From contig CAWFGE010000013.1 of assembly GCA_963815195.1 (NCBI GenBank), positions 1,149,031 to 1,213,030 of the forward strand: 64,000 bases of DNA, in the 5' to 3' direction. Both the position numbers and the translations under genes were made by a program. Shown here piece after piece: positions 1 to 64,000 of the stretch (its first letter is position 1; every line of letters starts with the position of its first letter). Source of the DNA: an uncultured Planctomycetaceae bacterium. Its GTDB lineage: Bacteria; Planctomycetota; Planctomycetia; Planctomycetales; Planctomycetaceae. The notes beneath the pieces are model-generated. The model did no database searches. It worked only from the letters and a program-made list of their open reading frames with translations, and was not told the DNA's origin.

Positions 1-2
1 TC

Positions 3-311
3 GCGTACGAGTCCGCGTTTCCCGTGCGGTGGTTGATCCAAGATCAGATCGCAGGCAATGCCAAGCGGAATGACAACGCCGAGGGCGGCGCGAAAGCGGT
101 CAAAGCGCCGCTGTTGTTGTGGGGGCCGTATTTGTGGGCCGACGGCGTGACGCCGCGGAAAAGCGACGGGCTCGTCTGGAAGCGGGAAGACCTGGGTCCC
201 GACGGCACGCATCCGTCCCAATCCGGCCGCAATAAAGTCGCCGGGATGCTTCTCAAATTCTTCAAAGAAGACCCGCTCGCCAAAAGCTGGTTCGTCGGGT
301 CGGGGAAATGA
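3..311 (+). CDS. 3' part of a hypothetical protein (SGNH-hydrolase-like C-terminus), runs off the window start
   Basis: Open frame from position 3; WGPYLWADG...DGTHP (DxxHP) motif. Confidence 0.6.
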   Translation, partial: AYESAFPVRWLIQDQIAGNAKRNDNAEGGAKAVKAPLLLWGPYLWADGVTPRKSDGLVWKREDLGPDGTHPSQSGRNKVAGMLLKFFKEDPLAKSWFVGSGK

Positions 312-1019
312 TTATTTCCGCCGCAGGACGAGATACCACATCGGCGAGAGGCCCCGCATCACCGCCAGGCGGGAGACGACTTCCAGGCCGGCCCGGTCCG
401 CCTCTTCTTGAATCGAGCGGAGGGGGATGGGGATCCGGTCCGTGGGCGTGGTGCCGCGCCACATGTGTTTGAGCCGGAATTTCACCGCATCGACGGCGAA
501 GGAGTTGAAGAACGAAACGATCGCCGCGCCCCGGCAAATCCGCCGCAGTTCGCAAAAGGCCGCGAACCGGGTTTCGGGTTCGTTGAAGTGATGGAACAGC
601 CGGTTGCAGATCACGCCGTCGAACTGCCCATCGTCGTAGCTTGTCGCGAGGACTTGCTCGACGTGGAACTGCACCGGGACCGATGCGGGCGTTGCGCCTT
701 CCGATTGATCGTTCCAACGGCGCTCCGCCAAGGCGAGCATGTGCGGCGAAGCGTCGGCGGCGGTCACTTGAAACCCCGCACCGACGAGAAGGGAGGTCAA
801 ACGCCCCGTCCCGCAAGGCAGGTCCAGCAGCGTGCCGCCGGGCTTCACAAACCTGAGCGACTTTTGAATGCAGCGGACTTCCCGCCGTTCCCGGAAGGAG
901 TTCCCGTAAGCCGGCGGATAATCGCTGGCGACGTCTGCCTGGTCGAAGCGGGCGATGGTGCGTTCATAGGAAGCCCCCGGTTCGAGGGTTGGATCTTCCG
1001 CGGTGTGCAGTTTGGTCAC
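312..1019 (-). CDS. Class I SAM-dependent methyltransferase
   Basis: LLDLPCGTGR motif I, DASPHML, FDGVICNRLFHH. Confidence 0.85.
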   Translation of the reverse strand: MTKLHTAEDPTLEPGASYERTIARFDQADVASDYPPAYGNSFRERREVRCIQKSLRFVKPGGTLLDLPCGTGRLTSLLVGAGFQVTAADASPHMLALAERRWNDQSEGATPASVPVQFHVEQVLATSYDDGQFDGVICNRLFHHFNEPETRFAAFCELRRICRGAAIVSFFNSFAVDAVKFRLKHMWRGTTPTDRIPIPLRSIQEEADRAGLEVVSRLAVMRGLSPMWYLVLRRK

Positions 1020-1040
1020 ATTGAACTCCGTTTCAAAAGA

Positions 1041-2183
1041 TTAAGGCGAGCCGGTTTGTTTCTGCGGCCGGCTCTTGTGTTGGGCCTCGTCTTCCAGGAC
1101 TTCGTGGGCCTGGAAGCGGCGGTCGTAAACATCGTAATCGCGGGCATTCACGCCCACCGAATGAAGGACCTGCGCGGTCCAGGTCGGCCAAGGCGACCAG
1201 CGGGCGCGGGGGGATTTGGTGAGGTCGATCGGCGTCCAGACGAACCACGCCAATCCCACCGCCAGGACGATCTCCGCGAGGAGGACCGGCCAACCGGAAT
1301 CCGAAGAGGCTTGCGACAGGCCGTTTCGCGCCATCGTCACCAGCCGCGTGGCCCGGCGGGCGATCATGTGCTGTCCGCGGCCGAACGCGAGTTCGACGGA
1401 TTGCGAATCCGCCTCTTCCTCGGCCCGTTCCACAATTTTTAAGAGGGACCGCAAATAATGGGCGATGTCGCTTTTGGAGGTCACTGCGGCTTCGTCGCAG
1501 GCCAGTTCCCGGCTGAGTGCCGACCGCCCCGACGACCACCACACGAGCGGATGAAACCAAAACAGCATTTCCACCAGCCGCTGCACGAACAGCGTCAGCG
1601 GATGCCCCGTCCGCAGGTGCTCCGATTCGTGCCGAACGATCAGGCGGATTTCTTCCGGTTCGAACTCCGTCAAGAACTCCGGCAGCACGATCAACGGCCG
1701 ATGCACCTGCCAGCAAAAGGGGCTGCTCAGCCGGCGGCTCGTCAGGAATTCCACGTCCGGCAGCGCGTCCCGGCCATTCGCCGATTCCCCGCGGAGAATC
1801 GTCAACAACTCCGGATCCTGAACCGGCCGGCAGGACTTGAGAAAGCTATGCACCCGCCACCAATGGATGAGGAACAACATCAGCGAACACACGGCCCCCG
1901 CGGCCCAGACCACGAACAGCACAAGACCCAGCCGATCTTGCCAAAGCGTGATTTCGAGGTTCAGGGACGAATCCACCGTCAACCACGCATGCAGCGGCCG
2001 AAAGCGGGGCAGCAAAACGGCCCGGAGCGCGAGGGCCAGGATCAGGAAATGGCAGCCGGCCCAGACGCGGCTCTTGACGGCTTCGCGGTTCACGAACCGG
2101 GCCAGGCCGTGGGCCAAGATCACCAGGAGCGCCACCTGGATCGACAACGAAACGAAGATCTCCAGAAACTCCGGCCTGCTCAT
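1041..2183 (-). CDS. M56 family (BlaR1/MecR1-like) metallopeptidase
   Basis: Start MSRPEFL overlaps the blaI stop; HESEH zinc motif, WFHPLVW, RELACDE; N-terminal TM segments. Confidence 0.88.
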   Translation of the reverse strand: MSRPEFLEIFVSLSIQVALLVILAHGLARFVNREAVKSRVWAGCHFLILALALRAVLLPRFRPLHAWLTVDSSLNLEITLWQDRLGLVLFVVWAAGAVCSLMLFLIHWWRVHSFLKSCRPVQDPELLTILRGESANGRDALPDVEFLTSRRLSSPFCWQVHRPLIVLPEFLTEFEPEEIRLIVRHESEHLRTGHPLTLFVQRLVEMLFWFHPLVWWSSGRSALSRELACDEAAVTSKSDIAHYLRSLLKIVERAEEEADSQSVELAFGRGQHMIARRATRLVTMARNGLSQASSDSGWPVLLAEIVLAVGLAWFVWTPIDLTKSPRARWSPWPTWTAQVLHSVGVNARDYDVYDRRFQAHEVLEDEAQHKSRPQKQTGSP

Positions 2184-2554
2184 TCGTCGGCCTCCAGTTC
2201 GTCGATGGCCTGCTTGAGTTCCTCGATGTCTTCTTTGGTGAGACGTTCCCCTTGGAGCAGGTTCAGCACCAGCGACTTCGCCGACCCGCCGAAGAGCCGC
2301 TCTTTGAGTTCCAGGGACATGCTTCGCGAGACGTCCTCGCGCGAGACGGTCGGTTCGTAGACGTAAGCCCGGCCGCGTTTTTCCGCCCGGACGACGCCTC
2401 GCTTCGATCGCAGAATGCGGAGGGTGGTCATTACGGTCGTGTAAGCCAGGGGGCGCTCGAGGCCGTCCACCACGTCCTGGACCGTCGCCCGGCCGAGCTG
2501 CCAGACCACGTCCATGACCTCCATTTCGCATTTTGTCAGATGGTATTCCGTCAT
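2180..2554 (-). CDS. BlaI/MecI/CopY family transcriptional repressor
   Basis: LTKCEMEVMDVVW, LAYTTVMTTL, RAYVYEP, LFGGS motifs; coupled to the M56 gene. Confidence 0.92.
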   Translation of the reverse strand: MTEYHLTKCEMEVMDVVWQLGRATVQDVVDGLERPLAYTTVMTTLRILRSKRGVVRAEKRGRAYVYEPTVSREDVSRSMSLELKERLFGGSAKSLVLNLLQGERLTKEDIEELKQAIDELEADE

Positions 2555-2605
2555 TGTGCAAGTTCTCTCAATCCAAGCGTCTCGCCGGCAAAAGGAAACT
2601 CTTTC

Positions 2606-2673
2606 TGAGCGGCACGGCGCTAGCCGCCGGTTGGTGGAACACGGGAAACCGGCGGCTAGCGCCGTGCCGCTCA
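2606..2673. repeat. Intergenic palindrome (REP-like), 27-bp perfect arms
   Basis: TGAGCGGCACGGCGCTAGCCGCCGGTT ... AACCGGCGGCTAGCGCCGTGCCGCTCA. Confidence 0.85.
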
Positions 2674-2692
2674 GTAATTGTTGGAACGATCC

Positions 2693-3599
2693 TTACCGGC
2701 TCTGCCGCCGAGCCAGCGTCTGGTACTCCAAGGAACCGATGGTTTCAGAGATCAGGCTGACGCGGCCGTCGCCCCACAGAAAATTCGCCCCGCCGGGATG
2801 CCGGCTGCTGAATTCGCACTCGTCGCACCAGCCGCAATTCGGACCGGTGAAAGCATTGCCCACGACTCGGCACAGGGCATCTTCGCCCCGGCGATCGACC
2901 CCCAGCCATGTGGACGGAACGCGGGCCATCGTGCGCTCGCCGACGAACAGGCTGTTGCTGAGCCCGCGGGTCATGTCGGCAAACCGCACGCGGCGGGCTT
3001 CCACGAAAGCCCCTTCCCCGGTCGCGGCCAGGGTTTCATCATCATCCGGCTCGCTGACGCCGAAAACGCCGACATAGTTCGCCGACGGCAATTCCACCAG
3101 CGGTCCGACCGCCTGGCCCGCATCGTCGACTTCATAAAGCGTAAACTGCGCCAGCGTGATGTCCGAGGGACAGAGGAACAAACCGAGCGACGTTTGCCGG
3201 CTAAAAGCATTGGCCGGATCGGCGATCGGGCGGTTCCGGTCGACCTGCCGAAACACCGCCGTCTGATCCAAAAACGACAGCAAAGGCACGCCCCAACCGT
3301 ATGCGGATTGACGCTGCGATTCCCACTGCCAACCCGGCGGCAGGCAGTTGTGCTGGTCGTGATAATTGTGGAGAGCCAGGCCCAGTTGCTTGAGCTGATT
3401 GGTGCATTGAATCTTCCGGGCCGCCTCGCGCCGAAAACAAAGCCGGCAACACCAGCGCCACCAACACCCCGATAATGCCCACGCACACCAAAAGTTCGAG
3501 TATCGTAAACCCCGCACGCGCCCCATGTTTCAGGGCGCAATGTTCCGGTTGGGGAAATCGACGGGGGCATCGGATGTGACATCCCGTGCGGCAATTCAT
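2693..3599 (-). CDS. DUF1559 prepilin-type N-terminal / H-X9-DG protein, frameshifted near 3430
   Basis: [24 protein letters not shown] in one frame; [23 protein letters not shown]...[12 protein letters not shown] in another. Confidence 0.85.
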
Positions 3600-3749
3600 C
3601 CGCGGACTCCTTTCCGGCAAGGACTCGAAAATCTGGCGGGAATGCTATGAAGTCTTTAGTACTTCGTCAAGATGAGTCGCAAACTCCCCAAAGGGCTTTT
3701 GTGTTTTGTGTTGGTATGCCGCGAAGCCGGCGGGCCAGTGGGGGGAGCA

Positions 3750-4904
3750 TCAGCATCCAGACGCCTCCCGCTCCGTTGTCATTGCGGGGATCGGCAGCGG
3801 CGGGTGCTTTTGGTGCAGGAACCACTGATTCAATACGACGTGCTTCGCGAACCACCGGGTGGCCAGGGTTTTTGACGCGAGCCAATGCAGCCACGCGGCG
3901 GGAAGCCAGCCGGCGAGATCGCCCGAGCGCGGCTTACCGAACCGCTCGAGAATTTGCGTCTGATAGCCGGCCAGGTTCTCCCGGCGGTAATCTCCCTCGG
4001 CGTTTTGCACGACCTCGGCGGCGATCAGGCCGGATTCCACGGCGGGCCGGATGCCTTCGCCGCTTTGCGGATAAGCCAGCCCCGCGGCATCGCCGATGAG
4101 CAGCACGCCCTCATCGAACAACAGCGGCTGTCTTCGCTCGTAGAGTTTGTACGCATGCCCTGAGAACTTGGGCGGGATCTCGCAGGCAACTTTGTTCCGC
4201 GCGCGGAGAAAATCGCAGAACTCCTCCACGTGCTTGGGAAGTTGATGGGAGTCCAACCGCCCCAAGCCGATGTTGAGGTAATCCCCTTTCCGAAAACACC
4301 ACCCGTAGCCTTTGAGGTCCGGGCAGAAGAACAATTCCGGCGTTTCGGCCTGGACGGTGCCCGCGCGGAGGTCCTCCGCGGCGGCGGCGAACTCGACTTC
4401 CCGCGCGAGGACGACCGACGCGGCGGCATCCCGAGACCCGTCCAAGTGCCGGGCCACCGGACAAAAATGTCCGCCCGCGCCGATCAACAGCGGCGTGCGG
4501 TAGCGGCCGTTGACGACCCAGTTTTTTCCTTCCCGCCGGAGGTCCTGGACCGCCTCGCCGAGCCGGCATTCGACGCCTGCCCGGCGGAGCAAATAGGCGT
4601 CGAACTCGCAGCGGCGGATGCCGAAGCTCACGGGCTTGGAATACGGAATCTCGACTTCCCCGCCGCCGATGACGCCGGTGCGAAATCCGAGAATCGGCTG
4701 CCAGACCCGGCCTTGGGAGTATTCGCCGGGATCGAGTTCCAACTCTTCCACGACTTGGGGCGTGATCCAACCGGCGCAGGGTTTGTTGCGGGGAAACGAG
4801 GCTTTGTCGAGAAGCAGCGCTTTCCATCCCGCGCGCTTCAGTCTTCCCGCGCACGTCGAACCGGCCGGGCCGCCGCCGATGATGAGAACGTCGTATGCAT
4901 CCAT
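3750..4904 (-). CDS. FAD-dependent oxidoreductase, geranylgeranyl-reductase-like family
   Basis: DVLIIGGGPAGS, FPRNKPCAG, GYGWCF, IGDAAGLAYPQSGEGIRPA. Confidence 0.88.
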   Translation of the reverse strand: MDAYDVLIIGGGPAGSTCAGRLKRAGWKALLLDKASFPRNKPCAGWITPQVVEELELDPGEYSQGRVWQPILGFRTGVIGGGEVEIPYSKPVSFGIRRCEFDAYLLRRAGVECRLGEAVQDLRREGKNWVVNGRYRTPLLIGAGGHFCPVARHLDGSRDAAASVVLAREVEFAAAAEDLRAGTVQAETPELFFCPDLKGYGWCFRKGDYLNIGLGRLDSHQLPKHVEEFCDFLRARNKVACEIPPKFSGHAYKLYERRQPLLFDEGVLLIGDAAGLAYPQSGEGIRPAVESGLIAAEVVQNAEGDYRRENLAGYQTQILERFGKPRSGDLAGWLPAAWLHWLASKTLATRWFAKHVVLNQWFLHQKHPPLPIPAMTTEREASGC

Positions 4905-5105
4905 CGTGGGCTTCTCTTTGTGGTTCTTCCGGATAGTCAGGGGGAACGACGACCGTGTTAAAGAATTCCTTGTCCGCGCTCTTTCACCTTCCCGTGGGGA
5001 GGTAAGATCCGTGGTTGATCGACACACAAAAAGATCATCAGCGTCCGCCCACCGATTCGCCGGAAGAGCCCTCTTTGTTTGGAATCGTGCCAGTTCGCGT
5101 CCGAA

Positions 5106-6469
5106 TCACGCGGGGCGGCCGTTGCCGTTGGACGACGGGCCGCCGCGTCCCTCCGGGTGATCGAGATACATAGACTCCCGCGTCCAAGGGATTTCATTGT
5201 TGGGTCCGCGGGTAAACAGGACCTGAAACAATTGCAGGCCGCCGGTTTCGAACGCGGCAATCGATCCCGAAAGGTACAACCGCCAAATCCGCACAAACCG
5301 CTCGTCGAACATCCCGCGGACTTTGTCTTCCGGCGCGCGAAGCGCTCGAGCCAATGCCGGAGCGTGAGCGCGTAATGCAGCCGGAGGTTCTCCACGTCGA
5401 GGACGGAAAAGTTTCTCGGCTCGAACACAGGCATCATCTGGCCCAAGGTCGGCGGGCAGGCTCCGGGAAAGATGCGCCGCTCGATCCAGGGGTTCAATCG
5501 CTGGGCGAAGTTCTGGCCGATGGAGTGGATGAGCCCGAAGCCTTCGGGCCTCAGGCAGCGGTGCACCACGTCGCCCAATTGCTCATAATTCTTGAGCCCC
5601 ACGTGTTCCAGCATGCCCACGGAGACGAACACGTCGCAGGACTGGTCCATCGTGCGCCAATCGTCTTCGATAAACTCCACCCGCTGCTCCAATCCCCTTC
5701 GGCGGGCCTCTTCGCGGGCGTATTGGATCTGCTCGCGCGAGATGTTAAACGCCTTCACCGTCGCGCCGTAATGCTCGGCCATGTGGAGCGCGAAGGCTCC
5801 CCATCCGCAGCCGGCTTCCAGCACCCTCTGCCCGGATCGCAGGCGAAGCTTTCGGCAGATGTGGTCCATCTTGGCGAGCTGGGCGGATTCGAGAGTCAAA
5901 TTCGGTTTGGGAAAATACGCGCAGGTATAAAGCAGCCGCTCGTCCAGCCAAAGCCGGTAGAAGTCGTTCCCGATGTCATAATGGTGCCGGATGTTCTCGC
6001 GGGACCGCGCCGCCGTGGTCGCGCGGGGCCGGCGAAAGCATCTCACGAACCGAGCCGACAGGGACCGGTACGCCCCCGGCTGGGTGAGGGCCTGGTAAAC
6101 CATGACCAAGAGTTCCGTCAGGTCTCCATCGACTTCGATCCGGCCGTCGGTATAGGCTTCGCCGAATTCGTAGACGGGATCGATCACCAGTTTCCAGAGC
6201 GTGACGCGGTCGCGAATCCGCAGCCTAATGGCCGATGACGTTCCGGCGGGGGCAATCTCCCCGTGCCCCTCGAGCACGATCGACACCGGCGGATTGCCCA
6301 GGCGGTCGAGCAACCGCCCTAGCTTCCGCCGTTCCGGAGCGGTGAGCGAACGCTGCGCCGCGTCCGCTTCCTGCCGTTCCCAGGGGGGGGTTGCGGACTC
6401 GTCCAGTCGATCGGAATTTGCGGATGGGTTCAGATTGGGCGTCGGTGCATCTGGCATCCGGCGATTCAT
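5106..6469 (-). CDS. cfa: Cyclopropane-fatty-acyl-phospholipid synthase family methyltransferase, frameshifted near 5340
   Basis: NIRHHYDIGNDFY, YTCAYF, LEAGCGWG, SVGMLEHVG; C-terminus FDERFVRIWRLYL in an alternate frame. Confidence 0.85.
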
Positions 6470-6781
6470 GCGTTGGGCCTCCCGGAATCAACAGGGACTT
6501 CTCCATGAAAAAAATCGGGAATGGACAAGGCAAACATCGGTTGATCTTCCGCTCGTGCTCCTCGATCCAAAGGTGATCAATCAACGGAAATCATATCCAC
6601 TAAAGCAGAAACGCCGCTGATTATCCAGAAAAATCCGCCGGCCGGCCAAGTCAAGGGAAATTTCGCCCCCCTAGCTCGGGTTGGAAGAAAGCGGAAAACG
6701 GTGCGATCATCAACCGGAAGGCGCGAGTTCTGCGTCAAACCAAAAACTTGGAGTTGGAAAAAATAACTTGGGGTTGGAAAA

Positions 6782-6873
6782 ATTAGCCGCAGGGCGCTAG
6801 CCCCGGTTCACCTGAAGAACCGGGCGCGAGTGAACGATCACCGCAAAACCGGGGCGAGCGCCCGGCGGCTAAT
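6782..6873. repeat. Intergenic imperfect palindrome (REP-like)
   Basis: ATTAGCCGCAGGGCGCTAGCCCCGGTT ... AACCGGGGCGAGCGCCCGGCGGCTAAT. Confidence 0.7.
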
Positions 6874-7008
6874 GATTTTGGGTCATCCGGCCGGAAAGCC
6901 GGCGCGGAAATTCGGAAAGCCGTGCAAACCGCGTGTGTGTTTGGTTAGAATAACAGTCGAATTGCGTCCCCTCTCTGACGAGGACCCCCTGAGACCTGTG
7001 GAGCCGAG

Positions 7009-9904
7009 ATGATGTTTGCTGTCCTTCCCCGATCTATTTGGGTGCTGCTCGCCGCTGTGATCTTGGGCGTTTCTCCCTTGGCCGCCCAAGTGCGGGTTCA
7101 AGTCGAAACGAAGGAGGCGGCTCCGGAGGAAGACATCGTCCGGCCGGCAACGGAACCGGCGCCGCCCAGGGCCTCCACGCAGCGACCGTCCCAACCGGAT
7201 TCCACGAATGCCAAGAAACCCCAAGTGGATCCCGAAAGTTTGGAAAGCATCCTCAAGCGGGCTCGCGACGTGCAATCGGAAAGGGCCCGTCTCGACAATC
7301 AGCCTGCTCCCAAACCGCCCGAGAAACCGGACCTGACGATCGTGCTCGAAAACCCGTTCCTCAGCCAGGGACGTTATCGCTCGAACAACGAATACGACCG
7401 GGCGTTCGCGGTGCGGCTGTTGATCGCCAATCCCACGGACAAGGACGTGGAACTCAAGCGGGCCGGCGTTTCGCTCACTTTGGATCAAAAGACCTACAAA
7501 GCCGAGACGAACACGAACAACTATTCCACTTCGTTTTCCGTGGGCAACAAACACTTTTCGACCAGCTCGCTTAGCATGCCGGACGTGGTGAAGATCCCGG
7601 CGGGAAAATCGGCGTCGGCGTGGGCCACGTTCGGCAAGCTGCCGATGAATCCCGCCGTCCCCGATATGAAGCTCACATTGGACCTGGGCGAAGAGAAGCG
7701 GGAAATCGACGTCAACCGGTTCTGCCGGGGGCTGTTGAAAACCAGCGTCAAACGCCTGGGCCCCAAAGATTGCCTGGCGATTCTTTCGATCGCGGGCGAT
7801 CTCAACGCGGTCAACGCGCGGTCGCTGGTGGAAGAACTCGACGACCTGGCCATCAAGCAGAAAGTCGCGCGGGTCATCATTCGCTGGGAGAAAGACGCCG
7901 CCCCGGTCGAATCGAATTTGATGAACTGGCTGCAGCAAGCCGCCGTCCAAGCCGGGCAACCGCGGCCCAACAATCAAAACAACAACCAGAATATCCTTTC
8001 CCATCGTGCCGATGGGCATTCGCGAATTGCATCTCACCGAGTTGCCCCAGGAGAACGGCCGGAATTCGTCGAGCGAAGCCCAATCGCGGATTCACAAGGA
8101 CACAGGCGAGGCGATCATCGCGGCTTTGAGAACCGCCTATTTGGCGCTGCCCGCGGATGAGATCGTCGACGACCTTCGGCATGAGGATCCCGTGATCCGC
8201 GCGGCGGCATTGATGGGCGGGGGCGGGCGACTGCCTCCCGACAAACTGCCCGTGCTCTTGGAGTTCGTCCACAGCAAGGACCGGAACCTCGAGCGGGCGG
8301 CGATTTTCGCGATGCGGAACTTCGGCGAAGAGAACGCCATCCAAACCCTCGTCGAACTCATCCAAAAGAACGAGAAACCCCGCTGCACCGAGGCGGCGGA
8401 AAGCCTCGCGACCTCGCGGTTCGCCGCCGCGTCGGAAGCGCTTCTGGACCTCTTGAAATCGGCGAAGCCCGAAGTCAAAACCAACATCGTCGAGGTACTC
8501 GCCAAATATCCCCGCCCCGTCTGGGCCGAGACGATCGCCGAGTACGCCCGGCATCCCGAAACGCCCATCGGCATGGCGTCCCTGCGGGCACTCGTCCGCA
8601 TCGGGCATCCCGAACTGCCGTCGCTTTTAAGGAAAGCCTTGGAGCAACAGGACGAGCAGATCCAGGTGGAGGCCTTCAACATCCTCGCAGCGCGGAACGA
8701 TACGGACAGCGAACGCCTCGCCGTGGACTACATGCTCAAATACCTCCGCAACAAACCGCCCATCGGACAGATGCCGAACCTCATCAACCGCACCAAGGAT
8801 CCCCGCACGATCCCGCTGTTGATCCGGCAGTATCAAAGCAAAATGGGCAACCGGTACACGATCATCAATACCCTGTCCTTGATCGGGGATCAATCGGTGG
8901 TCGATCTCCTGGTCTCGGATTATCCAAAGCTCAACAACAACGAGAAACGGGCCGTGCTGCAAGGTCTCCAGCAGTTGCATTCTCCGGAGTTTCTCCGGCT
9001 CGCCGCGGAAGCGCTTTCGATCGACGATTCCTCGCTGGTCAATACCGCCTCTGACGGGCTTTACAAGCAAGGCAGCCTCGAGGCCGAGCGGGTGTTGATC
9101 GAAGGTCTGAAGAAAGAGGCCAAGCATTCCCGCTGGAGCTACCTTTGCAACGCCTTGGTGAACTTCGGCACGCCAGAGGCCCGCGAAGCCCTCCGCGAAG
9201 CCCGCAGCTCGAGCAATGCCAACAAAAAGTCCTCGGCGATCAATGCGCTCAGGTCGCTGCAGCAGCGATCTCCGGGCAATCAATACATCTACCAGGCCCG
9301 GAATTTCGTCCAGCAGAAAAAGTGGGACGAGGCGATCAAGTATTACAACCTCTCCATCGAAGCCGATTCCGAGTTCGCCGAAGCCTACGCCGGCCGGGGG
9401 ACCGCGTATCTCAATATGAACAAGCCCAAAGAAGCTCGCGCGGATTTCGACCGGGCGGTAAAGGCCGACCCCGAAAATTCCCAAGGCCAGACCGGGAAAG
9501 CGATTATGATGGTCCTGGACGGGCAGATCGAAGAGGGCGTGAAGTACGCGGAGGCGACGCGCACGAAGCTGGAAAAGCTCACCGGCACCAACCCTATGCT
9601 GATCTACAACACCGCCTGCGTTTACGGGCGGGCCGTGGGCCAACTCGCCAAGGAGCCGGAAGGTAAGCAACGCGACGAGAAGTTAAAGAAGTATCAAACC
9701 AAGGCCGTCGCCATCCTGGACGAAGCGATCAAAAACCGCTTCAGCGATTTCAACCTGATGAAGAGCGACCCGGACCTCAAGCCGCTGGCCAAGCTGCCGG
9801 AGTTCCAAAAACTCTTGCCCGACGCCAAAAAGCCCGACCCCAACCGCAAACGCCCCAACCTGAATGTTCAAGAAAGGCCCGCTTTCGCCCCCGGGGTGTT
9901 TTAA
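7009..9904 (+). CDS. Secreted HEAT-repeat/TPR protein, frameshifted near 7995
   Basis: Signal peptide at 7009; HEAT-like repeats (DPVIRAAA, NLERAAIFAM); TPRs (AEAYAGRGTAY, YNTACVYG, SDPDL). Confidence 0.75.
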
Positions 9905-10195
9905 CCGCGAGCCGGTGGTTCCTCTCTTCGGAGCGCATCTTCCGTAGCGGCGGCTTCCAGCCGGCGACTCGGAGGGCGTGGCACGTTCCTGTGCGCGGGC
10001 GCGGTCGTTGTGCTTCGCCACGCCTTTCGCTGCGCTCAGGGACCTGCCGCCCGGATTCTTGCTTGCAGGCCGCTTTTTCTTCCCGGAGCGTTGTTTTGAG
10101 GGCGGGCTTTGTTTCGCCGAGATCCCGAACCCATTATAGTACGCCCAACGGTCAGGCGGCGGCGCGGCATCTGAAAGCAACGGAGGAGTGTATTC

Positions 10196-11800
10196 TTGAT
10201 TTCCGAACCTGGTTCACCCGCGGGACGAAAATTCCTTTCGCCGGCCGGCTGGGGCAAACCCCGCCGGTCGCTGGTCCGCACGCTGGGCGGTTGGCCCCGC
10301 ATCGTCCGCTGGCTGGTGCTGTTGTTTGCGGTCTCGCTGAGTTACGATTTCGGGTTTTTCTCGGGCTTTGGGAAAGCCACGCCCGCCGTCGCTCAAAACA
10401 CATTCGCCCAGACCGAAGGCCGGGGCGAAGCCGATCTGGGCCTCGAACCCGTCGCAAAAGGAGAACAAGAGCACAGGCACGAAAACCCTGTCACGCCGGT
10501 GCTGGTCGCGATTGTGCTGATTTTGTTTCTGGCCAAAGTCGGCGGCGATTTGTTCGAGCGACTCGGAATGCCCGCGGTCTTAGGCGAATTGACCGTGGGA
10601 ATTGTTCTGGGGAACACGGCGGTGTTCAATCCCTATTTTCAAGTGCCGGAGGTGCCCAAGCACGTCGATCGGGAAATGGCCGAGCGGATCGAGCACGCCG
10701 AACCGGAAGACGTGTTCTATCAGCCGGGGGCGATCGTCAGGATCCTCGCGGAAATCGGCGTGGTCCTCTTGCTGTTCGAAGTCGGCCTCGAATCCACCGT
10801 GCACGAGATGCTCTCGGTGGGCGTCTCGTCGCTGTTGGTGGCCGTGATGGGCGTCGTGGCCCCGATGATCCTGGGCTGGTTGGCCGGCTGGCTGTTGGTG
10901 CCGGAGCTAGGGCCGGAGGTGCATGCCTTCATCGGGGCGACGTTATGCGCGACGAGCGTGGGCATCACCGCGCGTGTCTTGAAAGACCTGGGCCGGAGCA
11001 AGCAGCGCGAATCGCAGATCATCCTCGGGGCGGCGGTCATCGATGATGTCTTGGGACTCGTGATCCTCACCGTCGTTTCCGGCGTGATCAGCAGCGGGGA
11101 GTTTCATTATTACACGGTGGGCATCGTCGTTCTCAAGGCGGCCGTGTTTTTGTTCGGCGCGGTGTTTTTGGGGGCGTTCTTTTTTACGCGGCCGTTGTTC
11201 AAGTCGGCGACGTTTTTGCGGGGGCACGGGCTGTTGGTGTCGGTGTCGCTCGTGATTTGCTTCGGTTTCGCCTATCTCGCGACCCTGGTGCAGTTGGAAC
11301 CGATCGTCGGTGCTTTCGCCGCCGGCCTGATTCTGGAACGCGCCCATTACAGCGACCTCGGCGAGAAGGAAAACTACCACGAGCTCGAGGAAGCCCTCGC
11401 TCCGATCAGCGCGCTTTTGGTGCCGATCTTCTTTGTGGAAATGGGCACGCAGGTCAACCTCAACAGTTTTGCGGACACGTCCGTGTGGGGCCTGGCCGCC
11501 GCAATCACGGTGATGGCGATCCTGGGCAAGCAGGTCTGCGCTTTGGGCGTTCGCGAGAAAGGCCTGAATCGCCTCGCCGTGGGTCTGGGGATGATTCCCC
11601 GCGGCGAAGTGGGCCTGATCTTCGCGGCCGTAGGCAAAAGCCTCAGAGTGAACGGCAAACCCGTCATCGACGACAACACGTTTTCCGCCATCGTGGTGAT
11701 GGTGATAATCACCACCATGGTCACCCCGCCGCTCCTCAAATGGGCTCTCGCGCGGGACGGAGATCGGGAGACGGGAAGTGAGGGAGTGATCGAAAAATAA
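10196..11800 (+). CDS. Cation:proton antiporter (CPA2/Kef-type)
   Basis: PAVLGEL, LLFEVGLES, ATSVGIT, AAVIDDVLGL, GMIPRGEVGLI; many TM helices; start uncertain. Confidence 0.9.
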   Translation: MISEPGSPAGRKFLSPAGWGKPRRSLVRTLGGWPRIVRWLVLLFAVSLSYDFGFFSGFGKATPAVAQNTFAQTEGRGEADLGLEPVAKGEQEHRHENPVTPVLVAIVLILFLAKVGGDLFERLGMPAVLGELTVGIVLGNTAVFNPYFQVPEVPKHVDREMAERIEHAEPEDVFYQPGAIVRILAEIGVVLLLFEVGLESTVHEMLSVGVSSLLVAVMGVVAPMILGWLAGWLLVPELGPEVHAFIGATLCATSVGITARVLKDLGRSKQRESQIILGAAVIDDVLGLVILTVVSGVISSGEFHYYTVGIVVLKAAVFLFGAVFLGAFFFTRPLFKSATFLRGHGLLVSVSLVICFGFAYLATLVQLEPIVGAFAAGLILERAHYSDLGEKENYHELEEALAPISALLVPIFFVEMGTQVNLNSFADTSVWGLAAAITVMAILGKQVCALGVREKGLNRLAVGLGMIPRGEVGLIFAAVGKSLRVNGKPVIDDNTFSAIVVMVIITTMVTPPLLKWALARDGDRETGSEGVIEK

Positions 11801-12107
11801 CGGCCTTGCCTTCGTTTCGATCCGAATCGCCGTTCCGCGCTTTCGGCTCCCCCAAAAAAATTGCCCATCCCTCGCGCGCAAAAGCGGTGCATTGCAGGTG
11901 CGGGCCACCGAGATCGCACCGCGGAAGAGGCGGGATTGGGATTCTCAAACCGGGCAGAATGGCCATAATGCGCCGGCTCGGAAAGGCGTCCCGCTCGTCT
12001 TTCCCCGCGAGATTCAGTGTTTTGACAAGCCGGCTCAAGGTTGCCACGTCCCTGAGCCAAGCCAAGGGCGTGGCGAGCCGCAACAACTCCTCACGGAAGG
12101 ACAAACC

Positions 12108-12809
12108 ATGCAACGACGAAAACTGGGAATGGGCGTGGTCTGGATGGTGTGCTTGTTGGGAATGGTCGCGGTGGTCTGGTCGCGTCCGCCGCTGGGCGGC
12201 TCGCGGGACAATTCGCATCCGCGGTTGGCCTTGTCCGCGGAAAAATCCGCTCCCGAACCCGAGCAGCCGCCCGCATCGGACGCGCCGTTGCCGCAGGAAG
12301 GCCGCGTCCCTCCGCTCCCGGAAGGGAACATCCCGGCAGTTTCTCAATCGGTTCGCGCGGAATCGCGGGCGCTGCCGACGGGCGAGTGGGTTCGCGAGTT
12401 TCCGCCCTGCAAAGTTTCCGTGACGGTCGAGGAAGGGCATCGCCTGCGCGCGGCGATTTCGGGCCAGATCGAAGAACTTCCGGCGGAATACCTCATCACG
12501 GCGGATTACCACATCACGCAGGACTCCATTCTGTATGGCGTCATCACCTCGGCCGAGATCCGCGTGGGCAGCGACAAGCCCGAGGACCAGATGCAAGTCG
12601 GCTGGATCGCGAGTTGGTTCTTCGATCAGCCGTTCGCCTTGCGTTACCGCTTGGATCAGGAGGCGCTGACCGTCAAGGATCTGAAAATCGGCCAGCTTCC
12701 GAATCATGCGGAACTCGCGGAGGCGTTGGCCAGGTTCGCCGTCGGCCGTTACCATCCCCCCAAACCCGCCCCGCCGAGGCCCGATCCGGTGAGATCCATT
12801 TATCGATGA
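12108..12809 (+). CDS. Hypothetical exported protein
   Basis: AAGGA RBS before MQRRKLG; hydrophobic N-terminus followed by a Pro-rich linker. Confidence 0.65.
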   Translation: MQRRKLGMGVVWMVCLLGMVAVVWSRPPLGGSRDNSHPRLALSAEKSAPEPEQPPASDAPLPQEGRVPPLPEGNIPAVSQSVRAESRALPTGEWVREFPPCKVSVTVEEGHRLRAAISGQIEELPAEYLITADYHITQDSILYGVITSAEIRVGSDKPEDQMQVGWIASWFFDQPFALRYRLDQEALTVKDLKIGQLPNHAELAEALARFAVGRYHPPKPAPPRPDPVRSIYR

Positions 12810-13003
12810 AAAGTTTTCAATCCGACTAGGAAGGCTACGCTTGGATCAAAGTGCCCCGCTACAAAGATGATCTCCACTTATCCTGGGAAGAGCGTTACCG
12901 GCGTTTGGAACAACATCCTATTGCGGAGACCACGTTCCTGATCGAGGAAATCCGCAAGTTGGCGAAGATGTTGGACGAGGCGCGATCCCGACAACAGGAA
13001 TAA
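12806..13003 (+). pseudogene. Small hypothetical protein (66 codons) with an in-frame TAG at codon 8
   Basis: ATG overlaps the upstream stop (ATGA); MKSFQSD*EGYAWIKVPRYKDDLHLSWEERYRRLEQH...; followed by a terminator. Confidence 0.5.
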
Positions 13004-13006
13004 CAA

Positions 13007-13040
13007 AATCCCCCGCAGGTTCGGCCGGCGGGGGATTTGT
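13007..13040. terminator. Probable bidirectional intrinsic terminator
   Basis: AATCCCCCGC...GCGGGGGATTT hairpin between convergent genes. Confidence 0.7.
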
Positions 13041-13086
13041 TCTTATCGGTCTGGCGTCGGCTTCGGTCAAATTCCGGATCGTGCCG

Positions 13087-14064
13087 TCAGAAGATGATTT
13101 CGATTTCCTGCTTCTCTTCCAGGAGTTTCGATTCGACGGTGATTGTATCTTTCACCAACTGGGCGGCTCCGGGGACGATCGTGGCTTGCAGGCGGGCCCG
13201 GTTGTTTTTCACCGGCACATAGCCAGCTTCCGTCGGGCCGCCGAAGTGTTGCTTATAGCCGTCGGTGCCGACGACGAACCCCGAAAGATCGCGGAGCGGG
13301 TAGCGTTTGGTGTTTTTGTCCAATTTGACTTCGATGATGATCGCATACCGCTCGCTGGGCTTGGGATCGTTGGGTTCGGTCCAGACGGTGAAGCTCCCTT
13401 TGGTGAAGACCCGCGAGGGCATCTCGAATTTGATCCCGCCCCCCTTCGTGTCCGTGGCGGTGGTGGCGGCGAGGTCGATTCCCAAATCGGGGGCGGACAG
13501 CGGGGCAGGATCCAGGAGCGGGTTGTTGATTTGCTCCTCGATGTCGGGAATCAGATCGACGTCCATATCCACTTCCTGAAACGCGGCCACATCGTTGGGA
13601 GACTCGGTGATCGTTGTGACCAGCTCCTCCTCCTGGGGGTTCGAAAACATCCACAGGGACAAGATCAGCAGCAGCACGATGTGCACCAGCACCGAAACCC
13701 CGTAACCGGCTCCGCCTTCGCCCGTGATCCATCGCTTGACCTTTTCTTGCCAGGCCAACTCTTCCCCGCCTTCTTCGTCTTCGTCGGCCACGATCGGCGC
13801 CCGGCGTTTCGCGGGCTTTTGAGCCGGCGGCTTCGACTTGGACTGGGGCCGGGACGGCGCGGGCGGCGGTGCGGTGCGGGATTTGTTGCTCGGGCCGCGA
13901 AACCACGCGGGCATGCTTTCTTCGGGGGACGGGGACGCCTCGGCCGGCGGAGGGGACTTGTCGATTTCGACGAAAAACGGCTCCTCCTCGGCCGCGGAGG
14001 ACAGCGAAGAAAAGTCCGGTTGGTTCGAGGCGTGTCCCATCGTGTGTTGGCTGTTCCTGGACAT
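13087..14064 (-). CDS. Hypothetical membrane-anchored protein
   Basis: Pro-rich N-terminus, one TM (SVLVHIVLLLILSLW), acidic linker, folded C-terminal domain. Confidence 0.7.
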   Translation of the reverse strand: MSRNSQHTMGHASNQPDFSSLSSAAEEEPFFVEIDKSPPPAEASPSPEESMPAWFRGPSNKSRTAPPPAPSRPQSKSKPPAQKPAKRRAPIVADEDEEGGEELAWQEKVKRWITGEGGAGYGVSVLVHIVLLLILSLWMFSNPQEEELVTTITESPNDVAAFQEVDMDVDLIPDIEEQINNPLLDPAPLSAPDLGIDLAATTATDTKGGGIKFEMPSRVFTKGSFTVWTEPNDPKPSERYAIIIEVKLDKNTKRYPLRDLSGFVVGTDGYKQHFGGPTEAGYVPVKNNRARLQATIVPGAAQLVKDTITVESKLLEEKQEIEIIF

Positions 14065-14237
14065 GTGAGTGGATTTTCCTTTTGTATCGAGGTGACGGAC
14101 CCGGAGAAACCGGCTCCGTGAATTTCACCCCAAAACAAGTCAGAATGACTCGCTACCCTCCCCTACCATCCTACACGTCCCACCCGCATTCGCCTACTGC
14201 TTTTAGAGAAAAATCCTCGGCCCGCAGGAAAACCGCT

Positions 14238-15962
14238 TCACAAGCCGACGCCAAGCACCGCCCTCGCGGGCGAGTCGGGACACGCAGGACGGGTCGCCGC
14301 CGGTTTTGGCTCGTCGAGCGGTTCCCACGGCGGGAGTTTCACGGATTGATCCAGGCGGTATCGGTGTTTCGTCGCTTCGGAGAGAATGTCCAACTCGACT
14401 TGCCAATCAAGCCCCCGGACGCCGAAGATTTCGTCCACCATGTCGCGGGCCCGCTCCCGGCGAAGTTCCGTGGGCAGCGTTGGCCAGATTTCCCCCGCGA
14501 TGCGTTTGCCCTCGGCGAGAAACGTTGGCTCGTCCCGCAATTCGATCATCACCGCCCGCCAGGCCCAAAGCGATTCGCCCAGGTTCTGGTAGTGCAAAAT
14601 CAAGTCCCGATTGGGAATCAGAGCAAGCTGCCAGGCCCGCCGGTCGCGGTCCAGGATCTGGTCCATAATCCCAAGTGCTTGATATTTATCACCTTGCGAC
14701 GAGAGTCTCTTCCAAATCGTGGCCGCCAGATTGGAGACGTCCGCCGCCTCGCCAATGGGAACACCGGATGGGGAATTGTGAGGCGGCTTGAACGTGCGAA
14801 GCAGCCGCATACACGACCGCCAGGCTCCCAGCGGCTCGTTTTGGGTCATTAAGAACATGAGGGACTGCCGCGGAGTGAGCAGGCGATCCCGCCAATAGTC
14901 GCGGTCGCCGGGGAATGTTTCGTCAAGCGTCTGCCACGCGGCTTTGCGGTCTTCCGGTCCCGGGAATCGGTCCCAGATTCGCCGGCTGAGGTTCTCGGCG
15001 TTTTGCAGGCCCCGATGGGCGTCCAATCCCCTGAGAAGTGTACGCCAGGACGGGCCGGGCTGCCCGGTTTCGAGTTCGGTTTCCGCCAGGGCATACCAGG
15101 GGTAAGTCAAAGTGGGTTCATGCTTTACAGCGGATTCGTAGTGGAGTTTTTTGGTGGCGGCGTCGGGACTCGTTTCCGCCAGCCACCAGTGATACCGGCC
15201 GTCGTCCCCGGGGTGCATGATGTGATGGAACGGGAACCACAATAAGCCGTGGGCCGCCACCAGCCCGATCGTCGCCATCGGCCTCGCGACGGGCGGCGCG
15301 GAGAGCACAAGCCCCCACACCAGGCCATAGAGCAGCCCGACGACGTGGGCGAGGTTGTCGACGCCCGTCGTCCAGCCGCCGACGGAAAGGGCCAAGAATC
15401 CAAGGCCGCAGACGGCTCCCAAAAGGATCCCGCCGTCGCTGAATTGGCGGTTGAGCGTCCGGTCGTCCCGGCGGAGCAAAAGCAGCGCGCCGAACGCGGC
15501 AAAAATCACGCCCGCCAGTCCGGTCATCGGATCCTCGCCGACGAACCAGTCGGAGAGCGCGGAAAACCGCCAGCGGGCGAGCGTGGTCGCCATCAGTGCC
15601 CCGACCACGAACAGCCCAAACGTCGCCGGATGCAGCCGAGGTTCCAACAAAACGCCCAGGTAGATCGTCGCCGGCACGATCAAGGCGATTTGCCACCAGC
15701 CCCCCTGATGCAGCCCGCCCATCGGAACCCGCCACCACTGGCCGGCCCACAAGTCAAACGGGCCGAACAAATCGGGATGCTCGGGGGAATGCTGCACTTC
15801 CAGCAGGCCCAGGTCGCGATACGCGTCGGCCGGCTTCCGGTGGGGTGTCGTTCGCCAATCCACCGCAATCTGCAGGCAGACGACGATTAGAACCAGGATC
15901 GACGTGATGGGAATCGTCGATCGAACCCAACGGAACAGGGAAAAGGCAAAGTCGCGGTTCAT
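14238..15962 (-). CDS. Rhomboid-family membrane protein with a helical C-terminal extension (catalytic Ser apparently replaced)
   Basis: GQWWR, GLAGVIFA at the GxSG position, DNLAHVVGLLYG. Confidence 0.7.
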   Translation of the reverse strand: MNRDFAFSLFRWVRSTIPITSILVLIVVCLQIAVDWRTTPHRKPADAYRDLGLLEVQHSPEHPDLFGPFDLWAGQWWRVPMGGLHQGGWWQIALIVPATIYLGVLLEPRLHPATFGLFVVGALMATTLARWRFSALSDWFVGEDPMTGLAGVIFAAFGALLLLRRDDRTLNRQFSDGGILLGAVCGLGFLALSVGGWTTGVDNLAHVVGLLYGLVWGLVLSAPPVARPMATIGLVAAHGLLWFPFHHIMHPGDDGRYHWWLAETSPDAATKKLHYESAVKHEPTLTYPWYALAETELETGQPGPSWRTLLRGLDAHRGLQNAENLSRRIWDRFPGPEDRKAAWQTLDETFPGDRDYWRDRLLTPRQSLMFLMTQNEPLGAWRSCMRLLRTFKPPHNSPSGVPIGEAADVSNLAATIWKRLSSQGDKYQALGIMDQILDRDRRAWQLALIPNRDLILHYQNLGESLWAWRAVMIELRDEPTFLAEGKRIAGEIWPTLPTELRRERARDMVDEIFGVRGLDWQVELDILSEATKHRYRLDQSVKLPPWEPLDEPKPAATRPACPDSPARAVLGVGL

Positions 15963-16255
15963 GAAGATCCGTCAAAAAGAGCACGCTATCGCATTTATGT
16001 TGGCAGTTTGAGCCGGCAATCGTCAACACCAACCGCAAAACCCGCGAATCCCGATACCTGATGCCCGCCTCCAAAAAGCACGGGCACCAGTTTTCCCCGA
16101 CTTTCCTGAGACACACACTCGCCGGCCCAGTTTGACTGATGGGAATTGTCCGCATATTCGTTCCAGAAGGGCCGGCATCGCTGGGGTTGGCTTGGGGGAA
16201 CCTCAGCCGCCGATACGAATTTCGTCGCTGCGTGTAATTTGGCAAAGGAACGGGG

Positions 16256-18178
16256 ATGTGCGGAATTCTCGGGTTGGTCGCCCCCGCGGGGCAAATTCTA
16301 GCGGTGCGGGATCCCGACGTCCTCGCGATGCGGGATGAAATGGCCGACCGCGGGCCCGACGATGCCGGCATCTTTCGGCGGGAGAACGTCGCCTTGGCCC
16401 ACCGCCGGTTGGCCATTCGAGACCTCGAAGCCGGCCGGCAGCCTTGGGTTTCCGCCGATGGAAACTCCGTCCTGGTTTACAACGGCGAATTGTATGGGGA
16501 CCAACTCCGCCGGGACCTCGAAAAACGCGGGCACGTGTTTCGCACCCGCTGCGACACCGAAACCCTCATGGCGGCCTACGAGGAATGGGGGACCGCCTGC
16601 CTGTCCCGGCTGCGCGGCATGTTCGCCTTTGGGATTTACGATTTCCCCAACCGCCGGCTGTTTCTCGCGCGGGACCGGTTTGGGATCAAGCCCCTGTTTT
16701 TGACAAACCTGGGCAACGTGCTGGCGTTTGCGAGTTCCGTGCCCGCGCTGCTCAGGCATCCCGACATCCCCAGGCGGCCGAATTGGCCCGCGATCAGCCA
16801 TTACCTGACGACGTTCCGCATCACGCTGGGGCGAGAAACGCTGTTTGCTGGGATTTGGCAGTTGCTGCCCGGCGAATGCCTGGTCTGGCAGGAGGGAACG
16901 CTCGAAATCCAAAAGTATTGGGACTACCCAGACGAGCGCGAGGACGTCGGTTTAGCGGAAGCCTCAGAGCGGCTCAAACGCGGCCTCGAAACCGCGGTCG
17001 AAGCCCGGCTCGTCAGCGATGTGCCCGTGGGGATGTTTTTGAGCGGGGGCGTCGATTCCAATACCATCGCCTGTCTCGTCCGCGGCGCCGCGGGACATCG
17101 CAGCATCCTGGGCGGCTGCGGCGGCGGGAACAATCCTGACAAATCGCCTGCGAATCCCCTCGACGATTTCACCGCGGCCCGGCGGTGTGCCCGGCACGTG
17201 CGGTTCGACTATCACGAAACCCGGCTCTCCGCCGGCGAGTATTTTGAGACCTGGCGCGAGATGGTGCATCGGCAATCGCTGCCTCTCGCCACGCCGACCG
17301 ATGTGATCCTGTATCGGCTGGCTCGAGACCTTAAACAATATGTCGGCGTCGTCTTCGGCGGCGAAGGGGCCGATGAGCTGCTTTGCGGATACGAGATCAC
17401 CCATTGGTCCGGGCACGATTTCGATGCCTCGGAGCAGTTGACCGGGCACGACCCGCTGCCGTCCCGCCGAAAGTTGATCGAAGCCAGCCTGCACCGGCAA
17501 TATGGCCGGGTGCGGTTTGCTTCGCTCGCCGATCATTATTTCGCCCTCAACAGCTTGATTCCCATCGCGGCAAAGCCTGCACTCTTTCGGCCGGAAATTT
17601 TCGCCGAGATCGACGGCGACGCCCCGCTTGTCGAACATTATGCCCGGCTGCTTGCGGAGCGTCCCGAGGAAAGCACCGCCGAGCGTTACCTGCGGCTGCT
17701 GCACCGGGTGAATCTGGAATCGCTGTTGTCTCGGCTCGATTCCGCGACGATGCTCGCCGGCCTCGAAGCCCGCGTGCCCTTTACCGATCATCTTCTGGTG
17801 GAGAGCCTGTTCCGCGTTCCGCTCGGGCAGAAAATCGATGTCGCCCCCCGCGAAACGCTGCCCTATCTCGCGTCGGGCGAGCTGTCTGAGCGGGGGAGTC
17901 TCAGGTCGAAACGTCCGCTGCGGCAACTGGCGTCCGAGATGATGCCCGCCGCGCTCGCCTTCCGGCCGAAAGCGAGTTTTCCCACGCCGGTGGCTGAGTG
18001 GATCGCCGGCCCCTGGCAAAACGCCATTCGCGTAAAGCTGGAGCGAAGCCCCTTCGGCCAGGCCATCTTTCAACAGCAAGCGCTCGGGGAACTCGCGGAG
18101 AACCTGCCCCAAACCGGCCTGTGGGCCTGGCCGGTCTTGAATCTGCTCGAATGGGGCGACCGCCAATTCGCCGCGTGA
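16256..18178 (+). CDS. asnB: Asparagine synthase (glutamine-hydrolyzing)
   Basis: MCGILG, RGPDD, YNGELY, RDRFGIKPL, LSGGVDS, GEGADEL, EARVPF. Confidence 0.92.
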   Translation: MCGILGLVAPAGQILAVRDPDVLAMRDEMADRGPDDAGIFRRENVALAHRRLAIRDLEAGRQPWVSADGNSVLVYNGELYGDQLRRDLEKRGHVFRTRCDTETLMAAYEEWGTACLSRLRGMFAFGIYDFPNRRLFLARDRFGIKPLFLTNLGNVLAFASSVPALLRHPDIPRRPNWPAISHYLTTFRITLGRETLFAGIWQLLPGECLVWQEGTLEIQKYWDYPDEREDVGLAEASERLKRGLETAVEARLVSDVPVGMFLSGGVDSNTIACLVRGAAGHRSILGGCGGGNNPDKSPANPLDDFTAARRCARHVRFDYHETRLSAGEYFETWREMVHRQSLPLATPTDVILYRLARDLKQYVGVVFGGEGADELLCGYEITHWSGHDFDASEQLTGHDPLPSRRKLIEASLHRQYGRVRFASLADHYFALNSLIPIAAKPALFRPEIFAEIDGDAPLVEHYARLLAERPEESTAERYLRLLHRVNLESLLSRLDSATMLAGLEARVPFTDHLLVESLFRVPLGQKIDVAPRETLPYLASGELSERGSLRSKRPLRQLASEMMPAALAFRPKASFPTPVAEWIAGPWQNAIRVKLERSPFGQAIFQQQALGELAENLPQTGLWAWPVLNLLEWGDRQFAA

Positions 18179-18280
18179 GAAAACCCGCGTGCGACCTCAG
18201 AATGTCATTTCTCCCGCTCCCGTGGTATTCTCGGCGCCTCCGTGCATTCCCCAGAATTCCCTGACAATTGTATTTGAGTT

Positions 18281-20415
18281 ATGACCTCGGCCGTCACGCT
18301 TTACGAATGCCGGCATTGCCGGACGCCTTTGCCGCCTTCGCGTCTCAATCGGCGGCCGGATGCGTGGAGTTCGCGTGAGGGCACGCCTTTCCCGCTCGGC
18401 GTGCGGTGGATTCCCGAAGAGCAGAGCTACAACTTCGCTTTGTATTCGAAACACGCCGAAGAAGTCGAGTTGTTGTTTTTCGCGGAGAACCGTCTCGAGG
18501 AGCCGGTTTACGTTTACCGTTTTGACATGCTCCGCAATAAGTCCGGACCGATCTGGCATTGCCGAATTCCCGTGGAGCGGGTCAACGAGGCCCGGTTCTA
18601 TGGCTATCACATCGATGGCCCGCTGGCGCGGGCCGGTTTCGAGATGCACACCTTCGATCGGGAAAAGTTGCTTCTGGATCCCTACGCCGGGACGGTGTTC
18701 TTCCCCGCGGATTTCGACCGCACCGCGGCCCAGAGGCGGGGATCCACTGTGGGGCGGGCCCCCTTCGCGCTTCTGGACGAATGCCATTGCCCGTTCGAGT
18801 GGGACAGCGACCGGCATCTCCGGCACGAAGGCGACCTGGTGGTTTATGAAATGCACGTCCGGGGCTTCACGAACAATCCCAACTCCGGCGTCCCCGCGGA
18901 GCGGCGGGGCACGTTTCTGGGCCTGATCGACAAGATTCCCCATCTCGTCGATCTCGGCGTGACCGCGGTGGAACTCATGCCGATCTTTCAGTTCGATCCG
19001 CAGGAAGAAAACTACTGGGGCTATATGCCCATGAGCTTTTTCGCGCCGCATCATGGCTATGCCGCGCAGCCGGGGGCCTGCGCCAGAAGAGCGAGTTTCG
19101 CGAAATGGTCAAGGCCCTGCACGCCGCGGGCATCGAGGTGATTCTCGACGTGGTCTATAACCACACCTGCGAAGGCAGCGAAGCCGGCCCGACGTATTCG
19201 TTCAAGGGGATCGACAACTCGACGTATTACATGATTATCCCCGGCACGCCGCCGAGCTATGCGAACTATAGCGGCTGCGGAAACACGCTGCACACGGCGA
19301 ACCGCGCCGTCCGTCAGCTCATCGTCGACAGCCTCAGGTATTGGGCAACCGAGATGCGCGTGGACGGGTTTCGCTTCGATCTGGCTTCCGTGTTCACGCG
19401 GAGTTCCGACGGCTCGATGAACCTCACCGATCCGCCCATCTTCGCTCAGATCGCCGGCGACCCGGCCCTCGCCGATGTGCGGCTGATCGCGGAACCCTGG
19501 GACGCCGGCGGCGGGTTTTTGTTGGGCAAGCGGTTTCCCGGTACGCAATGGTTCCAGTGGAACGCCCAGTATCGCGATACGCTCCAAAAGTTCGTGCGCG
19601 GCGATTCGGGGTTGGTGGGCGATTTGATGTCCCGGCTCTACGGCAGCAGCGATCTGTTTCCCGACGACCGCCTGAACGCTCTCAGGCCGTTTCAAAGCGT
19701 GAACTACGCCGCCTCGCACGATGGATTTACGCTTTACGATCTCGTGTCCTATAACCGAAAACACAACGAAGCCAACGGACATGACAACACCGACGGCGCC
19801 CACGAATATACTTGGAACTCTGGCACCGAGGGCGATTCCCAGCTCACGCCGGAAATCCTCCGTCTGCGAAAGCAGCAGGTCAAGAATTTCTTCTGCCTGC
19901 TGATGCTCTCCAACGGCACGCCGATGTTCCGCATGGGCGATGAGTTCCTGCAAACTCAAGGAGGCAACAACAACCCGTTCAAAATCGACGGCAAGACGAC
20001 CTGGCTGGACTGGAACCGGCTCGAAGACCACCGCGACGTGTACCGTTTCGTCAAGCACATGATCGCGTTCCGCAAGTCGCATCCTTCCATCTCCCGGCCG
20101 GAGTTTTGGCGGGAAGACATCGAGTGGCTCGGCCCCGACGGTCCGGTGGATTGGGGACCGAACTCCCGCAGCCTGGCGTATTGTCTCAATGGAAAACGCG
20201 AAAACGACCAGGATCTGTATGTAATGATCAACGGCGACGACGCGCCGCGGCGGTTCCGCATCCAAAAGCAAAACGTTCCCGGTTGGACGCTGGCCATCGA
20301 CACGGGGGCCCGGTCGCCGCACGATATTCTCGCGGAAGGCAATCCAGTCCTCGTGAGTGCGGAATCCCTCCAAGTCCAACCCCGCTCCATCGTGGTCCTG
20401 GTGTCGAAAACCTGA
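18281..20415 (+). CDS. glgX: Glycogen debranching enzyme/isoamylase (GH13), frameshifted near 19090
   Basis: YEMHVRGFT, NYWGY, DVVYNHT, DGFRFDLAS, IAEPWD, HDGFTLYD. Confidence 0.9.
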
Positions 20416-20593
20416 TGAACAGAATCCACAAAATCATGGGCACAGAATCATTGATACGTTGGCGGAACAACAAAACCGACTGCGGTGAATTTCTTTTAAG
20501 ATTTCTCGCCAGGGCCACGAGACGTGAGTTAAATACCCAAGTGATCTATGATTTCAAGCCATTGGGGCTTTGTGGACTGTCGGGGGAATCTGA

Positions 20594-22052
20594 ATGACTC
20601 CAGGGAATTTTGGGCAAAGCCGCTGCCGGTTTGGGATCGCCTGCGAGAAAATCACGCCGCCCGCGGGGATTTATCACCGCATGTGGGGAGCCGCGAAGCA
20701 CGACCGGGCGGCAGGGGTTCATCGCCCCTTGCGCCGACGGTGGTTGCGTTTTCGCCGCTTGCGGAAACGCGTCCGATGAAGGATGGTCAAATCCTTGTGG
20801 CGATCGATCATTGCATTCTGGCGCGAAAGAACTCGACATCATCCAAAAAGCCATCACATCCGCCGTCCCTGTTTCCGAAGAGCAGGTGGTCGTTGTCTGC
20901 TCGCATACGCACGCGGCGGGGTTGTTGAGCCTGGATCGCGTGAATCTTCCAGGCGGCGAACTGATCCCGGAATATCTCGATTCGCTCGCGGAGACAGTGA
21001 AAGGTCTCGTCCAAAAAGCCCTCGAAAGCCAGCAGCCGGCCACGATGATTTATGGCACCGGGCGGTGCAGCCTCGCGGCCAACCGCGACGCTTGGGATGA
21101 AGACAGCCGGCAATCTGTCTGCGGATACAACCCCGACGCACCGGCGGACGACACGCTCCTCGTCGCCCGCGTGGATGCGGACGACGATCGGGCGCTCGCC
21201 ACGATCGTCAATTACGCCTGCCATCCGACGACGCTGGCTTGGGACAACACTCTCATCAGTCCCGATTTTCCCGGCATCATGCGGGACGTCGTGGAACAGG
21301 CCACCGGAGCGCCCTGTGTGTTTTTGCAAGGGGCTTCGGGCGAACTCGGTCCGCGGGAAGGCTTTGTCGGCGACGTGGCCGTTGCGGAGAAAAACGGGCG
21401 TCAGTTGGGCTACGCGGCTCTCTCGGTCATCGCGAGCCTGCCCGCCTCGAAGAAGGTTTACCACGATGCGGGCCCCGTGGTGTCCGGAGCGACGATCGGA
21501 ACCTGGGCCTATCGGCCGATGCGCGAGGACGAGCTTCAAAATCTCGCTGACTGGTCGCGTTGGCGCGGGGCGATCGATTTGCCTTACCGGCCGGACTTGA
21601 TCCCCTTGGACGAGATTCCCCAACTCCTCGAGCAGTTCGAATCCCAGGAAGCCCAGGCGCGCGCTCGAGGAGATGAGGCGGCGGCGCTCAACGGCCGGGC
21701 GCTGGCGGAACGCCGCCGGCGGGAATATGCGAGGCGATTGGCGCTTCCTCAAGGAGGCACGTTTCCCTACCAAGCCGCGTTGTGGCGGATCGGAGACGCG
21801 GTGTGGGTTTGCGTTCAAGGAGAACCCTACAGCCTGTTGCAGACGAAACTGCGGGAGCGTTTTCCCGGTCGGCCGTTGATCGTCGCGTCGATCGGATTCT
21901 CTTGGGGCGTCGCCTATTTGCCGCCGGCGGACAAATATGGTCTCGGACTCTATCAAGAAAACATCGCCGTCGTGGCCCAGGGATCACTGGAAACGGCCAT
22001 CGACGTGTTAGGCGGTCGGATCGAGGAATTGCTCCGCGGGCCGGCGTCATGA
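20594..22052 (+). CDS. Neutral/alkaline ceramidase-like protein, two frameshifts near 20730 and 20825
   Basis: [44 protein letters not shown]. Confidence 0.7.
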
Positions 22053-22089
22053 ACTCGAAATCTGAATCTCAGTCGTTCCAAAAAACGTC

Positions 22090-22161
22090 AGAGCCGCGCA
22101 CGAAGTAAGCGGTATTGCGATCTGTAAATCTCGAAAAACCGCTTACTTCGTGCGCGGCTCT
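22090..22161. repeat. Intergenic palindrome, same family as 33253-33324
   Basis: GAGCCGCGCACGAAGTAAGCGGT ... ACCGCTTACTTCGTGCGCGGCTC. Confidence 0.85.
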
Positions 22162-22314
22162 TGGGGAACCGATCCTTTTTCCGGGACTTTTGAAACTACT
22201 GAATCTCGAAGCACTGAGAATGGAGATTGGATGTGTTTGACGCATTTTGATTTTGAGCTTTCGGATCGAAAAGCGCGCACGGTTATTACCTTTCCAAAAG
22301 GGTCACTCCCTCCC

Positions 22315-23491
22315 ATGAAAATCGCCGCGATTGAAACGCTCGTGTGTCATGCCCGGATGCGAAACTGGATATTCGTCAAAGTTGTGACCGATGAGCCAGG
22401 GCTTTTCGGTTGGGGCGAAGCCACGCTGGAATGGCACACGCGGAGCGTGGTCGGGGCGATCGAGGATCTTGCGGAACTGATCGCAGGCGAAGATCCCCGG
22501 AGGGTCGAATATCTCTGGCAGATGATGTATCGCCAGCACTTTTGGCACGGGCACGGGATCGTGCGGGCGACGGCGATGGCGGGAATCGATCTGGCACTTT
22601 GGGACATCCTGGGGAAAGTTGCGGGGCTGCCCTGCGCAGCTTTGGGGCGGACCGGTCCGCGATTCGATTCGGACGTATTGCCATTTGGGCGGCGGCAAGC
22701 TCGAAGATTTTTACGAGACCGCGGCCGACGACGCCCGGCGGTTTGCGGAGCTCGCCCGGCAAGCGGTGGAGCAGGGCTACACGGCGTTCAAGAGCATGGC
22801 GGTGCCGCCGACGATGCCCATCGAAGGCTTGAAGCCGCTCCGCACCGCCGAACAAGCCGTCGCCGCGATGCGCGATGCCGTGGGCGAGGAAATCGACATC
22901 ATGGTGGACTGCCACGCCCGCCCGTCGCCGGCGATGGGGCTGCAATTTGCCCGGGCTTTGGAGCCTTATGGGTTGTATTTCCTGGAAGAGCCCTGCTGGC
23001 CGGAAGAAGTCGGAGGGCTGGCGATGATTAACTCCTCGGTGGCCACGCCGATCGCCACGGGCGAACGCATCACCCATGCGGCGGGTTTTCGCGAGCTGTT
23101 CGATCGGCGGGCCTGCGAGATTTGTCAGGCCGACATCACGCACTGCGGCGGATTGACGGAAGCCCGCCGCATCGCCGCTTTGGCCGAAACCTACCGGATC
23201 GCCCTGGCCCCCCACAATCCGCAAGGCCCGGTGAGCACGGCGGCTTCACTGGAATTCGGCTTTTCGCAGCCGAGCTACATCATTTGCGAAACCGTGCACG
23301 AAGATGTGCCCTGGCGTGAGGACGTGGTCGAAGAAGGTTTTCGGATCGATCCCCAAGGCCGAACCGTGCAGCCGAACACACGCCCCGGACTGGGAATTTC
23401 CATTAACGAAGCGGAGGTCAAAAAGCACCCCTTCGAGCAGGAAATCCCCCAGCGGGTGTTCTATTCCGATGGGAGCGTGGGGGACTGGTAA
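22315..23491 (+). CDS. dgoD: Galactonate dehydratase (mandelate racemase/enolase superfamily), frameshifted near 22640
   Basis: [50 protein letters not shown]-terminus. Confidence 0.85.
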
Positions 23492-23686
23492 GTTCTCTGG
23501 GTGAAGAATTATTCACGCCAGGGCTTGCAATTCTCCTCCTGTTACGCGACTATAAACCTGTTCTTAACGGAATGTTCACTCTCCTTTCATTTTCCCGTCC
23601 GAACATCATCATTCCTATCTCTTTCGTCTTCTTTTCGCCCATGGTTTATGGGTTTTTCACTTCTCTTTTTTGTAAAGGGTGTATTG

Positions 23687-24697
23687 ATGAAGCGACGCCA
23701 CATTCCCACTCGAAGCCCCGCCGCTCGGCAAGGTTTTACCCTGATCGAGCTCTTGGTGGTGATTGCGATCATTGCAATTCTGATCGCATTGCTCCTCCCG
23801 GCGGTCCAGCAAGCCCGCGAAGCGGCCCGGCGGTCCACCTGCAAGAACAACATGAAGCAGTTGGGCATCGCCCTCCACAACCACCACGACGTTTATGGAA
23901 ACTTCCCTCCCGGAGCGACCGACGACGACAACCACAATTTCGGCTGGGGAACTTACATTCTGCCGCAAATGGACCAGGCCCCGATCTATAACGGTCTGAA
24001 AAATGGAGGCATGTTTCTTCTGCACAAAGGCGGGATCCCGAAAAATCAATTTCCAAACAGCACCAACACCAATACGGACGGCCATAACGGTCAATTGCGC
24101 ATGGATCAAGGCCCCTTCCAAACCTACACAAAGACGATCCTTCCAGCTTATGTGTGTCCGTCGGATATCCTGCCGGCGGTGAATAACAACGGTTACGCCA
24201 AATCCAACTATTTGGGCAATGCCGGGTCTCGGCGAGATAGCAATTGGAATTCCTGTGCCGCGCAAAAGGGCAACGAACAGACTGGGGTGATCTTGTACGC
24301 CAACGAGAATAACACGACGTGGGTCGTGAAATTTCGCGACATTGTCGACGGCCCCAGCAATACGATTATGGTCGGCGAGGTTTCCGTCACGCGGCACGCC
24401 ACGCTGACGAATATCAGCGACGGGACGTATCCAACGTGGTGCGGCGGCAACAATCACGGCGGCTGCAACGGTTTCCGCCGGCAATCCGCGTGCCGGCTGA
24501 CCAACAACGCGACCTACATCAATCGGCGGGACAACAACGACCTTTCCGATGCCAGTTTCGGCAGCCAGCATGTGGGCGGCGCTCAATTCTGCTTTGCCGA
24601 TGGAGCCGTGCGGTTCCTCAGCGAGAACATCAATACGACCGTGTATATGAATCTCGGTGGCCGAAATGAGGGCAACCCCGTTACCGTTCCGAATTAG
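23687..24697 (+). CDS. DUF1559 prepilin-type N-terminal / H-X9-DG protein
   Basis: [46 protein letters not shown]. Confidence 0.93.
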
Positions 24698-24730
24698 TTT
24701 GGCGTATGTCGACTGCGAACGTCATCAATT

Positions 24731-24770
24731 CAACCCGCTGCCGATGTTCGGCAGCGGGTTGGATTTTTTT
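24731..24770 (+). terminator. Rho-independent terminator
   Basis: CAACCCGCTGCCGA-TGT-TCGGCAGCGGGTTG followed by a T7 tract. Confidence 0.85.
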
Positions 24771-24909
24771 ATGCTTCTTCTCACTGCGATTTCCGTTCGC
24801 CGATTCGAGATCCGTTGCGGTTGCCCTTTGGAGGCGGACTTCAAATAATGTCCGGCGTGCGCTGGATGCGCAGGTCCTCCAACCGATGGCTGAACGACCG
24901 GATCGAATC

Positions 24910-26223
24910 ATGTCTCGACTCAACGTGGCGATTGTGGGCCTGGGAACCGTGGGCGGCGGGGTCGCGAGGATTCTGCTGTCCCATCCCGAACGCATCCGCC
25001 GCCGCGCGGGCCGCGAAATTCACCTCAAACACGCCGTCGTCCGCGATGTCAACCGCCGGCGGGATGTTCCGCTCCCCGACGGCGTGTTGACCGATGACTG
25101 GGAGCGGGTTCGCGACGATCCCGAAGTCGAAGTCGTGGTGCAGTTGGTCGGCGGCACGACGATCGCCCGCGAAATGATGGAGGCCTTTCTCCGCGCGGGG
25201 AAAAACATCGTCACGGCAAACAAGGCGCTCCTCTGCGAAAACGGGCCAGATCTGTTCGCCCTTGCCCGCGAGAACAATCGCACGATCGCGTTCGAGGCGG
25301 CGGTGGCGGGGGGCATTCCGATCATCGCCACCCTCACCCAGTCCATGACCGCCAACCAGATCACCTCGCTCGAAGCGATTTTGAACGGGACCAGCAATTT
25401 CATTCTCACCGAGATGCTCGCGTCGGGGCGGGCTTACGAGGACGTCCTGAAGCAAGCCCAGGCGTTGGGCTATGCCGAGGCCGACCCCTCGATGGACGTG
25501 GACGGCACCGATGCCGCGCAGAAGCTGGTCCTGCTCGCGCAGCTCGCGTATGGGAAACGGGTTTCGCTCGACGAGTTTCCCCGGCAGGGCATCGATACGC
25601 TCGAGTTGGCGGATTTGATCTTCGCCCAAGAGTTGGGGTACATCGTCAAGCTGCTCGCGGTGGCGAAGCTGGTGGACGGGCAACTCGAAATGCACGTGCA
25701 GCCCACGCTGGTCCGCTCGGATCGCCCGCTGGCCCGCACCCAAGGAGCGTTCAATATGATCGCCTTGGAAGGCGACGCGGTGGGGCCCACGTGGTACGCC
25801 GGCGCGGGAGCCGGGCAGATGGCGACGGCCTCGGCGGTGGTGGCGGATTTGATCGACACCGCGGCCGGCCGCACGGCTCTGTCCTTCCCAAAATTGGACG
25901 TGTGGGACAGCGGCTCCGCGCTCGCCGTGCAGCCGCCGGAGGACTTCGCCAGCCGGTATTATTTGCGGTTCAACGTGGAAGACCGGCCGCACGTGTTCGC
26001 CGACATTGCGGACATCTTGGGCCGGCATCAGATCAGCCTGGCTTCGATCATTCAGCACGAATCCCCGGAACCCGACGCCGAGATCCCAGGGGCCCATGCC
26101 GTGGTCCCCGTGGTCGTGATGACCCACCGCACCCGCCGCGGCCAGATTCAACAGGCGAACGCGGAACTCAACCGGCTCGAAACCCTGCGTCCGCCGCTGG
26201 TTATGCTTCCCGTTGCCGATTAG
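24910..26223 (+). CDS. hom: Homoserine dehydrogenase with C-terminal ACT domain
   Basis: GLGTVGGG, VTANKA, FEAAVAGGIP, NGTSNFIL, GYAEADP, DAAQKL. Confidence 0.93.
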   Translation: MSRLNVAIVGLGTVGGGVARILLSHPERIRRRAGREIHLKHAVVRDVNRRRDVPLPDGVLTDDWERVRDDPEVEVVVQLVGGTTIAREMMEAFLRAGKNIVTANKALLCENGPDLFALARENNRTIAFEAAVAGGIPIIATLTQSMTANQITSLEAILNGTSNFILTEMLASGRAYEDVLKQAQALGYAEADPSMDVDGTDAAQKLVLLAQLAYGKRVSLDEFPRQGIDTLELADLIFAQELGYIVKLLAVAKLVDGQLEMHVQPTLVRSDRPLARTQGAFNMIALEGDAVGPTWYAGAGAGQMATASAVVADLIDTAAGRTALSFPKLDVWDSGSALAVQPPEDFASRYYLRFNVEDRPHVFADIADILGRHQISLASIIQHESPEPDAEIPGAHAVVPVVVMTHRTRRGQIQQANAELNRLETLRPPLVMLPVAD

Positions 26224-27116
26224 CGAATTGACGATGAGCCCACCCGCGGATTCCACCGATTTCGAAAACCGCATCGCAATGGTCACCGGCGCAAATGCGG
26301 GCATCGGCCGCGAGACGGTGCGCGGCCTGGCAATCGCAGGGATGCGCGTGGTCCTCGTCTGCCGAAACCGCGAACGCGGCGAAGAGGCAATCGCGGATGT
26401 CCGAAAAGACACCGGCAACGACCGGCTGACTTTACTGCGCGCCGATCTCTCGTCGCAGGCGTCGATTCGCAACCTGGTCAAAACCTACTTGAGTGAGTTC
26501 TCCGAACTGCACGTGCTCATCAACAACGCCGCCGTCATTTCCGAGACGCGGGAACTTACGGAGGATGGCATCGAAAAACAGTTCGCCGTCAACCACCTGG
26601 CCCCGTTTTTATTGACCCGCCTGCTCTTGGACGTGTTGAAGCAAAGTGCCCCCGCGCGGATCATCAATGTCTCTTCGCAAATGCACCAGCGGACGGATTG
26701 GGACTTCGGAAATCTGCAAGGCGAAAAAGATTACCACCCCCGGCGGGTCTATGCCCAAACCAAACTCGCGAATGTGCTGTTCACGAAGGAACTCGCCCGC
26801 CGGCTGGAGGGGACGGGCGTGACGGCGAATGCACTGCACCCCGGCACCGTCGCCACGGGATTGTTCGGCCGGTTTTTGGGATTGCCGCGCTGGCTGCGGT
26901 TTTTATCCGACTGGTATGGCATCAGCCCCGAGCGCGGGGCCGAGACTTCGATCTATCTGGCGACTTCGCCGGAAGTGGCTCAGACGACGGGCGAGTACTT
27001 TCGCAACTGCCGACCCTCTCCGTGCAATCCGCTGGCCGAGGACAAACAGACTCGCCGCCCGGTTGTGGGACCGGAGCGAAAAACTGACCGGCCTTTCCCA
27101 TGCGACTGCGGAATAA
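26213..27116 (+). CDS. SDR oxidoreductase (retinol-dehydrogenase-like), frameshifted near 27050
   Basis: TGANAGIG, NNAA, YAQTKLAN, HPGTVAT; LAARLWDRSEKL C-terminus in a shifted frame. Confidence 0.88.
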
Positions 27117-27240
27117 CCATTTCCGACATCTCAGGCTTGCTTGGTGTCGCTCGCAGTTTTCGGATAAGCTACTTTGCATCGACGAGGCGGTTTTTCGATT
27201 CGATTCTTCTATTGAAGCTCCCAAGCACAGGACAGAACAC

Positions 27241-28929
27241 ATGCGCGACAGGTCCCTCAAAAAGGCGTGGGCTGACTCTCGGCTCGCAGTGGTCGTTTTT
27301 GTCGTGATGTTCCATTCGCTGGCGGCCGTCGGCTGGACGGAAGACAATGTCAACCTGGGTACGGTGCGCGAGGAACATCTGATGATCCCGATGCGCGATG
27401 GGAAACGCCTCTCCGCCTATGTGTATTTCCCGCCGGGACCGGGGCCTTGGCCGGTGGTTTTTCAGCAGCGTTATGCCAGCCTTCGCGGCAAGGGAACCCG
27501 CGAAGCCGCCGCCGAACTGGCGAAGGCGGGGTTTGTCGTGGCGATGGTCAATTTCCGCGGGACGCATGAATCCGAGGGGACCTGGGTCGGCTACCGGGCT
27601 TTGCAATGGGGCGAGCTGAAAGACGGCTACGACGTTTGCGAATGGTTCGCGGCGCAGAATTGGAGCACCGGCAAAGTCGGCACGTTCGGGGGCTCGCAGG
27701 GCGGGTATGCCCAGAATTATCTGGCCGTCACGCAGCCGCCGCATCTCGTGTGCCAGTATATGACCGATACCGGATTGAGCCTGTTTCAGGAAGGCTACCG
27801 CATCGGCGGCACCACACGCCCGGAACGGTTTAAGGGGATGGACGGCGTGTGCCGGAATCCAGAGGACAATCGCCGCTTGCTCGCCGAGTGGTTCGAGCAT
27901 CCCGATTACGATGCCTATTGGCAGGCCGAGGATTGCACGAGGCACTTCGACAAGATGAACGTGCCCTGTTTCACCATCGGCAGTTGGTACGACTTTATGA
28001 ACCAGGGATCGATCGCCAGCTTCCAGGGTCGGCAGCACCAGGGCGGTCCCAAGTCGCGCGGCCGGCAGCAACTCGTCATCGGGCCTTGGCTGCATGGCGG
28101 GCGGAAAACGAACCGCATCGGCGATCTGACTTATCCCGAGAACGCAAATTGGCCCGTGGCGGACCACATGGTGCGCTGGTTCAATCATTATCTCCAAGGC
28201 AGAGACAACGGCGTCGAGAAGGAACCCGCGGTCCGGTATTACGTCATGGGAGCCGCGGACGATCCCCAGGCTCCGGGAAACGTGTGGCGGTCGGCCGCGG
28301 ATTTCCCGCCGCCTTCCACGCCGACGCCGCTTTATTTGCAGGCGGGTGGCAAGCTCTCGGCGTCTGCCTCTGCGGAACCGGAAAGTTCCACGAGCTACGT
28401 CAGCGATCCGCGACATCCCATGAAGATTCCCGGCCGGGCATTCCCCGGCGCGAAAGATGCGCGGGAGTTCGAGCAGCAATCGGAAGTCCGCACGTTTACG
28501 ACCGAGCCACTCAAATCGCCCGTCGAATGGACCGGCCGCGTCCAGGCGGAAATCTATCTTTCCTCGACCGCGCGGGACACCGATTTGATCGTCCGCATCA
28601 GCGATGTGTATCCCGATGGGCGGTCCATTCTGATCGTCGATTACCCCTGGCGGGTGCGGTATCGGGAAGGCTTCGACCATCAGGTGCTGATGGAGCCCGG
28701 CGAAGTTTGCAAGGTCGCGTTTCCCGTCGGCTGGATGAGCCAGATTTTTAACACAGGCCACCGCATCCGCGTGACGATCTCCAGCACCGGGGCTCCGCTT
28801 TACGAGCCGAACTCGCAGACCGGCAAACCATTGACCATCGCGTTTCCCGACGATGCCTTGAAAGCGGTGAATACGATCCACCACGATCGCGGGCACGCCT
28901 CGCGGATCCTGGCCCCGATCCCAAAATAG
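27241..28929 (+). CDS. CocE/NonD family serine hydrolase
   Basis: IPMRDGKRL, GKVGTFGGSQGG nucleophile elbow, IGPWLHG, GHRIRVTISS. Confidence 0.88.
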   Translation: MRDRSLKKAWADSRLAVVVFVVMFHSLAAVGWTEDNVNLGTVREEHLMIPMRDGKRLSAYVYFPPGPGPWPVVFQQRYASLRGKGTREAAAELAKAGFVVAMVNFRGTHESEGTWVGYRALQWGELKDGYDVCEWFAAQNWSTGKVGTFGGSQGGYAQNYLAVTQPPHLVCQYMTDTGLSLFQEGYRIGGTTRPERFKGMDGVCRNPEDNRRLLAEWFEHPDYDAYWQAEDCTRHFDKMNVPCFTIGSWYDFMNQGSIASFQGRQHQGGPKSRGRQQLVIGPWLHGGRKTNRIGDLTYPENANWPVADHMVRWFNHYLQGRDNGVEKEPAVRYYVMGAADDPQAPGNVWRSAADFPPPSTPTPLYLQAGGKLSASASAEPESSTSYVSDPRHPMKIPGRAFPGAKDAREFEQQSEVRTFTTEPLKSPVEWTGRVQAEIYLSSTARDTDLIVRISDVYPDGRSILIVDYPWRVRYREGFDHQVLMEPGEVCKVAFPVGWMSQIFNTGHRIRVTISSTGAPLYEPNSQTGKPLTIAFPDDALKAVNTIHHDRGHASRILAPIPK

Positions 28930-28968
28930 GTGATCTTGCCACTTAGGACACGGTCAGGAATGATGCGG

Positions 28969-30810
28969 ATGGGGTATAAAACCCTGAGACAATGCGTGGA
29001 GGACTTGGAGCGGCACGGGCAGTTGGTGCGGATCGCGTCGGAGGTCGATCCCCATCTGGAAGCCGCGGAAATCCAGCGGCGAGTCTACCAAGCCCAGGGG
29101 CCGGCGGTCTTTTATGAGCGCGTCAAAGGCTGCCGGTTTCCGCTGGTCTCGAACCTCTTCGGCACCCGCGAGCGGACGCGGTTTTTGTTCCGCGATGCGC
29201 TCCGGGCGGTTCGGCATCTCGTGGAGATGAAGATCGATCCCGCGGCGTTCTGGAAAAGCCCGTTCAAATACCGGGACGTGCCGCGAAGTTTACTGCACAT
29301 GCTGCCGCGAACCTGCCGGCGCGGTCCGGTGCTTCGGCATCAAACGACCATCGACCAACTCCCGCAATTTGTGAGTTGGCCGGGCGACGGCGGGGCGTTT
29401 ATCACGCTGCCCGAAGTTTATACCGAACATCCCGACAAGCCCGGGCTCATGAATTCCAACCTGGGCATGTACCGCGTGCAGCTTTCGGGCGGCGAGTACG
29501 CGGCGAATCGGCAGATCGGAATGCATTATCAAATCCATCGCAGCATCGGCGTGCACCACGCGGCCGCGATCCGGCGGGGCGAACGGCTGCCGGTGAATGT
29601 CTTCGTCGGCGGCACGCCCGCGATGATCCTCGCCGCCGTCATGCCTTTGCCCGAAGGGTTTTCGGAACTCACCTTCGCCGGCGCCTTGGGCCGGCGGGCG
29701 ATTCGGATGATCAAAGGCCAAAGCGGATTGCCGATCTATGCCGAGGCGGATTTTTGCATCGCGGGCTGGATCGATCCCGAAAACACCTTGCCCGAAGGTC
29801 CGTTCGGCGATCACCTGGGCTATTACAGCAACGTGCACGATTTCCCGGTGATGGAAGTCGAGACGGTGTATCACCGCGAAGGCGCGATCTGGCCGTTTAC
29901 GGTCGTGGGCCGGCCGCCGCAGGAGGACACTTCGTTCGGGGAACTCATTCACGAACTCACCGGTCCGGTCATTCCCACCGTGGTGCCGGGCGTGCGGGGC
30001 GTGCATGCCGTGGACGCGGCGGGCGTGCATCCGCTGCTTCTCGCGATCGGCAGCGAACGCTATGTGCCCTATGCGCGCGAGCGCCGGCCGCAGGAACTCT
30101 TGACCGAAGCCCACGCGATTTTGGGGCAAGGCCAGTTGTCGCTCGCCAAGTATCTGCTGATCGTCGCGGAGGAAGACAATCCCGAATTGGACATCGAAGA
30201 CATCGCTGCGTTCTTTCGGCATGTGTTGGAGCGGGTGGATTGGCGGCGGGATTTGCACTTTCAGACCGAGACCACAATCGACACTTTGGATTATTCGGGT
30301 ACGGGATTGAATGCGGGATCGAAAGTCATCCTCGCCGCCGCGGGTGCGAAACGCCGCGATTTGCCGACGATGCTGTCTTCCGGTGCCGATTTGCCGGACG
30401 GATTTCGCGAACTGAAAGTGGCGCTTCCGGGCGTGCTGGTGATCGAAGCCCCGGCCTTTTCGCAATCCAAGAACGAAATCGAACCGCACGTCACGCGGCT
30501 GATTTCGGGCGTGTCCTCGGAGCATCCGCTGTGCGAGTTTCCGCTGTGGGTGCTCGCCGACGATGCGGAGTTCGCCGCGCGGACGGCAGGCAACTTTTTG
30601 TGGGTCACATTCACGCGGTCGAACCCGGCGGCGGACCTCCACGGAATCGGGGCTTTCGTCCATCAAAAACATTGGGGCTGCCGAGGCCCGTTAATCATCG
30701 ATGCCCGCATCAAACCGCACCACGCTGCGCCGTTGGTGGAAGATCCCGCGGTGACGAAACGGGTCGACGGACTCGCCGCCCCGGGCGGTCCGCTTCACGG
30801 GATCCTTTAA
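28969..30810 (+). CDS. UbiD family (prFMN-dependent) decarboxylase
   Basis: NLFGT, NLGMYRVQ, EGPFGDHLGYY, GRPPQED, DTLDYS. Confidence 0.9.
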   Translation: MGYKTLRQCVEDLERHGQLVRIASEVDPHLEAAEIQRRVYQAQGPAVFYERVKGCRFPLVSNLFGTRERTRFLFRDALRAVRHLVEMKIDPAAFWKSPFKYRDVPRSLLHMLPRTCRRGPVLRHQTTIDQLPQFVSWPGDGGAFITLPEVYTEHPDKPGLMNSNLGMYRVQLSGGEYAANRQIGMHYQIHRSIGVHHAAAIRRGERLPVNVFVGGTPAMILAAVMPLPEGFSELTFAGALGRRAIRMIKGQSGLPIYAEADFCIAGWIDPENTLPEGPFGDHLGYYSNVHDFPVMEVETVYHREGAIWPFTVVGRPPQEDTSFGELIHELTGPVIPTVVPGVRGVHAVDAAGVHPLLLAIGSERYVPYARERRPQELLTEAHAILGQGQLSLAKYLLIVAEEDNPELDIEDIAAFFRHVLERVDWRRDLHFQTETTIDTLDYSGTGLNAGSKVILAAAGAKRRDLPTMLSSGADLPDGFRELKVALPGVLVIEAPAFSQSKNEIEPHVTRLISGVSSEHPLCEFPLWVLADDAEFAARTAGNFLWVTFTRSNPAADLHGIGAFVHQKHWGCRGPLIIDARIKPHHAAPLVEDPAVTKRVDGLAAPGGPLHGIL

Positions 30811-30875
30811 GGCGTCCTTTCGCAAAAGGAAAGAGACTTGGGTGGCAGGCCCTGAGGAACGAAGGGCGTGGTCTT

Positions 30876-31325
30876 CGCCCTTCGCTGCGCTCAGGGACGT
30901 GCCACCCACGCATGACTAACTTCTCAAATTAATCGTAAGCGGTTGGGTGGCTAGGGCGCAAGTTCCCCTTTGAATAAGGCTTGAATTGCGAATGCTGGGG
31001 CTGTGGCCGGGCGAGAAAAACTTTGCACGGCCCCAGGCCTCAGAGTTCCTTTTTCCTCGGAACCTTCCTTAGCGCCCCAGCCACCCCGCCGCCGCCACGC
31101 CCTTCGCCACGCCCTTCGCTGCGCTCAGGGACGTGCCACCCACGCATGACTAACTTCTCAAATTAATCGTAAGCGGTTGGGTGGCTGGGGCGCAAGTTCC
31201 CCTTTGAATAAGGCTTGAATTGCGAATGCTGGGGCTGTGGCCGGGCGAGAAAAACTTTGCACGGCCCCAGGCCTCAGAGTTCCTTTTTCCTCGGAACCTT
31301 CCTTAGCGCCCCAGCCACCCCGCCG
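30876..31325. repeat. Tandem direct repeat, two ~216-bp copies (period 234), each containing a ~145-bp element with terminal inverted repeats
   Basis: 30876-31091 versus 31110-31325, one visible mismatch (CTAGGG/CTGGGG); internal IR GGGTGGCTGGGGCGC...GCGCCCCAGCCACCC. Confidence 0.9.
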
Positions 31326-31347
31326 AATCAGGGGGTTCTCTAATCCA

Positions 31348-32940
31348 TCAGCCGAGTTTGTCCAGCGCCTGTTTCAAGGGTTCGCCTTGTTTCGGGTTGA
31401 CCATGTGGATGTAGGCGATCATGCCGCGGACCCAGCCTTCGAAGTGCGGCCGGCCTTCGCGGTTCTGGCTTTCCAGGCCTTCAAACTGGGCGCGATGCAG
31501 AATCGCCCGCAGCCGGCGGACCAGTTTCCGCGGCACGCTGGGATGTTCGTTGACGACGATCCCCGTCACCATTTGGGCGGTGTGCGGGCAGTGCACGCGG
31601 GTTTTCTTCTGGTTGATCCGAAAGCCCTCGTCCTCGGCGATGTGCCGGATTTTCGCGAGCAGCCAGCCGATCTTTTCCGCCACCTCGCCGCTGCCTGAGA
31701 ACGTGATGTCGTCCGCATACCGCGTATACCGGCTGTCCAGTTTTTCCGCGAGCCCCGTGAGGCGTTTGTCGAGTTTCCAGGCGACGAGATTGCTGATCGC
31801 CGGACTCGTGCACGCGCCCTGCGGCAGCGACCGCGGCCCGGTGGCGACGTGGAATTTCGTGCCGGCCAGGAGCACCGACCGGCGCGGGCATTCGGTGGTC
31901 AACAGGGCCAAGATCGTGGCGACCGCGGGCGAGTAACCGATCCGCCGAAAGAATCCCATCACGCGGGGAAAGGTGATCGAGGGGAAAAACTCTTCCAGAT
32001 CGCAATTCACGACCGCGGACTGATGGGTGTGAAGCTTCGCCCCGGTGACGGTCGAGCGCCCGGCGACAAACCCGTGGGCCGCGGCGTGCACGGGGATGTT
32101 TTTTAGGATGTTCGCGAGAATCCAGCGCTGGCAGCGGTCCATCTCGCGGTGCGGCTTGGCGAGTTCGCGGAGCCCGCCGCTCTTTTTGGGCACGCTGAAG
32201 CGAATGTAATGCGTCCGCGCCGAGGCCACGTTATGAAATGCCAGCCATCTTAACCGGGGAATCGAAACGTCGAGCGCCTTCGCCAGATCGCCTGGCGTCG
32301 CCAGCACCGGGAGGCCGAACTTTTGCAGCGATTCCACGTTCGCCCGGCGGTCGGCAAGGCCCTTGGAAACGCCTCGGCCGAGAAAAATAATGTCCGCCTG
32401 ACGCCGCTCCGCGATTTCCGCCTGCCGCTGCCTTCTTCGCTCGGCGGCTTCGGCTTTTTTTTGCTGCTTGAGGTCGGCCCGGGCCTCTTTTGTTTGTTCG
32501 AGCACGCGGTTCGCGCGGTGGGCGACGTGGCGCATCGTCGGGCGGACGGCGTCCATCTCCGCACCGATTTCGTGGATGTCCTCCAACTCTTCCGGCGTGA
32601 TGAAACCGTGCGTGACCATCGCCCGGTCGATCAATCGCGTCCGCGGATCGTCCGGCGGCGGAATCAAATCCTGCCGACCAAACCAGGGGTTCATCCAGCC
32701 GAGTTGGTCGGCCTCGGCATGCATCTCCGCGTGGGACATCGTCGTGTATTGGCCCACGTCATAAGCTTCCGGCGGGATGATCCCCACGGGTTCAACGCGA
32801 ACGGCTGGTGATTCCGCGGCGGGGGACGGCTTCTCGGGCGGCCAGCTTTCCGTGGGCGCCTGATGCGGTTCGAGCGGTTGATAGGGTTTGGCGGGCTCCG
32901 CCGGGCTGAACAAGGAGAGCAACCAATTGAAGAATCTCAT
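31348..32940 (-). CDS. Retron-type reverse transcriptase (530 aa) with long N-terminal extension
   Basis: VPKKSGGLREL, AAHGFVAGRS, DLEEFFPSI, LPQGACTSPAISN, YTRYADD, retron region-Y VTGIVVN; GAGG upstream of the ATG at 32940. Confidence 0.92.
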   Translation of the reverse strand: MRFFNWLLSLFSPAEPAKPYQPLEPHQAPTESWPPEKPSPAAESPAVRVEPVGIIPPEAYDVGQYTTMSHAEMHAEADQLGWMNPWFGRQDLIPPPDDPRTRLIDRAMVTHGFITPEELEDIHEIGAEMDAVRPTMRHVAHRANRVLEQTKEARADLKQQKKAEAAERRRQRQAEIAERRQADIIFLGRGVSKGLADRRANVESLQKFGLPVLATPGDLAKALDVSIPRLRWLAFHNVASARTHYIRFSVPKKSGGLRELAKPHREMDRCQRWILANILKNIPVHAAAHGFVAGRSTVTGAKLHTHQSAVVNCDLEEFFPSITFPRVMGFFRRIGYSPAVATILALLTTECPRRSVLLAGTKFHVATGPRSLPQGACTSPAISNLVAWKLDKRLTGLAEKLDSRYTRYADDITFSGSGEVAEKIGWLLAKIRHIAEDEGFRINQKKTRVHCPHTAQMVTGIVVNEHPSVPRKLVRRLRAILHRAQFEGLESQNREGRPHFEGWVRGMIAYIHMVNPKQGEPLKQALDKLG

Positions 32941-32983
32941 AACGCCGGCTGTTCCTCGCCTCGCCCGATCCTCTCGGAGGGAA

Positions 32984-33197
32984 AAACACGACCGGCCAAC
33001 TGACTGCGAGCGGCGGACCAAGGTCGTTCACTCAGGCTCCCCGACGTACTGTCACGGGGGGAAGCCTTGGCTTGTCGTGGCCCACGTGACAGTACGTCGG
33101 GGAGCCACACGAACAACGGCCTTGGGGAAGCATGGCAGGGCAAACTCAACCACGGCGGATCGCCGTAGTAAATTGGTCTCAGTTGGCCGGCGTGTTT
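32984..33197 (-). ncRNA. Retron msr-msd non-coding RNA
   Basis: a1/a2 arms 32984-33003 and 33179-33197 (12 bp perfect + 1-nt bulge + 7 bp); unpaired G at 33178 directly after the arm; msr hairpin 33150-33168; 22-bp perfect hairpin 33035-33056/33085-33106; lies directly upstream of the RT. Confidence 0.82.
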
Positions 33198-33252
33198 CCA
33201 AAGTTCAATTTCAGTCGTTACAAAAAAGTTCGGAGAATTGTGTTGGTTTTCT

Positions 33253-33324
33253 TGAGCCGCGCACGTAGTAAGCGGTTTTCAAGATCTCAGAAATCGTAAT
33301 ACCGCTTACTACGTGCGCGGCTCA
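33253..33324. repeat. Intergenic palindrome, same family as 22090-22161
   Basis: TGAGCCGCGCACGTAGTAAGCGGT ... ACCGCTTACTACGTGCGCGGCTCA. Confidence 0.85.
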
Positions 33325-33392
33325 GCCGTTTTTTCGTATGGATTATCGCCATCCGGCCGAGGGATGCAATCGTACTTTTCGAAAGATTGCCC

Positions 33393-33662
33393 TCATCCCT
33401 TCCGGCCGCCTTTTTGCCAGTTGATGCGGTTGTGGGTGAGGATGCCGTTCCGGAGGGCGCACTGCAGGCAGACTTTTTCGTCATCATGCTGCAGATAGAC
33501 TTCGCCGTGCATCAACAAGTGGAAAAAATCCTCGCCGGGCTTTTTGTGAAAGCAGAACTCCTTCTCCCAGTTCTGCTTGACATGCGCGGCCCAGCCCTCG
33601 GGAGCGGACAGATAAGCCCGGACATCGGGGACATCGTCTTCGGTGGGATCTGTTTCGGCCAT
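33393..33662 (-). CDS. Small hypothetical protein (89 aa) with a CxxC motif
   Basis: GAGGTG RBS before MAETDP; CLQC; lies directly after the Ldh gene. Confidence 0.7.
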   Translation of the reverse strand: MAETDPTEDDVPDVRAYLSAPEGWAAHVKQNWEKEFCFHKKPGEDFFHLLMHGEVYLQHDDEKVCLQCALRNGILTHNRINWQKGGRKG

Positions 33663-33688
33663 CACATCACCTCGCAGGAAATAATGTC

Positions 33689-34747
33689 TCAACCGTCGCT
33701 CGGCAACTCGACGTTCAGGGACTTCGCCAGATCGACGAGGGCCGACCAGTTTCCTTCATCGAGCGGGATGCCTTCCGCGGAACGCTGTTTCAAAACCCGG
33801 CGTTCCGGGTCGCCGGGGAGCGTGATATTCTCGACTCCCTCGATCCGTGGAACGCTGCGGACGTAGTCTTCCAATTGGCTGACCTCTTTGGCGAGATGAT
33901 CCCGGCCCGCGAGCTGATTGGGATCGATCACGACGAACAGGGCGCAGTTGCCGATGGGCGGGGGCGGATCGGGATAGGCGCACATGCCGCCGGAGAGCGC
34001 CCCGCAGAGCATCTCGATCATAAACGCGAGCCCGAAGCCTTTGTAAGCCTGGTCGCCGCCCATCGGGAGGATCGTGCCCGGCGGATCGCCGTAGAGCTGG
34101 TTGGGGTCGGTCGTGGGTTTTCCGTCGGGATCCAACAGCCAACCGGGCGGGACCTGTTGGCCGGCGATGCGTTTCACGCGGACTTTGCCCTCGGCGGTCG
34201 CACTCGTGCCGAAGTCCAGAATAAACGGGCCTTCCTTGCCGCCGGGAAAGCCGATGCACAAGGGATTGGTCCCCAACCGGGGCCGTTTTCCGCCGACGGG
34301 CGCGACCCGCGGGGCGGCACCGTGGGTGTTTGCGCAAATGAGGGCGATCATCTGTTTCTCGGCGGCCATTTCCGCGTATTCGCCCAACCGGCCGATGTGG
34401 GCCGACTGCCGGAGTGTGCCGCAGGCAATGCCCGCCAAAGCGGCTTTTTGCATCAGGCGTTCGGTCAGATCCCTTGAAAGCACCTGCCCGAATCCCCACC
34501 CGCCGTCGCAAACGAGGGCGCTCGCCGTTTCGTGGACGACTTTAAGCGTTGCCCCGGAATGCAGCCGGCCTTCCTGGACCTGTTTGACGTAAAACGGAAT
34601 CCGCATCACGCCGTGGGAATCGTGCCCGCGGAGGTTGGCTTCGACGAGGCTCCGGCCGACGATCTGGGCTTCTTCCTCGTTCGCCCCGCCCGCGGAGAGC
34701 AGCGAGACTCCAAAATTCAACAGCACTTCGCGAGATAAAGTCGGCAA
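33689..34747 (-). CDS. Ldh_2 family (malate/lactate/ureidoglycolate) oxidoreductase
   Basis: EANLRGHDSHG, HIGRLGEYAE, GTNPLC, YKGFGL, LPGDPE. Confidence 0.9.
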   Translation of the reverse strand: MPTLSREVLLNFGVSLLSAGGANEEEAQIVGRSLVEANLRGHDSHGVMRIPFYVKQVQEGRLHSGATLKVVHETASALVCDGGWGFGQVLSRDLTERLMQKAALAGIACGTLRQSAHIGRLGEYAEMAAEKQMIALICANTHGAAPRVAPVGGKRPRLGTNPLCIGFPGGKEGPFILDFGTSATAEGKVRVKRIAGQQVPPGWLLDPDGKPTTDPNQLYGDPPGTILPMGGDQAYKGFGLAFMIEMLCGALSGGMCAYPDPPPPIGNCALFVVIDPNQLAGRDHLAKEVSQLEDYVRSVPRIEGVENITLPGDPERRVLKQRSAEGIPLDEGNWSALVDLAKSLNVELPSDG

Positions 34748-34762
34748 CGGTTCGGCTCCTTT

Positions 34763-34995
34763 TTCAGAGGCCAGAGGTCAGGGATCGGAGGTCAGTTTTA
34801 TTTTCACCGAGCATAACGCAAGACACCCGGCGGCTCCAAGTCAGAGCCGCCGGGTGCGGGAAATTTGTCAGTCGTCCGTTGAAATTGGTCCGTTGTCACT
34901 AGGATCCCAAGACACTTTGGGAGTAATCCGCCATTACGCTGGTCGGCTCGCCTTTTCTGACCTCTGACCTCTGACCTCCGACAACTGGCCTCTGG
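34763..34995. repeat. Inverted heptamer-repeat tracts (CAGAGGT)n / (CTGACCT)n
   Basis: TCAGAGGCCAGAGGTCAGGGATCGGAGGTCAG at ~34763 and CTGACCTCTGACCTCTGACCTCCGA at ~34957. Confidence 0.7.
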
Positions 34996-34998
34996 CAA

Positions 34999-36017
34999 CT
35001 ATTTCACTTCCCAGGTGTCGCCGGTGTTGAAGAGTTTTTCGAGGTCGCCTTCGCCGAGCTTTTCCTTGGTGGCTTTCATCTGGGCGTTGACGGCGTCGTC
35101 GTAAGCGGGGCGCTGGACGTCGCGGAAGACGCCGACGGGTTCGGGGAAGCCGTCCACATGCCGCATGCGGGCGAGCATGAACGCCAGGCTCGGCTCCTGG
35201 GCTTTTTCATCGTGGAAGAGCAAATCGTCCTCGGTGTAGCCATTGCCCAGGTCCACGACTTCCGGGTGGTCCATGTTGTTGGCCCGGATGCCTTTTTCGC
35301 GGTCGGCACCGAAGATTAAGGGTTTTCCGTGCTCCAAATACACCACGTTGTCGAGCTTCTGCTTTTTGTCCTGGGCGTATTTGAAGGCCCCGGAGTTGAA
35401 CACGTTGCAGTCTTGATAGACTTCGACGAAGGCCGTTCCCGTGTGATGGGCGGCCCGTTCGAGCGTGGCGGTGAGGTGCTGGATGTCCACATCGACCGAG
35501 CGGGCGACGAAGCTGGCTTCCGAGCCGATGGCGACGCAGAGCGGGCTTAAGGGAAAATCGACCGAGCCGTAGGGCGTGCTTTTCGTGCGGGAACCCAGGG
35601 GGCTGGTCGGGGAGTATTGGCCTTTGGTCAGCCCGTAAATCTGGTTGTTGAACAGCACGATCTTGAGGTTGACGTTTCGGCGGATGGCATGCATCAGGTG
35701 GTTGCCGCCGATGGACAGGGAATCGCCGTCGCCGGTGATGACCCACACCTGCGAACCGGGCCGGGCCAGTTTGACGCCGGTGGCAATCGCCGGGGCGCGG
35801 CCGTGGATGCCGTGGAACCCGTAGGTGTCCATGTAGTAGGGAAACCGGCTGGAGCAGCCGATGCCCGACACGAACACGAAATCTTCCTTGGGGATCCCCA
35901 AGGTGGGCAGGACTTTTTTCATCTGGGCGAGGATCGAGTAATCCCCGCACCTGGGGCACCAGCGGATTTCCTGGTCGCTCGCAAAATCTTTGGGACTGAG
36001 GACGGGCAGTTCGGTCG

Positions 36018-36021
<4 letters not shown>
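34999..36021 (-). CDS. korB: 2-oxoacid:ferredoxin oxidoreductase beta subunit
   Basis: [29 protein letters not shown]...[15 protein letters not shown] (TPP binding). Confidence 0.93.
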
Positions 36022-37916
<1,895 letters not shown>

Positions 37917-38158
37917 GATGCAATTACTCCTCGGTCAATCATTAACCTGGGAAAGCGCCGGGCGCGAGGTGGGACTTTGGCGCGGGGCGGAAGGAAAATC
38001 GGATTGGAAGGTTTTTTGGTGGCACAATGGTTCGTGGTGTATCACACCCTGTCAATGGTCGGCCAAGATCGGGCAAGGCGATTTTGTTGGAGGAAACCTG
38101 CGAACCATCGCTGAGAGGGAGGCGGAGAACGCAAAATCCTTGTCTCCGGTGAGGATCG

Positions 38159-38659
38159 TCAAGCTCCTTCGCGGGCCTTGGCAAGGGAATGCTGATACGA
38201 CGCTTGGTTGTATATCGCGGATGGAAAATGTTCAACTAAAAAATGGGTGACACTTTTGACATCGACAAATCCCACGCAGGTTCCGGAGTCGTCCAGCACG
38301 GGCAAGCGGCGGTAGCCTCCTTCGTCCATCCGCCGCGTCGCGTCGAGCAAGGTCTCTCCGGTGGATGCCACCGCGGGATTCCGCGTCATCACCTGGGCGA
38401 GCGGCGTGTGCAACACCTCCTCCGTCGGGTTTTCGTGCCCGGCGAAAAACCGCAACAGGTCCCGCTCCGTGAAGATCCCCGCGAGTCGGCCCTCCTCGCA
38501 GATCGTCACGCTCCCATGCCGGGACGCCCGCATTTCGCGGGCGGCGTCGGCAATGGTGTTGTCCGGAGTCAATGCCGGACGTGCCGTCAGCACCAACTCG
38601 CCAACTTTGGTTGACAACAACAGGCTGTGGAGTTCGCCCTTGGGGGTGGATTCGGACAT
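38159..38659 (-). CDS. CBS domain protein
   Basis: GIFTERDLL, VMTRNP, YRRLPVLD. Confidence 0.88.
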   Translation of the reverse strand: MSESTPKGELHSLLLSTKVGELVLTARPALTPDNTIADAAREMRASRHGSVTICEEGRLAGIFTERDLLRFFAGHENPTEEVLHTPLAQVMTRNPAVASTGETLLDATRRMDEGGYRRLPVLDDSGTCVGFVDVKSVTHFLVEHFPSAIYNQASYQHSLAKAREGA

Positions 38660-39066
38660 CCGGCATCCTCAGTGGGAAAAGTCGAAAACGCGCTTTTACT
38701 TATTTTTACACGATGCCCCGGTCTTGAAAAGTCTCCCATTCCCGATTCCACCGACTTTACCATGAATTCCACCGCATCTCTGCCAGGGAATCGCCGGATG
38801 GGGTTCGTCTTGTTGATTTTACAAGAATCTGCGATAACCCCAACCGCAATTTCGCGGGTTTTAACGTGCAAATTTTTGCGCACGCCGTTTTTATGTCGGA
38901 CACGTCAGCACAAGTCAGCCTGAAGTGAGAGGTTGGAAGTTAGAGAATCGAAAAACGTTGGCCGCGCACCATCTCTCCTCTATCTTCTAACCTCCATCCT
39001 CACTCCCTTATGGAATAAGCATGCGAAGCGCGAAGGGGCGCAACATTGGGAACTGGGCAACGGGGC

Positions 39067-41286
39067 ATGGAGCCGCTCTCGAAACCGCTCGCCGATTGGC
39101 TGCTCGAGCTGCGCTTGTGCACCTCCGCGGACTTGAGGCGGTGCCGGGGCCGGGTGCGGCAGCTTGCCCGCGATGTGCCCGCGTTTGATTCCGTGTGGAT
39201 CGACGCCCTCGTGCACGCCCGCAAACTGACGGCGTTTCAGGCGAAGCTCTTGGAATCCGGCCGCCCCGAGCAATTGGCCGTCGGCCCCTGCGTGCTGGTC
39301 GATCAACTCGGCCACGGCAAGTCTCAGACCTACCTCGCCCGCCACCGCAAAGGCCGCGAGCGCTGCGTGCTCAAGCTGATCCATCTCCCCGAAGAAGAGC
39401 GCGGCCCCGCCTTGGCCAGCCTCCAGGAACTCGTCGCCCGCACCGAAAACCTGTCGCATCCGTCGGTCGTCGCCCCGCAATCCTGCTTATCCCATCCGCC
39501 GCATCTGGTCGCGGTCAGCCGATACCTTCCGGGACCGACGCTCAATCAACTCCTCCTCCGCCGGGGCCGATTTCCCGCGCAAATCGTTCTCGCCGTCGCC
39601 CGCCAGCTCATCGACGGTCTCGCGGCAATTGAGGATTGCGGCCTCGTGCACGGCGAACTCCGGCTCGGGAACCTCCGGCTGGGTCCCAGGGGCTATGTCG
39701 TCCTCCTGGACGCCGGCATCGGCCCGGCGATTCGGCCGGAACTCAACATCCATGCCCGCATTGCGCCCGAACACTACGACGGCATCGCCCCCGAGCGCAT
39801 CGGCACCCGAAACCCGGCCGACGTGCGGTCGGACTTCTACGCCCTCGGCTGTTTGCTCTGGCAACTGCTTGCGGGCCGGCCGCCGTTTACCACGGGCGAT
39901 CCCTTGGCGAAGTTGATGGCCCACCAGACCCGCCGGGTCCCCGACGTGCGTGACGTCGCCCCGGACACGCCCGCCGAGTTCGCGGAGATTCTGCGCGTCT
40001 TCACCGATCCCGATCCAAACCGCCGGCCGGCTTCGTTCCGCGAGTTTCGCGAGCGCCGGGGCAAAGCCAGGCGGACCCATCGCCGGCAGTTGGCGAGATT
40101 TCGGGCCATGTTCAACACGGCCATCCCCTATGTCCCCGCGATGCGGCCCGAAGAGTCCCCCCACCGCTGGCCGATGCTGGCGGCGATCCTGCTTTTGCTC
40201 TCCGGGGCGGCCGTCGGCTTGATGGACGCCGGGGCCACGTCCGAACTCCTCAACATCCCCAACCGGATCGAACAGTACCTCAATTCCCCCGAGCCAACGT
40301 CCGTCTCTGACGAAGCCAAACCTCATAACAACACATCCCAATCGATCCCCGCGGGCAAACCGCTGCCTGACCCCGACGCCCGCGGCATCATCGAACTGGC
40401 GGAACCCGGTCCCTACCGCTGGCGTGAAATCCAAGCCGTGGGACCGCTCACCATCCGCGCCAAGGTGGGGCTGAATCCCATCCTCGTCATCGGCGCGACC
40501 GCGAGCGAATGCTCAGCGACGGAGATCGTTTTGGAAAACCTGTGCTTCCGCCGAGACCCTGTTGGCCCATCGGATCCGCGGCTGCGGCTCGCGTCGCGGT
40601 CGCTCATCCTGCGAAACTGCCGCTTCGAGCCGCGACAAGACGGTTCCGACACGCCCGCCTTGGAGTGGCGGCACATCGATCGCGCGAACCCGCTGGGCGG
40701 CCGGGTGGCGCTGGAAAACTGCCTGATGGCCGGCCCCGGCGATGTGTGCCGATTCGCCGATTGGCCCCGGCAACTTGTCGTCAACAACTGCCTGAAAACC
40801 GGGCCGGGGGTGATGTTCGATTTTGCGAAAACAGACCGCGCGGAGCAGGACCTCGAGTGGAACCTGTCGCAAGTCACGCTCCGCGGAGCCTCCGGGTTGG
40901 TCCGCTGCGATGTGGGGACGAAGGGAAAACTCGGATCCTGGCTGATCCGCGCCGACAACTGCGTGTTCGATCTGGCGGGGACCGAATCGGCCGTGTTTCA
41001 AATCGCCGGGCCGGGTGTGAATCGGTTTTTCGCACAGTTCCAACTCCAAGGCCGGCAGTGTTTGTTGAATGAGGCCACCCACGTCGCCGGCTGGATTTCT
41101 CCCGCCGATGGAAGGCTCCAACCGATCGACTCCGCCGCCCTCAATGTGGAAGGCCTGATGCTCGCGAAGTTTTCGTTCGCCCGACCGAACAGTTCCCGCC
41201 CGGCGGATTCCCAACTGACGACCTGGCAAGGCCCGCGATTCTCCGCTAAAACGCCCGGCATCGATCCCGCCAGGCTGCCCCAATAG
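39067..41286 (+). CDS. Membrane Ser/Thr kinase-like protein (probably degenerate)
   Basis: HGELRLGN, DAG, APE, SDFYALGCLLWQLLAGRPPF; TM helix, then a beta-rich C-terminal domain. Confidence 0.8.
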   Translation: MEPLSKPLADWLLELRLCTSADLRRCRGRVRQLARDVPAFDSVWIDALVHARKLTAFQAKLLESGRPEQLAVGPCVLVDQLGHGKSQTYLARHRKGRERCVLKLIHLPEEERGPALASLQELVARTENLSHPSVVAPQSCLSHPPHLVAVSRYLPGPTLNQLLLRRGRFPAQIVLAVARQLIDGLAAIEDCGLVHGELRLGNLRLGPRGYVVLLDAGIGPAIRPELNIHARIAPEHYDGIAPERIGTRNPADVRSDFYALGCLLWQLLAGRPPFTTGDPLAKLMAHQTRRVPDVRDVAPDTPAEFAEILRVFTDPDPNRRPASFREFRERRGKARRTHRRQLARFRAMFNTAIPYVPAMRPEESPHRWPMLAAILLLLSGAAVGLMDAGATSELLNIPNRIEQYLNSPEPTSVSDEAKPHNNTSQSIPAGKPLPDPDARGIIELAEPGPYRWREIQAVGPLTIRAKVGLNPILVIGATASECSATEIVLENLCFRRDPVGPSDPRLRLASRSLILRNCRFEPRQDGSDTPALEWRHIDRANPLGGRVALENCLMAGPGDVCRFADWPRQLVVNNCLKTGPGVMFDFAKTDRAEQDLEWNLSQVTLRGASGLVRCDVGTKGKLGSWLIRADNCVFDLAGTESAVFQIAGPGVNRFFAQFQLQGRQCLLNEATHVAGWISPADGRLQPIDSAALNVEGLMLAKFSFARPNSSRPADSQLTTWQGPRFSAKTPGIDPARLPQ

Positions 41287-41395
41287 GCGGATTTTGACAA
41301 ATTTCAGCCACCCTCGTTGAACATCGCCTCCGCCGGTGTTAGGATCGGTGCGTTTGGCCCCAAAACCGCTGGAAAACTTTGCCCCTGCTCCCGCG

Positions 41396-42355
41396 ATGCC
41401 TGCACCGACTTCCGCACTCAACACCCGCTTCCGCGAACAGTGGACGCGAAAACATTTGTTGGGCCTCGAAGATCTCTCGGCGGAGGAAATCACGCTGATC
41501 CTCGACCAGGCGGCCGAGTTCAAACGCCTCGCCCAGGAAGGCGAAGTCAAACTCAAGGCGCTGGAAGGCACGGTCGTCGGGAACCTGTTCTTCGAGCCAT
41601 CCACCCGCACGCGAACAAGCTTCAGCCTCGCCGCCAAACGCCTGAGTGCCGACACGATCGATTTTACCTCGTCCGGCAGCAGCCTCTCCAAAGGCGAAAC
41701 GTTCCTCGATACCGCCCGCAACATCGAAGCGATGGGCGTCTCGCAAGTCGTCGTCCGGCACCGCACGCCCGGAGCGCCGCATCTCCTGGCGAAACAACTC
41801 AAAGCCAACGTCTTGAACGCGGGCGACGGCACGCACGAGCATCCCACGCAGGGCCTGTTGGACATCTTTACGATTCGCGAGCACCGCGGCTCGCTCGAAG
41901 GTCTCACCGTCACCCTGGTCGGCGACATCCTGCACAGCCGGGTCGCCCGCTCCAACATCTGGGGTCTCACGAAACTGGGAGCCAGGGTCATCGTTTGCGG
42001 ACCTTCGACTCTGATTCCGCCGGCGATCAGCAAACTCGGCGTGGAGATTTCGAACAATTTCGACGCCGTGGTTCCCGAATCCGATTGCATCAACCTCCTC
42101 AGGATTCAATTTGAACGCCAGCGCGGGGCGTTTTTTCCTTCGATCCGCGAGTACGCCCATCTGTTCGGCATGAACGGTGCACGCATCCGCCGAGCCAAGG
42201 ACGATGTGGTGATCTTGGCTCCCGGCCCGATCAACCGAGGCGTGGAGATCACCCCCAACGTCGCCGACGGCCCGCATTCGGTGATCCTGGATCAAGTCAC
42301 CAACGGCCTCGCCATCCGCATGGCCTGCCTGTATTTATTAAGCGGCAAAACCTAA
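41396..42355 (+). CDS. pyrB: Aspartate carbamoyltransferase catalytic subunit
   Basis: [38 protein letters not shown]. Confidence 0.95.
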
Positions 42356-42356
42356 A

Positions 42357-42501
42357 CAGGCGAGCGGGGGGCGTCGGCCCCCTGGTTCCGTACAATGTAT
42401 GAAGAGTAACCAATCCTGAAATCATCTTTCGAGTCGAATCGTATTTGAAAGCTTTTTGAAGCACTCTATGTAACTAGGGGGCTTACGCCCCCCGCTCGCC
42501 T
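42357..42501. repeat. Intergenic inverted repeat pair; related half-copy at ~55752-55780
   Basis: AGGCGAGCGGGGGGCGTCGGCCCC ... GGGGGCTTACGCCCCCCGCTCGCCT. Confidence 0.75.
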
Positions 42502-42513
42502 TGGACCACAACA

Positions 42514-43812
42514 ATGGGGACGATTTTGATCACCGGGGGCCGAATCATCGACCCCGCGCAGAACATCGACCGCGTCGGCGATTTGCTGATCCATAGCGGC
42601 AAGGTCGCGGGGATCGATGTGCCCAGGCCTTCCGCGGATGGGATCGATCAGCACATTGATGCCACCGGTCTCATCGTCTGCCCCGGTTTGATCGACACCC
42701 ACGTCTCGCTCCGCGAACCGGGGAACGAAGACGATGAAACGACCTTCTCCGGGACCGCGGCGGCTTTGGCGGGCGGGTTTTCGAGCGTCGCCTGCATGCC
42801 GGATACTTCGCCGGTCGTCGATACCCGCGCCGCGGCGGAGTTTATTCTGCTCCAAGCCGAGCGGGCCAGGCATTGTAACGTGTTTCCTTTAGGGGCCGTC
42901 ACCAAAAACCATGCGGGCGAAGAACTCGCGGAGATTGGCCAGTTGGTCGAAGCCGGGGCGGTCGGGTTCACCGATGCCAAGTCCCCCGTCGCCAATGCCG
43001 AGATCATGCGGCGGGCTTTGGAATACACCCGCATGTTCGACAAGCCGATCTTCAATCATCCGCAAGTCCCGGAACTCGTCGCGGGCGGGGTGATGCACGA
43101 AGGCTTTATCTCCACGCTCCTGGGAATCCGGGGCATGCCCGCCGCCGCCGAGGATGTGATGGTCGGCCGCGATTTGGCGCTCACCGAACTCACGGGCGGC
43201 CGATTGCATTTGATGTGCATCTCCACCCGGCACGGCATCGAGCAAATCGCCCACGCCAAAGCCGAGGGCCTCCGCGTGACCTGCGAAGTCACGCCCCATC
43301 ACCTGGCTCTCACCGATGAATCGCTGCGGCTGTTCGATGCCAATTACAAAGTCAACCCGCCGCTTAGAACCCGGGAGCACATCGACGCTTTGATCGCGGG
43401 CCTCAAAGACGGAACGATCGATGCGATCTGCTCCGACCATCAGCCCTACGCCGAGGAGAAAAAAGCCGTCGAACTCGATGCCGCCCCGTTCGGGATCATC
43501 GGCCTGGAGACGTTACTCCCCATCTGCATCAAGACCCTCATCGAGCCGGGCCATTTGACCTGGCCGGAACTGATCGCCAAACTCACCACCGGCCCCGCGA
43601 AGATCCTGCAAATCCCCAAAGGCACCTTAAAACCCGACGCCGACGCCGACGTGACAATCATCGACCCCAACGTGGAATGGACCATCGACGCCCGCCAGTT
43701 CCTCTCCAACAGCCGCAACACCCCCTTCGACGGCTGGCCGGTCAAAGGCCGGGCGCATACGGTCTTGGTCCGGGGCGAAGTGCGGTATCAACAATCATTT
43801 CAAGGTCTGTAA
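42514..43812 (+). CDS. pyrC: Dihydroorotase-family protein (possibly inactive PyrC'-type)
   Basis: [41 protein letters not shown]; follows pyrB. Confidence 0.88.
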
Positions 43813-44592
43813 AAATGCCCGTTTAGTAATCTTTGGGAGTTTTGAGAGATGGCATCAGAATCACTTAAGAACTTGATGGACCAAGCGGAAAACTGCACCG
43901 TGGTGCTACCCGATTTTCAACGCGATTTCGTTTGGAAACCGTCGGCAGTCATCAAGCTTATAACATCAATAATCAATAATTATCCAATTGGTGGTCTCCT
44001 ACTAATGGAGAATTCTGGGATTTATAGCTACCGCAAACTCGACGGTGTCGCTGAAATGGAAAGCGACGGAGAAGTACGCCTAGTCCTCGATGGGCAGCAG
44101 AGACTCACATCGTGTTTTCGCGCATTCATCGACTCCATGATTGCCGAGAAATATCCGGGGCGTTACTTCTTTAATTATAATCAATGGATCGAAAATCCGG
44201 AGACCAAAGGTTCCGAAATCGAGGAATTGATTCTGTTTAAGCCCAAGAATGAGGTCAATAAGGCACTGTCTACCGTGGCTATGGAACAAAGCGTAGGGCT
44301 ATTTCCATTGGATACGATTTTTCGTACTCCAAAGGGAATGAATTACAGTAAATGGCTTTCCCAGTTCACATACGCTGCCGCAAAGGGTGACGAACAAGAA
44401 CATGATCGACTTTCTGAGTTGCAGGCTCGTTTCATCACGGATTTTGTCGAAAACGTAACGAGCTATCAAATCCACTATGAGGAGATCAAGAAAGACACGT
44501 CCCCAGATGTCATTTGTACGGTGTTCGAGACGATCAACACGACAGGCAAGAAGCTGACAGTTTTTGATCTGCTAGTCGCACGCTGCTATACA

Positions 44593-45966
44593 TGTGGTGG
44601 ACCCCGAAAACTGGACAGCCCAATAAGGTAGAATTTGCGATGTTCATTTGTCGCATTGGGAGGTTCCGATTATGACCAGGAAGCGTCGAGTTTTGGGGTC
44701 CGCGTTCAAAGCCAAGGTGGCGTTGGCGGCGGTCAAAGGGGATAGGACGACGGCTCAGTTGGCGTCGGAATTTGGCGTCCACACGAGCCAAGTCACGGCT
44801 TGGAAAAAGCAGTTGTTGTCGGGAGCCACTGAGTTGTTCACGGATGGCCGACGTAAGCGATCCGACGATCAATCGGCCAATGAGCAAGAACTCTATGAAC
44901 AAATCGGCCGGCTGAAAATGGAAGTCGAGTGGCTCAAAAAAAAGTCGCTGACGCTGGATTAAGCCACGAGGTTTTGCGGGCATGGATCGAACCGAAGCAT
45001 TCCACGTTGAGCGTGTCGCGTCAGTGCGATCTGTTGGGATTGGCGCGGAGCAGTTGGTACTACGAACCTGGCGGCGAGACCGCGGAAAATTTGGAACTGA
45101 TGCGGCGAATCGACGAGGAATACACGCGGCATCCGTTTTATGGTTCTCGCAAGATGGCCGAGTTGTTCGGCGTGAATCGCAAGCGAGTGCAGCGGCTGAT
45201 GCGGCAGATGGGAATCGAAGCGGTTGGACCGAAACGCCGCACGACCAAACCGGGGCGCGGACACAAGATTTACCCTTATTTACTGCGGAATGTGGAGGTT
45301 CTCCGGCCCAACCAGGTGTGGTCGAGCGACATCACTTACATCCCGCTTCGCCACGGGTTTTTGTATCTCGTGGCAGTGATGGACTGGTTCAGTCGCTACG
45401 TGTTGAGTTGGCGATTGTCGAACACGTTGGAGGGGAGTTTTTGCTTGGAGGCGTTGGACGAAGCCTTGTCGATCTCGCGGCCGGAGGTCTTCAACAGCGA
45501 CCAGGGCAGCCAATTCACGGCGATCAAGTTCACCGAGCGATTGGAACGATTGAATGTCGCGATCAGTATGGATGGAAAAGGACGGTGCTTGGACAACGTA
45601 TTCATCGAGCGGCTGTGGCGGAGCGTGAAATACGAAGAGGTTTACTTGAAGGATTACACGGATGGTTGGGAGGCCGAGAGAAGCCTGCAGAGTTACTTTG
45701 AGTTCTATTGTGAGGAACGGATTCATCAGTCGCTGGGTTATCAAACGCCGGCGATGATCTACGAAGGAAAAGATTGAAGCCTGCACAAAGTGATGGACGA
45801 AAAATGAAAACAAGTTTCGCGCAAAACCGGGAGGGAACTGGTGAGGTCTCGTCCCGGGCCCCTTGTCATCGGCGGCAGACGACGAGGCCTATGAGGGGCC
45901 TCGTCTGCCGCTGACTCACACCACTAAACAACCCCGTTTGCTGTCCAAAGAATGGGGTCCACCTCA
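44593..45966 (+). mobile_element. IS3-family insertion sequence, copy 1 (1374 bp)
   Basis: IRL TGTGGTGGACCCCGAAAACTGGACAG and IRR (rc) TGAGGTGGACCCCATTCTTTGGACAG; TG...CA ends; 3-bp target duplication ACA. Confidence 0.95.
44672..45777 (+). CDS. IS3 transposase OrfA/OrfB with programmed -1 frameshift
   Basis: OrfA HTH (FKAKVALAA) 44672-44962; A8G slippery site 44936-44944; OrfB DDE motifs WSSDITY, NSDQGSQF, DNVFIERLWRSVKYE. Confidence 0.93.
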
Positions 45967-47127
45967 ACACAAGACATCAAGCTTCGTGACATGCTTGTCG
46001 ATGCGATTGATAAGCATGAGGCAATTAAGGCGTTTGATCCCGACGGCGAGGGAATCGCGGTGAACTCTATTCCACGAATTATTTCACTGTTTGTGAAGAA
46101 TTCGTGCAAACGATCTGACATGTTGACACTCGATCCTGGAGACATTGGGTCTCATTGGGGAAAGGCCGTTTCTTCACTCAATAAGGCATTGATGTTACTT
46201 CAAAATCGTTTTGGGTGCTACTGCGAACGACTAATTCCTGTCGCAGACATTATACCCACATTGGCTATAATTCTTTCGTCACCAAACTACGTAGATAGTG
46301 TTGAAAACAGGAGCAAACTAGAACGATGGTATTGGCGCGCGGTCTTTTCCGAGTATTTTAGCAGTGCCACCGACACAAAAGCGGCACGAGCGGCCAAAGA
46401 ATGGACCGACCCAGAGAACGGGTGGTTAGTGAACGACGCGAATGCGCCGACAAGCGTCAGCGGATTCGAATTGAGCAAAGGCATACTTGATGGAGCAGCG
46501 AGGGCTAACAATACGGTCTACCGAGGTGTACTATGTATGTTGTTGTCAAAAGGAGTATTGGATTTCGGAAAGTCCCGGACACCAATTACACTCGATTTAA
46601 CATCGCAAATCGAAGATCACCACATTTACCCAAAGGCTTTTTTAAGTCCGTACAATATCAAGGGTGACTTAGCGAACACTGTCTTAAATCGGACACCGCT
46701 TTTGGCATCTACAAACAAGGCGATCGGAAACGATGCGCCGCATGTCTATGGACAAAACCAAAAAACTCTGGGTCAAAAATTATCTCGGAGCGATCTCGAA
46801 GGACATTGTATTTCTGACGAGATATTCTTCACTCCGTTCACGGAAGAGATTTATAAGGCATTTCTAGAAAATCGAAAGAGTCAACTTATGAAGGAGATCG
46901 CTAATCGCGTTCAGGTCGATCCAATAGACATCGTCAGCACGGCGGAATGAACGATCGTTAGGTCCGATCCGATTCCGATCGGGGTACGTCACCTGTTTAG
47001 GTCGATGAAAAAAAGCACGATTCTTCGAAGACTACTTGCACGTTTCCCACCTCCCGAGTGGTGAACAACCTGGGCTACTCCTGTCATTCTGGAAATCTCG
47101 ATTCTTCCGAATTGGAACTCGACACAC

Positions 47128-59570: not shown

Positions 59571-60173
59571 TCACTCCGCACCTTTGACTTTCCATACTGG
59601 AGGTCGAACCGGTCCGGCAGCTTCGCTGTATGCCCCTTCACCCAGGCAATACAGATCCTGTCTGCCATACCCGGCTTTGTCGAGAAGCTGACCGATAAAG
59701 GCCCGTGAATCGGCGATGACCTCCGCCGCCCGTGTTTCGTTCATGCAATGTTGTAGCCAGTCTGGAAGCCTTTGCTCCCCAATCTCCTGGCCATCGTCAA
59801 GGTAACATTGTTCACCAATCCAGGTTTTTCCGTGGGCGAGCTTGTCCCGGACTTCAAACGCCTCCTTCACGGTTTTGGCTGGGCGACTGGTGAAGTCCAA
59901 CCGCATCCCATTTTCCGTCGCCAGGATTTCCAATTTCTTTTTCCAAGGCTTCCTTTCTTTCTTCTCCAGCCACTCTGGATCGTGGTCGATTCCGACATGA
60001 TTGACCGCAGCTTCAACTGCAAATGCCGAAAACGTCACCGCTGTGATGTAGTGGTAGTTCCTTCCGGGCAATTCTTGTCTAGCTGCGTTTAAGGCGGTAT
60101 CAGCAGCAATCAGCAAGTAGCAAAAAGGATAAAATTCCGTCCACCCTTCCATAATGGCTGGCCTTCGGTTCAT
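59571..60173 (-). CDS. Hypothetical protein, putative HEPN-fold
   Basis: GGAGGA RBS; FAVEAAVN helix and RDKLAH (Rx4H) motif. Confidence 0.6.
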   Translation of the reverse strand: MNRRPAIMEGWTEFYPFCYLLIAADTALNAARQELPGRNYHYITAVTFSAFAVEAAVNHVGIDHDPEWLEKKERKPWKKKLEILATENGMRLDFTSRPAKTVKEAFEVRDKLAHGKTWIGEQCYLDDGQEIGEQRLPDWLQHCMNETRAAEVIADSRAFIGQLLDKAGYGRQDLYCLGEGAYSEAAGPVRPPVWKVKGAE

Positions 60174-60198
60174 TGGTCAATCCTCCTACTCATTGGCA

Positions 60199-60300
60199 TG
60201 TCACCGGGCACTTTAAAACCGGCCAGGGGTGGGCACTTCAAAACCGACAGGGGTGTAAATGATTAGTGCCGCAACTTTGTCGCACAGTTTTTCTGTCGGT
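60199..60300 (+). mobile_element. IS21-family-like terminal remnant
   Basis: TGTCACC followed by two ~25-bp repeats GGGCACTT(T/C)AAAACCG(G/A)C..AGGGGT; cut off by IS3 copy 2. Confidence 0.6.
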
Positions 60301-61674
60301 TGAGGTGGACCCCATTCTTTGGACAGCAAACGGGGTTGTTTAGTGGTGTGAGTCAGCGGCAGACGAGGCCCCTCATAGGCCTCGTCGTCTGCCGCCGATG
60401 ACAAGGGGCCCGGGACGAGACCTCACCAGTTCCCTCCCGGTTTTGCGCGAAACTTGTTTTCATTTTTCGTCCATCACTTTGTGCAGGCTTCAATCTTTTC
60501 CTTCGTAGATCATCGCCGGCGTTTGATAACCCAGCGACTGATGAATCCGTTCCTCACAATAGAACTCAAAGTAACTCTGCAGGCTTCTCTCGGCCTCCCA
60601 ACCATCCGTGTAATCCTTCAAGTAAACCTCTTCGTATTTCACGCTCCGCCACAGCCGCTCGATGAATACGTTGTCCAAGCACCGTCCTTTTCCATCCATA
60701 CTGATCGCGACATTCAATCGTTCCAATCGCTCGGTGAACTTGATCGCCGTGAATTGGCTGCCCTGGTCGCTGTTGAAGACCTCCGGCCGCGAGATCGACA
60801 AGGCTTCGTCCAACGCCTCCAAGCAAAAACTCCCCTCCAACGTGTTCGACAATCGCCAACTCAACACGTAGCGACTGAACCAGTCCATCACTGCCACGAG
60901 ATACAAAAACCCGTGGCGAAGCGGGATGTAAGTGATGTCGCTCGACCACACCTGGTTGGGCCGGAGAACCTCCACATTCCGCAGTAAATAAGGGTAAATC
61001 TTGTGTCCGCGCCCCGGTTTGGTCGTGCGGCGTTTCGGTCCAACCGCTTCGATTCCCATCTGCCGCATCAGCCGCTGCACTCGCTTGCGATTCACGCCGA
61101 ACAACTCGGCCATCTTGCGAGAACCATAAAACGGATGCCGCGTGTATTCCTCGTCGATTCGCCGCATCAGTTCCAAATTTTCCGCGGTCTCGCCGCCAGG
61201 TTCGTAGTACCAACTGCTCCGCGCCAATCCCAACAGATCGCACTGACGCGACACGCTCAACGTGGAATGCTTCGGTTCGATCCATGCCCGCAAAACCTCG
61301 TGGCTTAATCCAGCGTCAGCGACTTTTTTTTGAGCCACTCGACTTCCATTTTCAGCCGGCCGATTTGTTCATAGAGTTCTTGCTCATTGGCCGATTGATC
61401 GTCGGATCGCTTACGTCGGCCATCCGTGAACAACTCAGTGGCTCCCGACAACAACTGCTTTTTCCAAGCCGTGACTTGGCTCGTGTGGACGCCAAATTCC
61501 GACGCCAACTGAGCCGTCGTCCTATCCCCTTTGACCGCCGCCAACGCCACCTTGGCTTTGAACGCGGACCCCAAAACTCGACGCTTCCTGGTCATAATCG
61601 GAACCTCCCAATGCGACAAATGAACATCGCAAATTCTACCTTATTGGGCTGTCCAGTTTTCGGGGTCCACCACA
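60301..61674 (-). mobile_element. IS3-family insertion sequence, copy 2 (1374 bp)
   Basis: Same IRs and identical translations to copy 1; no flanking direct repeat. Confidence 0.95.
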
Positions 61675-61821
61675 CAACGCGCGGGTGCCACTCAACGCCG
61701 GTAACGATTTTAAGTCTATAATTTCAGGGCATTTAACGTTTCGTTTCCAAACCGACGTGCTAAACGACCTATGAAAGCCAAATATCCCTTTTTTTAGGGG
61801 ACGAAAATCGTTACCGGCGTT

Positions 61822-61978
61822 GGGTGCCACTGGCAACTTGTTGCCAGTGCTTTCAATCGGCATGGAATAGGGACACGTTTCAAAACCTGGAATGGCTATT
61901 CCGCTTCGCACTGGCAGGCAAGCTGCCAGTGGCACCCGGCGGAGGACATGCTCATGCAAAGCCATGAGCATGCCACCC
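61822..61978. repeat. Cluster of REP-like palindromes
   Basis: GGGTGCCACTGGCAACTTGTTGCCAGTGC ... GCACTGGCAGGCAAGCTGCCAGTGGCACCC; CATGCTCATGCAAAGCCATGAGCATG. Confidence 0.75.
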
Positions 61979-61979
61979 C

Positions 61980-62039
61980 GCCGCACGCACGGTTCGGAGG
62001 GAGGAGGGACCGAACTCAATTGGTCCTTCCTACACCTAT
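61980..62039 (+). mobile_element. Group II intron 3' remnant (half of domain V plus domain VI)
   Basis: CCGCACGCACGGTTCGGAGGGAGG, then hairpin AGGGACCGA-ACTCAA-TTGGTCCTT, then CCTACACCTAT (AY end). Confidence 0.65.
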
Positions 62040-62061
62040 CGAGGCTCAATGACTCCCCATT

Positions 62062-62630
62062 TTAAAGTCCGTTTTGAAACCGACGAAATAATTCGCTGAA
62101 TTTCGTAGTCTCCACTTCGGCAAGTTCGTTTCCGTGACGTTCATAGTATTTTCCGTCAAAATGCGACGGGTCCGCTTGCGATTTAGCCTCAAAAATAAAG
62201 ACCGATTTTTCAAAGTATCGAATCTGTTTTAGATTTCTAGAAACATATTCGCGCAAGGGGTTGGACAATTGGGAGCGTTTGACCTTCTCATTTATTTGCT
62301 GAAACAGTTGGTCGAGGTTCTTATTCAATGCAGTTGCTTCATGCGCAACGCCGGTGATATGGAAGTTTTCATACTTTCTGGATTTTACTGAATATAATTC
62401 TTCCACACGTCGTGCGTCTTCGACGGAATCAGCCACGCCAACTAAAACATAACCTTTCACGCCCCGTCTGATATTCGCGATTCCTACTAATGTTTTGAGA
62501 ATCTTTTCAAACGATTGTTCGTCGAATTTCTTGGACGTGTCCAATCGTAGAAACCCTTGCTTAAAGTCGTAAGCAGACTGCTCAGTGTAGGATTGATGAA
62601 GTATGTTCTCGAACTGGGTAATCCAGCGAT
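62062..62630 (-). pseudogene. 3' part of an AT-rich gene with a Schlafen/AlbA_2-like domain, interrupted by IS3 copy 3
   Basis: EQSAYDFKQG, KTLVGIAN, GYVLVGVAD, YYERHGN; frame is open up to the IS end. Confidence 0.7.
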
Positions 62631-64000
62631 TGTGGTGGACCCCGAAAACTGGACAGCCCAATAAGGTAGAATTTGCGATGTTCATTTGTCGCATTGGGAG
62701 GTTCCGATTATGACCAGGAAGCGTCGAGTTTTGGGGTCCGCGTTCAAAGCCAAGGTGGCGTTGGCGGCGGTCAAAGGGGATAGGACGACGGCTCAGTTGG
62801 CGTCGGAATTTGGCGTCCACACGAGCCAAGTCACGGCTTGGAAAAAGCAGTTGTTGTCGGGAGCCACTGAGTTGTTCACGGATGGCCGACGTAAGCGATC
62901 CGACGATCAATCGGCCAATGAGCAAGAACTCTATGAACAAATCGGCCGGCTGAAAATGGAAGTCGAGTGGCTCAAAAAAAAGTCGCTGACGCTGGATTAA
63001 GCCACGAGGTTTTGCGGGCATGGATCGAACCGAAGCATTCCACGTTGAGCGTGTCGCGTCAGTGCGATCTGTTGGGATTGGCGCGGAGCAGTTGGTACTA
63101 CGAACCTGGCGGCGAGACCGCGGAAAATTTGGAACTGATGCGGCGAATCGACGAGGAATACACGCGGCATCCGTTTTATGGTTCTCGCAAGATGGCCGAG
63201 TTGTTCGGCGTGAATCGCAAGCGAGTGCAGCGGCTGATGCGGCAGATGGGAATCGAAGCGGTTGGACCGAAACGCCGCACGACCAAACCGGGGCGCGGAC
63301 ACAAGATTTACCCTTATTTACTGCGGAATGTGGAGGTTCTCCGGCCCAACCAGGTGTGGTCGAGCGACATCACTTACATCCCGCTTCGCCACGGGTTTTT
63401 GTATCTCGTGGCAGTGATGGACTGGTTCAGTCGCTACGTGTTGAGTTGGCGATTGTCGAACACGTTGGAGGGGAGTTTTTGCTTGGAGGCGTTGGACGAA
63501 GCCTTGTCGATCTCGCGGCCGGAGGTCTTCAACAGCGACCAGGGCAGCCAATTCACGGCGATCAAGTTCACCGAGCGATTGGAACGATTGAATGTCGCGA
63601 TCAGTATGGATGGAAAAGGACGGTGCTTGGACAACGTATTCATCGAGCGGCTGTGGCGGAGCGTGAAATACGAAGAGGTTTACTTGAAGGATTACACGGA
63701 TGGTTGGGAGGCCGAGAGAAGCCTGCAGAGTTACTTTGAGTTCTATTGTGAGGAACGGATTCATCAGTCGCTGGGTTATCAAACGCCGGCGATGATCTAC
63801 GAAGGAAAAGATTGAAGCCTGCACAAAGTGATGGACGAAAAATGAAAACAAGTTTCGCGCAAAACCGGGAGGGAACTGGTGAGGTCTCGTCCCGGGCCCC
63901 TTGTCATCGGCGGCAGACGACGAGGCCTATGAGGGGCCTCGTCTGCCGCTGACTCACACCACTAAACAACCCCGTTTGCTGTCCAAAGAATGGGGTCCAC
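62631..64000 (+). mobile_element. IS3-family insertion sequence, copy 3 (last ~4 bp beyond the window)
   Basis: IRL at 62631; OrfA/OrfB translations identical to copy 1; IRR reaches the window end. Confidence 0.95.

Follow-up and report, generated by a model that had tools for sequence, protein, structure and literature searches.

As shown in Table 1, the window (the whole 64,000-nucleotide stretch analysed) carries on its minus strand a retron cassette in which an msr-msd non-coding RNA is followed by a reverse transcriptase (RT) gene. The cassette is located between an Ldh_2 dehydrogenase gene with an 89-aa ORF and a convergent UbiD gene, and the locus is surrounded by housekeeping genes, not by a defence island. 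Scanning for promoters and terminators gave no minus-strand site for the RT and RNA cassette, and no RNA run was listed among the sequencing runs that hold this DNA.

Table 1. Features of the retron cassette. Positions are those of the window.
Feature	Position	Strand	Basis or remark
msr-msd non-coding RNA	32984..33197	-	fold, covariation
a1/a2 inverted repeat, 5' arm	33179..33197	-	complement of 33003-32984
a1/a2 inverted repeat, 3' arm	32984..33003	-	complement of 5' arm
predicted branching (priming) guanosine	33178	-	invariant 37/37; immediately after stem
G opposite the predicted branching G	33004	-	invariant 37/37
msr stem-loop	33150..33168	-	8 bp including one U-G
conserved C-rich block	33124..33131	-	Cs at 33130, 33126, 33125 and 33124 invariant
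msd template: lower stem, 22-bp long stem, apical loop	33018..33125	-	covariation
22-bp perfect long stem	33106-33085/33056-33035	-	sequence
lower stem	33125-33115/33028-33018	-	11 positions, one RNA mismatch
type XIII retron RT (by profile), 530 aa (P0001), with ~200-aa N-terminal extension	31348..32940	-	PADLOC RT_XIII, Pfam RVT_1
region X motif GAKLH (vs NAxxH)	32029..32043	-	translation
YADD catalytic motif	31708..31719	-	invariant 33/33
VTG, region Y start	31561..31569	-	invariant 33/33

The 89-aa ORF (33393-33662) matched no Pfam family. It is syntenic and conserved in G304 and G305 (dN/dS about 0.1) and absent from the RT locus of G306, and it probably belongs to the dehydrogenase operon. 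Upstream of the RNA, a 27-bp hairpin (33253-33324) was found to be a dispersed palindromic repeat with roughly 100 sites in the genome. A near-exact 216-nt tandem duplication between the RT and UbiD genes (30876-31091/31110-31325) may be real or an assembly artefact; its core is another dispersed repeat family with roughly 160 sites. Both elements were rejected as retron parts because they are dispersed repeats.

By its sequence, the protein belongs with the type XIII (Mx162-like, clade 10) retron RTs, a placement made from profile scores rather than from a tree of named references. The best PADLOC model was RT_XIII (508.9 bits, E 3.8e-153), with a margin of 143 bits over the next model (365.8). 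The group II intron (60.9 bits), Drt2 (35.5) and Drt3a (32.3) models all scored far below their cut-offs, and a group II intron, DRT or DGR RT was rejected on these scores. The solved structures nearest to the RT were retron RTs, with Eco1 (Ec86) at Foldseek rank 1 (E 2e-36); the structure model was moderate (pLDDT 65.7) and served this comparison only. Eco1 itself is a type II-A retron whose operon carries a different effector, and its 320-aa RT lacks the long N-terminal extension; such extensions are known in myxobacterial retron RTs (Simon 2019, PMC6868368). The closest named loci were from Planctomycetaceae, and a protein 61% identical to the RT is named for a cultured planctomycete, Thalassoroseus pseudoceratinae. 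The retron identity and the planctomycete host proposed by the earlier note were thus upheld, and the ATG, 43 nt past the 3' arm, and the YADD and VTG motifs that it had listed are all present. A TTG at 33021, in frame and within the RNA, was not favoured as the start because the alignment of close homologues begins at the ATG at 32940.

In region X, the A and H were invariant among the RT homologues aligned. The first residue was G in all four genus members, and among 120 protein rows it was N in 90 and G in 23. The validated retrons Mx65 and Ec48 also deviate from NAxxH (Simon 2019, PMC6868368), so GAKLH does not disqualify the protein as a retron RT. The RT N-terminus (32700-32940) begins with a short hydrophobic/aromatic segment followed by a proline-rich linker, and a crude scan of full-length RT rows (P0003-P0121) found a transmembrane-like stretch within the first 70 residues in 19 of 112. 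It is possible that the N-terminus tethers the RT to a membrane.

The RNA was examined by folding and by comparison with 37 homologous RNAs from related loci, onto which four helices drawn from the window sequence were projected. A 236-nt msr-msd region folded at -124.3 kcal/mol (z = -9.65), far beyond chance, and was matched by 0 of 200 shuffles. The pairing cells of the four helices were paired in 88.9% of cases against 31-45% in slid controls, a comparison tilted toward the observed value since the helices were taken from the window's own RNA. Changes on both sides were found at 40 of 52 pairs, and the score was reached by 0 of 500 shuffles; relatedness among the 37 RNAs also raises this observed value. 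The msr-msd RNA is real. It is present as a single copy in the genome (one strong nhmmer match), and Rfam gave no family at gathering score, with chance miRNA-like matches alone.

Every RNA element that the earlier note had read from the letters lies where it had been placed. The two arms pair and their inner pairs covary (11 of 12), and the predicted branching G faces a G that is equally invariant. The short hairpin is in place, with 99.7% of its cells paired and strong sequence conservation; it is likely the element recognised by the RT. The 22-bp perfect hairpin is likewise where the note had it, and compensatory changes occurred at all 22 of its pairs, which indicates that the length of the stem is kept and not its sequence. 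The lower stem, which the note had described as an extension of this hairpin, exists (96% paired, sequence conserved) as a separate helix, with an internal loop of 8/6 nt between the two. Compensatory RNA changes go on inside the genus whose RT and SWIM genes are split (see below).

Synthesis of msDNA from this RNA is very probable. The plus strand from 33005 to 33131, folded as DNA, gave a z of -7.92. Template copying presumably starts at 33005, by analogy with the start positions of other retrons, and the msDNA would end near 33124-33131 at a length of about 125-130 nt. By this analogy the start at about 33004 and the length of roughly 110-120 nt given earlier were revised. The priming role of G33178 is suggested by retron biology (Simon 2019, PMC6868368). 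The C-rich block is the predicted RNA:DNA overlap and msDNA 3' end by analogy with Mx162, whose overlap has 8 bases (Simon 2019, PMC6868368). Since the long stem is fixed in length while its sequence changes freely, it likely serves as a duplex scaffold or decoy and not as a sequence guide. Such a natural set of msd stems, of fixed length and free sequence, would be useful for retron engineering.

Type XIII corresponds to clade 10 (Mx162, Mx65, Sa163, Ne144), in which the RT is linked to a SWIM-DEDE protein and usually to a HEAT/ARM protein (Mestre 2020, PMC7736814). The locus had been called a complete retron; this holds for the RT and RNA core, whereas the type XIII partner genes lie elsewhere in the genome. 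SWIM was directly upstream of the RNA and RT at each of the 13 informative loci from outside the Planctomycetaceae, and HEAT preceded SWIM wherever the flank was long enough; these counts leave out L034, L041 and L042, in which the flank was too short or the RNA missing or partial. At L042:1-330, the 3' end of the RNA alone precedes the RT and is fused to unrelated sequence, which is either a chimeric contig or a broken RNA.

In the source genome, the orthologous SWIM gene (P0002, a putative nuclease effector) was located on another contig (C12:1097005-1098723) with a HEAT/ARM gene just upstream. Its product showed 45-62% identity to linked SWIMs, as against 32-35% for the genome's other SWIM. 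PADLOC called SWIM_XIII (610 bits) and HEAT-ARM_XIII (424 bits) on C12, and an ESM Atlas search returned SWIM-family clusters alone. P0002 conserves the DEDE residues (D145, D153, E158, D192, E231), with the last two spacings one above those published, and the CxC-x12-CxH residues (C519, C521, C534, H536); both sets are retained in at least 95% of 41 SWIMs. No WGR-type partner was found at the RT locus.

The RT and SWIM loci are each about 31 kb from contig ends, so at least about 60 kb separate them. The two genes are split in all four genomes of the genus. A single contig of G301/G305 carries both loci with 283 kb between them, so an assembly break is ruled out in that case. HEAT and SWIM have come apart more than once: in G304 an intact HEAT is at a third locus, while the two are linked in its sister, the source genome. 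The source HEAT gene carries a 90-nt deletion that keeps the frame, and two 1-nt frameshifts, both of them losses in homopolymer runs. A contig from a DNA sequencing run, which was the best match and may be the source sample, confirmed the deletion; the frameshift sites were outside its coverage, and the frameshifts may be assembly errors. Frame breaks were found in 7 of 44 other gene comparisons among assemblies, a rough proxy in which either side may be faulty. HEAT is intact in G304 and G305, and L039 has no segment similar to the 90-nt one.

A predicted complex of the RT with SWIM scored 0.38 against 0.00 for the best control, with runs agreeing in 76% or more of the contacts and partner pLDDT of at least 70, and gives weak support for binding: in calibration, a pass with a score no higher than 0.60 was obtained for 18 of 157 solved complexes and for 2 of 215 mismatches, which were all the mismatches that passed.

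Co-occurrence was surveyed in 398 genomes of the family with E-value cut-offs picked to isolate the subclade (1e-125 for RT, 1e-130 for SWIM, 1e-40 for HEAT). The RT subclade was found in 45 genomes, SWIM in 40 and HEAT in 38. Among the 275 high-quality genomes, the identical 27 carry RT and SWIM, 26 of them with HEAT; these carriers are kin, not independent, and most belong to two genera. According to the flanks, RT and SWIM are split in 16 of the 27 and linked in 8, and contig ends prevent a call in 3; most of the split cases are bins with the loci on different contigs. The RT with its RNA, SWIM and HEAT are spread over three contigs in G693, G607, G592 and G632. In G479, which is a bin with 440 contigs and 5% contamination, RNA, RT, SWIM and HEAT appear to be all apart: the 6 kb or so preceding the RT contain no RNA, and a single intact msr-msd was found on another contig.

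The free-standing RNA of G479 (L174:1505-1711) is between two unrelated metabolic-looking ORFs. Two msr-msd copies per operon were seen in four other genomes, in tandem in G494 and G410 and flanking SWIM in G352 and G358 (L148, L156, L098, L099). The two msd stems differ in sequence in both G494 and G410.

RT, SWIM and HEAT are under purifying, housekeeping-like selection. Against three genus members, dN/dS was 0.15-0.18 for RT, 0.115-0.14 for SWIM and 0.15-0.31 for HEAT segments, rough values by the Nei-Gojobori method with frameshifts trimmed; the housekeeping neighbours gave 0.07-0.18, with dS similar to that of the retron genes. GC3 agrees with that of host genes. The RT and SWIM trees of 18 split genomes were correlated at r 0.96, an agreement that vertical descent alone predicts. 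Split genomes occupy three places on the best RT tree. A claim of several independent RT/SWIM splits was dropped since a single origin was not rejected (AU p 0.29). The change of N to G in region X was likewise rejected as a marker of the split, since the split is also seen in G693 and the g335 genomes, which retain N. Rearrangement is extensive across the genus and dispersed repeats lie beside the cassette; ordinary shuffling therefore probably produced the split, with no need for a special cause. What needs explanation is the lack of loss after the split.

The retron core is ordinary and belongs to a known type; the scattered arrangement is the interesting part. The source shares with type XIII the RT family, the N-terminal extension and vertical inheritance, and also the a1/a2 repeats with facing Gs, a likeness in layout rather than in an alignment to the Mx162 sequence. 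As in type XIII, SWIM-DEDE and HEAT/ARM partners are present in the genome, the HEAT/ARM gene with its two frameshifts. They are described as linked in that type, but here the distance runs to tens or hundreds of kb, and relatives have all of them at separate loci. The source also differs from type XIII in having no WGR-type partner at the locus and in its GAxxH. Stand-alone retrons of clades 2 and 11 (e.g. Ec107) resemble it in having an RT and RNA with no adjoining effector. However, most hosts of such orphan retrons lack known effector homologues (Mestre 2020, PMC7736814, where effectors in trans are raised as a question), whereas the source genome has the cognate effector genes, and they are conserved. 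The detached RNA of G479 recalls Retron-Nex1 (Ne160), which has msr-msd repeats with no nearby RT and to which the duplicated RNAs of G494, G410, G352 and G358 can also be likened. The Ne160 copies were read as dispersed and possibly retrotransposed (Simon 2019, PMC6868368); in G479 the sole copy found is detached and intact.

A general definition of retrons is given in PMC12475279. Planctomycetota account for 26 of 143 type XIII candidates (PMC13712802), and SWIM was the top accessory module in SPIRE (n = 50 among 143 type XIII candidates), a count for which fragmented contigs partly account. With no other genes present, pairs of clade 10 RT and RNA ranked near the top for RT-DNA production in E. 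coli (Khan 2024, PMC10849725), and the table in that source has 17 type XIII rows, none of them planctomycete. In the open-access literature searched, no report of a scattered and co-retained arrangement was found, and the supplement of Mestre 2020 may list such orphans.

The best reading of the locus is a vertically inherited retron with an effector assembled in trans. We consider it a working type XIII retron whose operon was broken by chromosome rearrangement and whose parts still act together, with a probability of about 0.6. The RNA would fold on its a1/a2 arms, and the RT would prime from the 2'-OH of G33178 and copy the template from about 33005 to about 33131. The product would be a branched msDNA that carries the 22-bp stem and is about 125-130 nt long. 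The RT-msDNA particle would bind P0002 and the adjoining HEAT/ARM protein in trans and would restrain the effector until the msDNA is disturbed by some trigger, for which phage is the most likely candidate. A complex of the parts in trans is likely: the partner genes are far off and still kept, which suggests that the parts come together within the cell. The nuclease role of SWIM is putative, following the motif analysis of Mestre 2020 (PMC7736814), and the sensor-effector logic is modelled on characterised retrons. An anti-phage role is an even call; the open-access literature searched gives no phenotype for any type XIII system. The housekeeping locus, the G for N in region X and the HEAT frameshifts count against this reading, as does the long vertical retention, which anti-phage systems do not usually show.

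The same parts in the same trans complex could have been domesticated for a non-defence job such as DNA processing or stress signalling, and domestication would account for the housekeeping-like retention and for the operon being dispensable. The dN/dS, dS and GC3 values, the neighbourhood and the all-or-none retention of the parts are in line with this explanation, and Mestre 2020 (PMC7736814) notes the vertical inheritance of type XIII and raises domestication. We nevertheless regard it as unlikely: presence in 27 of 275 high-quality genomes is patchy, which fits a dispensable system, those retrons with effectors that have been characterised act against phage, and no host-gene neighbour was conserved across the split genomes examined.

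It is improbable that the RT and RNA form an autonomous orphan cassette, with the interaction gone and SWIM and HEAT kept for reasons of their own. The stand-alone cassettes of clades 2 and 11 (Mestre 2020, PMC7736814) offer a precedent, the complex prediction is weak, and co-occurrence could reflect shared ancestry. Independent genes would be expected to go separately, however, and this RT without this SWIM, or the reverse, occurred in 0 of the 275 high-quality genomes; in G479 even the RNA and the RT are apart yet both intact. A decaying retron that no longer makes msDNA, its pieces relics, is very improbable, although region X has lost its N and the source HEAT gene has two frameshifts and a deletion. 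Values of dN/dS are far below 1 and YADD and VTG are intact. The region X G recurs in 23 of 120 rows, and validated Mx65 also lacks the N. The frameshifts are of the homopolymer kind, in a gene intact in G304 and G305 and among assemblies with other frame breaks, and the deletion is in frame and contig-confirmed, with a similar segment missing in L039.

The preferred reading of a scattered, still cooperating retron matters because retrons are defined and detected as operons, and this lineage is a concrete trans case with named partner genes. By implication, defence finders that rely on gene neighbourhood under-call type XIII systems. A bolder and doubtful version is that of a distributed four-part machine in a Planctomycetaceae lineage, with RNA, RT, SWIM-DEDE nuclease and HEAT scaffold at separate loci, gained and lost only as a set and assembled in trans, possibly with a permanent non-defence job. 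If it were true, many of the retrons and msr-msd RNAs now classed as orphans would belong to complete systems that escape neighbourhood-based tools.

Two further RT loci were seen in the source genome. L045 (G000:C23:234450-247151) is a second type XIII system with a frameshifted RT. Its SWIM is about 9.5 kb upstream of the RT, with ORFs between them that we interpret as transposase-like, and the msr-msd model found no RNA there; this system looks disrupted, unlike the retron of the window. L003 (G000:C20:330452-331456) encodes a third retron-like RT. Distant RT matches (38-44% to P0001) were found in all 15 family genomes sampled, which suggests that RTs like L003 form a family-wide, core-like group.
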